Shown piece by piece: positions 1-64,000 of a stretch of 64,000 nucleotides of DNA (positions are counted from its first letter, which is position 1; each line of letters opens with the position of its first letter). Where the stretch lies: assembly GCF_009914755.1 (NCBI RefSeq), contig NC_060929.1; one strand, 5' to 3'. Position numbers and translations under genes: made by a program. Under the pieces are notes generated by a model. That model made no database searches, was not told the origin of the DNA, and saw nothing but the letters and a program-made list of their open reading frames with translations. This DNA comes from the human T2T-CHM13v2.0 reference genome, Homo sapiens.

Positions 1-2046
1 CTGCTGTCTGTAAGACATGACTTTGATCCTCATTCACCTTCTGCCATGATTATGAGGCCTCCCAGACATGTGGAAATGTGAGTCAACTAAACCTTTTTCC
101 TTTATAAATCACCCAGTCTCAGGTATGTCTTTATTAGTGGCATGAGAACAGACTACTAATACAGTAAATTGTTATCAGATAGTGGGGTGGTGCTGTAAAG
201 ACACCTGAAAATGTGGAAGAGACTATGGAACTGGGTAACAGGCAGAGGCTGGAACAGTTTGGAGGGCTCAGAAGACAGGAAGATGTGGGAAAGTTTGGAA
301 CTTCCTGGAGACTTGTTGAATGGATTTGATCAAAAAGTCCAGGCTGAGGTGGTCTCAGATGGAGATGAGGAACTTGTTGGGAACTGGAGTAAATGCCACT
401 CTTGATATGCACAGATACTGGCAGCATTTTGCCCCTGTCCTAGAGGTCTGTGGAACTTCGAGCTTGAGAGAGATGATTTAGGATATCTGGTGGAAGAACT
501 TTCTAAGTGGCAAAGCATTCAAGAGGAAGCAGGTCATAAAAGTTTGAAAAAAATTGCAGCCTGACAATGTGATAGAAAAGAAAACACCATTTTCTGGGGA
601 GAAATTCAAGCCAGCTGTAGAAATTTGCCCAAGTAATGAGGAGCCAAATGTTAATCCCCAAGACAATGGGAAAAATGTCTCCAGGGCATGTCAGAGACCT
701 TCATGGCAGCCCCTTCCATCACAGGCCTGGAGGTCTGGGAGGAAAAAATGGTTTCCTGGGCCTGGTCCCCAGGCCCCCCACACTCAAACCCCGCTCTATG
801 CAGCCTTGGGACATAGTGCCCTGCATCTCAGCTGCTCCAGCTCCAGCTGTGGCTAAAAGGGGCCAATGTACAGCTCAGGCTGTTGCTTCAGAGGTTGTAA
901 GCCCTAAACCTTGGTGGCTTCCACATGGTGTTGGGCCTGTGAGTGCACAGAAGTCAAGAATTGAGGTTTGGGAACTCCACCTAGATTTTAGAGGATGTAT
1001 GCAAATGCCTGGATGTCCAGGCAGAGGTGTGCTGCAGGGGTGGAGCCCTAATGGAGAACCTCTGCTAGGGCAGTGTGGAAGGGAAATGTGGGGTCGCAGC
1101 CCCCACACAGAGTCCCCACTGGGACACTGTCTAGTGGAGCTGTGAGAAGAGGGCCACCATCCTCCAGACCCCAGAATGGTAGATTCACCAACAACAACTT
1201 GTACTGTGTGCCTAGAAAAGCCACAGGCACTCAACACCAGCCCATGAAAGCAGCGTGAGAGGGGCTGTAACCTGCAAAGCTACAGGGGCGGAGCTGCCCA
1301 AGACCATGGGGACCCACCTCTTGCTTCAGCATGACCTGGATGTGAGACATGGAGTCAAAAGGGATCATTATGGAGCTTTAAGATTTGACTGCCCCACTGG
1401 ATTTCAGACTTGCATGAGGCTTGTAGCCCCTTTGTTTTGACCAATTTGTCCCATTTGGAACAGGTGTATTTACCCAATGCCTGCACAACCATTGTATCTA
1501 GGAAGTAACTAACTTGCTTTCAATTTTACAGGCTCCTAGGCAGAAGGGACTTGCCTTGTCTCAGATTAGACTTTGGAATTGGACTTTTAGGTTAATGCTA
1601 GAATGAGCTAAGACTTTGGAGAGTTGTTGGGAAGGCATGATTGTGTTTTGAAATGTGAGGACATGAGATTTGGGAGGAGCCCGGGGCAGAATGATATGGT
1701 TTGGCTGTGTCCCCACCCAAATCTCACTTAGAATTGTAATAATCCCCATGAGTCAACAGCGGGGCTAGGTGAAGATAGCTGAATTATGGGAGCAGTTTTC
1801 CCCATACTGTTCTCATGGTAGTGAATAAGTCTCACAAGATCTGATGGTTTTACAAAGGGGTTTTCTCCTACACAAGCTCTCTTTCCTGCCGCCATTTAAG
1901 ATGTGATTCTGCTCCTCATTTGCCTTCTGCCGTGATTGTGAGGCCTCCCAGCCATGTGGAACTGTGTGTCAATTAAACCTCTTTCCTTTATAAATTACCC
2001 ATTCTTGGTTATGTCTTTATTAGCAGTGGCAGAACAGACTACTACA
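1..2046 (+). mobile_element. THE1B-like MaLR LTR element, near full length (5' LTR end 1-163, internal 164-1691, 3' LTR 1692-2046)
   Basis: 3' LTR starts TGATATGGTTTGGCTGTGTCCCCACCCAAATCTC and ends ...CAGACTACTACA. The same LTR end occurs at 1-163. ~1.5 kb typical THE1-int between them. Confidence 0.92.
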
Positions 2047-4105
2047 ATGGCCATCTGCTCCTTGAAAAACTCATACTGATTATGCAGACAATAATTAGTA
2101 ACATTACTTTCTCAATATCCCCAAATACAAGTCCCAAAAAAGATGTGCACAATGATTCTGGAAGCATCCCTCACTGTGTTTCCCTAACCACAAGTAGAAA
2201 AAAAGTGTATGTGGCCAGAAGCATTAATCCCAAAACCTAAACCAACTTATACAAAAGGAGAAACAATTACTTTCATTGTTCAATTTTTTAACAGCTTTCC
2301 CGAGGTATAATAAACATACAATCAGCATCATATATTTAAAGTGTACATGTATGGTTTTATACATGTATAACCCCATCATCATTACAACCTATATAACAAC
2401 ATATCCTTCACTCTTACAAGTTACCACCTGTTCCTGTGTCATTGTTCTATCCTGCCTATCCATACCTTTGCATCCCTAGGCAACCACTACTCTGCAAGTC
2501 GTCATAGTAGTTTTAATTATCTAGAATTATATAAAAATAAAATCATAATGTATTTACTTTTTCAACTGTCTTCTTTTGCTCAGCCTAAATAATTTAAGGT
2601 TCATCAATAATGTACATATAAATAATTCATTACTTTTTTAACAAACAATAAATATTCCGTTGTATGCACTGTATGAATATACAACTTGTTTCTTGATTTA
2701 TCTGCTGATGGGCATTTGGGTTGTTTGCAGTTTGGCACTATTACAAATAAGGCTGCTACAAAGCCTTTGAGTACAAGTTTTTGTATGAATATAAGCTTTC
2801 ATTTAGCTGGGGCAAATAAAGCGTGAAATAGCCTAATCATATGATATGCATATACTTAACTTTTTAAGAAACTTGACAGTTTTCAAAAATGGTTGTACCA
2901 TGTACTTTCTTACAAGCAATGCATACAGTAGAATGACATCTCATTGTGATTTTAGTTTGCATTTCCCTAATGATGAATGACATTGAAAATCACAATGAGA
3001 TACTGCTCTACTGGACTTCATACATTCCTGGTAAGACTTTTGCTGTGATTTTGATCAGTCCTATGCTGAATTCATACAACAATTTTGGGAGAAGAGATAC
3101 CCCACAATATTGAGTCTTCCAACTAATGAACATATGTATTTCTTCATTTATTAGGTCTTCATTAATTTTGTTCAGCAATGTTTTGCAGTTTTCAGCACAT
3201 GGGCTTCTGCATCTTTTGCAGAATTATCCATGAGTATTACATAATAAATAAGATGATGTAAATGGTATTGTTTTCAACTTAGATTTTCAACTGATCATTG
3301 TTAGATATGGAAATGCAACTGCCATTAGTTTGTATCCTGCAGCCTTGCTGAACTTACTTATGAGCTCCAGTAGATTTTTGTAAAGTCCATCGGATTTTCT
3401 ACATAGACAATAACATCATCTACAAGTAAAACAATTTTACTTCCTCCTTTCCAAATACATGACTTTCATTTCTTTGTATTGCCTATTGCCATTGCTAGGA
3501 CCAAACAGTGCAATGTTCAACAGAAGTGACGAGAGTGACTATCCTTGCTTTGTTACCATATTACAGTTTTTTTGGAAATGCCCTTCTTTCATGTTGAGGA
3601 AATTCTCTTCTATTCTTTATCTTGCTGACTGTTTTGGGAACAGATTTTGGCATCAGAATTTGTCAAATGCTTTGTCAGCTATATTTAGATGAACACTCTG
3701 ATTTTTTAGAATTTGTTCATATAGTGAAACACGATGTTTTTTAATATCATAGGATAAATCTCAATTGGCTATGATCTATTATCCTTTTACCATATTATTG
3801 ATACATTTGCTAAAATTTTGTTGAGAAATTGTATATCATAATTGATATTTATATGTTGTTTTCTTCTTGATATGTCTTTTTCTGGTTTTGGTATCAAGGT
3901 AATTTGGCCTCACAGAAGCAGTTGGGAAGTTTTAACTCCTGTTCAACTTTCTAGAGAAATCTACATAGAATTGGTATTTTTGCTTTCTTAAATGTTTGGT
4001 AGAATTCACCAGTAAAGCTTTTTGGGCCAGTAGTTTTCTTCATGAGAAGGTTTTAAGTTACACATTCAATTTATTTAATTGATACAGGGATATTCATGTT
4101 ATTTA

Positions 4106-4428
4106 CAGCAGTCCCTTAGTATCTGCAGGGAACTGGTTCCAGGATGCCCAGAGATACCGAAATCCATAGAGGCTCAAGTCCCTGATAAAAAAATTATGTA
4201 GTATTTGCATATAACATACACACATTCACCCATACACTTTAAATAAGCTCTAGATTACCAATAGTACATAATACAAGGTAAATGCTATATAAATGGTTGT
4301 CTTACTGCTAAACTTTTTAAGTTCATATTATTTTTTGTTGTATTGTTATTTTTATTGTTATTTTCAAATATTTTTGATCCATGGCTGAATCCACATGCAT
4401 GGAACTCATGGATTCAAAAGGCCACCTG
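4106..4428 (+). mobile_element. MER2 (Tigger-family MITE)
   Basis: CAGCAGTCCCTTAGTATCTG...GGTTCCAGGA start, ...AGGCCACCTG end, TA on both sides. Confidence 0.88.
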
Positions 4429-6984
4429 TATTCTTAATTGAGCTTTGGCGATATATGTCTTTCAAGAAATTATTTACCTTATTTTTGCTTTTGAGTTGTT
4501 CATTATCTACTTAATATCCATTTAATATGATCTTTCTTGCTACATGTTCCATGTGCAATAAAAAGGAATGTATATTATCTGCTGCTGTGTGGCAAAGTGT
4601 TCTATAAATATTAAATAGGTCAAGTAGATTGACAGCAGTGCTAAAGTTTTCTATGCCCGTATTGACTTCTTATCTACTCTCAATTATTGAGAGGGGGTAC
4701 TGAAATCTCCATTAATTATGGATTTGTCTACACCTCCTTGCAGTTCTGTTTTTATTTCATGTATTTTGAAGCTATGCTATTAAGTGAGAGAACACTTAGA
4801 ACCATCACATCTTCTTGATTAACTGACCGCTTTATTATTATGAAATGGCCTTCTTTATGCCTGATACTATTACTTGCTCTGAAATCTTCTTTGTCTGATA
4901 TTAACTTAGCTACTCCAGCTTTAATTTGATTACTATTAGCCAATTATTTCTTTTTACATCTTTTAGGTCTTAATCCATTAGTGTCTTCTATTTAAAATAG
5001 ATTTCTTATAGGCAGCATATAATTGGATTTTTAAAATCCTACATAACAATCTTTATCTTTCAATTGGAGTGTTGAGACCATTTACATTTATTGTGATGAT
5101 TGACATGGCTAGGTTTCAATCTACCACTTTCTATTTGTTTTCTAACTATCCATTAATCATTTGTTCTTCTTACCTTCTTTTGTTGCTTTCTTCTTTATTA
5201 TTCCATTTTATCACCTTTTGTTGGCTTTTTAATCATTACTCTGTATTTTTAGTGCTTACTCTAAGGTTTACACCACACATCTTTAACTTATCAATGTCTA
5301 TCTTCAAGTAACATAATTCTTGACATATAGTATAGGCACATCCCAGCCTCTGTGTATTGTTTTATTATTTTACCACCACATCTACTCTACACCCCATAGG
5401 ACATTGTAATTAATTTTTGTTCAGTCAATTGTTTCCTAAAAAGATTTAAAATACTAAGGAAAAGTATTATATATTTACCCACATAGTTACGTTTTTTGAT
5501 ACTTTTCATTCCTTTCAATATTTTTCAAAGAATATTCAAAAATATTTGGCAATATTTTTCTTCAGCCTAAAGAACTGCCTTAATATTTCTTACTGTGCAG
5601 GTGACTGGAAAATGAATTCTTCCCTTTTATATATTGGGAAAAAGCTTTATTTATTTTACTTCTGATTTTGAAAGACATTTTATTAAATATAAAAGCCTAG
5701 ACAGAGAATTGTCTTTTTCAACTTTAGTGCTCTAAATGTGCTGTTCCACTTTCCTTTTTACTTGTACTGTTTTGGACAAATAATTTGTTGTTATTTTTAT
5801 CTTCTTTTCCTCTATACAAAATGTATCTCTTTTCTCTGGCTACTTTAAGATTTCCCTGTATCCCTGGTTTTGAGAAATTGATTATGATGTATCTTAATAT
5901 AATTTTCTTCAAGTTTCTTTTGCTTGGGGATTCATTGATCTTGGGTCTGTCAGTTTATAGCATTTATCAAATTTGGAAAAATTTTGACCATTATTTCTTC
6001 AAATATATTTTTTCTGCCATCTATTATTTTGCTAACTCTAAATATATGTATTTAGTTTGCTGAAAGTTGTCACAGAGCTCACTTATGCTCTCCTACATTC
6101 TTAAGCCTTTTTTTCTTTGTGCTTTATTTCAAATAATTTCTGTTGCTATGTTTTCAGGCTCACTAGTCTTTTCGCCTATAATGTCTCATCTCCCATTAAT
6201 CCCATCCAGAAAAATGTTCACCTCAGACATTGTAGTTTTCATCTGTAGAAGTTCAATTTGGATTCCACATCTCTACTTAACATTTTTAATCTTTCCTCCA
6301 ACTTTAGGGACATAAGGAATACCTTATAATAACTACTTTCATCTTCCAGTCTGTTAATTCTAACATCTTTGTCAGTTTGGGGTGAATTTTAGTTGATTTT
6401 TTTTCCATTTTGATCATGCTCTCCTGCTTCTTTACACAAAATTTTTGATTGCAGATATTTGATTAGATACCATGTATTGGGATTTTTTTTTACTTTATTT
6501 AGTGCTTAATATTTTTGTATTCTTATAAATATTCTTAAACTTTCTAGATAGATGTTTGATCCTTTTAGCTGTTACTTTTAAAATTTATTCTCCACAGCCA
6601 GAGCAGCATTTAGTCTATAGTTAATTGTTCTCCACTATTGAGGCAACACTATTCTGAGTACTCTAACCAATACCCCACCAATTATGTGACCCTCTAATCT
6701 GGTTAGAGAGGAAGGCAGTATTTCCAGGCTTATGTGCACTCTGAGTATTGTTCCTTTCACTCCTTTCAAGCAGTTCCTTCTCCAGTCTCAGAAAGATTCC
6801 TCACATGAATGTGATTGTCAGTATTCTGCTGAAAACTTGAGAGACAGCCTCTGTAGATGTCACAAGTTCTCTCTATATATCTGTTTCCTCACCAGGATTC
6901 TGCCCTGAGAACTCTAGCCATCTTGATCTCCCCAGAACTTAGGGAGTCTGCTAGGCCGTGCCTGGATTTTCTCACCCCGTAGCA

Positions 6985-7205
6985 CAGGAGTGTTCAATCT
7001 TTTGATTTCCCTGGGCCACACTGGAAGAAGAATTGTCTTGGGCCACACATAAAATACACTGACGATAGCTGATGACCAAAAAAAGAAAAAAGAAAAAAAA
7101 CCCTGATAATGGTTTAAGAAAGTTTACGAATTTGTGTTGGGCTGCATTCAAAGCTCTCCTGGGCTGCATGAAGCCTGTGGGCCACAGGTGGGGCAAACTT
7201 CCATG
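6985..7205 (+). mobile_element. MER30 (hAT-Charlie MITE)
   Basis: CAGGAGTGTTCAATCTTTTG...CCCTGGGCCACA...AAGAAAGTTTACGAATTTGTGTTGGGC. Possible 8-bp TSD ccgtagca/ttgtagca. Confidence 0.88.
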
Positions 7206-9044
7206 TTGTAGCACAACCTGGAAAAACCCTTTCAGGCAGCAAGCTGCGGAAGTCAAAAGGTTCACACTGTTGTTTCCCTTCTCTCACGGGTCACTGTTTT
7301 TTGTTGCTTAGTGTCCAATATCATGAAAACCACATTTTCATATATTCTGTTCCGTGTTTTATTCTTTTCAGGCAGGAAGGCTAATTTATTCCTGTTAGTC
7401 TATCTTGGCTAAACACAGAAGTCTGAATTTTGTTTTAAGCTCTATGAGTTTTGAATATTTTAGATTATATACATAAAGAAATTCTGAGCCTATGAATTCA
7501 GAGTCATAATCTGAAATACATATATATGTGTGTGTATTCCCTAGGCTAGATAAGAAAATAATCCCCAAACGACAAGCCATCCCTTTAATTCAATGGTATC
7601 ATGTGCCTTGTTATCAGTACTCATATTGAACTGACACAATATAGTTCTAAAGAGTGGAAATACATTATTTTTGCAATGTCGTGTTTCACTAGAATCAAAG
7701 TTGAGGCTAAGTATATGGGTTCTGAGGTTATACCACCAGTGTTCCAATCCTACTTTCTTATTAGCTGAGTTAACATGAGAAAATTGCTTCACTTCTTTAT
7801 ACCTCCATTTTTTTATTCATGGTGTTATGTTAAAAAATATTTTGGGTTGTTAAAAATATTAATTCCTCTAAAGTATTTATCATAGTAAAAGTTCAGTAAA
7901 TGTTATCTTCCCTCCAAATTATATAATTTCCAATTTATATTAAAAATCTAAGTTTTGTACACATAAATCATAATCCTAGTGAAATATTATACAACTTTAA
8001 TCTAGCAGACATGCAGTGAGTTCTAAGAGATTCCACCCTTCATTCTATTTTGTTTGCCACTCCAGAATGACGTTTGTGGAGAACTGCTTTCAAGCATACA
8101 AGTCATTCATAGCTCCTCTACTCAGTGCCTACTTGAGGGTATAGAGGGCAGCCTCTTGACTCCAGCATTTCAGACTTTGTAAATTAAGGTCTGTGTCTAT
8201 TTTTCCAGCCTCATCATCTACTCTTTCCTTTCACTAACTGTGTATTACAACCACACGAAATGATTAATCTCTGTGAACATTCAAGGACCTTTATTATCTC
8301 TATACTTATTTTCATCCTATTTCTTCTACTTGGAATCCCCCATGTTTATGCAGTCACATGTATGATGCGTCTTCCATTATGCTGCACTGTGTGGAGTATA
8401 AGAAACACAAAGGCAATTTTAGAAAAGTATCTCTGCTCTTAAGAGGCCTACAGCCAAGCAAATACACAGTCACAACACAATGAAAAGAGCTATTCTAGAG
8501 GAATGGATATATGGCAGGTAAAAGGACAGGACAGACTGCCTTAGTTTTGCCCAATAAATAAGATGGGGGTAGGAAGGTAGGGTGGTCAAAGAAAGTATCA
8601 CAGATGGACTCCTCTCTGTACTGTTTGAAAAACTCTCTGACCTACTTCTTCATTCAGATTTAGCAATATGCAAATCTATAGATTACAAGTACTTGGCTTA
8701 AGTAAACTCTACCTATATATGAGTTATACTATAAACTGTTTAGAATAATAACTTGTGTATAGGAAAAGGGCAAACTAAGACATTTTCAAAAGACCAGTTA
8801 AGTAATGAGTACTAATAGGAACACTGACATTTACAATAAAAACATGTCAAAACAAGATAAGTAGGGTCTAATTCAACTGCATAAAAACAAGGTCATAATA
8901 ATGATATACAATATTTTCCAGTCAATCTGTACCGTTACCAAAAATCCCACAAAAGGTAAAATAGTGAAACTTACGCTGTTCACAACTGATGTCCCAGAGA
9001 TCCTGAAACAGTCTCTCTCTCACCCATTAGGACAATTTTATCTA

Positions 9045-9387
<343 letters not shown>

Positions 9388-9889
9388 TTAAATTATAGCT
9401 GATCATTTATTGAGCAGTTAACTCTGTGCTAGACACAGGCCACGGCACTTCATTTCTTGTTTAAATCTCATCTCAGGATTGTGAACTTCTCTTAAAGTAT
9501 CCACTTTATTCTAAGTCTTTCCACTGTCAATAAAAACATCATCAAGCCTTATTTGTATGACTTAAATAGGTCGCAACATTCTTTTTTCTCCCATTTGAGA
9601 GTCCATTTTCGAATATTCTATTTCTAATAACCAGCCACCACATCTATCATTTTGATAACTGGGGAGTCCTCTTAAAACGATATTAGCATTAATGACCATT
9701 ATTTATTTCATTTATTGGATGCCAGGCATTATATCATTCAATCTTCACAAAAATGATTCAAAGTTAACATAATAGATATATATTATATATGTACAAACAG
9801 GCATCAGATAGGGCAATCACATTTCTAAAGTTACATAGGTTTTAATATTAAGCTTTGATTTTGACTACAGCCTGTGTTCTAAAAATACA

Positions 9890-10005
9890 ACAAGTAACAC
9901 TTAGTGGAAGCTTACCATGTGTCAGGCACACTGCCTATTGTGTGTCAGGTGCTTAACACATTATTGCTTTTAATCTTTCCAACGAATCTGTGAGGTGATT
10001 ATGGG
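9890..10005 (-). mobile_element. MIR fragment
   Basis: agcttaccatgtgtcaggcac...ttaatctttccaac resembles antisense MIR. Confidence 0.5.
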
Positions 10006-10855
10006 TCCACAACTGTTTATCTGAAACCCCTGGAGACAGGTGTTATTTAAGAATTTGTAACTTTTGAAATATACGGTATTTGTTACATAACTTCCCCCAT
10101 ATACATGCACATCTGATTTAATTACTTTTGAGTAAATTCTATATAATAACAACTGATTACATTTAATTTGTGTGTGTCTGGTAGTTTTTCCCAGTTTCTA
10201 CACCAATTAACCTCTAATGTCTTTTAATCCGATGTTGAAACAGGAAAACAAGAAAAAATATTTATGGAGTTAAAAATATAAAATATTCTAGCCTTTGTAT
10301 TTTATATTGCAGGTTTCCCTGCCTGTAGGTAGATAAACCAAAATCAAAGAAAGAGCTGGAATAAATGAGATACACACTGCTTTTGTTCAAAAGAGAATAA
10401 AATATCAGGATCTACTGGGCTGCCAAAAGTTCAGTCTTATTTTACAGATCTAAACAGCAGACTCTTAAATTAAGGATTAAGAAGTGAAAGCCTGGCCTCT
10501 CCCAGGTAGATCAATCAGTGAATTGATTTTTCTCCCTGATTTAAGTCCTTCCTTTATACAACACCAAGCGTCTCCACTTCTCTTCTAGCATTACATCTCT
10601 CTTTTCTTATCAGTCTTCATTTTCTCCTTCCCCTCTTTTTCTTCCACTTCCCACTGTCTGCTTTTCCTTCTCTAATTTTCTTTCCCTCTGTTCTTAATGG
10701 CATTCAAGATAAGGGTATCAACTGAGCTAGTGCCAAAAAGTTAAGTTCCCACAGATCTTTTGGTATTTCTCTGATGCCCATTTAAGGCTAAGTTTAGCTT
10801 AGAGAGTGCAAGGTTATAAAATGCTCTTCTTAACGGCCTCACAAGTGCAGAAATA

Positions 10856-10875
10856 TGTGTGTGTGTGTGTGTGTG
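10856..10875. repeat. (TG)10 microsatellite
   Basis: Directly visible. Confidence 0.95.
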
Positions 10876-13800
10876 CCTGAGGGTACATGTGAGTCTGACA
10901 TCTGCAGTTGGTAACATTCTCTCTCTGCTTATTGTAATTTTCATTCTACTAAATCTTCAGAGTGCAAGAAAAAGGGAGACATTTTATTTCTGCAAAATAA
11001 ATATCAGCTTAGTAATTAGGGTAATTGGTCATGAATTATGGAGTTTAAATAACATTAGTATAAGATTTAATCATGATATATCTCAGGAATTAGTCTGATA
11101 CTGTTTTTCCCACTGTAGTAAGCTATGTTTTTTCATTCTACATTCATTTGACTGAAAGAAAGACTTTTGTAATTTGTCCTGCATTAGTGAGCATTTCTGA
11201 GCTCTCTTACTTTTTGTTCCTACTCCTATTACGGTATTTACTGTGTCTTATTGCATCCTCATGTGTAAAGTAGATGACTAGTTTTTCAATAATTTGCTTC
11301 TCATTAATAAGAAGTATATATTGGTTTTTCTTATAACTCAAGTTCCAAGTACTTAGCCTAATACTGTAAGAGTACTCAACAAATATTGGATGAATAAATA
11401 TTAAATATTTAAATTTAAAAATTAGTTTAGTTACACTCTTGTATATTCTAATTTGTAGTTAAAAAGGTAAATTGAAGTAAACACCCCAAAGCACGTATAA
11501 CTTACTCTTATATCTTGCTTGTCCTTTTGTGTTATTACAACGTGCAGTGTACGTTATAGTCTCCAAGACATTAACGGTAATTAATCCTAAGTGTAGGAAT
11601 TATGAGTAATTAGATTCTCGTCTTTCATCTTGTTTTATTTCTAAATTACTTTATAATAAACATGCATGACATTTTAAAACAGAAAATTACAATGGAACTT
11701 ATTTTCTTAAAAACATTGTTTATACATTTCTTGAAAGTATCAAATTCACTGGGTATAGAATTCTATGTAATACCAGCTTGTTCTCGTCACCATATTCCCT
11801 ATATTCCTGGTCATACTACTAATTTGCTATGTTACTTGAATGTTCATAAGCTGTACAGTCACCCTGAATACTTTATAATACATTCCAAGTCCATTGGATT
11901 AACAAGTATATCAGTTATTTCTAAACGAACTTGAGTCTGGGTCTACATTATTCTCAGAATTCAGGAAAATCCAAATTTGTCCATCTTTACACCTGCTCTT
12001 GGAGGATTTGGGTAAGGTCTAAGTAGATTTAATGGCTACTACAGTTACTTTACTTCCTGAAGTATGGGTGAATAAATAAAAATGTATACAATAATTAAAG
12101 AGTTTATAATTAGACGCCAAGTTGCCAGCATGCACACCTGAGTGGCAGGTTGTGGTTGACTCCTTTCAGAGAAGTTGTCATCATCATCTTCCCACTGAAT
12201 TAGACTATATGGGATCTTACACATCTGCTAAATGTCCTGGTTGGACAGCAGCAGAATAATGCAGAGTTCCAGCAAGCAGGACTCTGATGATGAGCAGGAC
12301 TGTTTCATGATGGGGTGAGTGAGTGAGAGCCCCTGACTAGAGATATCCAGGCAGAGATGGAGTGACTCCTTCTCAGCACGCTTTTAGACCTGGGTTCACG
12401 CATTAGGTCTATAACTGGATGATTTCATAAAAGGTAACCTAAATGGAAATCAATCTATTTTCATTTTACATAAAGGCTTGAAAGTTTAGATTTTTTGAAC
12501 TCTAACATTTGCAACTTGATCTCACCTTTAATTCCACTGAAGATGCAGATTAACAAAAGTCATTTTTCTTTAAAATGTCAATAATTAACAAATAATTTTC
12601 TAGTCCCTTTTTCCTTTAAGTTGTACTAAAAAAATGTACATTTTAAAGGAAATGTTACTAAGCACCAGATTATTTGAAATTTTACACAATTTGCATACTA
12701 TTTTAAGGAAGTCATGTTTACATGATAAAAACCATTTGTAGTAGTAATTTATGTATTACTTAAAAGGGTCTGGGATATATTTCTAACAGATGAGCCTTAT
12801 ATAAACTTCAAAGAAAATTCCATTACAAAAGATTTCAACAATCCTTTAAGTCAAAAAAGTTGAAAGAAGGACTCTAGACAGGCCACATTTGCGATCAAGT
12901 AATCACCTATTTGGTTCAGAAATTCCTCAGGTAAATCTATGTCTTGTCTACCCACCCTCTCCAAGTTTCTACTGATAAAACATAAGGTACATTTTAAGTG
13001 TTAGGGAAAAAACCCATCAGGTCTTACCATTGAATGCTGACTCCATTTCTGTTTAATCTCAAGTGTATATTAAGTGAGATATTTATTTTTTCTCAAATTA
13101 CATTTGTTTGGAAAGAGATACATAAACAATTGAGTACCTTCATATGCTATGGCCACAAATGAGCTGTCTGCATTTTACAATTAGCCTGTAACCACAAGAA
13201 CTCTTTTTTTTTTTTTTTGATGCTAAGTATAAAAGGTCATTGTACATATCAGCAAGTGTGAAAAGAGAACTCCAAAGAAGTTCAGGTTACCCACACTCAG
13301 ACTCAAGTTAAATACCATAATCATGCCAGCCATTGGTTACTACTCAGTCTCTGGGTCTGGAAACCAGTCTGCCAAAAGCCCAGACAGCTAGAAAAGCAGC
13401 CATGTTTTATCATATGACTGATCCCAAAAGGCCAATTTAAAGAGAAATTATGTGTTCTACATTAGGAGGAACAAATATCTCTGATTTTACAAAGGTCTTT
13501 TTATTAAGATAACAAAGAACATATATTTTGAAATTCAGTAATTTAAAAATATATATATAAACATTAAACGCTAACAGGGCACATGAGCTTACTCACCAAC
13601 CTCAACATAAGTGAGTTACTCTTTTTGCATCCACACAGACACAATGTTTCTTGAAAAAAATTATGAACTTCATTTTTAGTAGAATGGGTTATTATACATG
13701 TATAAATTCAATTTAAAACATCTCTTTAAAATATTAAAGTTCATGGTTCCTATGTAAGAGTGCAACTTGTTAACTCCTTCTTTGAAAGAAATGAAGCTTT

Positions 13801-14887
13801 AGAACTTCCATCTGAAGAGTAGTAAGTAATAAGACTTTTAAGAAACAAACCAACATTTAAAAAATATCCCAAGGGTAATCCATTAACTAATTAATCTTAC
13901 AATTTTTTTTGGAAAACATGCTACTGTACATGTAAAATATATGTAAATCTTTATTGAATTCTCAGAAATTTAGTAAGGACTAACAAATCTAATGAATGAA
14001 TAACTGTTGAAGAATAATGACGTAATTCCTGGAAGCCTCTGAGTTGAAACTACTCACCCAATTTCTTTGCCAATTACAAATTGACTTTGAAATCTGCTTC
14101 AGGATGAAAGAGCTACAAAGTTTACCTGACTCCCAGAAAAATGAAGATCATCTCTACCAATTATGATTATGTTTGAAATTTTAAATTTATTCTACATTCT
14201 ATGATGTTCAAATAAACTTAGCGTTATCTAAGAAATGTGTGTTATTCCATTCTGAATAATTTATCTTTTTATGCTAACGTTTCATAATTAATTTTTCTTT
14301 CCCAAATAAAAGCATCTGGTAAAGACATTTAAATTCATCCTAAGTGTAACATTAAACTCTTATCATTTGTGGAATGTACTTCAGTCCCAAGAAATCTCAA
14401 TTACATTAAAAATAATAAAAATATCTTGATGTATATATACATCCAAATGTATGTGAAAAAGATTTTACTTTTCAAACTTCACCATATAATTGTAATTTCT
14501 CAGTTTCTTCTCCAGGTTAAACTTGAAAAGCAAGATGAAGTTTTGTCAGGGTAATGAGTATAATTTTTAAAATATAAGGCTTTTTCACGACTCAAAGCCT
14601 CTATATGTATATAAACCTTGACCCCTACTTATCTGTAATATTTCATTGACATAATTTCATATATTCTAGTTTCACAATAAAGAAAGTGCTGTATAACTTG
14701 ATGCCACAACAAGCTCTGGAAAAATGCACTGAGGATGTAAATAACAATGAATGATTATGTAATATTAATTTTAGCTCAAGTTTGTTTTTACTGTTATGGC
14801 TCGATGCTAGTTATCACATTTTACAAAGTTTAACTTCTTGATATGTCATGAAACTGTTTACCATCAGGACATTATTTTAGATAGCTT

Positions 14888-15092
14888 ACACACAGCACAC
14901 ACACTCTTTTGCTCCTTTGTACTTGTGACCTGGGAGACCAGGAGTCAGGCTTCCGCTGGCCTAGAGGGAGCCAGCAAACTTGAGCCACTCCCCTCTCCCC
15001 ACTGCACTGCCCTGCACCGCAACTCAGCTCAACCTAAAAGATCACACTCTCTAGAATCCTTGAAACATAAATATTCCCATGATCCATAATGA
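14888..15092 (+). repeat. Direct repeat copy A (~205 bp), intron 5 side of exon 5
   Basis: Hand alignment to 16922-17127 gives about 22 differences (~89% identity). Confidence 0.93.
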
Positions 15093-16097
15093 GGGATCAA
15101 TGCCAGAGATTTTCAGCAGTCTATATAGGTCATGAGTTTAACTGCTATTCAAATCATAGTAAATTGGTTTCACATTGGCTTGACTAACCATTTATATGAA
15201 TAAGTTGGACAATGCGGGATGCCTACCCAGCATCCATCCCTCCACCCCTTTTCTCTTACCAAAAGGAAGCTCTACTGGCTTCAGATACCCAATCATCCCT
15301 TCCATGTGACTCTGGGGAAGCTTAAATCATCTCCTGCTGCAACGACAGGTCCTGGTAAGTCTACATCAAACATATTACCACCACCACCCCCCACTTTGCC
15401 ATGAACTATTTTAAAAACTCAAGCTTAAACCAGGCAGCGTACAAAGTGTCTCTGGAGGCTATTGCTGGCCCACAGTTGGAGGAGATGTTTTCTGTCTCAA
15501 GAGGTGAAGAAGAAACATGTTTCCTTAGTGACTGCTGACAGCCATTTTACAAACACAAAGAAGTTCAGGCTAGGACAAAAAGTGAAACATAAAGGAGGGC
15601 AGGGTCAAGAGAAACAGAGTAACAGGGTAAAAGCCTTGATCACATCCTACCTGAGGCCCACTAGCTCGAGACTTTTTGTTGTGAAATGTTATACATTTCC
15701 TTATTGCTTAGGACAATTTATGTCAGATTTTGTGGGGTTTGCAGCCAAAGATAACTTGACACTATTTCATTTTTAACAGAAGCAGTACTTTCAACAATGC
15801 CTCCTAATTTGAATTAAGCACATTATTAGAATTTGCCATCAGTCACTCACTCAAAATTACCCTAGAGCCATAGCCCCAGAGTTGGCCGCTCAAACTGAGT
15901 TCACTGGTGGAAAAAGTTGAGACACTTCTGCCACTATTAGCTATGTCTCAAAATCTTACCATTCAACTTAGAGACATAATCAAAGAAGAGTAAAAATATA
16001 ATTTCATTAGCAGAATCTTCATTGAATAGCAAAAAATTATACATTTTTACAATAAAATAGACTTCTTCAGAAAGTAAAGTCTCATTTCTCTTCTTAC

Positions 16098-16193
16098 CTC
16101 TTTCACACTGTGGACCAGTGAACCCATAAACACAAGCACAGCGGTTGGGTCCGATGCAACGTCCACCATTCTGACATCCATTTTCACAGACAG
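16098..16193 (-). CDS. FBN2: Fibrillin-2 coding exon 5 (EGF-like domain 3)
   Basis: Acceptor tatgcag|CT, donor GAG|gtaaga. 96 nt, phase 1-1, [31 protein letters not shown]. No next exon seen in 1-16097, so intron 5 runs out of the window. Confidence 0.97.
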
Positions 16194-16554
16194 CTGCATA
16201 CAAAAATAGCAAGAAGCTCATTATATAGCCAGTCTCCAAGCACAATATAGTAGTGCAGTGATGCTGCCAATAAAGGATCTTATGTTATAGTACATTATGT
16301 TAATTAAACTGCAACTTGTATAAATTACACAGGTTAAAGTTCACATCTTAAATTTAAGTAAATATATTTAAGTATATTCAGACAAAAACTTACATACTTC
16401 ATGTAAATCACACTGTTAAGCAAGTGTTTGGTAAAAGGTTTTTTGTCTTTTTTTTAATCAGAATCATATTCGCTGGCTCTCATGCTCATTTAGAATGTAA
16501 CTACTCAACCCTCAATTTCTGTACTACTAACCCTATAATCTATATTTTCACTGG

Positions 16555-16760
16555 TAAGGAATGAATAAAATATGGGAAATGAAGGAAAAAAGAGGCCGAT
16601 CCCGGTAGCACAGGGAAGGAGTAGGAGGAGAAAAATGTAATAAGAAAAAATGAAAATGATATGGCAATAAAGGGAAAAAGGAAAAATCAGAGAAGAAAAG
16701 GAAGCCAAGGGGGGAAAAGGTAAAGCTGGAAGGGCAAAACAAAGAAAAGGGGGGAAAATA
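16555..16760 (+). repeat. A/G-rich low-complexity tract (U/C-rich in the FBN2 pre-mRNA)
   Basis: Directly visible purine bias. Confidence 0.7.
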
Positions 16761-16921
16761 CCATCAACGTTAGCTATAAAATGCCAAAAGAAGTAACCAA
16801 TGTGTAGAGACTATTTGCAGGTCATAGAAGAAAAAAAGGGAAAAAAAGCTGTGTAAGCATAATATGTTTTTTCATATAAAATTAACTCACAATCCAAATG
16901 TTTCCAAAGTCATGCTGACAA

Positions 16922-17127
16922 ACACACAGCACACACTCTCTTTTGCTCCTTTAGCCTTGTGACCTGGGAGACCAGGAGTTAGGGTTCCATGAGCCCAAGA
17001 GGGAGCCAGTAAACTTGAACCACTCCCCTCTCCCCACTGAACTGCCGTGCACTGCAACTCGGTTCAGCCTAAAAGATCACACTCTCTAGAATCCTTGGAA
17101 CCTAAGTATTCCCATGATCCATAATGA
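16922..17127 (+). repeat. Direct repeat copy B (~206 bp), intron 4 side of exon 5
   Basis: Shares exact blocks with copy A: cttgtgacctgggagaccaggagt, ccactcccctctccccactg, cctaaaagatcacactctctagaatccttg, tattcccatgatccataatga. Confidence 0.93.
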
Positions 17128-17875
17128 AGACAGCTGAATTCAAGAATCATATCTTCTCCAGGAGAAAATACTGATACTGAAAGTGTGTCTCCCTATCTAC
17201 CCACCCTGTTGAAACATTTGTCCTCACAAATGAATTAGAGGATTATATTCTATGACCTGTGTCCACAAATGGAGTTGAAGGACACTAATTACTCAAATTA
17301 AAGGGAAGTGGGGGGCCAAACACTTCAAGTGAGGTACATATCATAAAATGGGAAACTCAATAAGTATACTGATATCTAGTAGCACAGTAATGCTGCTATT
17401 TCCTTATCAGGTATGTTGAACCGGATAGATTGCCTATCATCTCCAGAATGCACAGAGTGATTTCTGTTCTGCTGATGATGGTCAGAAGACTAAAACGCAC
17501 TTGGAAATAAAAGATGATCTTGACCTTAAAGCGTCACTGTGCCAATGGCCTCAGAGGCATTTGTTGATAAGTTACACTTCAATTAAAGGCATGATTCTGT
17601 GTGTCTCTGCACAAGTACAGATCCCTAGGAACCATACCCTTCTGCTTCTTTACCTATCTCCAGCTGAGTCCTACATAGCACTTCCCACTCATCATTGCCT
17701 TGAAATATGGGCAGACTTGAAATATAAGTAAATACGAAGCAGAAAGGAAAAGGAAAAAAGGCCACGGGGAACATGAAAAAAATAAAGATGGATGGGAAGG
17801 TGGGAAAAAACAAAACCTATGAGAGCATTCTGTGCAGTAATTCCATAGAAACAACTGCCAGGATTTGAAGATTCC

Positions 17876-18369
17876 TACATGTATGCGTATGTTCATTGCA
17901 GCACTATTCACAATAGCAAAGACATGGAATCAACCCAAATGCCCATCAATGATAGACTGGATAAAGAAAATGTGGCACATACACACCATGGAATACTATC
18001 CAGCCATAAAAAGGAACAACATAATGTCCTTTGCAGCGACATGGATGAAGGTGGAAGCCATTATCCTCAGCAAACTAACAAAGGAACAGAAAGCGAAACA
18101 CCACATGTTCTCACTTATAAGTGGGAACTGAACGATGAGAACACATGGACACTGGGAGAGGAACAACACACACTGGGGCCTGTCTGGGGAGGGCAGGGGG
18201 AGGGAGAGCTTCAGGATAAATAGCTAATGCATGCGGGGCTTAATACCTAGGTGATAGGTTGATAGGTGCAACAAACCACCATGGCACACATTTACCTATG
18301 TAACAAACCTGCATGTCCTGTGCATGTATCCCAGAAATTAAAATACAATTAAATTTTTAAAAAAGAAAG
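17876..18369 (+). mobile_element. 5'-truncated L1PA (about PA10-13) 3' end
   Basis: ORF2 C-terminus ([29 protein letters not shown]), G-rich 3' UTR and A-rich tail. Confidence 0.92.
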
Positions 18370-20239
18370 ATTTAAAAAATCAATTGTTAAAAAGATGCAC
18401 TGCAAAATACTAAGTCCAAAGTAATGTGATCAATTAAAATGTGTGGAATTTTCTTTAAATGCTATTGAGCTGTAGGAAATTTAAATTACAGTCACTTTCC
18501 CATGTGTTCTCTTATCACAATGCCAGCCTTTGGGGAAAAGCTGTCCACACTGACTGTAACACTCAGAACACAACCTCCGGTAAATGGAGGAAGGGCTTCT
18601 CCCACGGTTTTCCAAAACAGAGTTTCCAATTCGCAGGTAGAACAAGGCTGGATGAACCTTGAGTTTCTCCTAGAAAGAGCTGGCCCATTACAAATTAAAC
18701 CTAATCTAATCTGTCTAGGTTAGACTATCAATGCCTCCCTTCTCACTAAAGATTTTTGGAGGTTTGCAAATTATAGTTATTGTTTATAAAAAATATTTAT
18801 CTTAGCTTATAATATGGGTTTCTTGTTATTTTTAATGAATCAATAAATATTTTAAATTTCTCAATTTTAATTTCTAATACTATAAATATTGAAGGAACTC
18901 ATATAAACAAAAGACATTTGAGGACCTCAATAATTTTTTAAAATGTAAAGGGATCCTATGAACAAAAAGATCAAGGGCCACTGATACAACCATTTGCTTG
19001 TATTTCTGTCTCTCATGTGAGAGTGGGTTCCCCCAGGACAAGGGCCAGATCTGTTTGCCTTTGAATCCCTGTCACCTACTGTGGTATCTGACAGACTGCA
19101 AGAACTCAACAAACTCCCGCACATCAAAATTTCACGGCATTTTTTCAAGTACTTCGCAAGGCAGAATGGTGCAGTGAACAAATAATGAGCTCTGCTGTCC
19201 CCAGCACCCACTCACCACACCACCTCTCTGATTCTTAGCTTCCTGGCCTGCAAAAAGAGACTTAACAGTTCCTCCCCTACAGACGTTTGAGGACTAAATA
19301 AAATAGCATATAAGACAAAGTGCACAGTGGCTGCACGCTGAAGGTATTCTACATTCTTAATTTCCTTCCTCTTTTAACTATAGAACATTTGTACGAAAAT
19401 GTTCTGTAAGACAAGACGTCTGCAGCAGCCGAAGTTTACATTAAAGAGCAATAGCAAAAGAAGAGAAGCAGGAAATACAGATAAAAGTAGAAGCAAAAAC
19501 CAAAAATGGTGAATTTCCTTTTCTCAAATGAATTATGATGAAAGGTATTTTACAAAAGAACATATTTTTTTGTAACAAAAAAGAATGGAAACAGCAACTT
19601 ATATTTCAACTGGAGTCAGAAAAAAATTGGAAAATGCCTAAATTTCCACCACAGAAGGAACGCTGACCACTCAGGAAGAAAACTGTGCTTACACCTAGCA
19701 TGACAGTGGCATGAAAGGCAAGAGAGCAAAAGATGTACTACAGATAGAAGTATGAGCTGGTTTCTTAGCTGCCCACCAAAATCCTAGAAGGAGAAAACAC
19801 ACTGTTTTTCCTGTGTGGGTTGGTTGCATACTGTAAAAGCTCAGATATTTAGAGGACATTTTTATTCAACAGATATTTACTGAGCACTTACTTTGTGCCA
19901 GGTAACAGGTCAGGTATATATTTTTATTAGACAGACTCCCTTACAACTCAGCAGAGGCGCAGACACTTGGGCATAAGTCAAGTCTGAAATCATGATTGTA
20001 ATTTCTACACAAATGTGTTAGAAAAATAGCATTCTAAACCAAGTTAAAATGTTAACAAGAGGAAAGAAACAAAAGCCTACTGTCTGACATAGGAAGGTAT
20101 AAATCTTTGCTATTGGTGCTGCCTTCTTCCTTCGTTTTCTAGGATACCACACTCTCTCAGTTTTCATTCCATCCTCATGTCCATTCTTTCTCACTCTTCT
20201 TTGCAGGCTTCTTTTCCTCTTCCCCATCTCACAATGTTG

Positions 20240-21322
20240 GGCTGAATTGGGTCTCTGTTTTCAACTCTCTTCTTTAGCTACAACAACTTCCTAATGATCT
20301 TTATCTAAGCCTATGATTAAAATATTATCTATATAATAATTCGGTCTATACGGTCCCAAATTTATATCTCTATGTCCAACCTCTCTCCTAAGATCAGAGT
20401 TCATAGATCTTTGCACTTATAAGTCTGACAGATTTCTCAATCTAATGAATCCAAAACAAAACTCTTATCCTCAGCCCCACCACTCCTTACCCAACCCACT
20501 CCCTATACAGTATTTCCCGTATCTGGAAATGACATCGCTATTAATCCAGCAGCTCCACCAAAACCCTCTCCTTGTCACTTTTGATTTTTACTTTTTCTAT
20601 TTTTTTTTATCCACCACGCCTGGTCCATCAGAGTATACCTCCAAAATACAAGCTCAATACAACCACTTACCACATCTTCAGCGACTACAGCTGCAGCATT
20701 TTTCACTAGCACCACTGTGGTAGCCTCCTACATGGCCCTTTCCTTTTCTCTGTTATAATCCAGGCTCAACACAGCAGACAGGTGATTTTTTTTTAATGTT
20801 AACCAGGTCACAGAACACCACTGCTCAAAATGCTCCAGTGACTTCTCATAATATTTAGGCTGTAGTCCAAATTTTGTTCCTTGGCCTACTACAAGGCCCT
20901 ATACCTCCCTCTCCAAACTCAATTCTTACCATTTTCCCTTTCCCCACTTTACTCCAGGGACATGGATCTTACGGTTTCCAAAATACATGGAGTCTGTTCC
21001 CACTACAGGTCCTTTAAATTTGCTTTTCACTTGTCCAGAACAATTTTTCCATAGATTTAAAGGCACAGACTCGGATCTGTGTTTCAATGTCACCTTCTCA
21101 GAGACCCCTGATGTAAAATAGCAGACAACTGCTAATCCTGACCCAGACTCTCTCCCTCTTACCCTGCTTTATTCTTCTCCTAAAACTTCTCGCTACCTAA
21201 ATGTGTATTAGGTATTTACCTTTTTAGTATTAACTGTCATTTCTACCAGAATATGTGGCCAGGGTATTATCTTACCTATTCACAGTAGTTACTCAATCAA
21301 CATTGCTGAATGAAATGGATGA
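20240..21322 (+). mobile_element. L2 LINE 3' portion
   Basis: L2-like blocks (cccaaatttatatctc...ctctctcct; tccaaaacaaaactc) and the terminal ctcaatcaacattgctgaatgaa. Confidence 0.7.
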
Positions 21323-22529
21323 AATAGAAGAATGCTTTCTAAGAAGTGCTGTCTGTTTCCAGGAAAGCAGCTAAGCAGTCTAAATGTTTTATAATGTTCA
21401 TTTTAGCAAGCATCCTATTTCCAAGACTTTTCTGGATTCATAAATTGAAAAATGTTCCATCTGCTTCTTTGCTCTCAGTATTGTAACACTCTTTCTATAT
21501 AAGACGACTTGGAAAACATCTTCCTTACACCATTCCTTGAGCTGGTAATCTATTAGTTATCATACCTTTACCTTCTTACTTGCTGACAAATAAATTGTGT
21601 TTGCTACACATTTTGCTTCCCCTATATGTTCTATTATCCCTGAGGTAAACATTAAGAAAGATGTCATCCCATGAGAAACCTAGAGAACAAATGTTCAGTA
21701 TATGCTGATTTTCTGACCCAGTGATGTTGCCTTTCCTCTGACTGGAAAATGTGGTAACATCAATATGGTTTGACACAGGGGCGGAAGAACATCAAAGCAT
21801 TTTAGAAGCGGAAAGTCCTTTCCATCCCCTGCCTTCTCATTCCTGTGTGAAGAACAAGAGACACACCCACTAGAGTGTGTTCTGTACAACCCTCATACAT
21901 ACATACACACATATGCCCAAGGCATGAAGAGCAGCTTAATTCAGACTGAAGACAGCTAATTTCAGGACAGATTTGAGCAAATACTCTGAAAGATCAGTTG
22001 AGGCAAGGCAAGGCGCTTTCTTCAGTGATTCTAATTTTCATTTTTCCCTCTACAGAGCAAAAGGATGTGTTTCAACAAGGATAGATGTGTCTCTTCATTG
22101 GTTATGAAACTTTGCAAAACAGAGTTGGCAATCAGATATCCTAACACTTTTCTAAGGCCTAAAAATATATATCAATCTATCTTTTTATGAATACTGTGTT
22201 TGTGATAGACTTCTGTCTTTCTTTTCTGGTTATAAACAGAAGTCTGTTGTAGAAAATGTGGGAAATACCTGAATGTACAAAGAAAATATAGAAAAAGTAT
22301 CATCCATGGAATGAGAAACTCTGCTGCATTTATCTGTTCCACTGTTATCCAGTTCTTTCTTAGCCTCCCCTGGCCAACCCTAGCCTAGAGAATTTAACAC
22401 ATTGGCCCCTCCTATTCTTGCTAGAAAACTGGCCTCAACGTATTGTATTCTCTTAAAAACCTTCACCCTCCATTTCTCAAACTTCAGTCAGTCTCCTCTT
22501 GTCATACCTGAGAACCACCCACACCCACA

Positions 22530-22857
22530 CAAGGAATCTGCAAACTATGGCCCAAAGGCCAGATCTAGGCCACTGCTTATTTTTGTACTTCCCATGAGCT
22601 AAGAGGAATTTTGACACTTTTAAGTAGTTGAAAAATCAAAGAAATAATACTCAGTCACAAGTGAAAATTGTGTGAAATTCAAATTCCAGTGTCTATAAAG
22701 TATACAATTTTGCTGAAACACATCCTAGCTCTTTCATTTACATATTATCTATGGTCACTTCTGCACTACAATGGCAGAGTTGAGTATTTGCAATGGAGAA
22801 AGCAAGGTCTAAAATACATACTCTCTGGCCTTTACAAAAAAAGTTGACCTACCCCTG
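22530..22857 (+). mobile_element. MER58B-like hAT MITE
   Basis: CAAGGAATCTGCAAACTATGGCCC start and ...CTGGCCTTTACAAAAAAAGTTGACCTACCCCTG end. Confidence 0.85.
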
Positions 22858-23018
22858 ACCTTAACAGAATATCTTTCTTTAAATGGATACTCCTATTTTA
22901 CATAAAATTATTCTAAAGAAAACTTTATAGCACTTATAAATAGAAAGTTATAATTACCATAATCACCTTAACTACAAGACAAACTTGGAAATTACTGTAA
23001 CAACCACAATAAGTACAA

Positions 23019-23740
23019 CTTCACATTCATTAGCATGATTATTATTATTTAAGAAAAAAAAACAGAAAATAACAAGGTTTGGCAAGTATATAGAGTGGAG
23101 CCCTTGTGCACTGCTAGTAGGAATGGAAGACAGTGCAGCTTCTGTGGAAAACAGTATGGCAGCATTTCAAAAAATTAATAATACAATTATCATGTAATCC
23201 AACAATTCCACTTCTGGGTATACACCCAAAAGAACTTAAAGCAAGGGCCCAAACAGCTATTTCAGCATTATGCACAAGAGCCAAAAGGTGAAAGCAACTC
23301 AAATGTCCATCAACAGATGACTGGATAAACAAAATGTGGTATATTCATATAATGAAATATTATTTTGCCTTTAAAATGAAGAAAATTCTGACACATGCTA
23401 AAACACGGATGAACCTTGAGGGCACTATGCTAAGTATAACAAACCAGTCACCCAAGGACAAATACTTCATGCTTACACTTCCATGAAATACCTAAAGTAG
23501 TCAAATTCATAGAGACAGAAGTAAATGATGGTTGCCCGGGGCAGGGGAGAGGGAAATGGGGGTTACTGTTCAATGGGTACAGAGTTTCAGTTTTCCAAGA
23601 TGAAAAGAATTCTGGAGATGGATGGTGGTGATGGTTACACAACAGTGTGAATGGACTTAATGCCACTGAACTATACACTTAAAAGTGGCTAAAATGGTAA
23701 ATTTTGTTATGTATATTTTACCACAATTTAAAAAAATTTT
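23019..23740 (+). mobile_element. L1MB 3' end
   Basis: ORF2 3' end motifs (caattccacttctgggtatacacccaaaaga) plus the L1MB 3' UTR (gggtacagagtttcagtt...gatggtggtgatggttacacaac). Confidence 0.85.
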
Positions 23741-24691
23741 TCATTGCAAGAAAAATAAAATAATGTTAACTGAAAACAAGCTAGATATTCTTTTACACCT
23801 AAGACTTGGTTTTTCTATGTTTAAAAAAGAGACCAGCAATCCTTAAGGAAGCCTTGAAGATTAGCAGGAACGTATAGTCTACATCAGGTAAAAATGCAAA
23901 TAAAGTAAAAAGGGACTTATATTTGTGATTCAATTTCAGAAATAACACTTCTTTAATGTCATATAAGGTGACATTACTTCAAAATATGTGAATTCCCAAA
24001 AATGTCCCACAATTTAGAGAAGATTACCCAAATGTTCCACAGTGATGTGTCACAATCCAGAAACTACAATCCTTACACTCTTGCTAAAAGGTTATTTCTT
24101 GATTCATACAGGGTATTCTCCAGTGAAGGTACCAGTTTTGCTGGGTTACAGCTCCCTGTTTCACAATAACATCTGCTTTTTAAAAATCATTTCATCACCC
24201 TGTATCTTAGTATTAAATATATTTGAGCAAAGGATAATTTATCAGATTGGCTCTCCTGGGGTTAATTTTGAGAAGTTCTAAAAAATCATAGATACAAAGA
24301 GGGAACTGGAGAGGGAAGGAAGAAGTAAAAAAGAAAGAAAGATCACAGAAAACTTGCTCTTTTTTTTTCAGGAAAGTATACATGTTTTATGGAGCCAGAT
24401 AAAGGAAAAATAAATCACAGAAAATCTGTGAGATGTGTCACATTTGCTAAAGCACTAGTTACCAGTTGTTGACTAGTTACTATTCAAGAACATCACTGCT
24501 CTAAAGCACAAAATTCTAAAAGAATTAGAAAAATTCTTACAGGATAAAAATTAGAAATTCAGTTTTAAGGTATGGTTTACTACATAAAATTGTTTTTTCA
24601 AAAGATCACAGGATTTATGAGACCTTAAATTATAACTTAATATGAAATATCCACCAAATCAAATGATTTCTAATAAATCAATGTCCCTTAC

Positions 24692-24787
24692 GTTGTCCAC
24701 AATAAGTTCCAATATATCCTTTCTGGCACTGGCAGTGGTCATCTGCACAGGTCCCACCATTCATGCATCTCACACTGCACTGCTGAA
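24692..24787 (-). CDS. FBN2: Fibrillin-2 coding exon 4 (EGF-like domain 2)
   Basis: Not in the ORF track; found by reading the minus strand. Acceptor tttgcag|TT, donor AAC|gtaagg. 96 nt, phase 1-1, [31 protein letters not shown]. Confidence 0.96.
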
Positions 24788-25149
24788 CTGCAAAGAGCAA
24801 TAACAAAAAGTATAAAAACATCAGTCATCAAAATTATAGTATATGTGAGAGGTTATAAAACTATAAACTCAATTATCCAATTCAATGACAATTATATCTT
24901 ACAGAAGGAAATACTATGACCCAAACATATTTTTATTCATCATTTCTTTATAAGTGCACACATGGGCATATCTGTGATAACATGTTTTTCAGGATGCATT
25001 GAAAACACTTCCAATGTTAAAAAAAAATAAACAGAAGGTGACTAGCAGCATAGTTTCTGGAAAGCAGGAGGCACTTTTGTCTCCATTCAGAATGCAGGAG
25101 GTGAGTGCCCACCATTCCAGCTCAGTGCAGTACTGTCATAATGGACTTG

Positions 25150-26700
25150 AAAGCTATCCTCACAGAGCTTGAATTCCGATGGGGAGCTACGGAAAACACA
25201 GGTAAACAAATACCACTAAGTAATTATAGACTGTGATAAACTGTTTGAAGTAAACTGTTGTGAAGGAGACTAGTCTGGAGCCAAGAAGGAGCTTAGATAC
25301 TGGCACTAGACAAGACCACTCTGAGGTGACATTTACACTGAATAAGCCAGATATTAAAAGTACCACGGAGAAACTTCAGAGAGAGAAGAACCAGCAAATC
25401 AAAAGACCTTAGGATGGTAAAAGGTTTCTTCTGAAGAACGGAGAGATTCCTGTGGTTAAAAAGAGGCAGACAGGGAAGAGACCTTGGAGACCCAGGCAGA
25501 GACCAGCCAGCTAACACAGGGCCTCCTCGGCCACCGAAGGGTTTTCATTATATCCCAAATGCAACAGGGAGTCACTGAAAGGATTTAAATGAGAAAGTGA
25601 AGTGATGTAATCTATATTTTAAAAAGATTACTCTAGCTGCTCTGCAGAGAACGGATTTGAAGAGGGCGAGAGTCTGGGAGAAGGATGAGGATAGCTTACA
25701 CCACATGGTAGCAGTGGAGATGGAAAGGAAAAGATAAATCTGAGATAATTATTTTCCAGTAAAGCCTACAGGACTTGTTTAAAGAGCCGACATAGAGAAA
25801 GAGAAGCAGCAGTTACTTAAGCACTGGGTGGATGGCAGAGCCATTTGCCAAGGCAGGAGGAACTGTGTGGTTCAAGTAGCCTGTGGTCAGCAATAAATTC
25901 AGTTTCCTTTTAGACATGCTACTAAGTTTCAATTGCTTGCTATTTCTTGAGTGGAGATGTCAAATGGGAAAGGGAATATATGAGTGTGGAGGTCAGTGGT
26001 GGGATCTCCAGTGTAGATAAATATTATGAGTTATCAACAGATTGGTAGTCATTGAAAACATGAGTTCACCCAGGGAGGGCAGAACTCAGGAATACCAAAC
26101 CTTGAATGAAAGACTGATGAAGACATAGAAAAGAGACTAAAAAGGAATGATCAAGAAAAGAAGCACTGAAGGCCACTGGCATTTTAAAAGTCAAGGGTGT
26201 TTCAAAGAAAACGAAAAACAACATTTCAAGAAGATAATGATTAATAGTGCCAAAAGCTTTAGCAAGGTCAAACAGGATGATGATTGGGAGGGTTAGAAAA
26301 GTTCCTGATGAAATGGAAGGATTGCCCAAGGCCAAATGAATGCACAGATTCCCTGCTAAATTATATACCACAAGCAAAGAGTGGACCAGAGAATGTCCCA
26401 GCTCCCAGGTAGAGGAATTAAGAAACTGAATCTTAAAATTCCTCCAGCATTGTGTTTTTTGCCAAAGGCAAATATGAGAAAACTAGGAACAGGATAATGA
26501 ACATACTGGCAACAGTATCTTGTAGGTAATCAGGCAAGAAAGAGAGGTTCAGGTTAAGTTGGGGATGAAATGTTCTGGTTAAAGTGGTCAAGAAATCTTG
26601 ATGAATTTGAATGGTAGGTTTTAAAAGCTGAGGAAATGGCAGATTCAAAGGAAGTGAAATTAAGAGAGTTTTCATCAGGAGTTTCATCAGAAGACAATGG
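25150..26700 (-). mobile_element. L2 LINE including RT remnant
   Basis: ORF 26066-26377 contains LFDLAKAFGTINHYLLEML, matching the non-LTR RT motif (D-L-x-x-A-F-D). Flanks resemble antisense L2. Confidence 0.72.
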
Positions 26701-27154
26701 CATTTGATGTATGAATCCTGAATCTTATTCCTGAGTCAGACATACTATATTACCTTCTTTTAGGGAAAATTTGAAGAAAGATGTATTAAAAATATAATGA
26801 CTTCACACTAGTTTGAGGCAAGACTTAAGAAAGCATTTATTTAATTATTGAGCAATTAAATAAACAATCTTGCTTCTGCCTTGTTATAATGTTATCTTAA
26901 ATACTAGCCTCAAAGATTAATCTTCGACCTTAAGGACCCAACAATTTCTAATTGGGTCATGAATCACACAATCATAGTCCACAGTTATAATTATCTTATG
27001 AAGTTGTTGGCAGTTAATACATGTGAAGCAAAATAGGTCCATTATGTGTAAAGTATGTGGTCAGTACTCAATAAACACATGCTGCCTTTGGAGTTCTCCT
27101 CTCCTTCCCCCTTAGATAACCCACAAAACACATGTTAAGCAAAGGCAACAAATA

Positions 27155-27350
27155 CAGTCTAGTGTTTGAGACTATACACTTAGGCATCAGAATACCTGGA
27201 TTCAAGTCTGTGTTTCCTTGGGCCAGTTAATTAAATTATGTGTGCTTTACTTTGCTATTCTGTAAAATGGGGTATTAACAGTATCTCATAATGTTGATGT
27301 AAGGATTAACTAAAGTAATAACAGTTAAAACTCCCTGGCACATAGAAGGA
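27155..27350 (+). mobile_element. MIR
   Basis: cctggattcaagtc...tctgtaaaatggggtattaacagta...cctggcacatag core. Confidence 0.75.
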
Positions 27351-27414
27351 CCTTTAGCATTTGCTCCAAAGCTTAAGAAAAATGCAGTGAAAAGGCCACA
27401 AGTAAGAAACATAC

Positions 27415-27513
27415 TTGATTTTGATCCACAGGTTGATGATATTTGCCCACTGGAACAAGTACACATGTTAGGACGGGAACAAAATCCATCTCCACAACTA
27501 TTTCTACAAATCG
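27415..27513 (-). CDS. FBN2: Fibrillin-2 coding exon 3 (EGF-like domain 1)
   Basis: Acceptor ctacag|CG, donor CAA|gtatgt. 99 nt, phase 1-1, [32 protein letters not shown]. Confidence 0.97.
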
Positions 27514-27749
27514 CTGTAGAAAGCACAATAGGAAAATGAATGAATAACTATATAATAAACCATAGTTTACAAAACAAGAAAGCTGTATTTAAAAATAAAA
27601 AGCCTGAAAAACTAAGATAAAATATATGATATAAATGTCTAACTTCAGATATGCAATAAAATTACCCATTGCAGACTTGGGAATAAGTCTCACAGGTATC
27701 CTTATGAAAACGTGTAAACAAATGAAGCTGTTTCAAATTGCATAATCCT

Positions 27750-28399
27750 TTAAGGAATCTCCACACTGTTTTCCATAGTGGCTGTAAAAGTAGAACTACC
27801 ATTTGATCCAGCAATACCACTACTGGGTATCTACCCAGAGGAAAGGAAGTCATTATTCGAAAAAGATACTTGTACATGCATGTTAATAGCAGCACAATTC
27901 ACAACTGAAAAATCGTGGAACCAACCCAAATGCCCTTCAATCAACAAGTGGATAAAGAAACTGTTATATATATATGGTGATATATATATATAACTGTGAT
28001 ACATATAATATATATATCACCATATATATAATGGAATACTATGCGGCCATAAAAATGAAAGAATTAACAGCATTTGTAGTGACCTGGATGTGACTGGAGA
28101 CTTATTATTCTAAGTGATGTAATTCAGGAATGGAAAAGCAAACACTGTATGTTCTCACTGATATGTGGGAGCTAAGCTATGAGGACACAAAGGCATAAGA
28201 ATGATATAATGGACTTTGGGGACTTGGAGGAAAGAGTGGGAGGAGGTGAGGGATAAAGGACTACAAATATGGTGCAGTGGACACTGCTCAGGTGATGGAT
28301 GCACCAAAATCTCACAAATCACCACTAAAGGACATATTCGTGCAACTAAATACTACCTGTACCCCAATAACTTATGGAAAAATAGAAACAAAAATAAAG
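27750..28399 (+). mobile_element. 5'-inverted, truncated L1PB (L1PB1-like)
   Basis: 27750-27786 is antisense L1. From 27787 it is sense ORF2 end ([15 protein letters not shown]) plus an L1PB-type 3' UTR (caccaaaatctcacaaatcaccactaaag). Confidence 0.88.
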
Positions 28400-28700
28400 T
28401 CATATGTAAGTAAACGTTACAGAATGAAAACATGGTAGAATAAAATAAAGCACAGGCTTTTTAAGTTTAAAATACATATATATGTGTGCGTGTGTGTGTA
28501 TATATATGTATGTATATATAAGTGTATATATATGTATGTGTATATATATATATATATATACACACACATATTTACTGGCTTTAAAAGGTCTAAAAGAACT
28601 TTCACCAAACAGTACAATGGATCTCACTGCATGATGGGCTTATGTATGGATTATTACTTTTTTAATAAACAGTTAAAGCTTTGCAATAAGGAAAAAAAAA
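28400..28700 (+). other. Putative L1 3'-transduced segment with its own poly(A) signal and tail
   Basis: AATAAA at 28664-28669, A9 at 28692-28700, TSD aaattgcataatcct at 27735-27749 and 28698-28712. Confidence 0.8.
28472..28572. repeat. Compound (TA)/(TG)/(CA) microsatellite
   Basis: Directly visible. Confidence 0.92.
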
Positions 28701-29581
28701 TTGCATAATCCTAAATCTTTAATTGTCTTATCAATACAGGTTGTCTCTTTCATTAAAGACTGAGAGTTTAAAATGCAGAATTCACCCAGAGAAGACAGCC
28801 TTGATTCTAAGTAGTTGGGAGGGTTGCAGGAATAGAGAAAATACAGCCCACTATGCAAAAGCCTTCACAGGAGACAGACAACATGAAATTGGCTGAACCA
28901 GAGGCTCCAGTTCTAATGACTTGGCCAAGCCTCAAGGGTTCCACACACATTCCTTCCAGGCTGGTATCTGACCTACCCTGTGATCAATCTTTGGTCCCCT
29001 CAATAATTCCCTCTCCTTCCTACAGCCTTTCTCCTTCCATATTATCTCCACAACCTAGCGTATTCCTACTGCTCAGAAAAGCTACTGTGGCATTTTGATG
29101 GTGGGGAGAGTCAAAGCCTCCTGCAGCTGTGACCTCCAATGAACAGAAAGGTATGAGGGTCATCACAGCAAAGAATGTTAGGCTCACTGACACAATACAT
29201 TCCACAGATACTCCACACGTGTAGCCAAGTACCTTCGAATGGGAAGTCTCTCCCATGTTTAGAGACAGTTCATTTAGGAGCTGAGAGATTTCTCTCTATA
29301 ACCATAATTGAGTTCTCTCTTTCAGCACAAGGGCTGTGTACTTTAATGCTCATGCCATGACTGGATATATAAAGACAAGAAGAAAGTCTGGAAATGCTCT
29401 GAAACTGGCTGTAGTTAGGGAAAGGTCCCACAACTTTCAAAGAGATTTGGGACCCTCAACAATGAAAAAAGCATTTCCTGCAGAAGTAAACTAACTCACT
29501 AATTGTTTTTCTTCTCCAAGATGCCTTCTGATATCCATATATTACTACTAGCATTAGTACTTCTTATAAATGAAAACAGTG

Positions 29582-29876
29582 GGCTGGGTATGGTGGCTCA
29601 TGTCTGTAATCCCAGCACCTTGGGAGCCTTAGGCAAATGGATCACTTGAGCCTAGAAGTTGGAGATCAGCCTGGGCAGACCCCAACGCTACGAAAATTTT
29701 TTTAAAAATTAGCCTTGCACATTGGCATGTGCCCATAGTCCCAGCTACTCAGGAGGCTGAGGTCAGAATGCAGCTTGAGCCCGAGAGGTCAAGGCTGCAG
29801 TGAGCTGTGATCATGCCACTGCATTCCAGTCTGGATGACAGCCAGATCCTGTCTCAAATTAATAAAAAAAGAAAAA
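29582..29876 (+). mobile_element. AluJ
   Basis: Diverged Alu dimer with J-type gaggtcaaggctgcagtgagctgtgat. Confidence 0.9.
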
Positions 29877-32800
29877 GTGAATAGTGTCAAATACTGTGAT
29901 GTTAAGATAAAAATATTTTAGGCAAGAATATGTTTCCTGCCATGGAGTTGACTCTTACTTCTTAAAATGTACTACAGTTTCTGATCACCAGTAACTCTCC
30001 AATGACAAATGTGCATTAAAACATTGTTTTATTTCAAAGTTTCCTCCTCCCCAGAAGGCCAATATTTAGTCTAGGCTTAAGAGAGGAGACCCAAAGTACC
30101 TCCACCCGGGTTCCAAACCAAATGAAGGTTTGATGGGCTGGAGACTGAGCATTCTCAGGCATTTACCTGTCGTGGATACAGGTATATACTCTGTATCTGT
30201 GAGCCAATGAGAAGCAAGAATGCTGAGGCCCTTTTGCCCCACAACAGCCTCAGACTATGGTACACTTACTGAATACGTCCCTCCCACAATTACTAAAACT
30301 ATGAGACCTAGAAATACCAGAGGGAGAGGGAGACAGGACCTAGGGGCTGAGACTTCAGTGATGCTGTGAGAAGTCACATGGCCAGGTAAAGAATACATAG
30401 TACCCAAAAGGTCTGAAGTTTAGTTGTCACTCTGCCATTGATCTGCTATGAGCTCCAGAAAAACCCACAGCCTTTCTGGGTTCAGTGTTTTCATTTGGTA
30501 GCATAACATAAAGGAATTATACCGGAATGCTCTGATGTTTCCTCAGGTCTCAAATGTTATTTAGTCCAGCCAACCTCATCCCACTCTTATTATATTGATC
30601 AAAATACTGTTCATAGCATAATTTCACAATAAATAAATTAATAAGCAAATTGTTTCATTGCTTCATGTTCTAAGAAGATTAAAAAAAAAAAGGTGAGAAA
30701 GTCAATTTCGTACTTTTGGAAATGAATATTTGGAAGTTTGGAAGTACTTCAGTAATTTTTCTAGGCTACAACTAAGCACAATACCAACAAAACATAGAGA
30801 CTCAAATCAAAATGCATTAGGTTTCCAGAACTTGGAGAATTACAGTTTCTTTTTAATATCTTCTCCTTATAAAGCCTGTCAAACACTAAAATTCTGTTGA
30901 CCATTTTTTATTTTTCTATATTAAAAGAATGCTGAGGTACAAATGTATGAGAAAATTAATATTTGGTTTTTATTTATTTGTATTTTATTTATTTTCTTTT
31001 TTGTAAATGGTCTCAGATACTTTCTTTTGCTAAATGGTGTGATACAGATAAATCCAATAAATATAATAATTTACTTAATTCATTATCATCAGGAAGGCCT
31101 GGAATTAAAATTCTTGATTTTGAGTTTATAACGGTTTCATTTCACTTATTACCTCTACATATGATCATTTTAAATGTCAGACTAATTGAACTACTGAATT
31201 GAATGCAGGCTGTTAGCATTAAATGAGACTCATGCAATAGAATATAAAGGTATTACACTGTCCCTATTTTGTGCACTGTTTAATAATCTTAGGTACTTAG
31301 AATTTTTAGATGTGCTTCTAATAAATATTTTTGTAGATACGTCTTGACACAAGTGTTATAAATGTTTCTTACAGATATAAAGATCATTTCAAAGTTTACT
31401 CTCATAGATTTCTGATACGTGTAAATTCCAATGTAGCTCATAACCATCCAAATATTTCAAGTCTCAGAAATGCAGATTACAATAGTCACTGTTACCCTGA
31501 GATTTTCAAAGCTGATTTTCTACCAGTGATCAGTGGGGCCATACATATATTTCTACTGCAAATATTCTGGAAGGCTCTGCTCTCTGGAATTCCCATTCCA
31601 CACTGATCCAATAAAATCTGACTTTACAGATTTTCAACACGTACCATGAACCAATCCCTCCTCCTCGGCTGCTCTCCAACTCAATAATGGCAGTCACATT
31701 CATTACATTTAGTGAGTCAGACTTTCCGCCGTGCCTAAGTCACTCCCAGTTAGTATGGCAGGTGTGCGATGAGTGACGTTAGCTGTTTCAGGAGTCTAAA
31801 AAACCGTGTAAGTTTAAAGCAGCCATGGTAATGCCCTACTGGCCTGAAAGAGTAAACCCACCCTCCATTAATGCCTCACATATGACTTCTGTGTTGGAGA
31901 GAAAAGAATGCAGAACATGTTCTTTTAAAAAATAAAGCAAAGGCTTATTATAATCAGAGGATTTGTTCAAAATATTTATAAGTCACTTTAAATAACACAG
32001 TTGTTTCCTATTTTTGCCATTGGAAATAGTGGGATGTTAAGGTAGAAAAAATAAGAAGAAATTAGTCTTTATGACACTGGAGATTTCATCTCTTTTTTAA
32101 AAACTGCCCAGAAATAACATTAAGCATCTATCTCAAAACCACAAAACCAATAAATACAGAGTTAGAAATGCCACTACATCCTTATTATCCCTTGGTTAGT
32201 GTGCCTTGCCCTTTTTCTCTGTTCACAGTTGCATAATTATTTTCTCCCTGGAGAACATGGAGGTCAATCTAAAGTCAAGACTGGCTCTAAATGAATGTGC
32301 TGTCTATGATACCTGGCTCTCCTTCCAACAAGACAAATGTGGTTGTGCTACATAAACACACAGGAGAAGGCCAGTCACACTGCAAGTCACAAATTTACAG
32401 GCATATGAAATAAGACATCCCAGAGTCCGTGACTGTGAGGCTGATAACTAATGAGCTCTCCAATTAGAACTTGGAGAACTGGTTATACACTTTGGAAACA
32501 GAATAAAATAATCAAAACTTTTAAGGTCAGAGATACAGAATTTTTCAAGGTCTAAGATTCATACTTTGGAAATCTACTGCACACTATTGAGGTTCAGGGT
32601 CTGGAAACCCTAAATTTAAACGTCTTCCAAAAAGCAAAAAAAAAAAAAAACTCAAGCCCCTTTGTAAGAGTTCTGTCTTTTAAAAGTTTGTTAACTTAGG
32701 TCAACACTAAATCCGCGAGAATGCTCCTTTCGTATCTAGGTTATGTGGTTGTTGATATAAAACCAGAAATAAGAAAGTGGTTTTATATAAATGCCTAAGA

Positions 32801-33219
32801 AATCTTGATCTTCATAAGGCCCAAACCTCAAGCAGAGTTAAAAGCCTGATAATTTGCATAATAACATGTGGTCTCATCTGGATTTTTTACAGAAAAAGTG
32901 GTTTTGAGTTATCTAGATAATTGCTCTACTCCTCCCCTCTTCCAATTTGTATTAATAGACATAGAAAGATAAAACTTTCAATTATCTTTGAAATCTTTAT
33001 CATTATTGCCCTTCAACAGAGTCTAGAAGTGAAGTCTGAACTGACTCAAACCGGTTGAGTCTTCCCCACTATTCAAATGGGGCCGCGTCCCGATTATCAG
33101 TGCAATGTGATCACTTGATTTTAAACGCAACTATGCGTCCAAATGGCTGAGTGCAAGAGGTCGGCCGGAGATAGGGCCGAGTGCGCTGCCCCAAGCTGCG
33201 ATCCCTGCCAAGCACTCAC

Positions 33220-33302
33220 GGACAATGCACTGGTTTCCTCCAGGGAGCGTCTTCCATCCAGGGCAGCAGTAGGAGTGGAATCTGGAGCCGCACACGTTGG
33301 GC
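33220..33302 (-). CDS. FBN2: Fibrillin-2 coding exon 2 (4-Cys domain)
   Basis: Acceptor cacag|G, donor TCC|gtgagt. 83 nt, [27 protein letters not shown], in frame with exon 1. Confidence 0.97.
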
Positions 33303-34167
33303 CTGTGATGGACAAGCGCGGTCACGTAACAGATAGGTAGAGGGATGCAGCAACATATAAACGGTCTTCGTAAGCAATGCCCCGAGCGAGTAGATTTCAG
33401 GACAACAAACAAATCAAAATTACACTTCAAATTATTGGAGATCGGGAGGCAGACGTGGAAGCAAAAGAGCTAGATGCTGGAATGCAGGAGGGTCAGAAAT
33501 GTCTAAACACTGCCTTTCATCTGTCGTCCCTTGCCTGCCTTTTTAAAGGGCGAAAAGAGGCATGGAAACATATAATTTGCTACTATTCTAGCTTCCAGAT
33601 GCAGAGAACAAAGGGACCATTCCGTTCCAAAGAATCCTTGCCCTCCTTCCCAAATCCATTCCTCCTTGGTCAACTGTTACTTTGGCCCCGACGTGTCAAG
33701 GAAAGCGCGTCGCAAGGTGGAGCGCTCGGGTTGACGATGAGAAGGTGAGCTGTGAACCCTGCACACGTCCTCAAACAAAAGGCTCACGAGCGGCGGCCCC
33801 GACGTGGGGAGCAAGCAGGCTTCTCTGGCCCCTGCAGCAGGCGGACCCAGGCCCGCCTGCCGCCGGACATTCAGAACCTGTTCCCGCAGCGCGAGCTCTG
33901 CACACGCTCTGCGATCGGCACCCCTGGACCCCCTAACCACCCGCCGCCCAACCCCCGGAGAGAGGGCTTTCCGCCCGCTGAGCTGCGGGGTTGGGAAGGA
34001 AAAGGGGGACGCGCTCCTGGGGGTCTTTGGATATTCTGGCAAAGGGGGCTGCAGCTCTAGGCTCCAGCTAAAGGGTCTGGGACGGAGTGGGCCAGAAAGC
34101 CGCCAAACTGAGGATTCCCCCCTCCCCCAAGCCGGAGCCCTAGGTGCGGAGCCGCTTGCCCACTTAC

Positions 34168-34421
34168 CCTCGGAGCACGTCCTGCTGTCCTCGCCGGCGG
34201 ACGCGGCTGGCCACTGCGGCACCCTCCTCGCGATACTCGGGCGCTAGAAACCCGCCTTCAGAGCCTGCTGTAGCGGACCGAACCTGTTGCGGCGGCGGCT
34301 GGGGCCGGGGCGGCTTGGGCGGAGGAGGCTGAGGCTGGCCGGCCGTGCCCTGCGCCCAGAGCACCACACAGCCCAGCCACAGGAAGTAGAGCTGGAGACA
34401 CAGCCTCCGTCTTCTCCCCAT
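34168..34421 (-). CDS. FBN2: Fibrillin-2 coding exon 1 (signal peptide, Pro-rich stretch, furin-type RVRR site)
   Basis: ATG at 34421 in GGCGATGG context. Translates MGRRRRLCLQLYFLWLGCVVLWAQGTAGQPQPPPPK...SRVRRRGQQDVLRG, recognised as the FBN2 N-terminus. 254 nt, ends at donor AGG|gtaagt. Confidence 0.98.
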
Positions 34422-34629
34422 CGCCGGCGCCGAAAGCGCGCGGCCGTAGACCCGCGGAGAGGGAGTGATCAAAGACAAAATCTGCGCGCCTCAGAAAAGA
34501 GTCAGGGTCTAATAAGCCCTTCGTCGGCTCCGGGGACTCCCTCGGGCTCGGGCTCCCTGCTCTAGCTGGAGACCTCGACAGAGCGCCGGCCCCCTGACTG
34601 CCCGCGAAGCGAGACGCGGGGCGCCGGGT

Positions 34630-34695
34630 CTAGCGCAGTGAGCGGCGAGGCGCGGCGGAGGTGCAGCCGGCAGCCCCGAGCGGTACACGTTGCAT
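34630..34695 (-). other. uORF in the FBN2 5' leader (21 aa)
   Basis: Only ATG seen on the minus strand between 34422 and ~35060. ggttATGc context, MQRVPLGAAGCTSAAPRRSLR-TAG, out of frame with the main ATG. Confidence 0.6.
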
Positions 34696-34860
34696 AACCG
34701 GCCTAAAGCCCCGAGCGACTCCAGGACCGTCAGCGGGCGGGGGAGGAAATTACAAAAGCCCTGGCGTAAAATTTCAAAAAATGTGAACCTCAAAAGAAAA
34801 AAGGGCCTGCACGCAGAGCTCGGCGGATTCCCGTGCGCTCCGAAGACGGATATTGGAAAG

Positions 34861-34925
34861 CTGCAAAAGTCACCAGAAAGAAACAGGCAAGCAAACAAAA
34901 GTCGCCCCCAGAAGAAGAGGAGGGT
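34861..34925 (-). promoter_or_regulatory. Strong 3' splice site inside the first-exon/leader region
   Basis: Minus strand reads cctcttcttct...gacttttgtttgcttgcctgtttctttctggtgacttttgcag|CTTTCC; an exon would start at 34860. Confidence 0.6.
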
Positions 34926-35199
34926 TCCCTCCGGGCTCGCTCGGAGTCCCACAGGGCAACGAAGCGCGGGTAGCGGCTGCGGAGCCGGGCGGAGGTGCGC
35001 GGGGCCGGGGCGTGCGGCCAGCAAGAGAGAGGGCGGGAGGCTGGGCGCTGGAGAAGATGCGGCGGTGGAGGGCGCGGCGCGGGGGTTTTAGAGGCCCGGC
35101 GGGGCGCGGGGCGGGCCGGCGGGCGGCGGCTGTCAGTGGGGGCGCGGCCGTCCACACGTGGGGCTCAACCCGGACTGAGAGGCCGGCGCAGAGTGGGCG

Positions 35200-35460
35200 G
35201 GGACAGAGTAAGGGAGAGATCGGGACTGAGGAACGAGGGGAACCAGGGTTGGGTGAGGGGAAGAGGAAGGAAGGGGGGGAGGGCGAAGGGAGGGAAGAGG
35301 ACGGAGATTGGGGAGAAGGGGGGCGAACCCGAGAGGAAGGCCGGGCTGGAAGAGGGACTTGGAAAGAGGGATTGGCGAGCCCGGGTGCGAGAGGAAATGA
35401 GCGGGGGATGGGGGCGAAGTTAGGGCAAAGAGAGAAGTGGGAAAGGAGAGGGAGGGCCAA
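35200..35460 (+). repeat. G/A-rich low-complexity tract in the promoter
   Basis: Strongly purine-biased + strand with many GGG runs. Confidence 0.75.
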
Positions 35461-36515
35461 GGTCCGGGCGCCGAGAGGAGGGGCCCGGGGGGCCGGCTGG
35501 AGGGGGCGAGGCGCTAGGCGGCTTTGCTTCCCGTCCCCGTCAATTGGCCGCTAGCTCTGTTTTGACTGCCTGTACAAAGCGAGTAGACGGCGGGGGATGG
35601 GGCGATTAGGGACCGGATTTGGGAAAGGAGGCAGCAGCCCCTTCCCCTCCCCCTCCGTCCTCGCCCGGCCGCGGACCAGGGACTAGGGTGCCTAAGCGCG
35701 CCAGGCTTGGCCGGACCCGCAGCTGAACTGACCCGCAGCTGAACTTCCCCGCCGGACAGAGGCCGCAAGGTTGAGGATGAGAACGGGTCTTTCTGTAGGG
35801 TCCCGGCCCCTGACCTGGGATGGGGGGATTCGCAGTCAGCCAGGAATAGAGGCTCACGGGGCTGTTGGTTGCAGCCTCAATCCAAGAAGGAGGAGACCTC
35901 CCCTTTGCCCTCCTACCCCCACCGCCCCACCGGGAGCGGCGTCAGTCTGCGGGACCAAATTAGGGGCTGGGAGTTTCCAGATTGAAATGCGCCCTCCACC
36001 ACCAAGAGGGAGCTCACGCGGCCGCGGGGGGCCGAGGCAGCCAGCCGGCGCCGCGGTCCTGGGGAGTCCGTGCAGGGGTGTGCTCTGGTGTGAAACCTGG
36101 CAGGACTCTGCCTGGGCTTGCATGCAGGGAGGGGTTAGAGACTCTGAAATGTACTAGCGGGCAGGGTGGTGACAAGGCGGGTAAATGAGGCTCGGGGCAT
36201 GCCCTTGCTTCCTGGCTTGGACCCCTTCTGATTGATTAAATCCTAGCAATTGGTGCAACCCTCTGTACCTCTTAGAGTGCCTCTCACCGGCCTGCTCTGG
36301 GTTCTTCCTTTGTGGCCCTCCTTTCATGAAATCTCTGTGAAGTCCTGGTCATTTCTCATTTAGTGGAATATCACAATTTAAAAATCAAACACTCCTGAAA
36401 ACAAGGAGAGACCATCCAAGCACAGTTTGCGAAACAGTACAAAAGAGCAGTGTCTGGTTTATTCAAGCCTAGAAAACCTTAGTTTAAAGGGGAAAATGTT
36501 GAATATGTATAGGAG

Positions 36516-36516
<1 letters not shown>

Positions 36517-36547
<31 letters not shown>

Positions 36548-36972
36548 CACGTACATATATACATATATACACATAACATATATATGATATATATCATATA
36601 TCATATATATCATATATCATATATATGATATCATATATATGATAGATCATATATGATATATCATATATATGATAGATCATATATATGATATATATGATAG
36701 ATCATATATGATCTATCATATATATCATATATCATATATCATATATATGATATATATGATAGATCATATATGATCTATCATATATATCATATATCATATA
36801 TATCATATATATCATATATATCATATATATCATATATATCATATATCATATATATCATATATATCGTATATATCATATATCGTATATATCATATATATCA
36901 TATATCATATATATCGTATATATCATATATCATATATATCATATATCATATATATATCATATATCATATATA
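36517..36972. repeat. (GT)n followed by a ~400-bp AT-rich ATATC/ATATATC/ATATG tandem array with palindromes
   Basis: Directly visible. Perfect 52-bp palindromes at 36681-36732 and 36743-36794. Confidence 0.95.
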
Positions 36973-37399
36973 TGTATTTCTGGCCCAAATTGCCCAGATG
37001 TGCTATTTGACAGCCAAAATTCTCCAGTAATTGGCACAACTCCCTCCTTTATTTCTCCATGTAGTCAAAGGGTCTGAAGGTAGTACCCCTTGTTACAGTA
37101 TTCTCATAAAGCAGAAGAAAAGATAAGAGTTACATAATTTCATGTGAGACACCGATTTGTTAAAATCCAGAGAAAGAGCAATACAGTTATTTTCACGTAC
37201 TTCGCTTCAAATAATAAAATTATTTAAACTAAAAGAGCTAACTAATGTAACTATCTCCTGGTTTAAAGCAGTGTTTTAGTCATACCATTTAAAACATCCT
37301 GTATCTGCTTTTTTTGTTGTTGTTGCTGTTGTTTAATACTTACGTGGCTTCATGGTTCATTCCTGTCCATCACATTAAATCTAAATGCTCTAGAATTGC

Positions 37400-39380
37400 C
37401 TATGCCTTTACCCTTTGATCCAGCAATTCCACTTTTAGGAACCTATATAAAAGATACATAGACAAAAAAAAATGAAATGGTGCATACATTTGACTGTTCT
37501 TTGCAGCACTGTTTATAATAGTGAAAGACTAGAAACACAAACTTCCCATGAACAAGCAACTGTTGTGTATGACTTCATCTATTCAGTGAAGTATTATGCA
37601 GCTGTCAAATATGAATGAAGAGAAACTCTGTATGCTCTTAGAGAGTGATCTCTAGCATATACAGTCTACTAAAATAAAAAAAAAGCAAGGTACAGATAGA
37701 CTAGGCAGTTCATTGAGACAAAGTAGAATAAAGGTTACCAGGAGCTCCAGGAAAATGGGAAGGATGAGTTATTGTTTAGTGAGTACAAAGTGGTCTGCCT
37801 AGGATGATGAAAAAGTTAGAAATGGATAATGGTGACGGTGGTCCAACATTGTGCATGTACTTAATGCTACTGAATTGCACGCTTAAAAATGATTAAAATG
37901 GTAAATTTTATGTTATGTCTATTTTTTACAATATTTTTTAAATGAAAGCTGTATAATATTGTATGCTACTTTTTAGGGGTATGAGTGTGTTATAGATTTA
38001 ACAACAAACAAGAAGTATAAACTAAATCTAATAAAAAATGGTTATCTGTAGAGAAAGGGGAGACTATGAGGAAAGAAACAATGGTGGAAGCTAAACCTTT
38101 CTAAATAAACTTAGTTTTATAGTTCTGGCTTTGGAACTATGTTCCAAAGACCTAGAAATAGTGACAACCCAAAAACCATAAGGTCATTGTGACCAGATTG
38201 TGGTTCCTAAATACCATTTCTAAATTAAAGGAATCAGGGTTCCTTGGGTGAGTGGCAGATTCTAAGTCTGGGAAAGGAAATGCATAAAGTGAATCTGGAC
38301 TATCTGTCTTGTCATGCCTGAAAGCAAGAAATTATCTGACTATTAAGGTCATGTCAAAAGGAAACCTGAGCTAAGTTGAAAGAGATCTTGCTGGTTAAGG
38401 ATGGGGAAACTTGAGCATCAAAAAGAAAAAAAAAATGACAGCAAAAGATTGAAATACATGAAGTGTGTCAGTATTCAAGATTTCCGAATGATACTCCAAA
38501 CAAAAATTAGTTGGCCACTTTTGGAGGTTGTTAGGGCACAGCTCACTATTCTAAACGCATCGATAAATAAAATTATTAACCAGTTATTCTTCCTTTGCTA
38601 GAAAGACCCAGAGAAAGTATTTCTTTTGAAAAAAAAAAAAAACCACAGTTGTAAATGCAGGAATGATGGAATTAGAAAAATCACTACTTGTAAACCCTAA
38701 TAAAATAATGGACCTAGGCAACGGTTTTTAACAACTGCTAAAACCATTAGGTAAGAAGTGTTCAACTTGTGGCCATTTTTCCTCAGGGTATATTTGGCAG
38801 TAATTGGAGACATTTTTTATTGTCACAACAAGACAGTGTGTGGGAGTGGTGATGAGAGTATCAGAGATGCTGCTAAACATTCTACGATGTACAGGCCAGT
38901 CTCCCATAGCAAAGCATTATCTGGTCCAAAATACAAATTTACTTGGGAAGCCGTGCATCAAAAAGTCAATTGGGAACTTTTTAGTGAATGTGTCAAGCTG
39001 TTACCACCAGAACCTACTGATTAATTATTAACTTATGAAAAGTAAGACAACCAGACATTATGTTTTTATTTTTATGGTGCAATAGGAGGTACACAGACCA
39101 CCTATGAAATATCTTTGTCAAAAAAACTGAGCCTGAATGTAACCATATCTCTACATTTAACTCCCAGTTTCCAAGAACAATAGAGGACCATGAAACATAT
39201 TAAATGATACCTTGAGAATATAGGTAACCAGATCTAGAATGGGATATACCACAAGACCAAGTTCTTCAAATAAATGACATCAGTAGAGAAGAGGGAGGGG
39301 AACTGTTATGGCACAACCACCAAAAGCAATGCTTGCCCCTTATCTGGGATTTTGATATGAATGTTAGTGAAAAATAACAT
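37400..39380 (+). mobile_element. Cluster of old L1M 3'-end fragments (L1ME-, L1MB- and L1MC-like)
   Basis: ccctttgatccagcaattccacttttagga at ~37410 and an L1MB-type 3' UTR at 37708-37940. Boundaries approximate. Confidence 0.6.
38758..38935 (+). mobile_element. MER20 fragment
   Basis: ggagacattttttattgtcacaac...gatgctgctaaacattctacgatgtacagg...ttatctggtccaaaat. Confidence 0.75.
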
Positions 39381-39424
39381 TTTTGATGCTATCATCCAGT
39401 CTAGTAAGTCTTATTTATATGGTT

Positions 39425-39590
39425 GCAGCTACAGTCAATATATAACTGCAACTGCGTGAGACACCCCAAGTAAGAACTACCCAGGCAAACTCTTCTGAGT
39501 TCCTGACCCATAAAAGGCTAAGGCAAAATAAATTTTTTAAACCTATAACTTTAGGGGTAATTTGTTATGTAGTGATAGAACACTGAACTG
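39425..39590 (+). mobile_element. MLT1-type LTR 3' fragment
   Basis: ttcctgacccata...aaataaatt...ttttaaacc...ggggtaatttgttatgtagtgatag. Confidence 0.6.
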
Positions 39591-42500
39591 AACACTGGTT
39601 ACTAGATATTAAATATTTATTTTTAATTTTGGGAGATGTGACAATGGAATCATTGTTATATTTTTAATATACTGGCTAATGTTATACTTACTAAAGTCTT
39701 TATAGATGAAATGATAGGATGCCTGGGTTTGATTCAAAATACTGCAAGAAGAACAAAGGCAGAGTGGATTAGATGTACTTTATTCCTCTTGGCAAGTATA
39801 CTTAACTAAACATAAATAAATATATGTGGAGAGAGAGAGCATGCACACATAAGAAGACTGTAAATGGTAGGGAGAAGAAGGCAGACTAGTTACCCTGCTA
39901 GTGACCTTGGAACCTGAGGAATGACATGATGGTGGTTTTCCTGAATTGTCTTTTGCTTTTTGTATCCCAGAATGAGTGCTAGGAAATCTGGCAATTTGGA
40001 AATGCCATTGGCAACAGACCAAAGAAAGCCTCGAAAGAAAGCCTGCCCTCTCTAGCCAAAAGACAAGAAAGGGATAGCCTAGAAAGACAAAACACTTTTA
40101 GACAATAACTGCCCTAACCAAACCACAGAAAAAAACTGTAGTCACCTTTACCAACAATGGCCAAGTAAGGAGCCTAGACTTTCATCCTTACCAGGGTGTA
40201 GCAAGGTATCCCTCCCCTTCTCCTGGATAGTGTCAGAGAAAGCCAAGTGGAAAGCTCAGACTTTCATCCCCCTGCACAGTCGTGAGCCACCTTCTCCCCA
40301 TGGTGTCAGTGGAGAAGCTGGACTTCCACCTCCACCTAACAGTAATGAGATGCCCCTGTCTGCTGGGATGGTGTCAGAAGATACCTAGTAGATGCTCAGG
40401 AATCTTCTCACTGCCCAGCAGTAATGAGGCCATCCCACCACCACCAAGGTGTCATGGAATATCATGGGAAACTACATTGGGAGCAGTAATGAAACACCAC
40501 TGTCCTAGCCAGAGTGGTACAGAAGAGCTTGAGTGGTGACCCTGTACTGTCACCCCTGCCCAGTAATAAATAACAAGTTACTCCTCCCCTCAAGAGTGTC
40601 AACAGAGGCTGCATGTAGATCTTGGACTTCCACCGTCATCTAGCAGTAATGAGGCATCCCTTGCCCTGTCTGCCCACCATTGCAGTATCAGAGGAGGCTG
40701 CTAAAACAAAGAATTTAAATATAACCCAAAGTCTCACAAAATAAAGTAAAAAATGTCCAAGATTCATATACACCTACTATTTACCAGCAATTTTTTTTAA
40801 TTCCAAGATTCAACTGAAAATCATTTATCATTGAAAGAACCAGGAAGATCTTAACTTAAATGAGAAAAGAAAATCAATACACATCAACACTGAGATGACA
40901 CAGATGTTAGAATTGTCTGACAATATTCTTAAAGCAACTACAATAAAAATGCATCAGTGGGCCATTGTAAAACTCTTGAAACAGATGATAAAAGAAAGAA
41001 AGTAGAAAGCATCAGCACAGAAATAGAAGACATAAAGAAGAACCAAATGAAAATTTTAGAATTTAAAAATAAAACAAAATTTTAAAACTTAATAGATGGG
41101 TTTCACAGCAAAATTCAGAGAGCAGAGGAAAGAATCAGTGAACTTGAAGATAGAAAAATAGAAATCACTCAAACTGAACAATGAAGAGTATATACACTGA
41201 AAAATCAAACAGCCTTAGGGAGCTATGAGACTATAATAAAATATGTAACATTTGATTATCTGAATTTCAAAGGAAGAGAAAGAGGATAAAGCTGCTGAAA
41301 AATTACTTGGAGAATAAATAATGGTGAAACATTTTCAAATTTTGGGCTTTGCATAAATATACAGATTCAATAAGCCTAATAAGTCCTAAACAGAATAAAC
41401 CCAAAGGCATTCACATCAAGACTCATCATAGTCCAAGTTTTGAAAATTAAAGGCAAAGAAAAAAATCATGAAAGCAGCGAAAGAAAGGACACTTTACTTG
41501 TCCTTTCTGGAAAAAAACAATTCAAATGATAGCAGATTTTACATCAAAAAGTGTGGAAGCCAGAAGGGAGTGACACCCATTTCTTCAGTGCTGAAAGAAA
41601 GTAAAGAACTGTCAACCAAGAATTCTATACCCAGTGGAAATATCCTTCAGAAATAAAGGACACATGAAGACCCTTTTAAATGAAGGAAAACAAGAATGTG
41701 TCTCCATCAGACCCACCCTAAAATAATGGCTAAAGGAAATTATTTAATCAGAAATGAAATATTAACCAAAGGATTCTTGAAACAAGAAGGAAGAAAGAAC
41801 AAAAAGAGGGAATATATGGAAAAGTATGAGTAATTACAATAAATTTTATCTCTTGATTTTTCTAAATATGGTTCATACAAAAATTATAACATTGTCTCAG
41901 GTATATATAAGAAATATTTAAGAAAATTATTTTGTAAACAGAGGAAGGGAAAGACACATAAAAGGTGGTAAGGTTTCTATACTGGTAAAATGATAATACT
42001 AGTAGACTGTGATAAGTTAAAGGGGTAGCACAGGGAGACCTTTGTGATGAGGAAATAGTTCTCTAACCACTTGGTGGTGCTTACCCAAATCTGTGCATGT
42101 GAAAAATGGAATAGAATTATACATACACATTGTGCCAGTGTCAATTTTGTGGTTTTTATATTGTACATAAGAAATAACCATTGGGAGAAACTAGGTAAAG
42201 GGTAAACAGGATCTCTCTGTGCTATCTGTGCAATTCTCTGTGAATCTATGCTTTTTAAAACATTTAAAATATTAAGGATAAAACCTTTTTAAAGAAACTT
42301 GACACATTCTTACCCATCTTCTGTCAATGTAGAGATATTTCATCCCATGCGATTGAAAAAAGGAGGTTAATAGATGAAATGGCAAAATGTTGATAATTAT
42401 TAAAACTGTATATACAACCCTCTATCAGTAATTTAAAGATGCAGCAGATGGAAAACCAATGAGAGCATAGTTGAACTGAGCACCACCACCGATCAGCTGG

Positions 42501-42840
42501 ATCTAGTTGACATTCATAGTATATTTCATTTAATAACTACAGAATACACATTCTTCTCAAGCTCTCATGGAATATTCACCCAGATAGACCACAACTTTGC
42601 CCATAAAACACACCTTAACAAACATCTAAGAGAATAGAAATCATACAAAGTATGCTCTCAGATCACAATAGAATTAAATTAGGAACAAAAGACAGAATAG
42701 AGCTGGAAAAATCCCTAACTATCTGGAGACTAAATAATAAACTTCTAAATAACAAACATGCCAAAAAAGAAGTCTCAAGAGAAATTAAAGAATATTTTAA
42801 ACTAAATAAAAATGAAAATAGAGCTTATTAAAATTTTCAG

Positions 42841-43164
42841 GGCCAGGTGCGGTGGCTCATGCCTGTAATCCCAACAGTTTGGGAGGCTGAGGTGGGCAGA
42901 CCAAGAGATCTGTGATCAAGAGATCGAGACCATCCTGGACAACATGGTGAAACCCCATCTCTACTAAAAAATACATAAATTAGCTGGATGTGGACGTGGT
43001 GGCATGTGCCTGTAGTCCCAGCTATTCAGGAGGCTGAGGCAGGAGTATCACTTGAACCCAGGAGGCAGAGGTTGCAGTGGGCCAAGATTGTGCCACTGCA
43101 CTCCAGCCCGGTGTCAGAGTGAAACTCATCTCAAAATAAATAAATAAAATAAAATAAAATAAAA
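42841..43164 (+). mobile_element. AluS (Sc-like) with (TAAAA)n tail
   Basis: Alu dimer; TSD taaaattttcag on both sides. Confidence 0.94.
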
Positions 43165-43585
43165 TAAAATTTTCAGGATGCAGAGAAAGCAGTGCTTTGA
43201 GGAGCATTTATAACACTGAATGCATATATTAGCAAAGAAGGAATATCTAACATCGATGATCTAAGCTTCCACATTAGGAAACAAAAAAAGAAAAGCAAAT
43301 TAATACAAGATAGATTGAAGAAAAGAAATAAAAATTACAGCAGACATTAAGAAATTGAAAACAGGAAAGCAATAGAGAATATCAACAGACAAAATATTGG
43401 TTATTTGTTTTTGTTTTTAAGTGAAAGCAAATATATTAGAGAAATAAAGAAACAAAAGAATAGCTGCTCCATAGAAAGAGCAGCACAGGATGGGCTGCTT
43501 AACTAGTATAGTTATGGTTGTTTCTTGATTATTTGCTAAACAAGGGGTGGATTGTTCATGTGTTGTTCGAGAAAGGGATGGGGAG

Positions 43586-43594
43586 TTCCCAGAA
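43586..43594. promoter_or_regulatory. GAS (STAT) motif in MER41B U3
   Basis: TTCCCAGAA = TTCN3GAA. The neighbouring tandem site (ttcgagaa, 43566-43573) has lost N3 spacing. Confidence 0.65.
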
Positions 43595-43618
43595 CTGAGG
43601 GTTCTTCCCCTTTTCAGA

Positions 43619-43628
43619 CCATATAAGG
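43619..43628. promoter_or_regulatory. Perfect CArG box (SRF site) in MER41B U3
   Basis: CCATATAAGG = CC(A/T)6GG. Confidence 0.75.
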
Positions 43629-44173
43629 TAACTTCAAATGCCATGGCATTTGTAAACCATCATTGTGCTGGTGGGAGTATCCTTTAGCATGCAAATGCAT
43701 TATAATTGGCATATAATGAGTAGTGAGGACAATCAGAGTTCGCTTTTCTCCTCCTTTTGGTTTTGATGGGTTTTGGCTGGCTTCTTTACCGCATCCTGTT
43801 TTACCAGCTGGGTCTTTGTGACTTGTATCTTGTGAAACCAGTTCCACCAACCTCTTATCTCGTCCTGTGACAAAGAATGCCTAACCTCCTGGGGATGCAA
43901 CCCAGCAAGTCTCAGCCTCATTTTATCCAGTCCCTATTCAGAATGGAGTTGCTCTGATTCAAACACCTCTGACATATTTCCCCTCTCCCTTCTAAAAGGG
44001 ACCCTTAATCCTAAAAGGTTCATCTTCTGTAACTTCTTCAGGCTGAATGGGTGATGATATTCCTGTCTAAGTATTAGGGTCTCTTGTATTCAGGATAGAG
44101 AAGCATTCAGTGAGAAAGCATCGGTATGGTGAGGGCCATTTATAACTCAGAATCCCAACAAAAGGTGATATAA

Positions 44174-44426
44174 GGCCAGGTGCAGTGGCTCACACCTGTA
44201 ATTTCAGCACTTTGGGAGGCTGAGGCAGGCAGATTGCTTGAACTCAGGAGTTCAAGACCAATCTGGGCAACATAGCAAAACTCTGTCTGTATAAAAAATA
44301 CAAAAATTAGCTGTGCATGGTGGTGTGGAAGGATCATTTGAGCCCAGAAGGCAGTGAGCTGTTATTGCACCACTGCACTCCTGCCTGGGTGACAGCCAGA
44401 CCCTGTCCCCGCAACCACCCCAAAAA
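44174..44426 (+). mobile_element. AluJ-like element with internal deletions, inserted in the MER41 internal region
   Basis: Alu left arm intact, right arm shortened; TSD gatataa (44167-44173 / 44427-44433). Confidence 0.88.
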
Positions 44427-44616
44427 GATATAAATAATTTCTAAATTCTGGAGAAATAAAGTAGAAAGAAATATGCTCCAGATTTTGTTTACAGGAGTAT
44501 ATTTTACTCAATTCCTAAAAGCTGTAAATAGCTCAAAAGAAAAGTTTTCTTGACTACAAATTCAGCCAATTGGTGCTGCAGTCTATTTCCTTTGAGTTGG
44601 GGGTCTCTTCAGTATG

Positions 44617-44635
44617 GTCCCTTCATGGTTTGCCA
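44617..44635 (-). promoter_or_regulatory. Retroviral primer-binding site (tRNA-Arg-like)
   Basis: TGGCAAACCATGAAGGGAC a few nt after U5; resembles the complement of a tRNA-Arg 3' end (TGGCGACCACGAAGGGAC). Confidence 0.65.
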
Positions 44636-47600
44636 TGGAAGATGTTGCCAGAAAGAGGTCCAGATCTAGACCCCAAGAGAGCATTCTTGGATCTCGCAGA
44701 AGAAAAAATTCATGTGGAGTCCATGGAGTAAAGTGAAACAAGTTTGATAGAGAATTAAAGAAAAAAATGAATGGCTACTCCATAGACAGAGCAGCCTGGT
44801 TAGTTGAAAAGATTAATAAAATTGATAAACCTCTAGCCAAGCTAACCAAAGGAAAAAAAGAGAACACACAAATTACTAATATTATAAATAAAATAGAACC
44901 ATCATACTTATCTTGTGGGCATTGAAAATATAATAAAGGAATAGTATGAACAATTCTATGCTACAAATGTGATAACTAAAATGAAATGGACTAGTGACTT
45001 GAAAGACACCGACTATCAGAACTCACACTAGGATGAATAATTTGAACAGGCCTATATCCATTAAAAATAGAGTTAATAATTTCCAAAAAAGAAAGTACCA
45101 GGCTCAGATGGTTTCAGTGGCATTTTCTACTAATTCACTGGGGTTTTACAAAACATTTAAGGAACCCATGGTATCAATTTCTGCAACATCTTCCAGAATA
45201 TCTAAGCAGAGCAAACACTTCCTAATTCATTCTATGAGGCCAGCATTCCCCTAATATCAAAACCAGAGATATTACAAGAAGAGAAAATTATGGGCCAATA
45301 TCTCTCATGAACATAGATGCAAAAACCCTCAAAACAGTAGCAAATTAAACAATGTATGAAAGGAAACATACTCTGTGACCTATGAGCATGTATGCCACGT
45401 ATGAAAGATTAGTTAAGCATTTAAAAATTGATAAATGTAATCCATCATATCAATAGGCTACAGAAAACAATTATGATTACATCAGTCCAATACTCATTGA
45501 TAATAAAAAACATTTGACAACATCCAATACCCATTCATAATAAAAACTATGAGCAAACTAGGAATAGAGAAGAACTTCCTCAACATGATAAAGAATATCT
45601 ACAAAAAACAACTAGAGCTAACATCATACTTAATGGTGAGAAACTGAACGCTTTCTCACCATTTATTTGGGAGTAAGACAAGGATGTACCCTCTCACCAC
45701 TCCTATTCTACATTTTACTAAAATAAGACAAGAATAAGAAATATATTTATACAGATTGATAAGGAAGAAACAGAACTATCTATGTTTGCAAATGACATGA
45801 TCGTCTATGTAGAAAATCCTAAAGACCAGCAAGAAACTCCTGGAACTAATAAGCAATTATAGTAAGTTTGCAGGATACAATATAGAATGTCAATGTGGAA
45901 AAGTCAATTGCCTTCCTATCTATTACCAACGAAAAATTAATTAGCAAAAAACATACTTAGATGCAAACCAAACAAAATATGTACAACATCTATATGAAGA
46001 AAACTACAAAACTTTGAAGAGAGAGATGAAAGAATATTCAAGTAAGTGGAGAAATATTTCCTGCCCATTGATAGGGACACTAAATATGGTTAAGACGTCA
46101 GTTACTTTCTACTTAGCTGTAGATTCACCCCAGTGACAATTAAAATCTTAGCAAGTTATTTTGTAGATATTGACATACTGATTCTAAGGTTTCTGGGTTT
46201 CTGTGAAGAGGGAAATGACTCAGAATAGCCAACAGAACACTGAAGAAGAGTAGAGACAGAGGACTGACACTACTCAACTTCAAGACTTAGTAGAAAAGGT
46301 ACAGTAATCAAGACAATGTGATATCGGATACGTGGGTGTTTATTATGTTTCTTATTCTAATTTTGTGTGTATTTGAAGGCTTTCATAATGAATTTTTTTT
46401 TCTTAATGAAAAGTTTTTGAGACTCTTCTTCAACTGTGTTTTTCTCCATGTTTTCTCCCTTCTCCTAATAACCACAAACTTTATGCATGCTCAAGGATTA
46501 TCAATTTCACTGATTCTCTGCTTCCCAAATCAGTAATTTCTGCTTAAGTCATCATTACTTTATTCCTTCTGTTTTCTTTGAAAACACATGGTTTAATTTT
46601 CTAGCACTTCTAACTTTTTGAGTCTACTACTTAATTTACTTGTTTAGCTTCCTTTTTAATTCCTTAAGAGTATAAAACTATGAATTGTTCTTTGAGCACA
46701 ACTTTAGATAAGCCCTTAATTGTTTGGTAAGTGATGTGTTTATTATCTTTATTTTATAATTTTTTTAATTTTCATTTTGAATTCAAAGTATTTAAGAAAA
46801 AGATATAGAATTTTCCTATGATTATATATTTTTCTTTTTAGAGTATTAATTTCTACTTCTATTGAAATATATCCAGAGATCATGATCTGTTCTTCATGTA
46901 TTTGTGTATATATTGGAAATTATCTGTTTATTTATATGGCATTATGTATGTTTGGGGTCTTGAAAAGAGGTTATATACTCTTTCGTGTTAAAGAGTTTGA
47001 GACATATCTGTTAGCTGAAGTATAATAATTATATCATTTACATCTTCTGTGTGCTTATTTTATTGTGTAGCTGATCTGTCATGAACCTAGAGGCAAGTTA
47101 AATTCCACTGCAATACCATATTTCGGTCTATTTCTTCTTGTTTTGTTTGCAGCATATGTGTTCTATCTTTTACTATTTATGTACATATTTATGGCAACTA
47201 CAATCTCATAGTAAATTGTATATCTTATACTCACAAAATGGACTATCTTGTAAAATATTTGCTTTGGATTTAGTCTTTGTGATATTGATATTTCTACCTC
47301 AAGTTTTTTTTTGTTACTATTTCCTTGTTATGTCTTTTTTTCTTCTATACAATCTGAGTCTTTTAGCTCTGTATGGTTCTTGTATATACAACATATTTTC
47401 ATCTATAAAATATTATTTTTTTACCCAATCTGGTCATCTTTCTGTGAATATACCCTATTTACATTAGGTGTCAAAAAATATAATTGGTTTTAGTTTTTTC
47501 ATCCAATGTTATGGGTTTTTTTGTTTTAAATACTTCGTTTTTTATTTTTGTATTTTATTCATGAAATTTCTTACCATTACTTTGGTTCAGTGTATGCAGT

Positions 47601-50292
47601 GTGTGCTTTCCTTCTTATAATTTGGAAGGCTTATATCTTCTTTTTACACGTTGCTATGGAAACATTTGTCAGTTGATATATTTTATCTAATCACTACTTC
47701 TTGCTATAGCAGCTTTAGTTTTTGTTTATGTCTCCTACGAAAGATTAGATAATTAGCTCACTACACTTTCTTCTACCTCTTTTCTCCTTCTCACCTTCTG
47801 AATTTCTTAGCTGCAGTTTTATTTTTAGTTCTGGTGATTTCCCTTATGACATACAAACAATATACAACTTAGACTACTATTTGTTGATTTATTCATCTTG
47901 AAATGGTTATTGATTTTTCATTAAGAAAGGTAAGAAAATGGGGCTGCATGGCCAAGATGGCTGACTAGAAGCAGCTATGGTGTGTGGCTTTCATGGAGAG
48001 GAACAAAAAGTACAAGTAAATACAGCATCTTCAACTGCAACATCTAGGTACTCACACTAGGACTAATCAAGGAAATAACTTGACCCATGGAGAATGGAGA
48101 AAAGCAAGGCAAAACAGCAGTCTGCCTGGAAGCAACACAGAGCCAATGAAACCTCCTCTGTCCAGGGAAGCAGTGAGTGTAGGTGCAACCTCAGGAAACT
48201 ACACTTCTCCCACAGATCTTTGCAACTCTTGGGTCAGAAGATCCCCTTGTGAACCAACTCCACCAGGTCCTTCATTCAGACACACAGAGCTACATGCAGT
48301 TTTGGCAGAGCAGCTGCTTTACATACTCTGGCTCCAGGCTTCCCAGCAAAAGTAACTGCAACTCCAGCAAAGTGGGAAGTTACAATTCTGTACATACCCC
48401 TAGGAAAGCAGCTGATTCCAGGGGGCCAAGCAGCAATGGTCTGTGGGCCCCACTTCCATGACACCTCACAGGATAGGACTCACTGGCTTGGAATTCCTGC
48501 CGGCCACCAGCAACAGTGTTGTGCCTACATGGAATGCAGTTTCTGGGGGTAGAGTGGACTGCCATCTTTGCTGTTTGAGTGAGTTAAACATTCCAGCCTG
48601 TGGTCTTGGGAGAGTCCAAACCATCTGAGCTGAAGTGGTACACCAGCAGAGCACAGCTGCTCCACTAAAGTGTGACCAGACTGCTTCTTTAAGTGGGTCT
48701 TTGATCTTGTTCCTCCTCACTAGGTGGAACCTCCCAAACGAAGCCTCCAACCACCTCCCACTGGTGTTCTCTGGCCAGCAGAGGTTTCAGTTCTCCATGG
48801 GATCGAGTTCCCGGTGGGGAGGGATAGGCCACCATCTTTGCTGTTTGGGCAGCTCAGCCATTCTAGCCCACGGTGTTTGGAGAGCCCAAGCCACCTGAGC
48901 AGAAGTGGTATCCGAGCACAGCACAGCTTCTCTACAAAAGCATGGCCAGACTGCTTCTTTAAGCGTGTCCACAATCCCGTTACTCATGACTAGGGTGAGA
49001 CCTCCCAACCAGCATCTCCACCCACTTCCTATTGGTGCGTTCAGGCTGGCAACATGTCTGTACCTCCCTGGGATAGAGCTCTCAGAGGAAGCAGCAGGCT
49101 GCCATCTTTGCTCTTTTGCAGCCTTCACTGGTGATACCTCCAGGTACTGGAAAATCTGAGCTGACTAGGTACTGGAGCAGACCCTCAGCAAACTGTAGCA
49201 GCCCCACTGAAAAGTGGCCAGACTGTTAAAAGAAAAAAATAAAATAAAGCCATGCAAAGGTCCACAACCTAAAGGTTGAAGGTAGATAAGCCCACAAAGA
49301 TGAGAAAGAGTCAGCACAAAAGAGCTGAAAACTCAAGAAACCAGAGTGCCTTTTTTTCCTCCAAATGACTGCATCTATCTCTCCAGCAAGGGTTCAGAAC
49401 TGGGCTGAGGTTGAGAGGGCTGAGATAACAGAATTAGATTCAAATAAAAATAACCTTCACTGAGCTAAAGAAGCATGTCATAACCCAGTGTAAAGAAGCT
49501 AAAAATCATGATATAACATTGCAGGAGCTGAGAGACAATATAGCCAGTATAGAAAAGAATGTAACCAGCTTGATAGAGCTGAAGAACACCATACAAGAAT
49601 TTCATAATGCAATCTCAAGTATTAATAGCCTAATAGACCAAGCGGAGGAAAGAATTTCAGAGCTTGAAGACTGTCTTTCTGAAATAAGACAGGTAGACAA
49701 GAATAGAGAAAAAATAGTAAAAAGGAATGAGCAAAACCTCTGAGAAATATGGGACTGTGTAAAGAGACCAGATCTATGACTAACTGGTGTACCTAAAAGA
49801 GATGGGGAGAATGGAATCAATTTGGAAAACATATTTCAGGATATCATCCATGAGAACTTCTCCAACTTGGATAGAAAGACCAACATTCAAAATCAGAAAA
49901 TGTAGAGAACCCCAGTAAGATACTCCACAGGAAGATCATTCCCAAGACACATAATCGTCAGATTCTCCAAGGTCAAAATCAAAGAAAATATGTTAAAATC
50001 AAAGAAAATATGTTAAAAGGCAGCCAGAGAGAAAGGCCCAGTTACCTAGGAAGGGAAGTTCATCAGACTAATAGTCAACCTCTCAGCAGAAACCCTAAAA
50101 GTCAGAAGAGATTGGGAACCAATATTCAACATTCTTAAAAAATTCCAACCCAGAATTTCATATCTGGACAAACTAAGCTTCATAAGCAAAGGAGAAATAA
50201 GAGAAGTAAATGCTGAGGGAGTTAATTACCACCAGATCTGCCTTACAAGAGCTGCTGAAGGAAGTACTAAATATGGAAAGGAAAGACTGTTA

Positions 50293-50655
<363 letters not shown>

Positions 50656-51424
50656 CTATAAAGCAACCACATAAACAAGCCTGCAAAATAAGCAGCTAAC
50701 ATCATGATTACAGGATCAAATCCACACATATCAATACTAACCTCAAATGTAAATGGGCTAAATGCCCCCATTAAAAGACTCAAGAGTGGCAAGCTGGATA
50801 AAGAACCAAGACCCATTGCTATGCTGTCTTCAAGAGACCCATCTCACAGGCAGTGACACACATAAACTCAAAATAAAGGGATGGAGAAAAATTTACCAAG
50901 CAAATAGAAAACAGAACAAAGCAGGATGGCAATCCTAATTTCAAACAAGCAGTCTTTAAACCAACAAAGATCAAAGAAAACAAAGAAGGGTATTACATAA
51001 TAGTAAAGGGTTCAATTCAATAAGAAGACCTAACTTTCTAAAATATGTATGCACCCAACACAGGAGCACTCAGTTTCATAAAGCAAGTTTTTAGAGACCT
51101 TCAAAGAGACTTAGATTGCCACACAATAATAGTGGGACCCTTCAACACCTCACTGGCAGTATTAGACAGATCACTGAGGCAGAAAATTAACAAAGATATT
51201 TAGGACCTGAACTCAGCACTGGACCAAATGGACCTGATAGATATCTACAGAACTCTCCACCCCAAAACAATGAAATATACATTCTTCTCCTCACCACATG
51301 GCACTTACTCTGAAGTCAATCACGTAATTGGAAGTAAAACACTCCTCAGCAAATGCAAAAGAATTGAAATGTTAACAAACAGTCTCTCAGACCATAGAAC
51401 TATCAAATTAGAATTCCAGACTAA

Positions 51425-53634
<2,210 letters not shown>

Positions 53635-54854
53635 CCATAGAATTAAATGGAAATCAAATAACCTGCTTCTGAATGACTTTTGGGTAAGTTATGACATTAA
53701 GGCAGAAATCAAGAAGTTCTTTGAGAATATTGAGAACAAAGATACAATGTACCAGAATCTTTGGGAAATAGCTAAGGCAGTGTTAAGAAGGAAATTCGTA
53801 GCACTAAATGCCCACATCAAAAGGTTAGAAAGATCTCAAGTTAACAACCTAACATCAAAACTAAAAGAATTAGAGAACCAATAGCAAACAAATCCCAAAG
53901 CTAGCAGAAGACAAGAAATAACCTAAATCAGAGCTGAACTGAAGGATATAGAGACATGAAAAACCATTCAAAAGATCAGTGAATCCAGGAGCTAGTTTTT
54001 CAAAAAAGCTAATAAAATAGACCACTAGCTAGACTAATAAAGAGGAAAAGAGAGAAGATTTACATAAACACAATAAACACAATCAGAAATGATAAGGGGG
54101 CTATTACCACTGATGACACAGAAATACAAACAGCCATCAGAGAATATTATTCACACCTCTATGCAAGTAAACTAGAAAATCTAGAAGATATGGATAAATT
54201 CCTGGACACATATACCCTCTCAAGACTGAACCAGAAAGAAATCGAATCTCTGAACAGACCAATAATGAGTTCTGAAATTGGGGCATAATAAATAGCCTAC
54301 CAACCAAAAAAGCCCAGGAGCAGATAGATTCACAGCTGATTTTTATCAGATGTACAAAGAGCTATTTTGATTCTTACTGAAAGCATTAACAAAAATTGAA
54401 AAGGAGGGACTCCTCCCTAACTCATTCTATGGGGCCAGCATCATCCTGATATTAAAACCTGGCAGAAATACAACAAAAAAAACTTCAGGCCAATATTCTT
54501 GATGAACATCAATGCACAAATCCTCAATAAAATACTGGCAAACTGAATTCAGCAGCACATGAAAAAACTTATCTACCACAATCAAGTAAGCTTCTTCCCT
54601 GGGATGCAAGGCTGGTTCAACGTATGCAAATCAACAAATGTGATTCATCACATAAACAGAACTAAAGACAGAAACTACATGGTTATCTTTATAGCTGCAG
54701 AAAAGGCTTTCAATAAAATTCAACATCTCTTCATCTTAAAAACTTTTAGTATATAAGGTATTGAAGGAACATACCTCAAAATAATAAGAGCCATCTATGA
54801 CAAACACAGCCAACATCATACTGAATGGGCAAAAGCTGAAAGCATTCCCCTTGA

Positions 54855-54980
<126 letters not shown>

Positions 54981-56301
54981 TAGCTATCCCTGTTTGCAGA
55001 TGACATGAAACTATATCTAGAACACCCCATCATCTTAGCCCAAAAGCTTCTTAAGCTGATAAGCAGCTTCAGCAAAGTCTCAGGATACAAAATTGATGTG
55101 TAAAAAGTGCTACCATTCCTGTACACCAACAATCAAGCCAAGATCCAAATCATGAACAAACTCCCATTCACGATTGCCACAAAAGGAATAAAATACCTAG
55201 GAATACAGCTAACTAGGGAGGTGAAAGGTCTTTACAAGGAGAACCAGAAATCACTGTTCAAAGAAATCAGGGATGATACAAATGGAAAAACATCCCATAT
55301 TCTTGGATAGGAAGAATCAATATTGCTAAAATGGCCCTACTGCCCAAAGTAATTTGTAGATTTATAGATTCAATGGTATTCCCATTAAACTATCACTGAC
55401 ATTCTTCAAAGAACTAGAAAAACTATTTTAAAATTATGTGGAACCAAAAAAAAGAAGCCTAAATAGTCAAGGCACTCCTAAGCAAAAAGAACAAAGCTGG
55501 AGGCATCATGCTTCCCAAATTCAAACTATGCTACAGGACTACAGTAACCAAAACAGCATGATACTGGTACAAGAACGGACACATAAACTAATGGAACAGA
55601 ATAAATAACCCAGAAATAAGGCAGCACACCTACGACTATCTGATCTTCAACAAACCTGAAAAAACAAGCAATAAGGAAAGTATTCCCTATGCAATAAATG
55701 ATGCTGAGATAACTGGCTAACCATATATAGAGGACTGACACTGGACCCCTTCCTTACATCATATACAGAAACTAATTCAAAATAGATCAAAGACTTAAAT
55801 GTGAAATCCAAAACTATAAAAACCCTTGAAGGCAACCTAGGCAATACTATTCAGGACATAGGCAGGAGGAAAGATTTCATGATGAGGACACCAAAAGCAA
55901 TTGCAACAAAAGCAAAAATTGACAAATGGGATCTAATTTAACTTACGAGCTTCTGCACAGCAAAAGAAACTAACAACAGAGTAAACAGGCAACCTACAGA
56001 ATGGGAGAAAGTTCTTGCAAGCTATGCATCTGACAAAGGTCTCATATCCAGCATCTATAAGGAACTTAAACAAATTTACAAGAAAAAGATAACCCCATGA
56101 AAAAGTGAGCAAAGGACACGAACAGACAGTTTTCAAAAGAAGACATACATGTGGCCAACAATCATATGAAAAAGAGCTCAAAATCAATCATTGGAGAAAT
56201 GGAAATCAAAACCACAATGAGATACTATCTCACACCAGTCAGTATGGCTACTATTAAAAAGTCAAAAAATAACAAATGCTGCCGAGGTTGTGGAGAAAAG
56301 G

Positions 56302-56388
56302 TTGGTCGCTAACTCCTGGGCTCAAGGGATCAGCCTGTCTCCGCCTCCCAAAGTGCTAGGAATACAGTCCTGAGCACTGTGCCCCGCC
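56302..56388 (-). mobile_element. Alu left-arm 5' fragment abutting the truncated L1
   Basis: aactcctgggctcaag...gcctcccaaagtgctagga...gagcactgtgccccgcc. Confidence 0.85.
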
Positions 56389-56576
56389 CTTCAACTTATT
56401 TCTTAGATCTACGATTTTCCTTTTCATTTCACGCTGCAGTTTTATCGTCTCTTTTTTAAGGTTCTCTGCTTTTATTAGGTTCATGTTTTCATTATGTTCT
56501 TCCACAATATGAAAACTTCCTATGGACATTTCTTCTGTTTCTTTCGCTATCTTTTCTCTAGATAGAATTTGCCATC

Positions 56577-56717
56577 TATGGCATACATTACTAGTAGCCT
56601 ACTCAGTGTCCATTCCTCCCTATTTACTTATTTCCTTAACACTCAGTTTTATTCAGTACAGTAATGTACCCAGCTTCAGGGCAACATTTCTCAGATTCTT
56701 ATAGCTAGTGGTGACTA
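56577..56717 (+). mobile_element. LTR33-like (ERVL) LTR 5' fragment
   Basis: tatggcatacattactagtagcctactcagtgtccattc...aatgtacccagct...catttctcag resembles the LTR33 start. Confidence 0.6.
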
Positions 56718-56884
56718 ATGCCTTTCTTTTAGTTTCCTGCCGGCGTAGGGACATTTAAATTAAACTTTCCCATATTCCACATTTTTTCTAGTGCAGATGC
56801 AACTTTTGTGTGTTGGTTCACCTTTCTTTGTTTGGAAGTCTTAGAATAACTTTTTAAAAACTTTTCTCTCACGTCTATTGCATT

Positions 56885-56934
56885 GTGTGTGTGTGTATGT
56901 GTGTGTGTACGTGTGTGTGTGTCTGTGTGTGTGT
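56885..56934. repeat. Interrupted (TG)n microsatellite
   Basis: Directly visible. Confidence 0.93.
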
Positions 56935-57868
56935 TGGGGAGTTTGGACTATGGATTATGTTTACTGCAAGGGATCAAGACAAGGGTATTCAAGGAAACCT
57001 CTCTCTCAGGTTGCACATTTTGAATTGTATCACATGAATCTCTTCCTTTTCTTTTGGTTGAATCCTAGGTATTTTGACTGGTTTGGTCCTATTTGTTATT
57101 CTATCATTACGGTTGGAGAAAAGGAAAGTCTCAGATGTTTTTATTCTACCATTTTAACTTGGAAGTCTGTACAAGTACTTTAAATTTTAATCAAAGTAAT
57201 ACAAGCAAATGGTTACAAATTAAATCTTGCAAAAATATTGTGATAAGAAGCAACTGAGCTCAGCTCCAGTGTGGCTTAACCTAAACCTTACTCCCTGGAA
57301 GCTTTTTTTTTCTTTTTCTTTGTAAATGGAGGAGACATTTACATACTGTGAAATCCACACATCTTAAATGTAAAGTTTGATGAGTTGTGACAATTGCAAA
57401 TATTCCTATAACCCTGTCTATTAAAATATAGAACATTTTTATCACCACAGAAAGATCCCTTATGTAATAACTCAGTTAATTCCATTGCACCTCATCCCCA
57501 TCCCATAGGCAATCACTGTATGGTTTTCTTTCACCTGAGATTAGTTTGTCTATTGTGGAAATTCATATCAATTGAATCATACAATATGTACTCTTATATC
57601 TAGCTCCTTTCACTAAGCATAAAAGTCTGGCAGTTCGTTCATTTTGTAGAATGTATCAGTGGTTTGTTCTTTTTTGTTGCTGAAGAGTATTCCATTGTCT
57701 GTTTATATTACAATCGTTTTTATCCATTCTCCTCATTTGTTTAGGTTGTTTTAATTTTTGAGCCATTATGAATAAAATGAAACTACTATGAACATTCTTT
57801 ACATTTTCTATGTTCTTATGTTTTCATTTTTCTTGGTAAATACCTGAAAGTGGAATTTTTAGTCATAG

Positions 57869-58184
<316 letters not shown>

Positions 58185-59423
58185 AAAATAGATGTGCTTT
58201 TAACTTTATGAGAAACTATTAGAACAATTTCGACACTGGCTATACCATTCTACAGTACCTGCAGCAATGTATGAGACTTTTGATTGTTTCACATCCTCAG
58301 CAGTATCTGGTGTTGTCAGGCTTTTTCACCTTTGCCATTTTAATGACTATGTGATATATGCCATTGTGATTCTAATTTGTATTTCCCTAATGACTGATAT
58401 TAATCACTTTCTCTTGTGCTTATTAACTATTTCTGTGCCTTTTTACATAAAAAGGCTGTTCAAGGTTTTTTGGCTGATTTTTTTATTGGGTTGTTTTTCT
58501 TTCTATTATTGAGTTGTAGAAATTGTTTATATATCCTGGATACAAGTCTTTATCAGATATAGACATTACAAATATTTTCTTCCAGCCTGCAGTTTCCATA
58601 TGTTTTCTTAATGGTGTCTTTGGATGAGCAGAGACTTACATTTTCATGAATTGTAAGTCTACCTTTTCTATTTTATGGATAATGATTCCTAGTTAAGAAA
58701 TTTTTACTTAACCCATGTTTTCTTCCTGAAGATTTTTGCTTTTATAATTTGGTCTATGACATATTTCAAGTTAATTTTGTGTAGAATGTAAGGAATGGGT
58801 CTAGGTTCATATTCTTATATGTATATGTGTGTGTGTATACAAGTATATGTATACATATATCTATGTATATCTATAAATGGCTATACATATCTAGATCGCT
58901 GTAGACATATATAGATATATCTGACCATATATACCAGTTTCAGCACTGTTTGTTGAAGGGACTTTCCTTTTCCTATTGAACGGCTTTGACAGCTTTGTCA
59001 AAGATCAGTACCACAGTGTCTTGATTACTGAAGCCTTATAGTAAGTTTGAAAGCATTAGAGTTTGCTTTGTTCTCTTTCAAAACTTTTGGCTACTTTAGG
59101 TCTGTTACATTTCATGTAAATTTTAGAACCAGTTTATCAAATTCTAGAGAAAGATCTGCTGGGATTTTGATTGGGCTTGCACTGAATTTGTTGATCAAGT
59201 TTAGAAGAGTAGACATTTTATCAGTATTGAGTCTTTGAGTCTGACAACACATGGACATGGGGAGATTTCTTTCTTTATATCTTCATTAACTTTTCCTAGT
59301 AATGTCATTTTCAGTGTAGAGGTCTTGAATATATTTTGTTAAATTTAACCTAGGTATTTTATGATTTTTGATGCTATTGAAAATTGTATTGTTCATTTTA
59401 TTTTCCAATTATTTGTTGTTTAA

Positions 59424-59808
59424 TGTGATGGGCAATTTTGGGTGTCAGTTTGGCTCTTAGTCAATCACTAATCTATGTGTTACTATAAAGGTATTTTGTA
59501 GACTTGATTAACATCTATAATCAGTTTACCTTCAGTGAAAAGAGATTATCCTTGCTAATCTGGGTGGACCTGATCTAATCTGTTGAAAGGCTTTAAGAGT
59601 AGAACTGAGATTTCCTTGAGGAAGAAGAAATTCCTCCTGTGGACCAAAACTTCAGTTCCTGCCACAGCGTTTCAGCCTGCCATGCTGATCCTGTCCTGTG
59701 AATTTCCAACTTACCTAGCCAACCTCAACAATCATGTAAGCCAATTTCTTGCAATAAATTTCTTTATGTATATCCTACTGGTTCTGTTTCTCTGAGACAA
59801 CCCTAACT
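59424..59808 (+). mobile_element. MLT2 (C/D-like) solo LTR
   Basis: TGTGATGGGCAATTTTGGGTGTCAGTTTGGCT start; ...AATAAATT...TCCTACTGGTTCTGTTTCTCTG...ACCCTAACT end. Confidence 0.82.
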
Positions 59809-61917
59809 CTGAGATCCTTAAGATATAAAAATAAAAGTGATTTTTTAATATTGATCCTTCACCCTCTTATTTAATAGTTCTGGCAGTTTTTGGTAAATAC
59901 ATGATTTTTTACCTATATAATCATATCATCTGTAGTAAAAGACAATTTCATTTCTTCCTTTCCAATCTTATGGCTTTTAAAACTTTTCTCTTTTACTATA
60001 ATCAAATTAAGTATCCACTTTTATGTCTGGTAGTAATTCTTGCCTTGAAATCTACTTGGTCTAATTAATAAAACCACTCTAGATTTCTTAAAATTAATTT
60101 TTATGTCATATATCTTTTTCCATTCTTTACGCTATGTACCAAGGGATTTCTGGCATCTGAACTTTATTTAGCAAGGACCACCATTGTGGTTTGTTTATAA
60201 GCATAGCAAGCAATTAGAATCACATATATTCTCTCCAAACTGAAGACGGAATTCCATTTCTGTGATACACGAACCTTTATTAAGACATGACTAGGTGATG
60301 AATTTAATTGACATTGTATATCAGCTATTTTCATGGTTAAATCTCAAATCTGTTCATTGGCTTTTATAGCTCTGTGGCTTTAAGAGATGAGAGATTATTT
60401 TAGCAAAGTGATAGGCATTCCTTAAGTTGCATTTTTACCTTTCACTGAGAACTTAGGAACCTGATTAAGGTATTCCTTTCTTTTAACATACCTGAGACTT
60501 TCAGAAGTAGCTGGTAGTTCTTGAATTTCCCACCCCCTTCATACTGTTTAAAGCCTTGCCCTCTGAGGGCAGTGGATCACAGGTGAACAATATGATTAGC
60601 TGTTTGCCTTCATCTCCAGCTAGGCCAAATTTTCTTACTGATTCCTGGAAGTTTGTTTCCTGGAATCTGATTTAATTATAGAATAAGCTAAGATACTTAG
60701 ATGCAAACAGAAGAAACTGAGTATCTATCCTAAACAGGAAAGGAATCTATTGAAAGGAACTTGGATAGCTCACAAATGTGATAAAAATTATAGAACAAAG
60801 TTCAAGAAGCAGGGAGACTCAAGCAGGAAATATGACCACTGTCTTTTAGCAGGAATAGGCCTTTTGTCACCACTAGATATTATTCTAGCTACCATTAGTA
60901 AGTTATTTCTGCCCCTTCATTCTTATAACATTGACTTTGGATTCAAAATCCTGGATAACAGCATTCAGTGGCAAAATTTAGATCCCAGCCCATATTGCCT
61001 CTAGAGGAGGATTTATCAATTTGTCTTCCATATTTGAAGGTGTTGAACCAAGTCCAACCAATACTGCATACACAAGGAATATTCCCTAAAAATGGAAGAA
61101 GGCTGGATGATGAACAGCCAAAGCAAAACACTAACAAATCTAAATGAGCCAACAACTTTCTGCTATGCTCTGAAATTCTGAAAATGCATTTATTCTGATA
61201 TGCAATTGTTTGGTAACTTTTCTGGGCAAGATGTCTAGTTTGTTTGCTGCCCCCCTAGCCTCAACCTTTTAATTGCTTTTTTGTTTGCTATCAGTGCACT
61301 GATGAGGTTAATGCCAGTCTGATTCTCATGCCTTTGCCAGTGAGCTGGCTCTTTGTTTTTCCTTTCTTTCTTAAAAATGAGATGATCTTTATTTATTCCT
61401 TGGGGTTCTGAAATTTTCTAAGGAAGAGTCTTTTTTCATTCATCATACCAAGCATTTCATGGACTCCTTCCATCTCGAGAATAGTGGTGTTCTTCAGCTC
61501 TTTGATTATTACATTTTCCTTTATCTTTTCGTTTCCACATCTCTGAAACTCCTAGTAATCAAATATTGTTCCTTCTGGAGGTTCCCTGTTTGAATTTGTT
61601 GAATCTTCGCTTCAATGGGTCAACCATTTCTTCCTGTTCTTTTCACTGTTGTGAGTTTATTCCTTTCTGGGTGTTTTTTTCTGTTGTTTGAAAAATTTTT
61701 CCTTGTTTGATTCATCTTTTATTTTTAAATTGTTTTCTTTCTTACTTAGAATTTTTTTAAATCTGTCAATTTTTTGCTAATTTTTCTGCCAGATTTTCTC
61801 ATAACATAGAAAGTGTTTTCCTAACTAGAAATTTGTTATTTGATTTTTCTTCTATTTTTTGACATCCTGTATTTAATAATCATTCTGATATTTAGTAACT
61901 TGAGTGCCCAGCACTAG

Positions 61918-62347
<430 letters not shown>

Positions 62348-62559
62348 TGAGGCTTTTTTTTCTTTAGATTTTAAATAATCACTGGGGACTTTCTCTGACA
62401 CAAGTTCCTTTGCAGTCCTCTTCAGTAGAGGCCGCTTGTTCATTTTTTCCATACCTCATGAACCTTCGGGGCATTATGTGTGTAAATGCCCTCCTTGTGC
62501 CTCCTTGATACTATCAAAACATCTCCACAGTCTTCAAAGCCCACGGCTCCTTTGATGCT

Positions 62560-63290
62560 CATACACCATTTGACTGTATCTTTCAATGTTCCTTCTTAGT
62601 GTGATTTTCTAATTCCTCGTCACTCCCTGTCATTTATTGAAGTCTTGAGAACACCTAAATCAATCTCTTCCTCTCCAGTTCTACTGCTGCCATAATTCTC
62701 CTGGAACAACATCCATGTTAATAGTATATTTGACACTCTGGCCTCCAGCTTCCTGGCCTTCCTTGTTTCCAATCATAATTACATCCATCCTACCTAAGCT
62801 GCTCACCTCGTGGCCACACATTGCTCTGGAATAGTGCAGCCCAACAGGACTTCCTGCAATGATGAAAATGTTCTATAGCTGTGTAAGTTCACTGTCAACA
62901 CAAATATTTAATGTTTTCTCCGTTCTCTTCACATTTCTGCCTCTATCAGCTGATGATCTCACTTATACTTCATTGAAATGATAAAAGAAATAAGAGAAGA
63001 GCACCTTCATTTTCAAAATCACTACCCAATCTAGTAATCTGTCTCCACTTGAACTTCTTTGCTTCACCTCTTGCTAGTGGGAAGAAATGTCGACTTTCAA
63101 CCCAGAGGCCAAATCCTCCACTTTATCCTTTGGATCACATCACCTCCAGCTTAACAAATGAAATCACTCTTCAAACACTTCCCTCTTTTCTTTATCAGTA
63201 CACCAGCATTCTTAAGTTATCTATTATCTTAAATAAACAATTCTCTTTAGCCTTTGTGTCTCATTCCAGTTTTTGTGATAATTCTTTGGG
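62560..63290 (+). mobile_element. L2 fragments with a short MER3-like piece (62832-62885)
   Basis: L2-like ggcctccagcttcctggccttcctt and aggccaaatcctccac; MER3-like ttcctgcaatgatgaaaatgttctata. Confidence 0.55.
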
Positions 63291-64000
63291 ACCTTTTGCT
63301 GCTGTTACTGTCTCATCCTCTATTTATGTATTTAGCTACTGATACCAATTTATTAAGCTAGTTGACTTAAGTACCTGCAATGACGACCTCAACCTCTACT
63401 CCTGGCTCAATACTGATGAAGTAATCTGCTTAGTTTCCAGGGAACTGTTAAAGTTAATGAGTGCTTGGGGATTCTCATCTGGAAACCATTCCAATGGTTA
63501 GAACATTCGCCGTAAGAAATTTTTCTTGTAGTGATTCTTTGATTCTTTGATCTGTCCCTTCACTTTAAGTTTTTCCTATGTACCTCTAATCAAGTCAACA
63601 CAAACCATCTCCAGGGATTTTACCTTGCCACTGGTTAGATAATTCTAGTTTGGTGAGTTGCCACCCTTAGTTCCACAAGTGTCTCTTCTGTCTTCAAAAG
63701 CCATGGCTACAGTGTCACTTCCTGACTGACTTGTTCCTCAGGGAGAAATACTGGCGGTGAACCCACAGGAACCTGTGGGTCCATAGCTCTGCTGAAGCTG
63801 CAACCAAGTCAAAGTCCACCTATTTCTTCTTAAGCCTATGCCAACTAAAGTTTCTCCTGACCAGTAGGCAAAAAGTACTCACTTTCTGGGTCAAAAAATG
63901 AATGCTAAGTTGCCAAATCCAGTGGATGTGATTTGGCATTCATTTTACTCATAGCCATTTAATCATTTCATTCAACTCAATCCCAACCTTTGAAATAATT

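What the first reader, a model, noticed from the sequence alone, without database searches (positions are those of the whole stretch)
43397..44806. MER41B upstream of FBN2 looks like an L1-retroposed copy of an ERV RNA, not a provirus or solo LTR
Seen: on the minus strand the element starts in mid-LTR at 44795 with no U3. It runs R-U5 to ...CA (44643), then a PBS, only ~400 bp of internal sequence once the Alu is removed, a PPT, and a complete U3 (TG at 43974) plus R. It stops ~13 nt after AATATA (43437-43432) in an A-rich tail (aaaaacaaaaac), with no 3' U5. The ~65-bp R is duplicated (44731-44795 / 43419-43484) and begins ~30 nt after a TATA-like CATAACTATA in U3. The flanks are a ~11-bp imperfect direct repeat (ttggttatttg 43397-43407 / ctggttagttg 44796-44806), longer than the 4-6 bp typical of integrase. 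Known: R-U5...U3-R-poly(A) with a long TSD is the processed-pseudogene structure described for HERV-W. Inference: a MER41 transcript was copied by L1 machinery, preserving the LTR start site and poly(A) site. I do not recall this being described for this copy.
Basis: partly seen in the sequence, partly recalled or inferred. Interest (0 to 1): 0.82.

Follow-up and report, generated by a model that had tools for sequence, protein, structure and literature searches.

The report
L1-made cDNA copy of spliced MER41 RNA
The retroviral relic upstream of FBN2, which appears to be a published placental enhancer, is not a provirus but a LINE-1-made DNA copy of a twice-spliced, polyadenylated MER41 transcript, and many other MER41 copies in the human genome have the same origin.

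Summary

**Structure.** On the minus strand the element runs R-U5 (44795-44643), PBS-like site, about 420 bp of internal sequence interrupted by a later Alu, PPT, and U3-R (43974-43419). An 11-nt A-rich tail follows, and an 11-bp target-site duplication flanks the whole.

**Target site.** In 13 of 13 paralogous L1 copies printed, the duplicated 11-mer occurs once and there is no A tract.

**Splicing.** The short interior comes from two precise GT-AG intron removals. Copies that keep the introns show the donor and acceptor sequences.

**Not a one-off.**
- Of 39 other loci carrying U5-leader, 24 begin within a few bases of the same R start, with unrelated upstream flanks. Eleven have U3 upstream.
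- Of 11 loci carrying the 3' internal end, 8 stop at the R end with A-rich tails.
- An R-end-plus-A8 pattern matches 248 sites, against 1 for the reversed control.
- Six siblings have 10-20-bp duplications.

**Published context.** By position, this copy matches the "MER41-enhancer adjacent to FBN2" (PMC10069462).

**Novelty.** Six searches found no report of L1 mobilising MER41. A 2017 review calls HERV-W the sole such group. Orthologous empty sites could not be examined.

The parts
44796..44806 (-). 5' copy of the target-site duplication (CAACTAACCAG), part of the host L1
   Evidence: paralogous L1 copies carry this 11-mer once
44730..44795 (-). 5' R, starting at the inferred transcription start (GCTGCTCTG); its AATAAA has decayed to ATCAAA
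   Evidence: 24 of 39 other loci begin within a few bases of this position with unrelated flanks
44643..44729 (-). U5, ending ...GGCAACA
   Evidence: 5 of 9 alignments to full LTRs end at this position
44617..44635 (-). PBS-like sequence TGGCAAACCATGAAGGGAC; the tRNA-Arg assignment is recalled, not tested
   Evidence: related sequence at the same place in 9 of the 10 siblings printed (decayed in L041)
44556..44795 (-). Exon 1 of the template RNA (R-U5-PBS-leader), ending at splice donor 1
   Evidence: the unspliced copy L037 continues ...TTTGG|gtaagt here
44432..44555 (-). Exon 2 (124 nt), between acceptor 1 and donor 2
   Evidence: intron-bearing copies read ...tttttcag|AGTCAAG and ...ACTATTT|gtgagt at its two ends
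44427..44431 (-). First 5 nt of exon 3 (ATATC), separated from the rest by the Alu insertion
44167..44426 (+). Later Alu insertion on the + strand (antisense to the element), including one copy of its 7-bp duplication (GATATAA at 44167-44173 and 44427-44433)
   Evidence: NCBI repeat mask 44168-44410 in the hub annotation
43419..44166 (-). Remainder of exon 3: 3' internal sequence, PPT, U3 and R
   Evidence: acceptor 2 reads ...tcttccag|ATATCACC in intron-bearing copies
43977..43993 (-). Polypurine tract AGAAGGGAGAGGGGAAA
43485..43974 (-). Complete U3 (starts TGTCAG). It contains a TATA-like box at 43516-43507, a CArG box at 43619-43628 and a GAS-like TTCTGGGAA at 43594-43586, and overlaps the RefSeq 'silencer' 43693-43987
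   Evidence: hub annotation
43419..43484 (-). 3' R, ending 13 nt after the decayed poly(A) signal AATATA (43437-43432)
   Evidence: siblings carry AATAAA at this place
43408..43418 (-). Remnant of the poly(A) tail (AAAAACAAAAA), absent from paralogous L1 copies
43397..43407 (-). 3' copy of the target-site duplication (CAAATAACCAA)

Best explanation
A MER41-group provirus elsewhere in an ancestral primate genome was transcribed from the start of R in its 5' LTR. The RNA was spliced twice, removing one intron of about 4 kb and one of about 1 kb. It was then cleaved and polyadenylated at the end of R in the 3' LTR. LINE-1 proteins reverse-transcribed this roughly 1.1-kb mRNA at a nick in an older L1 copy upstream of FBN2. 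That produced R-U5-leader-exon 2-exon 3-U3-R-poly(A) flanked by an 11-bp duplication. An Alu later inserted 5 nt past the exon 2/3 junction.

Shown: the truncated LTR ends, the tail, the duplication, the intron loss at GT-AG sites, and the recurrence at many loci. Inferred: that L1 was the enzyme (from the hallmarks), and the age. The age is roughly 40 million years, from 18% divergence between the two 60-nt R copies; the mutation rate is assumed and the sample is small.

Today the copy is a dead retrocopy. Its intact U3 appears to serve as a trophoblast enhancer, according to published data rather than tests here.
For: **LTR ends.**
- The 5' piece covers only R-U5 and the 3' piece only U3-R, relative to nine full LTRs.

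**Target-site duplication.**
- It is verified against 13 of 13 printed L1 paralogs (19 fetched). The 11-mer occurs once in each and there is no A tract.

**Splicing.**
- The junctions in this copy correspond to positions 334|4419 and 4547|5786 of the 6455-bp unspliced R-to-R copy L037.
- That copy reads GG|gtaagt...tttttcag|AG and TT|gtgagt...ttccag|AT at those points.
- Acceptor 1 is cag in 5 of 6 intron-bearing loci; L034 has cgg.
- A GT at the donor-2 position is visible in all 11 loci printed (gtgagt-like in most). Acceptor 2 is visible in 9 of 11.

**Siblings.**
- L035, L039, L040, L032 and L041 start at the same base, end at the R end with A-rich tails, and have 10-20-bp TSDs. The R-only copy L106 adds a 14-nt TSD.
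- L013 and L021 share both splice junctions with this copy but have different flanks. L039-L043 are singly spliced, and L032 joins donor 1 to acceptor 2.

**Census.**
- 5' side: 24 of 39 loci start at R, 11 have U3 upstream, 1 is further truncated and 3 are Alu-interrupted.
- 3' side: 8 of 11 loci end at R with an A-rich tail, 1 has a full LTR and 2 are interrupted.
- An R-end+A8 pattern with up to 2 mismatches gives 248 matches against 1 for the control. R continuing into U5 gives 1208 against 0.
- Three of 5 sampled poly(A) sites are R-only copies with unrelated upstream flanks. These independently mark the same start and poly(A) sites.
Against: - The tail is short and interrupted (11 nt), and the duplication is imperfect (9 of 11).
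- The nick site reconstructed from the paralogs (TTTT/CAAAG in element orientation) only loosely resembles the TT/AAAA L1 motif.
- No orthologous empty site in another primate could be examined, so the TSD rests on paralogs.
- L1 involvement is inferred from hallmarks, not shown.
- The long copy L037 has no Pfam-detectable gag, pro or pol. I tested 20 sense-strand ORF fragments and three read-through frames of intron 1. Calling the spliced RNA env-like or subgenomic would therefore be unsupported.
- Only the best 40 candidates per search were scored, so the censuses are samples of the best-matching copies, not random samples.
Confidence: 0.93

Rival explanations
1. An ordinary integrase-made provirus that later lost U3 of its 5' LTR, U5 of its 3' LTR and most of its interior through unrelated deletions.
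For: ERV proviruses are often deleted. The tail here is short and the flank repeat imperfect.
Against: - The two LTR breakpoints coincide with those of 24 of 39 and 8 of 11 other loci.
- The internal deletions coincide exactly with GT-AG intron boundaries.
- The host L1 is continuous across the site apart from an 11-bp duplication, longer than the 4-6 bp recalled as typical of integrase.
- The A tract is not host sequence.
Confidence: 0.02
2. A spliced MER41 RNA was packaged and reverse-transcribed by retroviral enzymes and inserted by integrase, not by L1.
For: Spliced retroviral RNAs can be co-packaged (general knowledge). The intron loss alone would fit this.
Against: Retroviral reverse transcription regenerates two complete U3-R-U5 LTRs and leaves no poly(A) tail. 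Here U3 is missing at the 5' end and U5 at the 3' end, an A tail is present, and the duplication is 11 bp.
Confidence: 0.02
3. The copy arose by DNA-level duplication of a pre-existing retrocopy, not by its own retroposition event.
For: One sibling pair (L017/L018 on chrX) is a DNA duplicate with identical flanks.
Against: The flanks here are unique among the loci seen. The insertion sits cleanly inside an L1 with its own duplication of host sequence. The best sibling identity is only about 80-85%.
Confidence: 0.02

Closest known systems
HERV-W processed pseudogenes (Pavlicek et al. 2002, not held here; Grandi et al. 2016 PMC5016936 and Grandi & Tramontano 2017 PMC5537654, passages read)
   Same: R-U5 5' end, U3-R 3' end, poly(A) tail, and a TSD in the 5-15-nt range. 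These copies form the majority of internal-sequence-bearing members. MER41-int is placed in the same HERVW9 supergroup as HERV-W.
   Different: - A different ERV group.
- The template here was doubly spliced. At least four RNA forms were retroposed: unspliced, singly spliced, doubly spliced, and with exon 2 skipped.
- 66-nt R-only copies also exist.
- The 2017 review's abstract calls HERV-W the sole HERV group mobilised by L1.
Ordinary mRNA processed pseudogenes / retrocopies
   Same: Intronless, polyadenylated, flanked by L1-type duplications, and starting at the transcription start site.
   Different: The parent is a retroviral transcription unit. The copy therefore carries a complete promoter/enhancer (U3) in its 3' part and can seed regulatory elements.
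SpIREs, spliced integrated retrotransposed L1 elements (PMC5860796, search listing and abstract start only)
   Same: Retroposed copies of a spliced mobile-element RNA that reveal its splice sites.
   Different: Those are L1 RNAs copied in cis. Here an ERV RNA was copied in trans.
SVA (its SINE-R part derives from HERV-K; mobilised by L1: PMC3287187, search listing and abstract start only; the HERV-K origin is recalled)
   Same: ERV-derived sequence spread by the L1 machinery.
   Different: SVA is a composite, self-propagating non-autonomous family. The MER41 copies lack a 5' promoter and look like dead-on-arrival copies from proviral sources.

Membership tests
L1-made processed pseudogene of an ERV transcript (criteria quoted from PMC5537654) | 5' LTR reduced to R-U5 and 3' LTR reduced to U3-R | tested here: met
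   the 5' piece covers roughly LTR positions 492-646 and the 3' piece roughly 1-558 of full copies
L1-made processed pseudogene of an ERV transcript | Poly(A) tail after the 3' R | tested here: met
   an 11-nt AAAAACAAAAA that is absent from 13 of 13 L1 paralogs. It is short and decayed; siblings keep A10-A22
L1-made processed pseudogene of an ERV transcript | Target-site duplication of 5-15 nt | tested here: met
   an 11-bp duplication of a host L1 11-mer that is single in the paralogs
L1-made processed pseudogene of an ERV transcript | TT/AAAA-like insertion motif | tested here: inconclusive
   the target reconstructed from paralogs is TCTTTT/CAAAGA, T-rich then A-rich but not the consensus
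L1-made processed pseudogene of an ERV transcript | Colinear with a mature RNA (introns absent) | tested here: met
   two GT-AG introns are removed precisely
MER41 group (MER41B LTR with MER41-int) | Sequence match to the curated MER41B / MER41-int consensus | not testable with these tools
   No Dfam or Repbase library was available. Indirect support: a GRCh38 interval 7.7-9.7 kb upstream of the FBN2 start is labelled MER41B in the RepeatMasker-based Tables S2/S3 of PMC10069462. The conversion to that build uses a recalled FBN2 coordinate. This is the only such copy in the window.
Integrase-made provirus | Two complete LTRs and a 4-6-bp duplication (the size is recalled) | tested here: not met
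Solo LTR | One complete U3-R-U5 LTR left by LTR-LTR recombination | tested here: not met
   two partial LTR pieces with internal sequence between them

The most novel reading that the evidence does not exclude
MER41 is a second human ERV group, after HERV-W, that L1 copied on a large scale.
- Most MER41 copies that carry internal sequence are cDNA copies of unspliced, singly spliced or doubly spliced transcripts.
- Many poly(A)-tailed copies exist, including 66-nt R-only copies.
- Part of the MER41B enhancer repertoire, including what appears to be the published placental enhancer next to FBN2, was therefore scattered by L1 rather than by retroviral integration.
- These cDNA fossils map the promoter start, the poly(A) site and four splice sites of an extinct retrovirus.

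The pattern itself looks real at roughly 0.9. The probability given here is that it is both real and not yet described in print or in the repeat databases.
Probability: 0.5. Interest if true: 0.75.

Novelty: new member of a known kind. Interest (0 to 1): 0.68.

Why it matters
**For the HERV field.** L1 mobilisation is treated as a peculiarity of HERV-W; a 2017 review abstract says it is the sole group. A second, related and much studied group with the same behaviour changes that picture. It also gives a comparison for asking why some ERV RNAs are good L1 templates.

**For MER41 regulatory studies.** MER41B is the textbook case of an ERV that spread interferon- and trophoblast-responsive enhancers. 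If many U3-bearing copies are L1 retrocopies, then copy counts, dating by LTR pairs, solo-LTR versus provirus bookkeeping and insertion-site preferences for this family all need to distinguish two delivery routes.

**For this locus.** The copy that is apparently the representative FBN2 placental enhancer would have an L1-made origin.

**For reconstructing the virus's expression.** The retrocopies are a fossil transcriptome. They fix the start site, the poly(A) site and the alternative splicing of an extinct virus without any RNA data.

Tried and rejected
**No Pfam hits in the long copy.** Neither 20 sense-strand ORF fragments of L037 nor three read-through frames of its 4.1-kb intron 1 (stops read as X) matched any family. 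I therefore dropped the idea of calling intron 1 gag-pol, or calling the spliced RNA env mRNA.

**Cap-derived extra G.** Most R-start copies have a G just upstream of GCTGCTC. However, about half of the full LTRs also have G there, and in L032 the G belongs to the TSD. I make no claim from this.

**Sampling poly(A) sites.** I wanted a larger sample of the 248 sites.
- A smaller request (5 loci) passed.
- Loci were also not cut out for the same reason.

**Sources unavailable.**
- Pavlicek et al. 2002 (PMC155283) is not held. I could not check whether it mentions MER41.

**Motifs.** The CArG motif count in the window is at chance level: 6 found against 7.9 expected. It is reported only as a located motif.

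**Literature.** Searches for MER41 combined with processed pseudogene, L1-mediated, retrotransposed, spliced and similar terms found no description of L1-made MER41 copies. Where both terms occurred in papers I opened, the passages were unrelated.
Full report
**What is there**

Read on the minus strand, the element begins at 44795 with GCTGCTCTG. A search of the window's own genome with the 3' LTR piece returned 40 full-length relatives at 78-81% identity. I aligned the element to nine of them, L002-L010.
- The 3' piece (43974-43419) covers the first ~558 bp of a ~646-bp LTR.
- The 5' piece (44795-44643) covers the last ~155 bp.
- The two pieces overlap by about 66 bp. This overlap is the duplicated R, found as a 60-nt repeat at 82% identity.

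Other features, located:
- A TATA-like box lies about 25 nt upstream of the R start in U3.
- A decayed poly(A) signal (AATATA) lies 13 nt before the R end. Siblings have AATAAA at that place.
- After U5 come a PBS-like TGGCAAACCATGAAGGGAC (44635-44617), about 420 bp of internal sequence split by an Alu, and a polypurine tract (43993-43977).

**Target-site duplication and tail**

The flanks belong to an old L1. I fetched 19 paralogous copies using the 5' flank as query and aligned both flanks to them.
- In the paralogs where the alignment reaches the junction, the 3' flank starts matching at its 12th base.
- That match overlaps the end of the 5' flank by 11 bp.
- In all 13 paralogs printed the sequence reads ...ATCTTTTCAAAGAACCAG|CTTTTGGTTT... 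once.
- At this locus the 11-mer stands on both sides of the element. The 11-nt AAAAACAAAAA has no counterpart in the host repeat.

Orthologous primate loci could not be reached with these tools.

**The short interior is two splices**

One relative, L037 on chrX, is a 6455-bp R-to-R copy.
- Mapped onto it, this element and its siblings jump from position 334 to 4419 and from 4547 to 5786.
- At those points L037 reads TTTGG|gtaagt, tttttcag|AGTCAAG, ACTACTT|gtgagt and cttccag|ATAAT.
- Independent copies that keep the intervening DNA show the same signals. Acceptor 1 is cag in 5 of 6; L034 has cgg. A GT at the donor-2 position is visible in all 11 loci printed, and acceptor 2 in 9 of 11.
- L035 also keeps GGTAAGTGG after donor 1.

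In window coordinates, exon 1 is 44795-44556 and exon 2 is 44555-44432. Exon 3 is 44431-44427 plus 44166-43419. The Alu sits 5 nt into exon 3, between 7-bp duplications.

At least four RNA forms were copied:

| Form | Loci |
|---|---|
| Unspliced | L037 |
| Donor 1 to acceptor 1 | L039-L043 |
| Both introns removed | this copy, L013, L021 |
| Donor 1 to acceptor 2 | L032 |

**It is a family, not an accident**

*Shared 5' start.* Other loci found with the leader begin at the very same base, with unrelated upstream DNA.

*Siblings with tails and duplications.*
- L035: A14 tail, 14-15-bp TSD.
- L039: A13 tail, 12-15-bp TSD.
- L040: TSD of about 20 bp.
- L032: A22 tail, 18-19-bp TSD.
- L041: TSD of 10-12 bp.
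- L043: truncated at the 5' end, with an A10 tail.

*5' census.* All 39 non-self hits to U5-PBS-leader were fetched as 250-bp pieces and scored.

| Class | Loci (of 39) |
|---|---|
| Start at R within a few bases, no U3 | 24 |
| U3 upstream (provirus type) | 11 |
| Further truncated | 1 |
| Interrupted by Alu | 3 |

*3' census.* Of the 11 non-self loci fetched with the 3' internal piece, 8 end at R with an A-rich tail, 1 has a full LTR (L031) and 2 are interrupted.

*Pattern counts.* R end plus A8, with up to 2 mismatches, gives 248 matches against 1 for the reversed control. R continuing into U5 gives 1208 against 0.

These are samples of the best-scoring copies. The motif could also match other MER41 subfamilies.

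**R-only copies**

I could fetch 5 of the poly(A) sites.
- Two have U3 upstream.
- Three consist of nothing but the 66-nt R plus an A run, with unrelated upstream flanks. One of these has a 14-nt TSD.

These look like RNAs that started at the promoter and were polyadenylated at once at the 5' LTR's own signal. They mark the same start and end independently.

**What the copy is today**

Two papers describe a MER41-enhancer adjacent to FBN2. It is bound by SRF, GATA2/3 and MSX2 in human trophoblast stem cells (passages read).
- Tables S2 and S3 of PMC10069462 list chr5:128545957-128547922 (GRCh38) as MER41B.
- The tables record it as active in TSC and STB, and bound by GATA2, GATA3, MSX2, ARID1A and SMARCA4.
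- That interval lies 7.7-9.7 kb upstream of the FBN2 start as I recall its GRCh38 coordinate. This element lies 8.3-9.7 kb upstream.
- It is the only MER41-like copy in the 64-kb window.

The identification is therefore very likely, but it rests on a recalled coordinate. The U3 holds a CArG box at 43619-43628 and overlaps the RefSeq silencer entry in the hub annotation.

**What is known**

- The HERV-W literature defines this kind of element.
- MER41-int is placed in the same HERVW9 supergroup.
- Vargiu et al. note that some of their 'proviruses' may be processed pseudogenes, but they did not separate them.
- Six searches found no description of L1-made MER41 copies.
- Pavlicek et al. 2002 is not held, and the Dfam and Repbase notes were not available. 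Prior mention cannot be excluded.

**Limits**

- L1 is inferred from hallmarks.
- The nick site is only loosely consensus-like.
- The tail and TSD of this copy are decayed.
- L037 shows no Pfam-detectable retroviral domains, so nothing is claimed about what the spliced RNAs encoded.
- The tRNA-Arg reading of the PBS is recalled, not tested.
- The age, about 40 million years, rests on 60 nt and an assumed rate.

Noticed in passing
L105 (chr1:87.54M), L106 (chr3:155.52M), L107 (chr7:26.09M): R-only mini retrocopies. They consist of just the ~66-nt R of the MER41 LTR followed by an A run, with unrelated upstream flanks. L106 has a 14-nt duplication. Three of the 5 sampled poly(A) sites were of this kind, which suggests promoter-proximal polyadenylation in the 5' LTR and L1 copying of very short RNAs.
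   Followed up: partly
window 43485-43974: By position, this U3 appears to be the published 'MER41-enhancer adjacent to FBN2' (PMC10069462 Tables S2/S3). It is recorded there as active in trophoblast stem cells and syncytiotrophoblast and bound by GATA2, GATA3 and MSX2. RefSeq lists a silencer over 43693-43987. A CArG box is at 43619-43628 and a GAS-like TTCTGGGAA at 43594-43586.
   Followed up: partly
L037 (chrX:132.54M), element positions 335-4418: The 4.1-kb first intron of the long R-to-R copy has no Pfam-detectable gag, pro or pol in any sense frame, even read through stops. The internal region may be non-coding or too decayed to recognise.
   Followed up: partly
window 44167-44433: An Alu on the + strand inserted 5 nt downstream of the exon 2/3 junction of the retrocopy, with a 7-bp duplication (GATATAA). 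It is about 250 bp long, shorter than a full Alu.
   Followed up: no
L035 (chr13:44.86M): This R-to-R copy reads through splice donor 1 for about 200 bp before joining exon 2. That could be an alternative donor or a separate deletion.
   Followed up: no
R-start loci L066-L104: About 18 of 24 R-start copies have a G immediately upstream of GCTGCTC. In L035 and L039 this G is not part of the duplication. It could be a cap-derived G or a start site one base upstream. About half of the full LTRs also have G there, so the point is undecided.
   Followed up: partly
L017 / L018 (chrX:151.05M and 150.95M): Two copies of one retrocopy with identical flanks in opposite orientation, which indicates a later inverted segmental duplication.
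   Followed up: no
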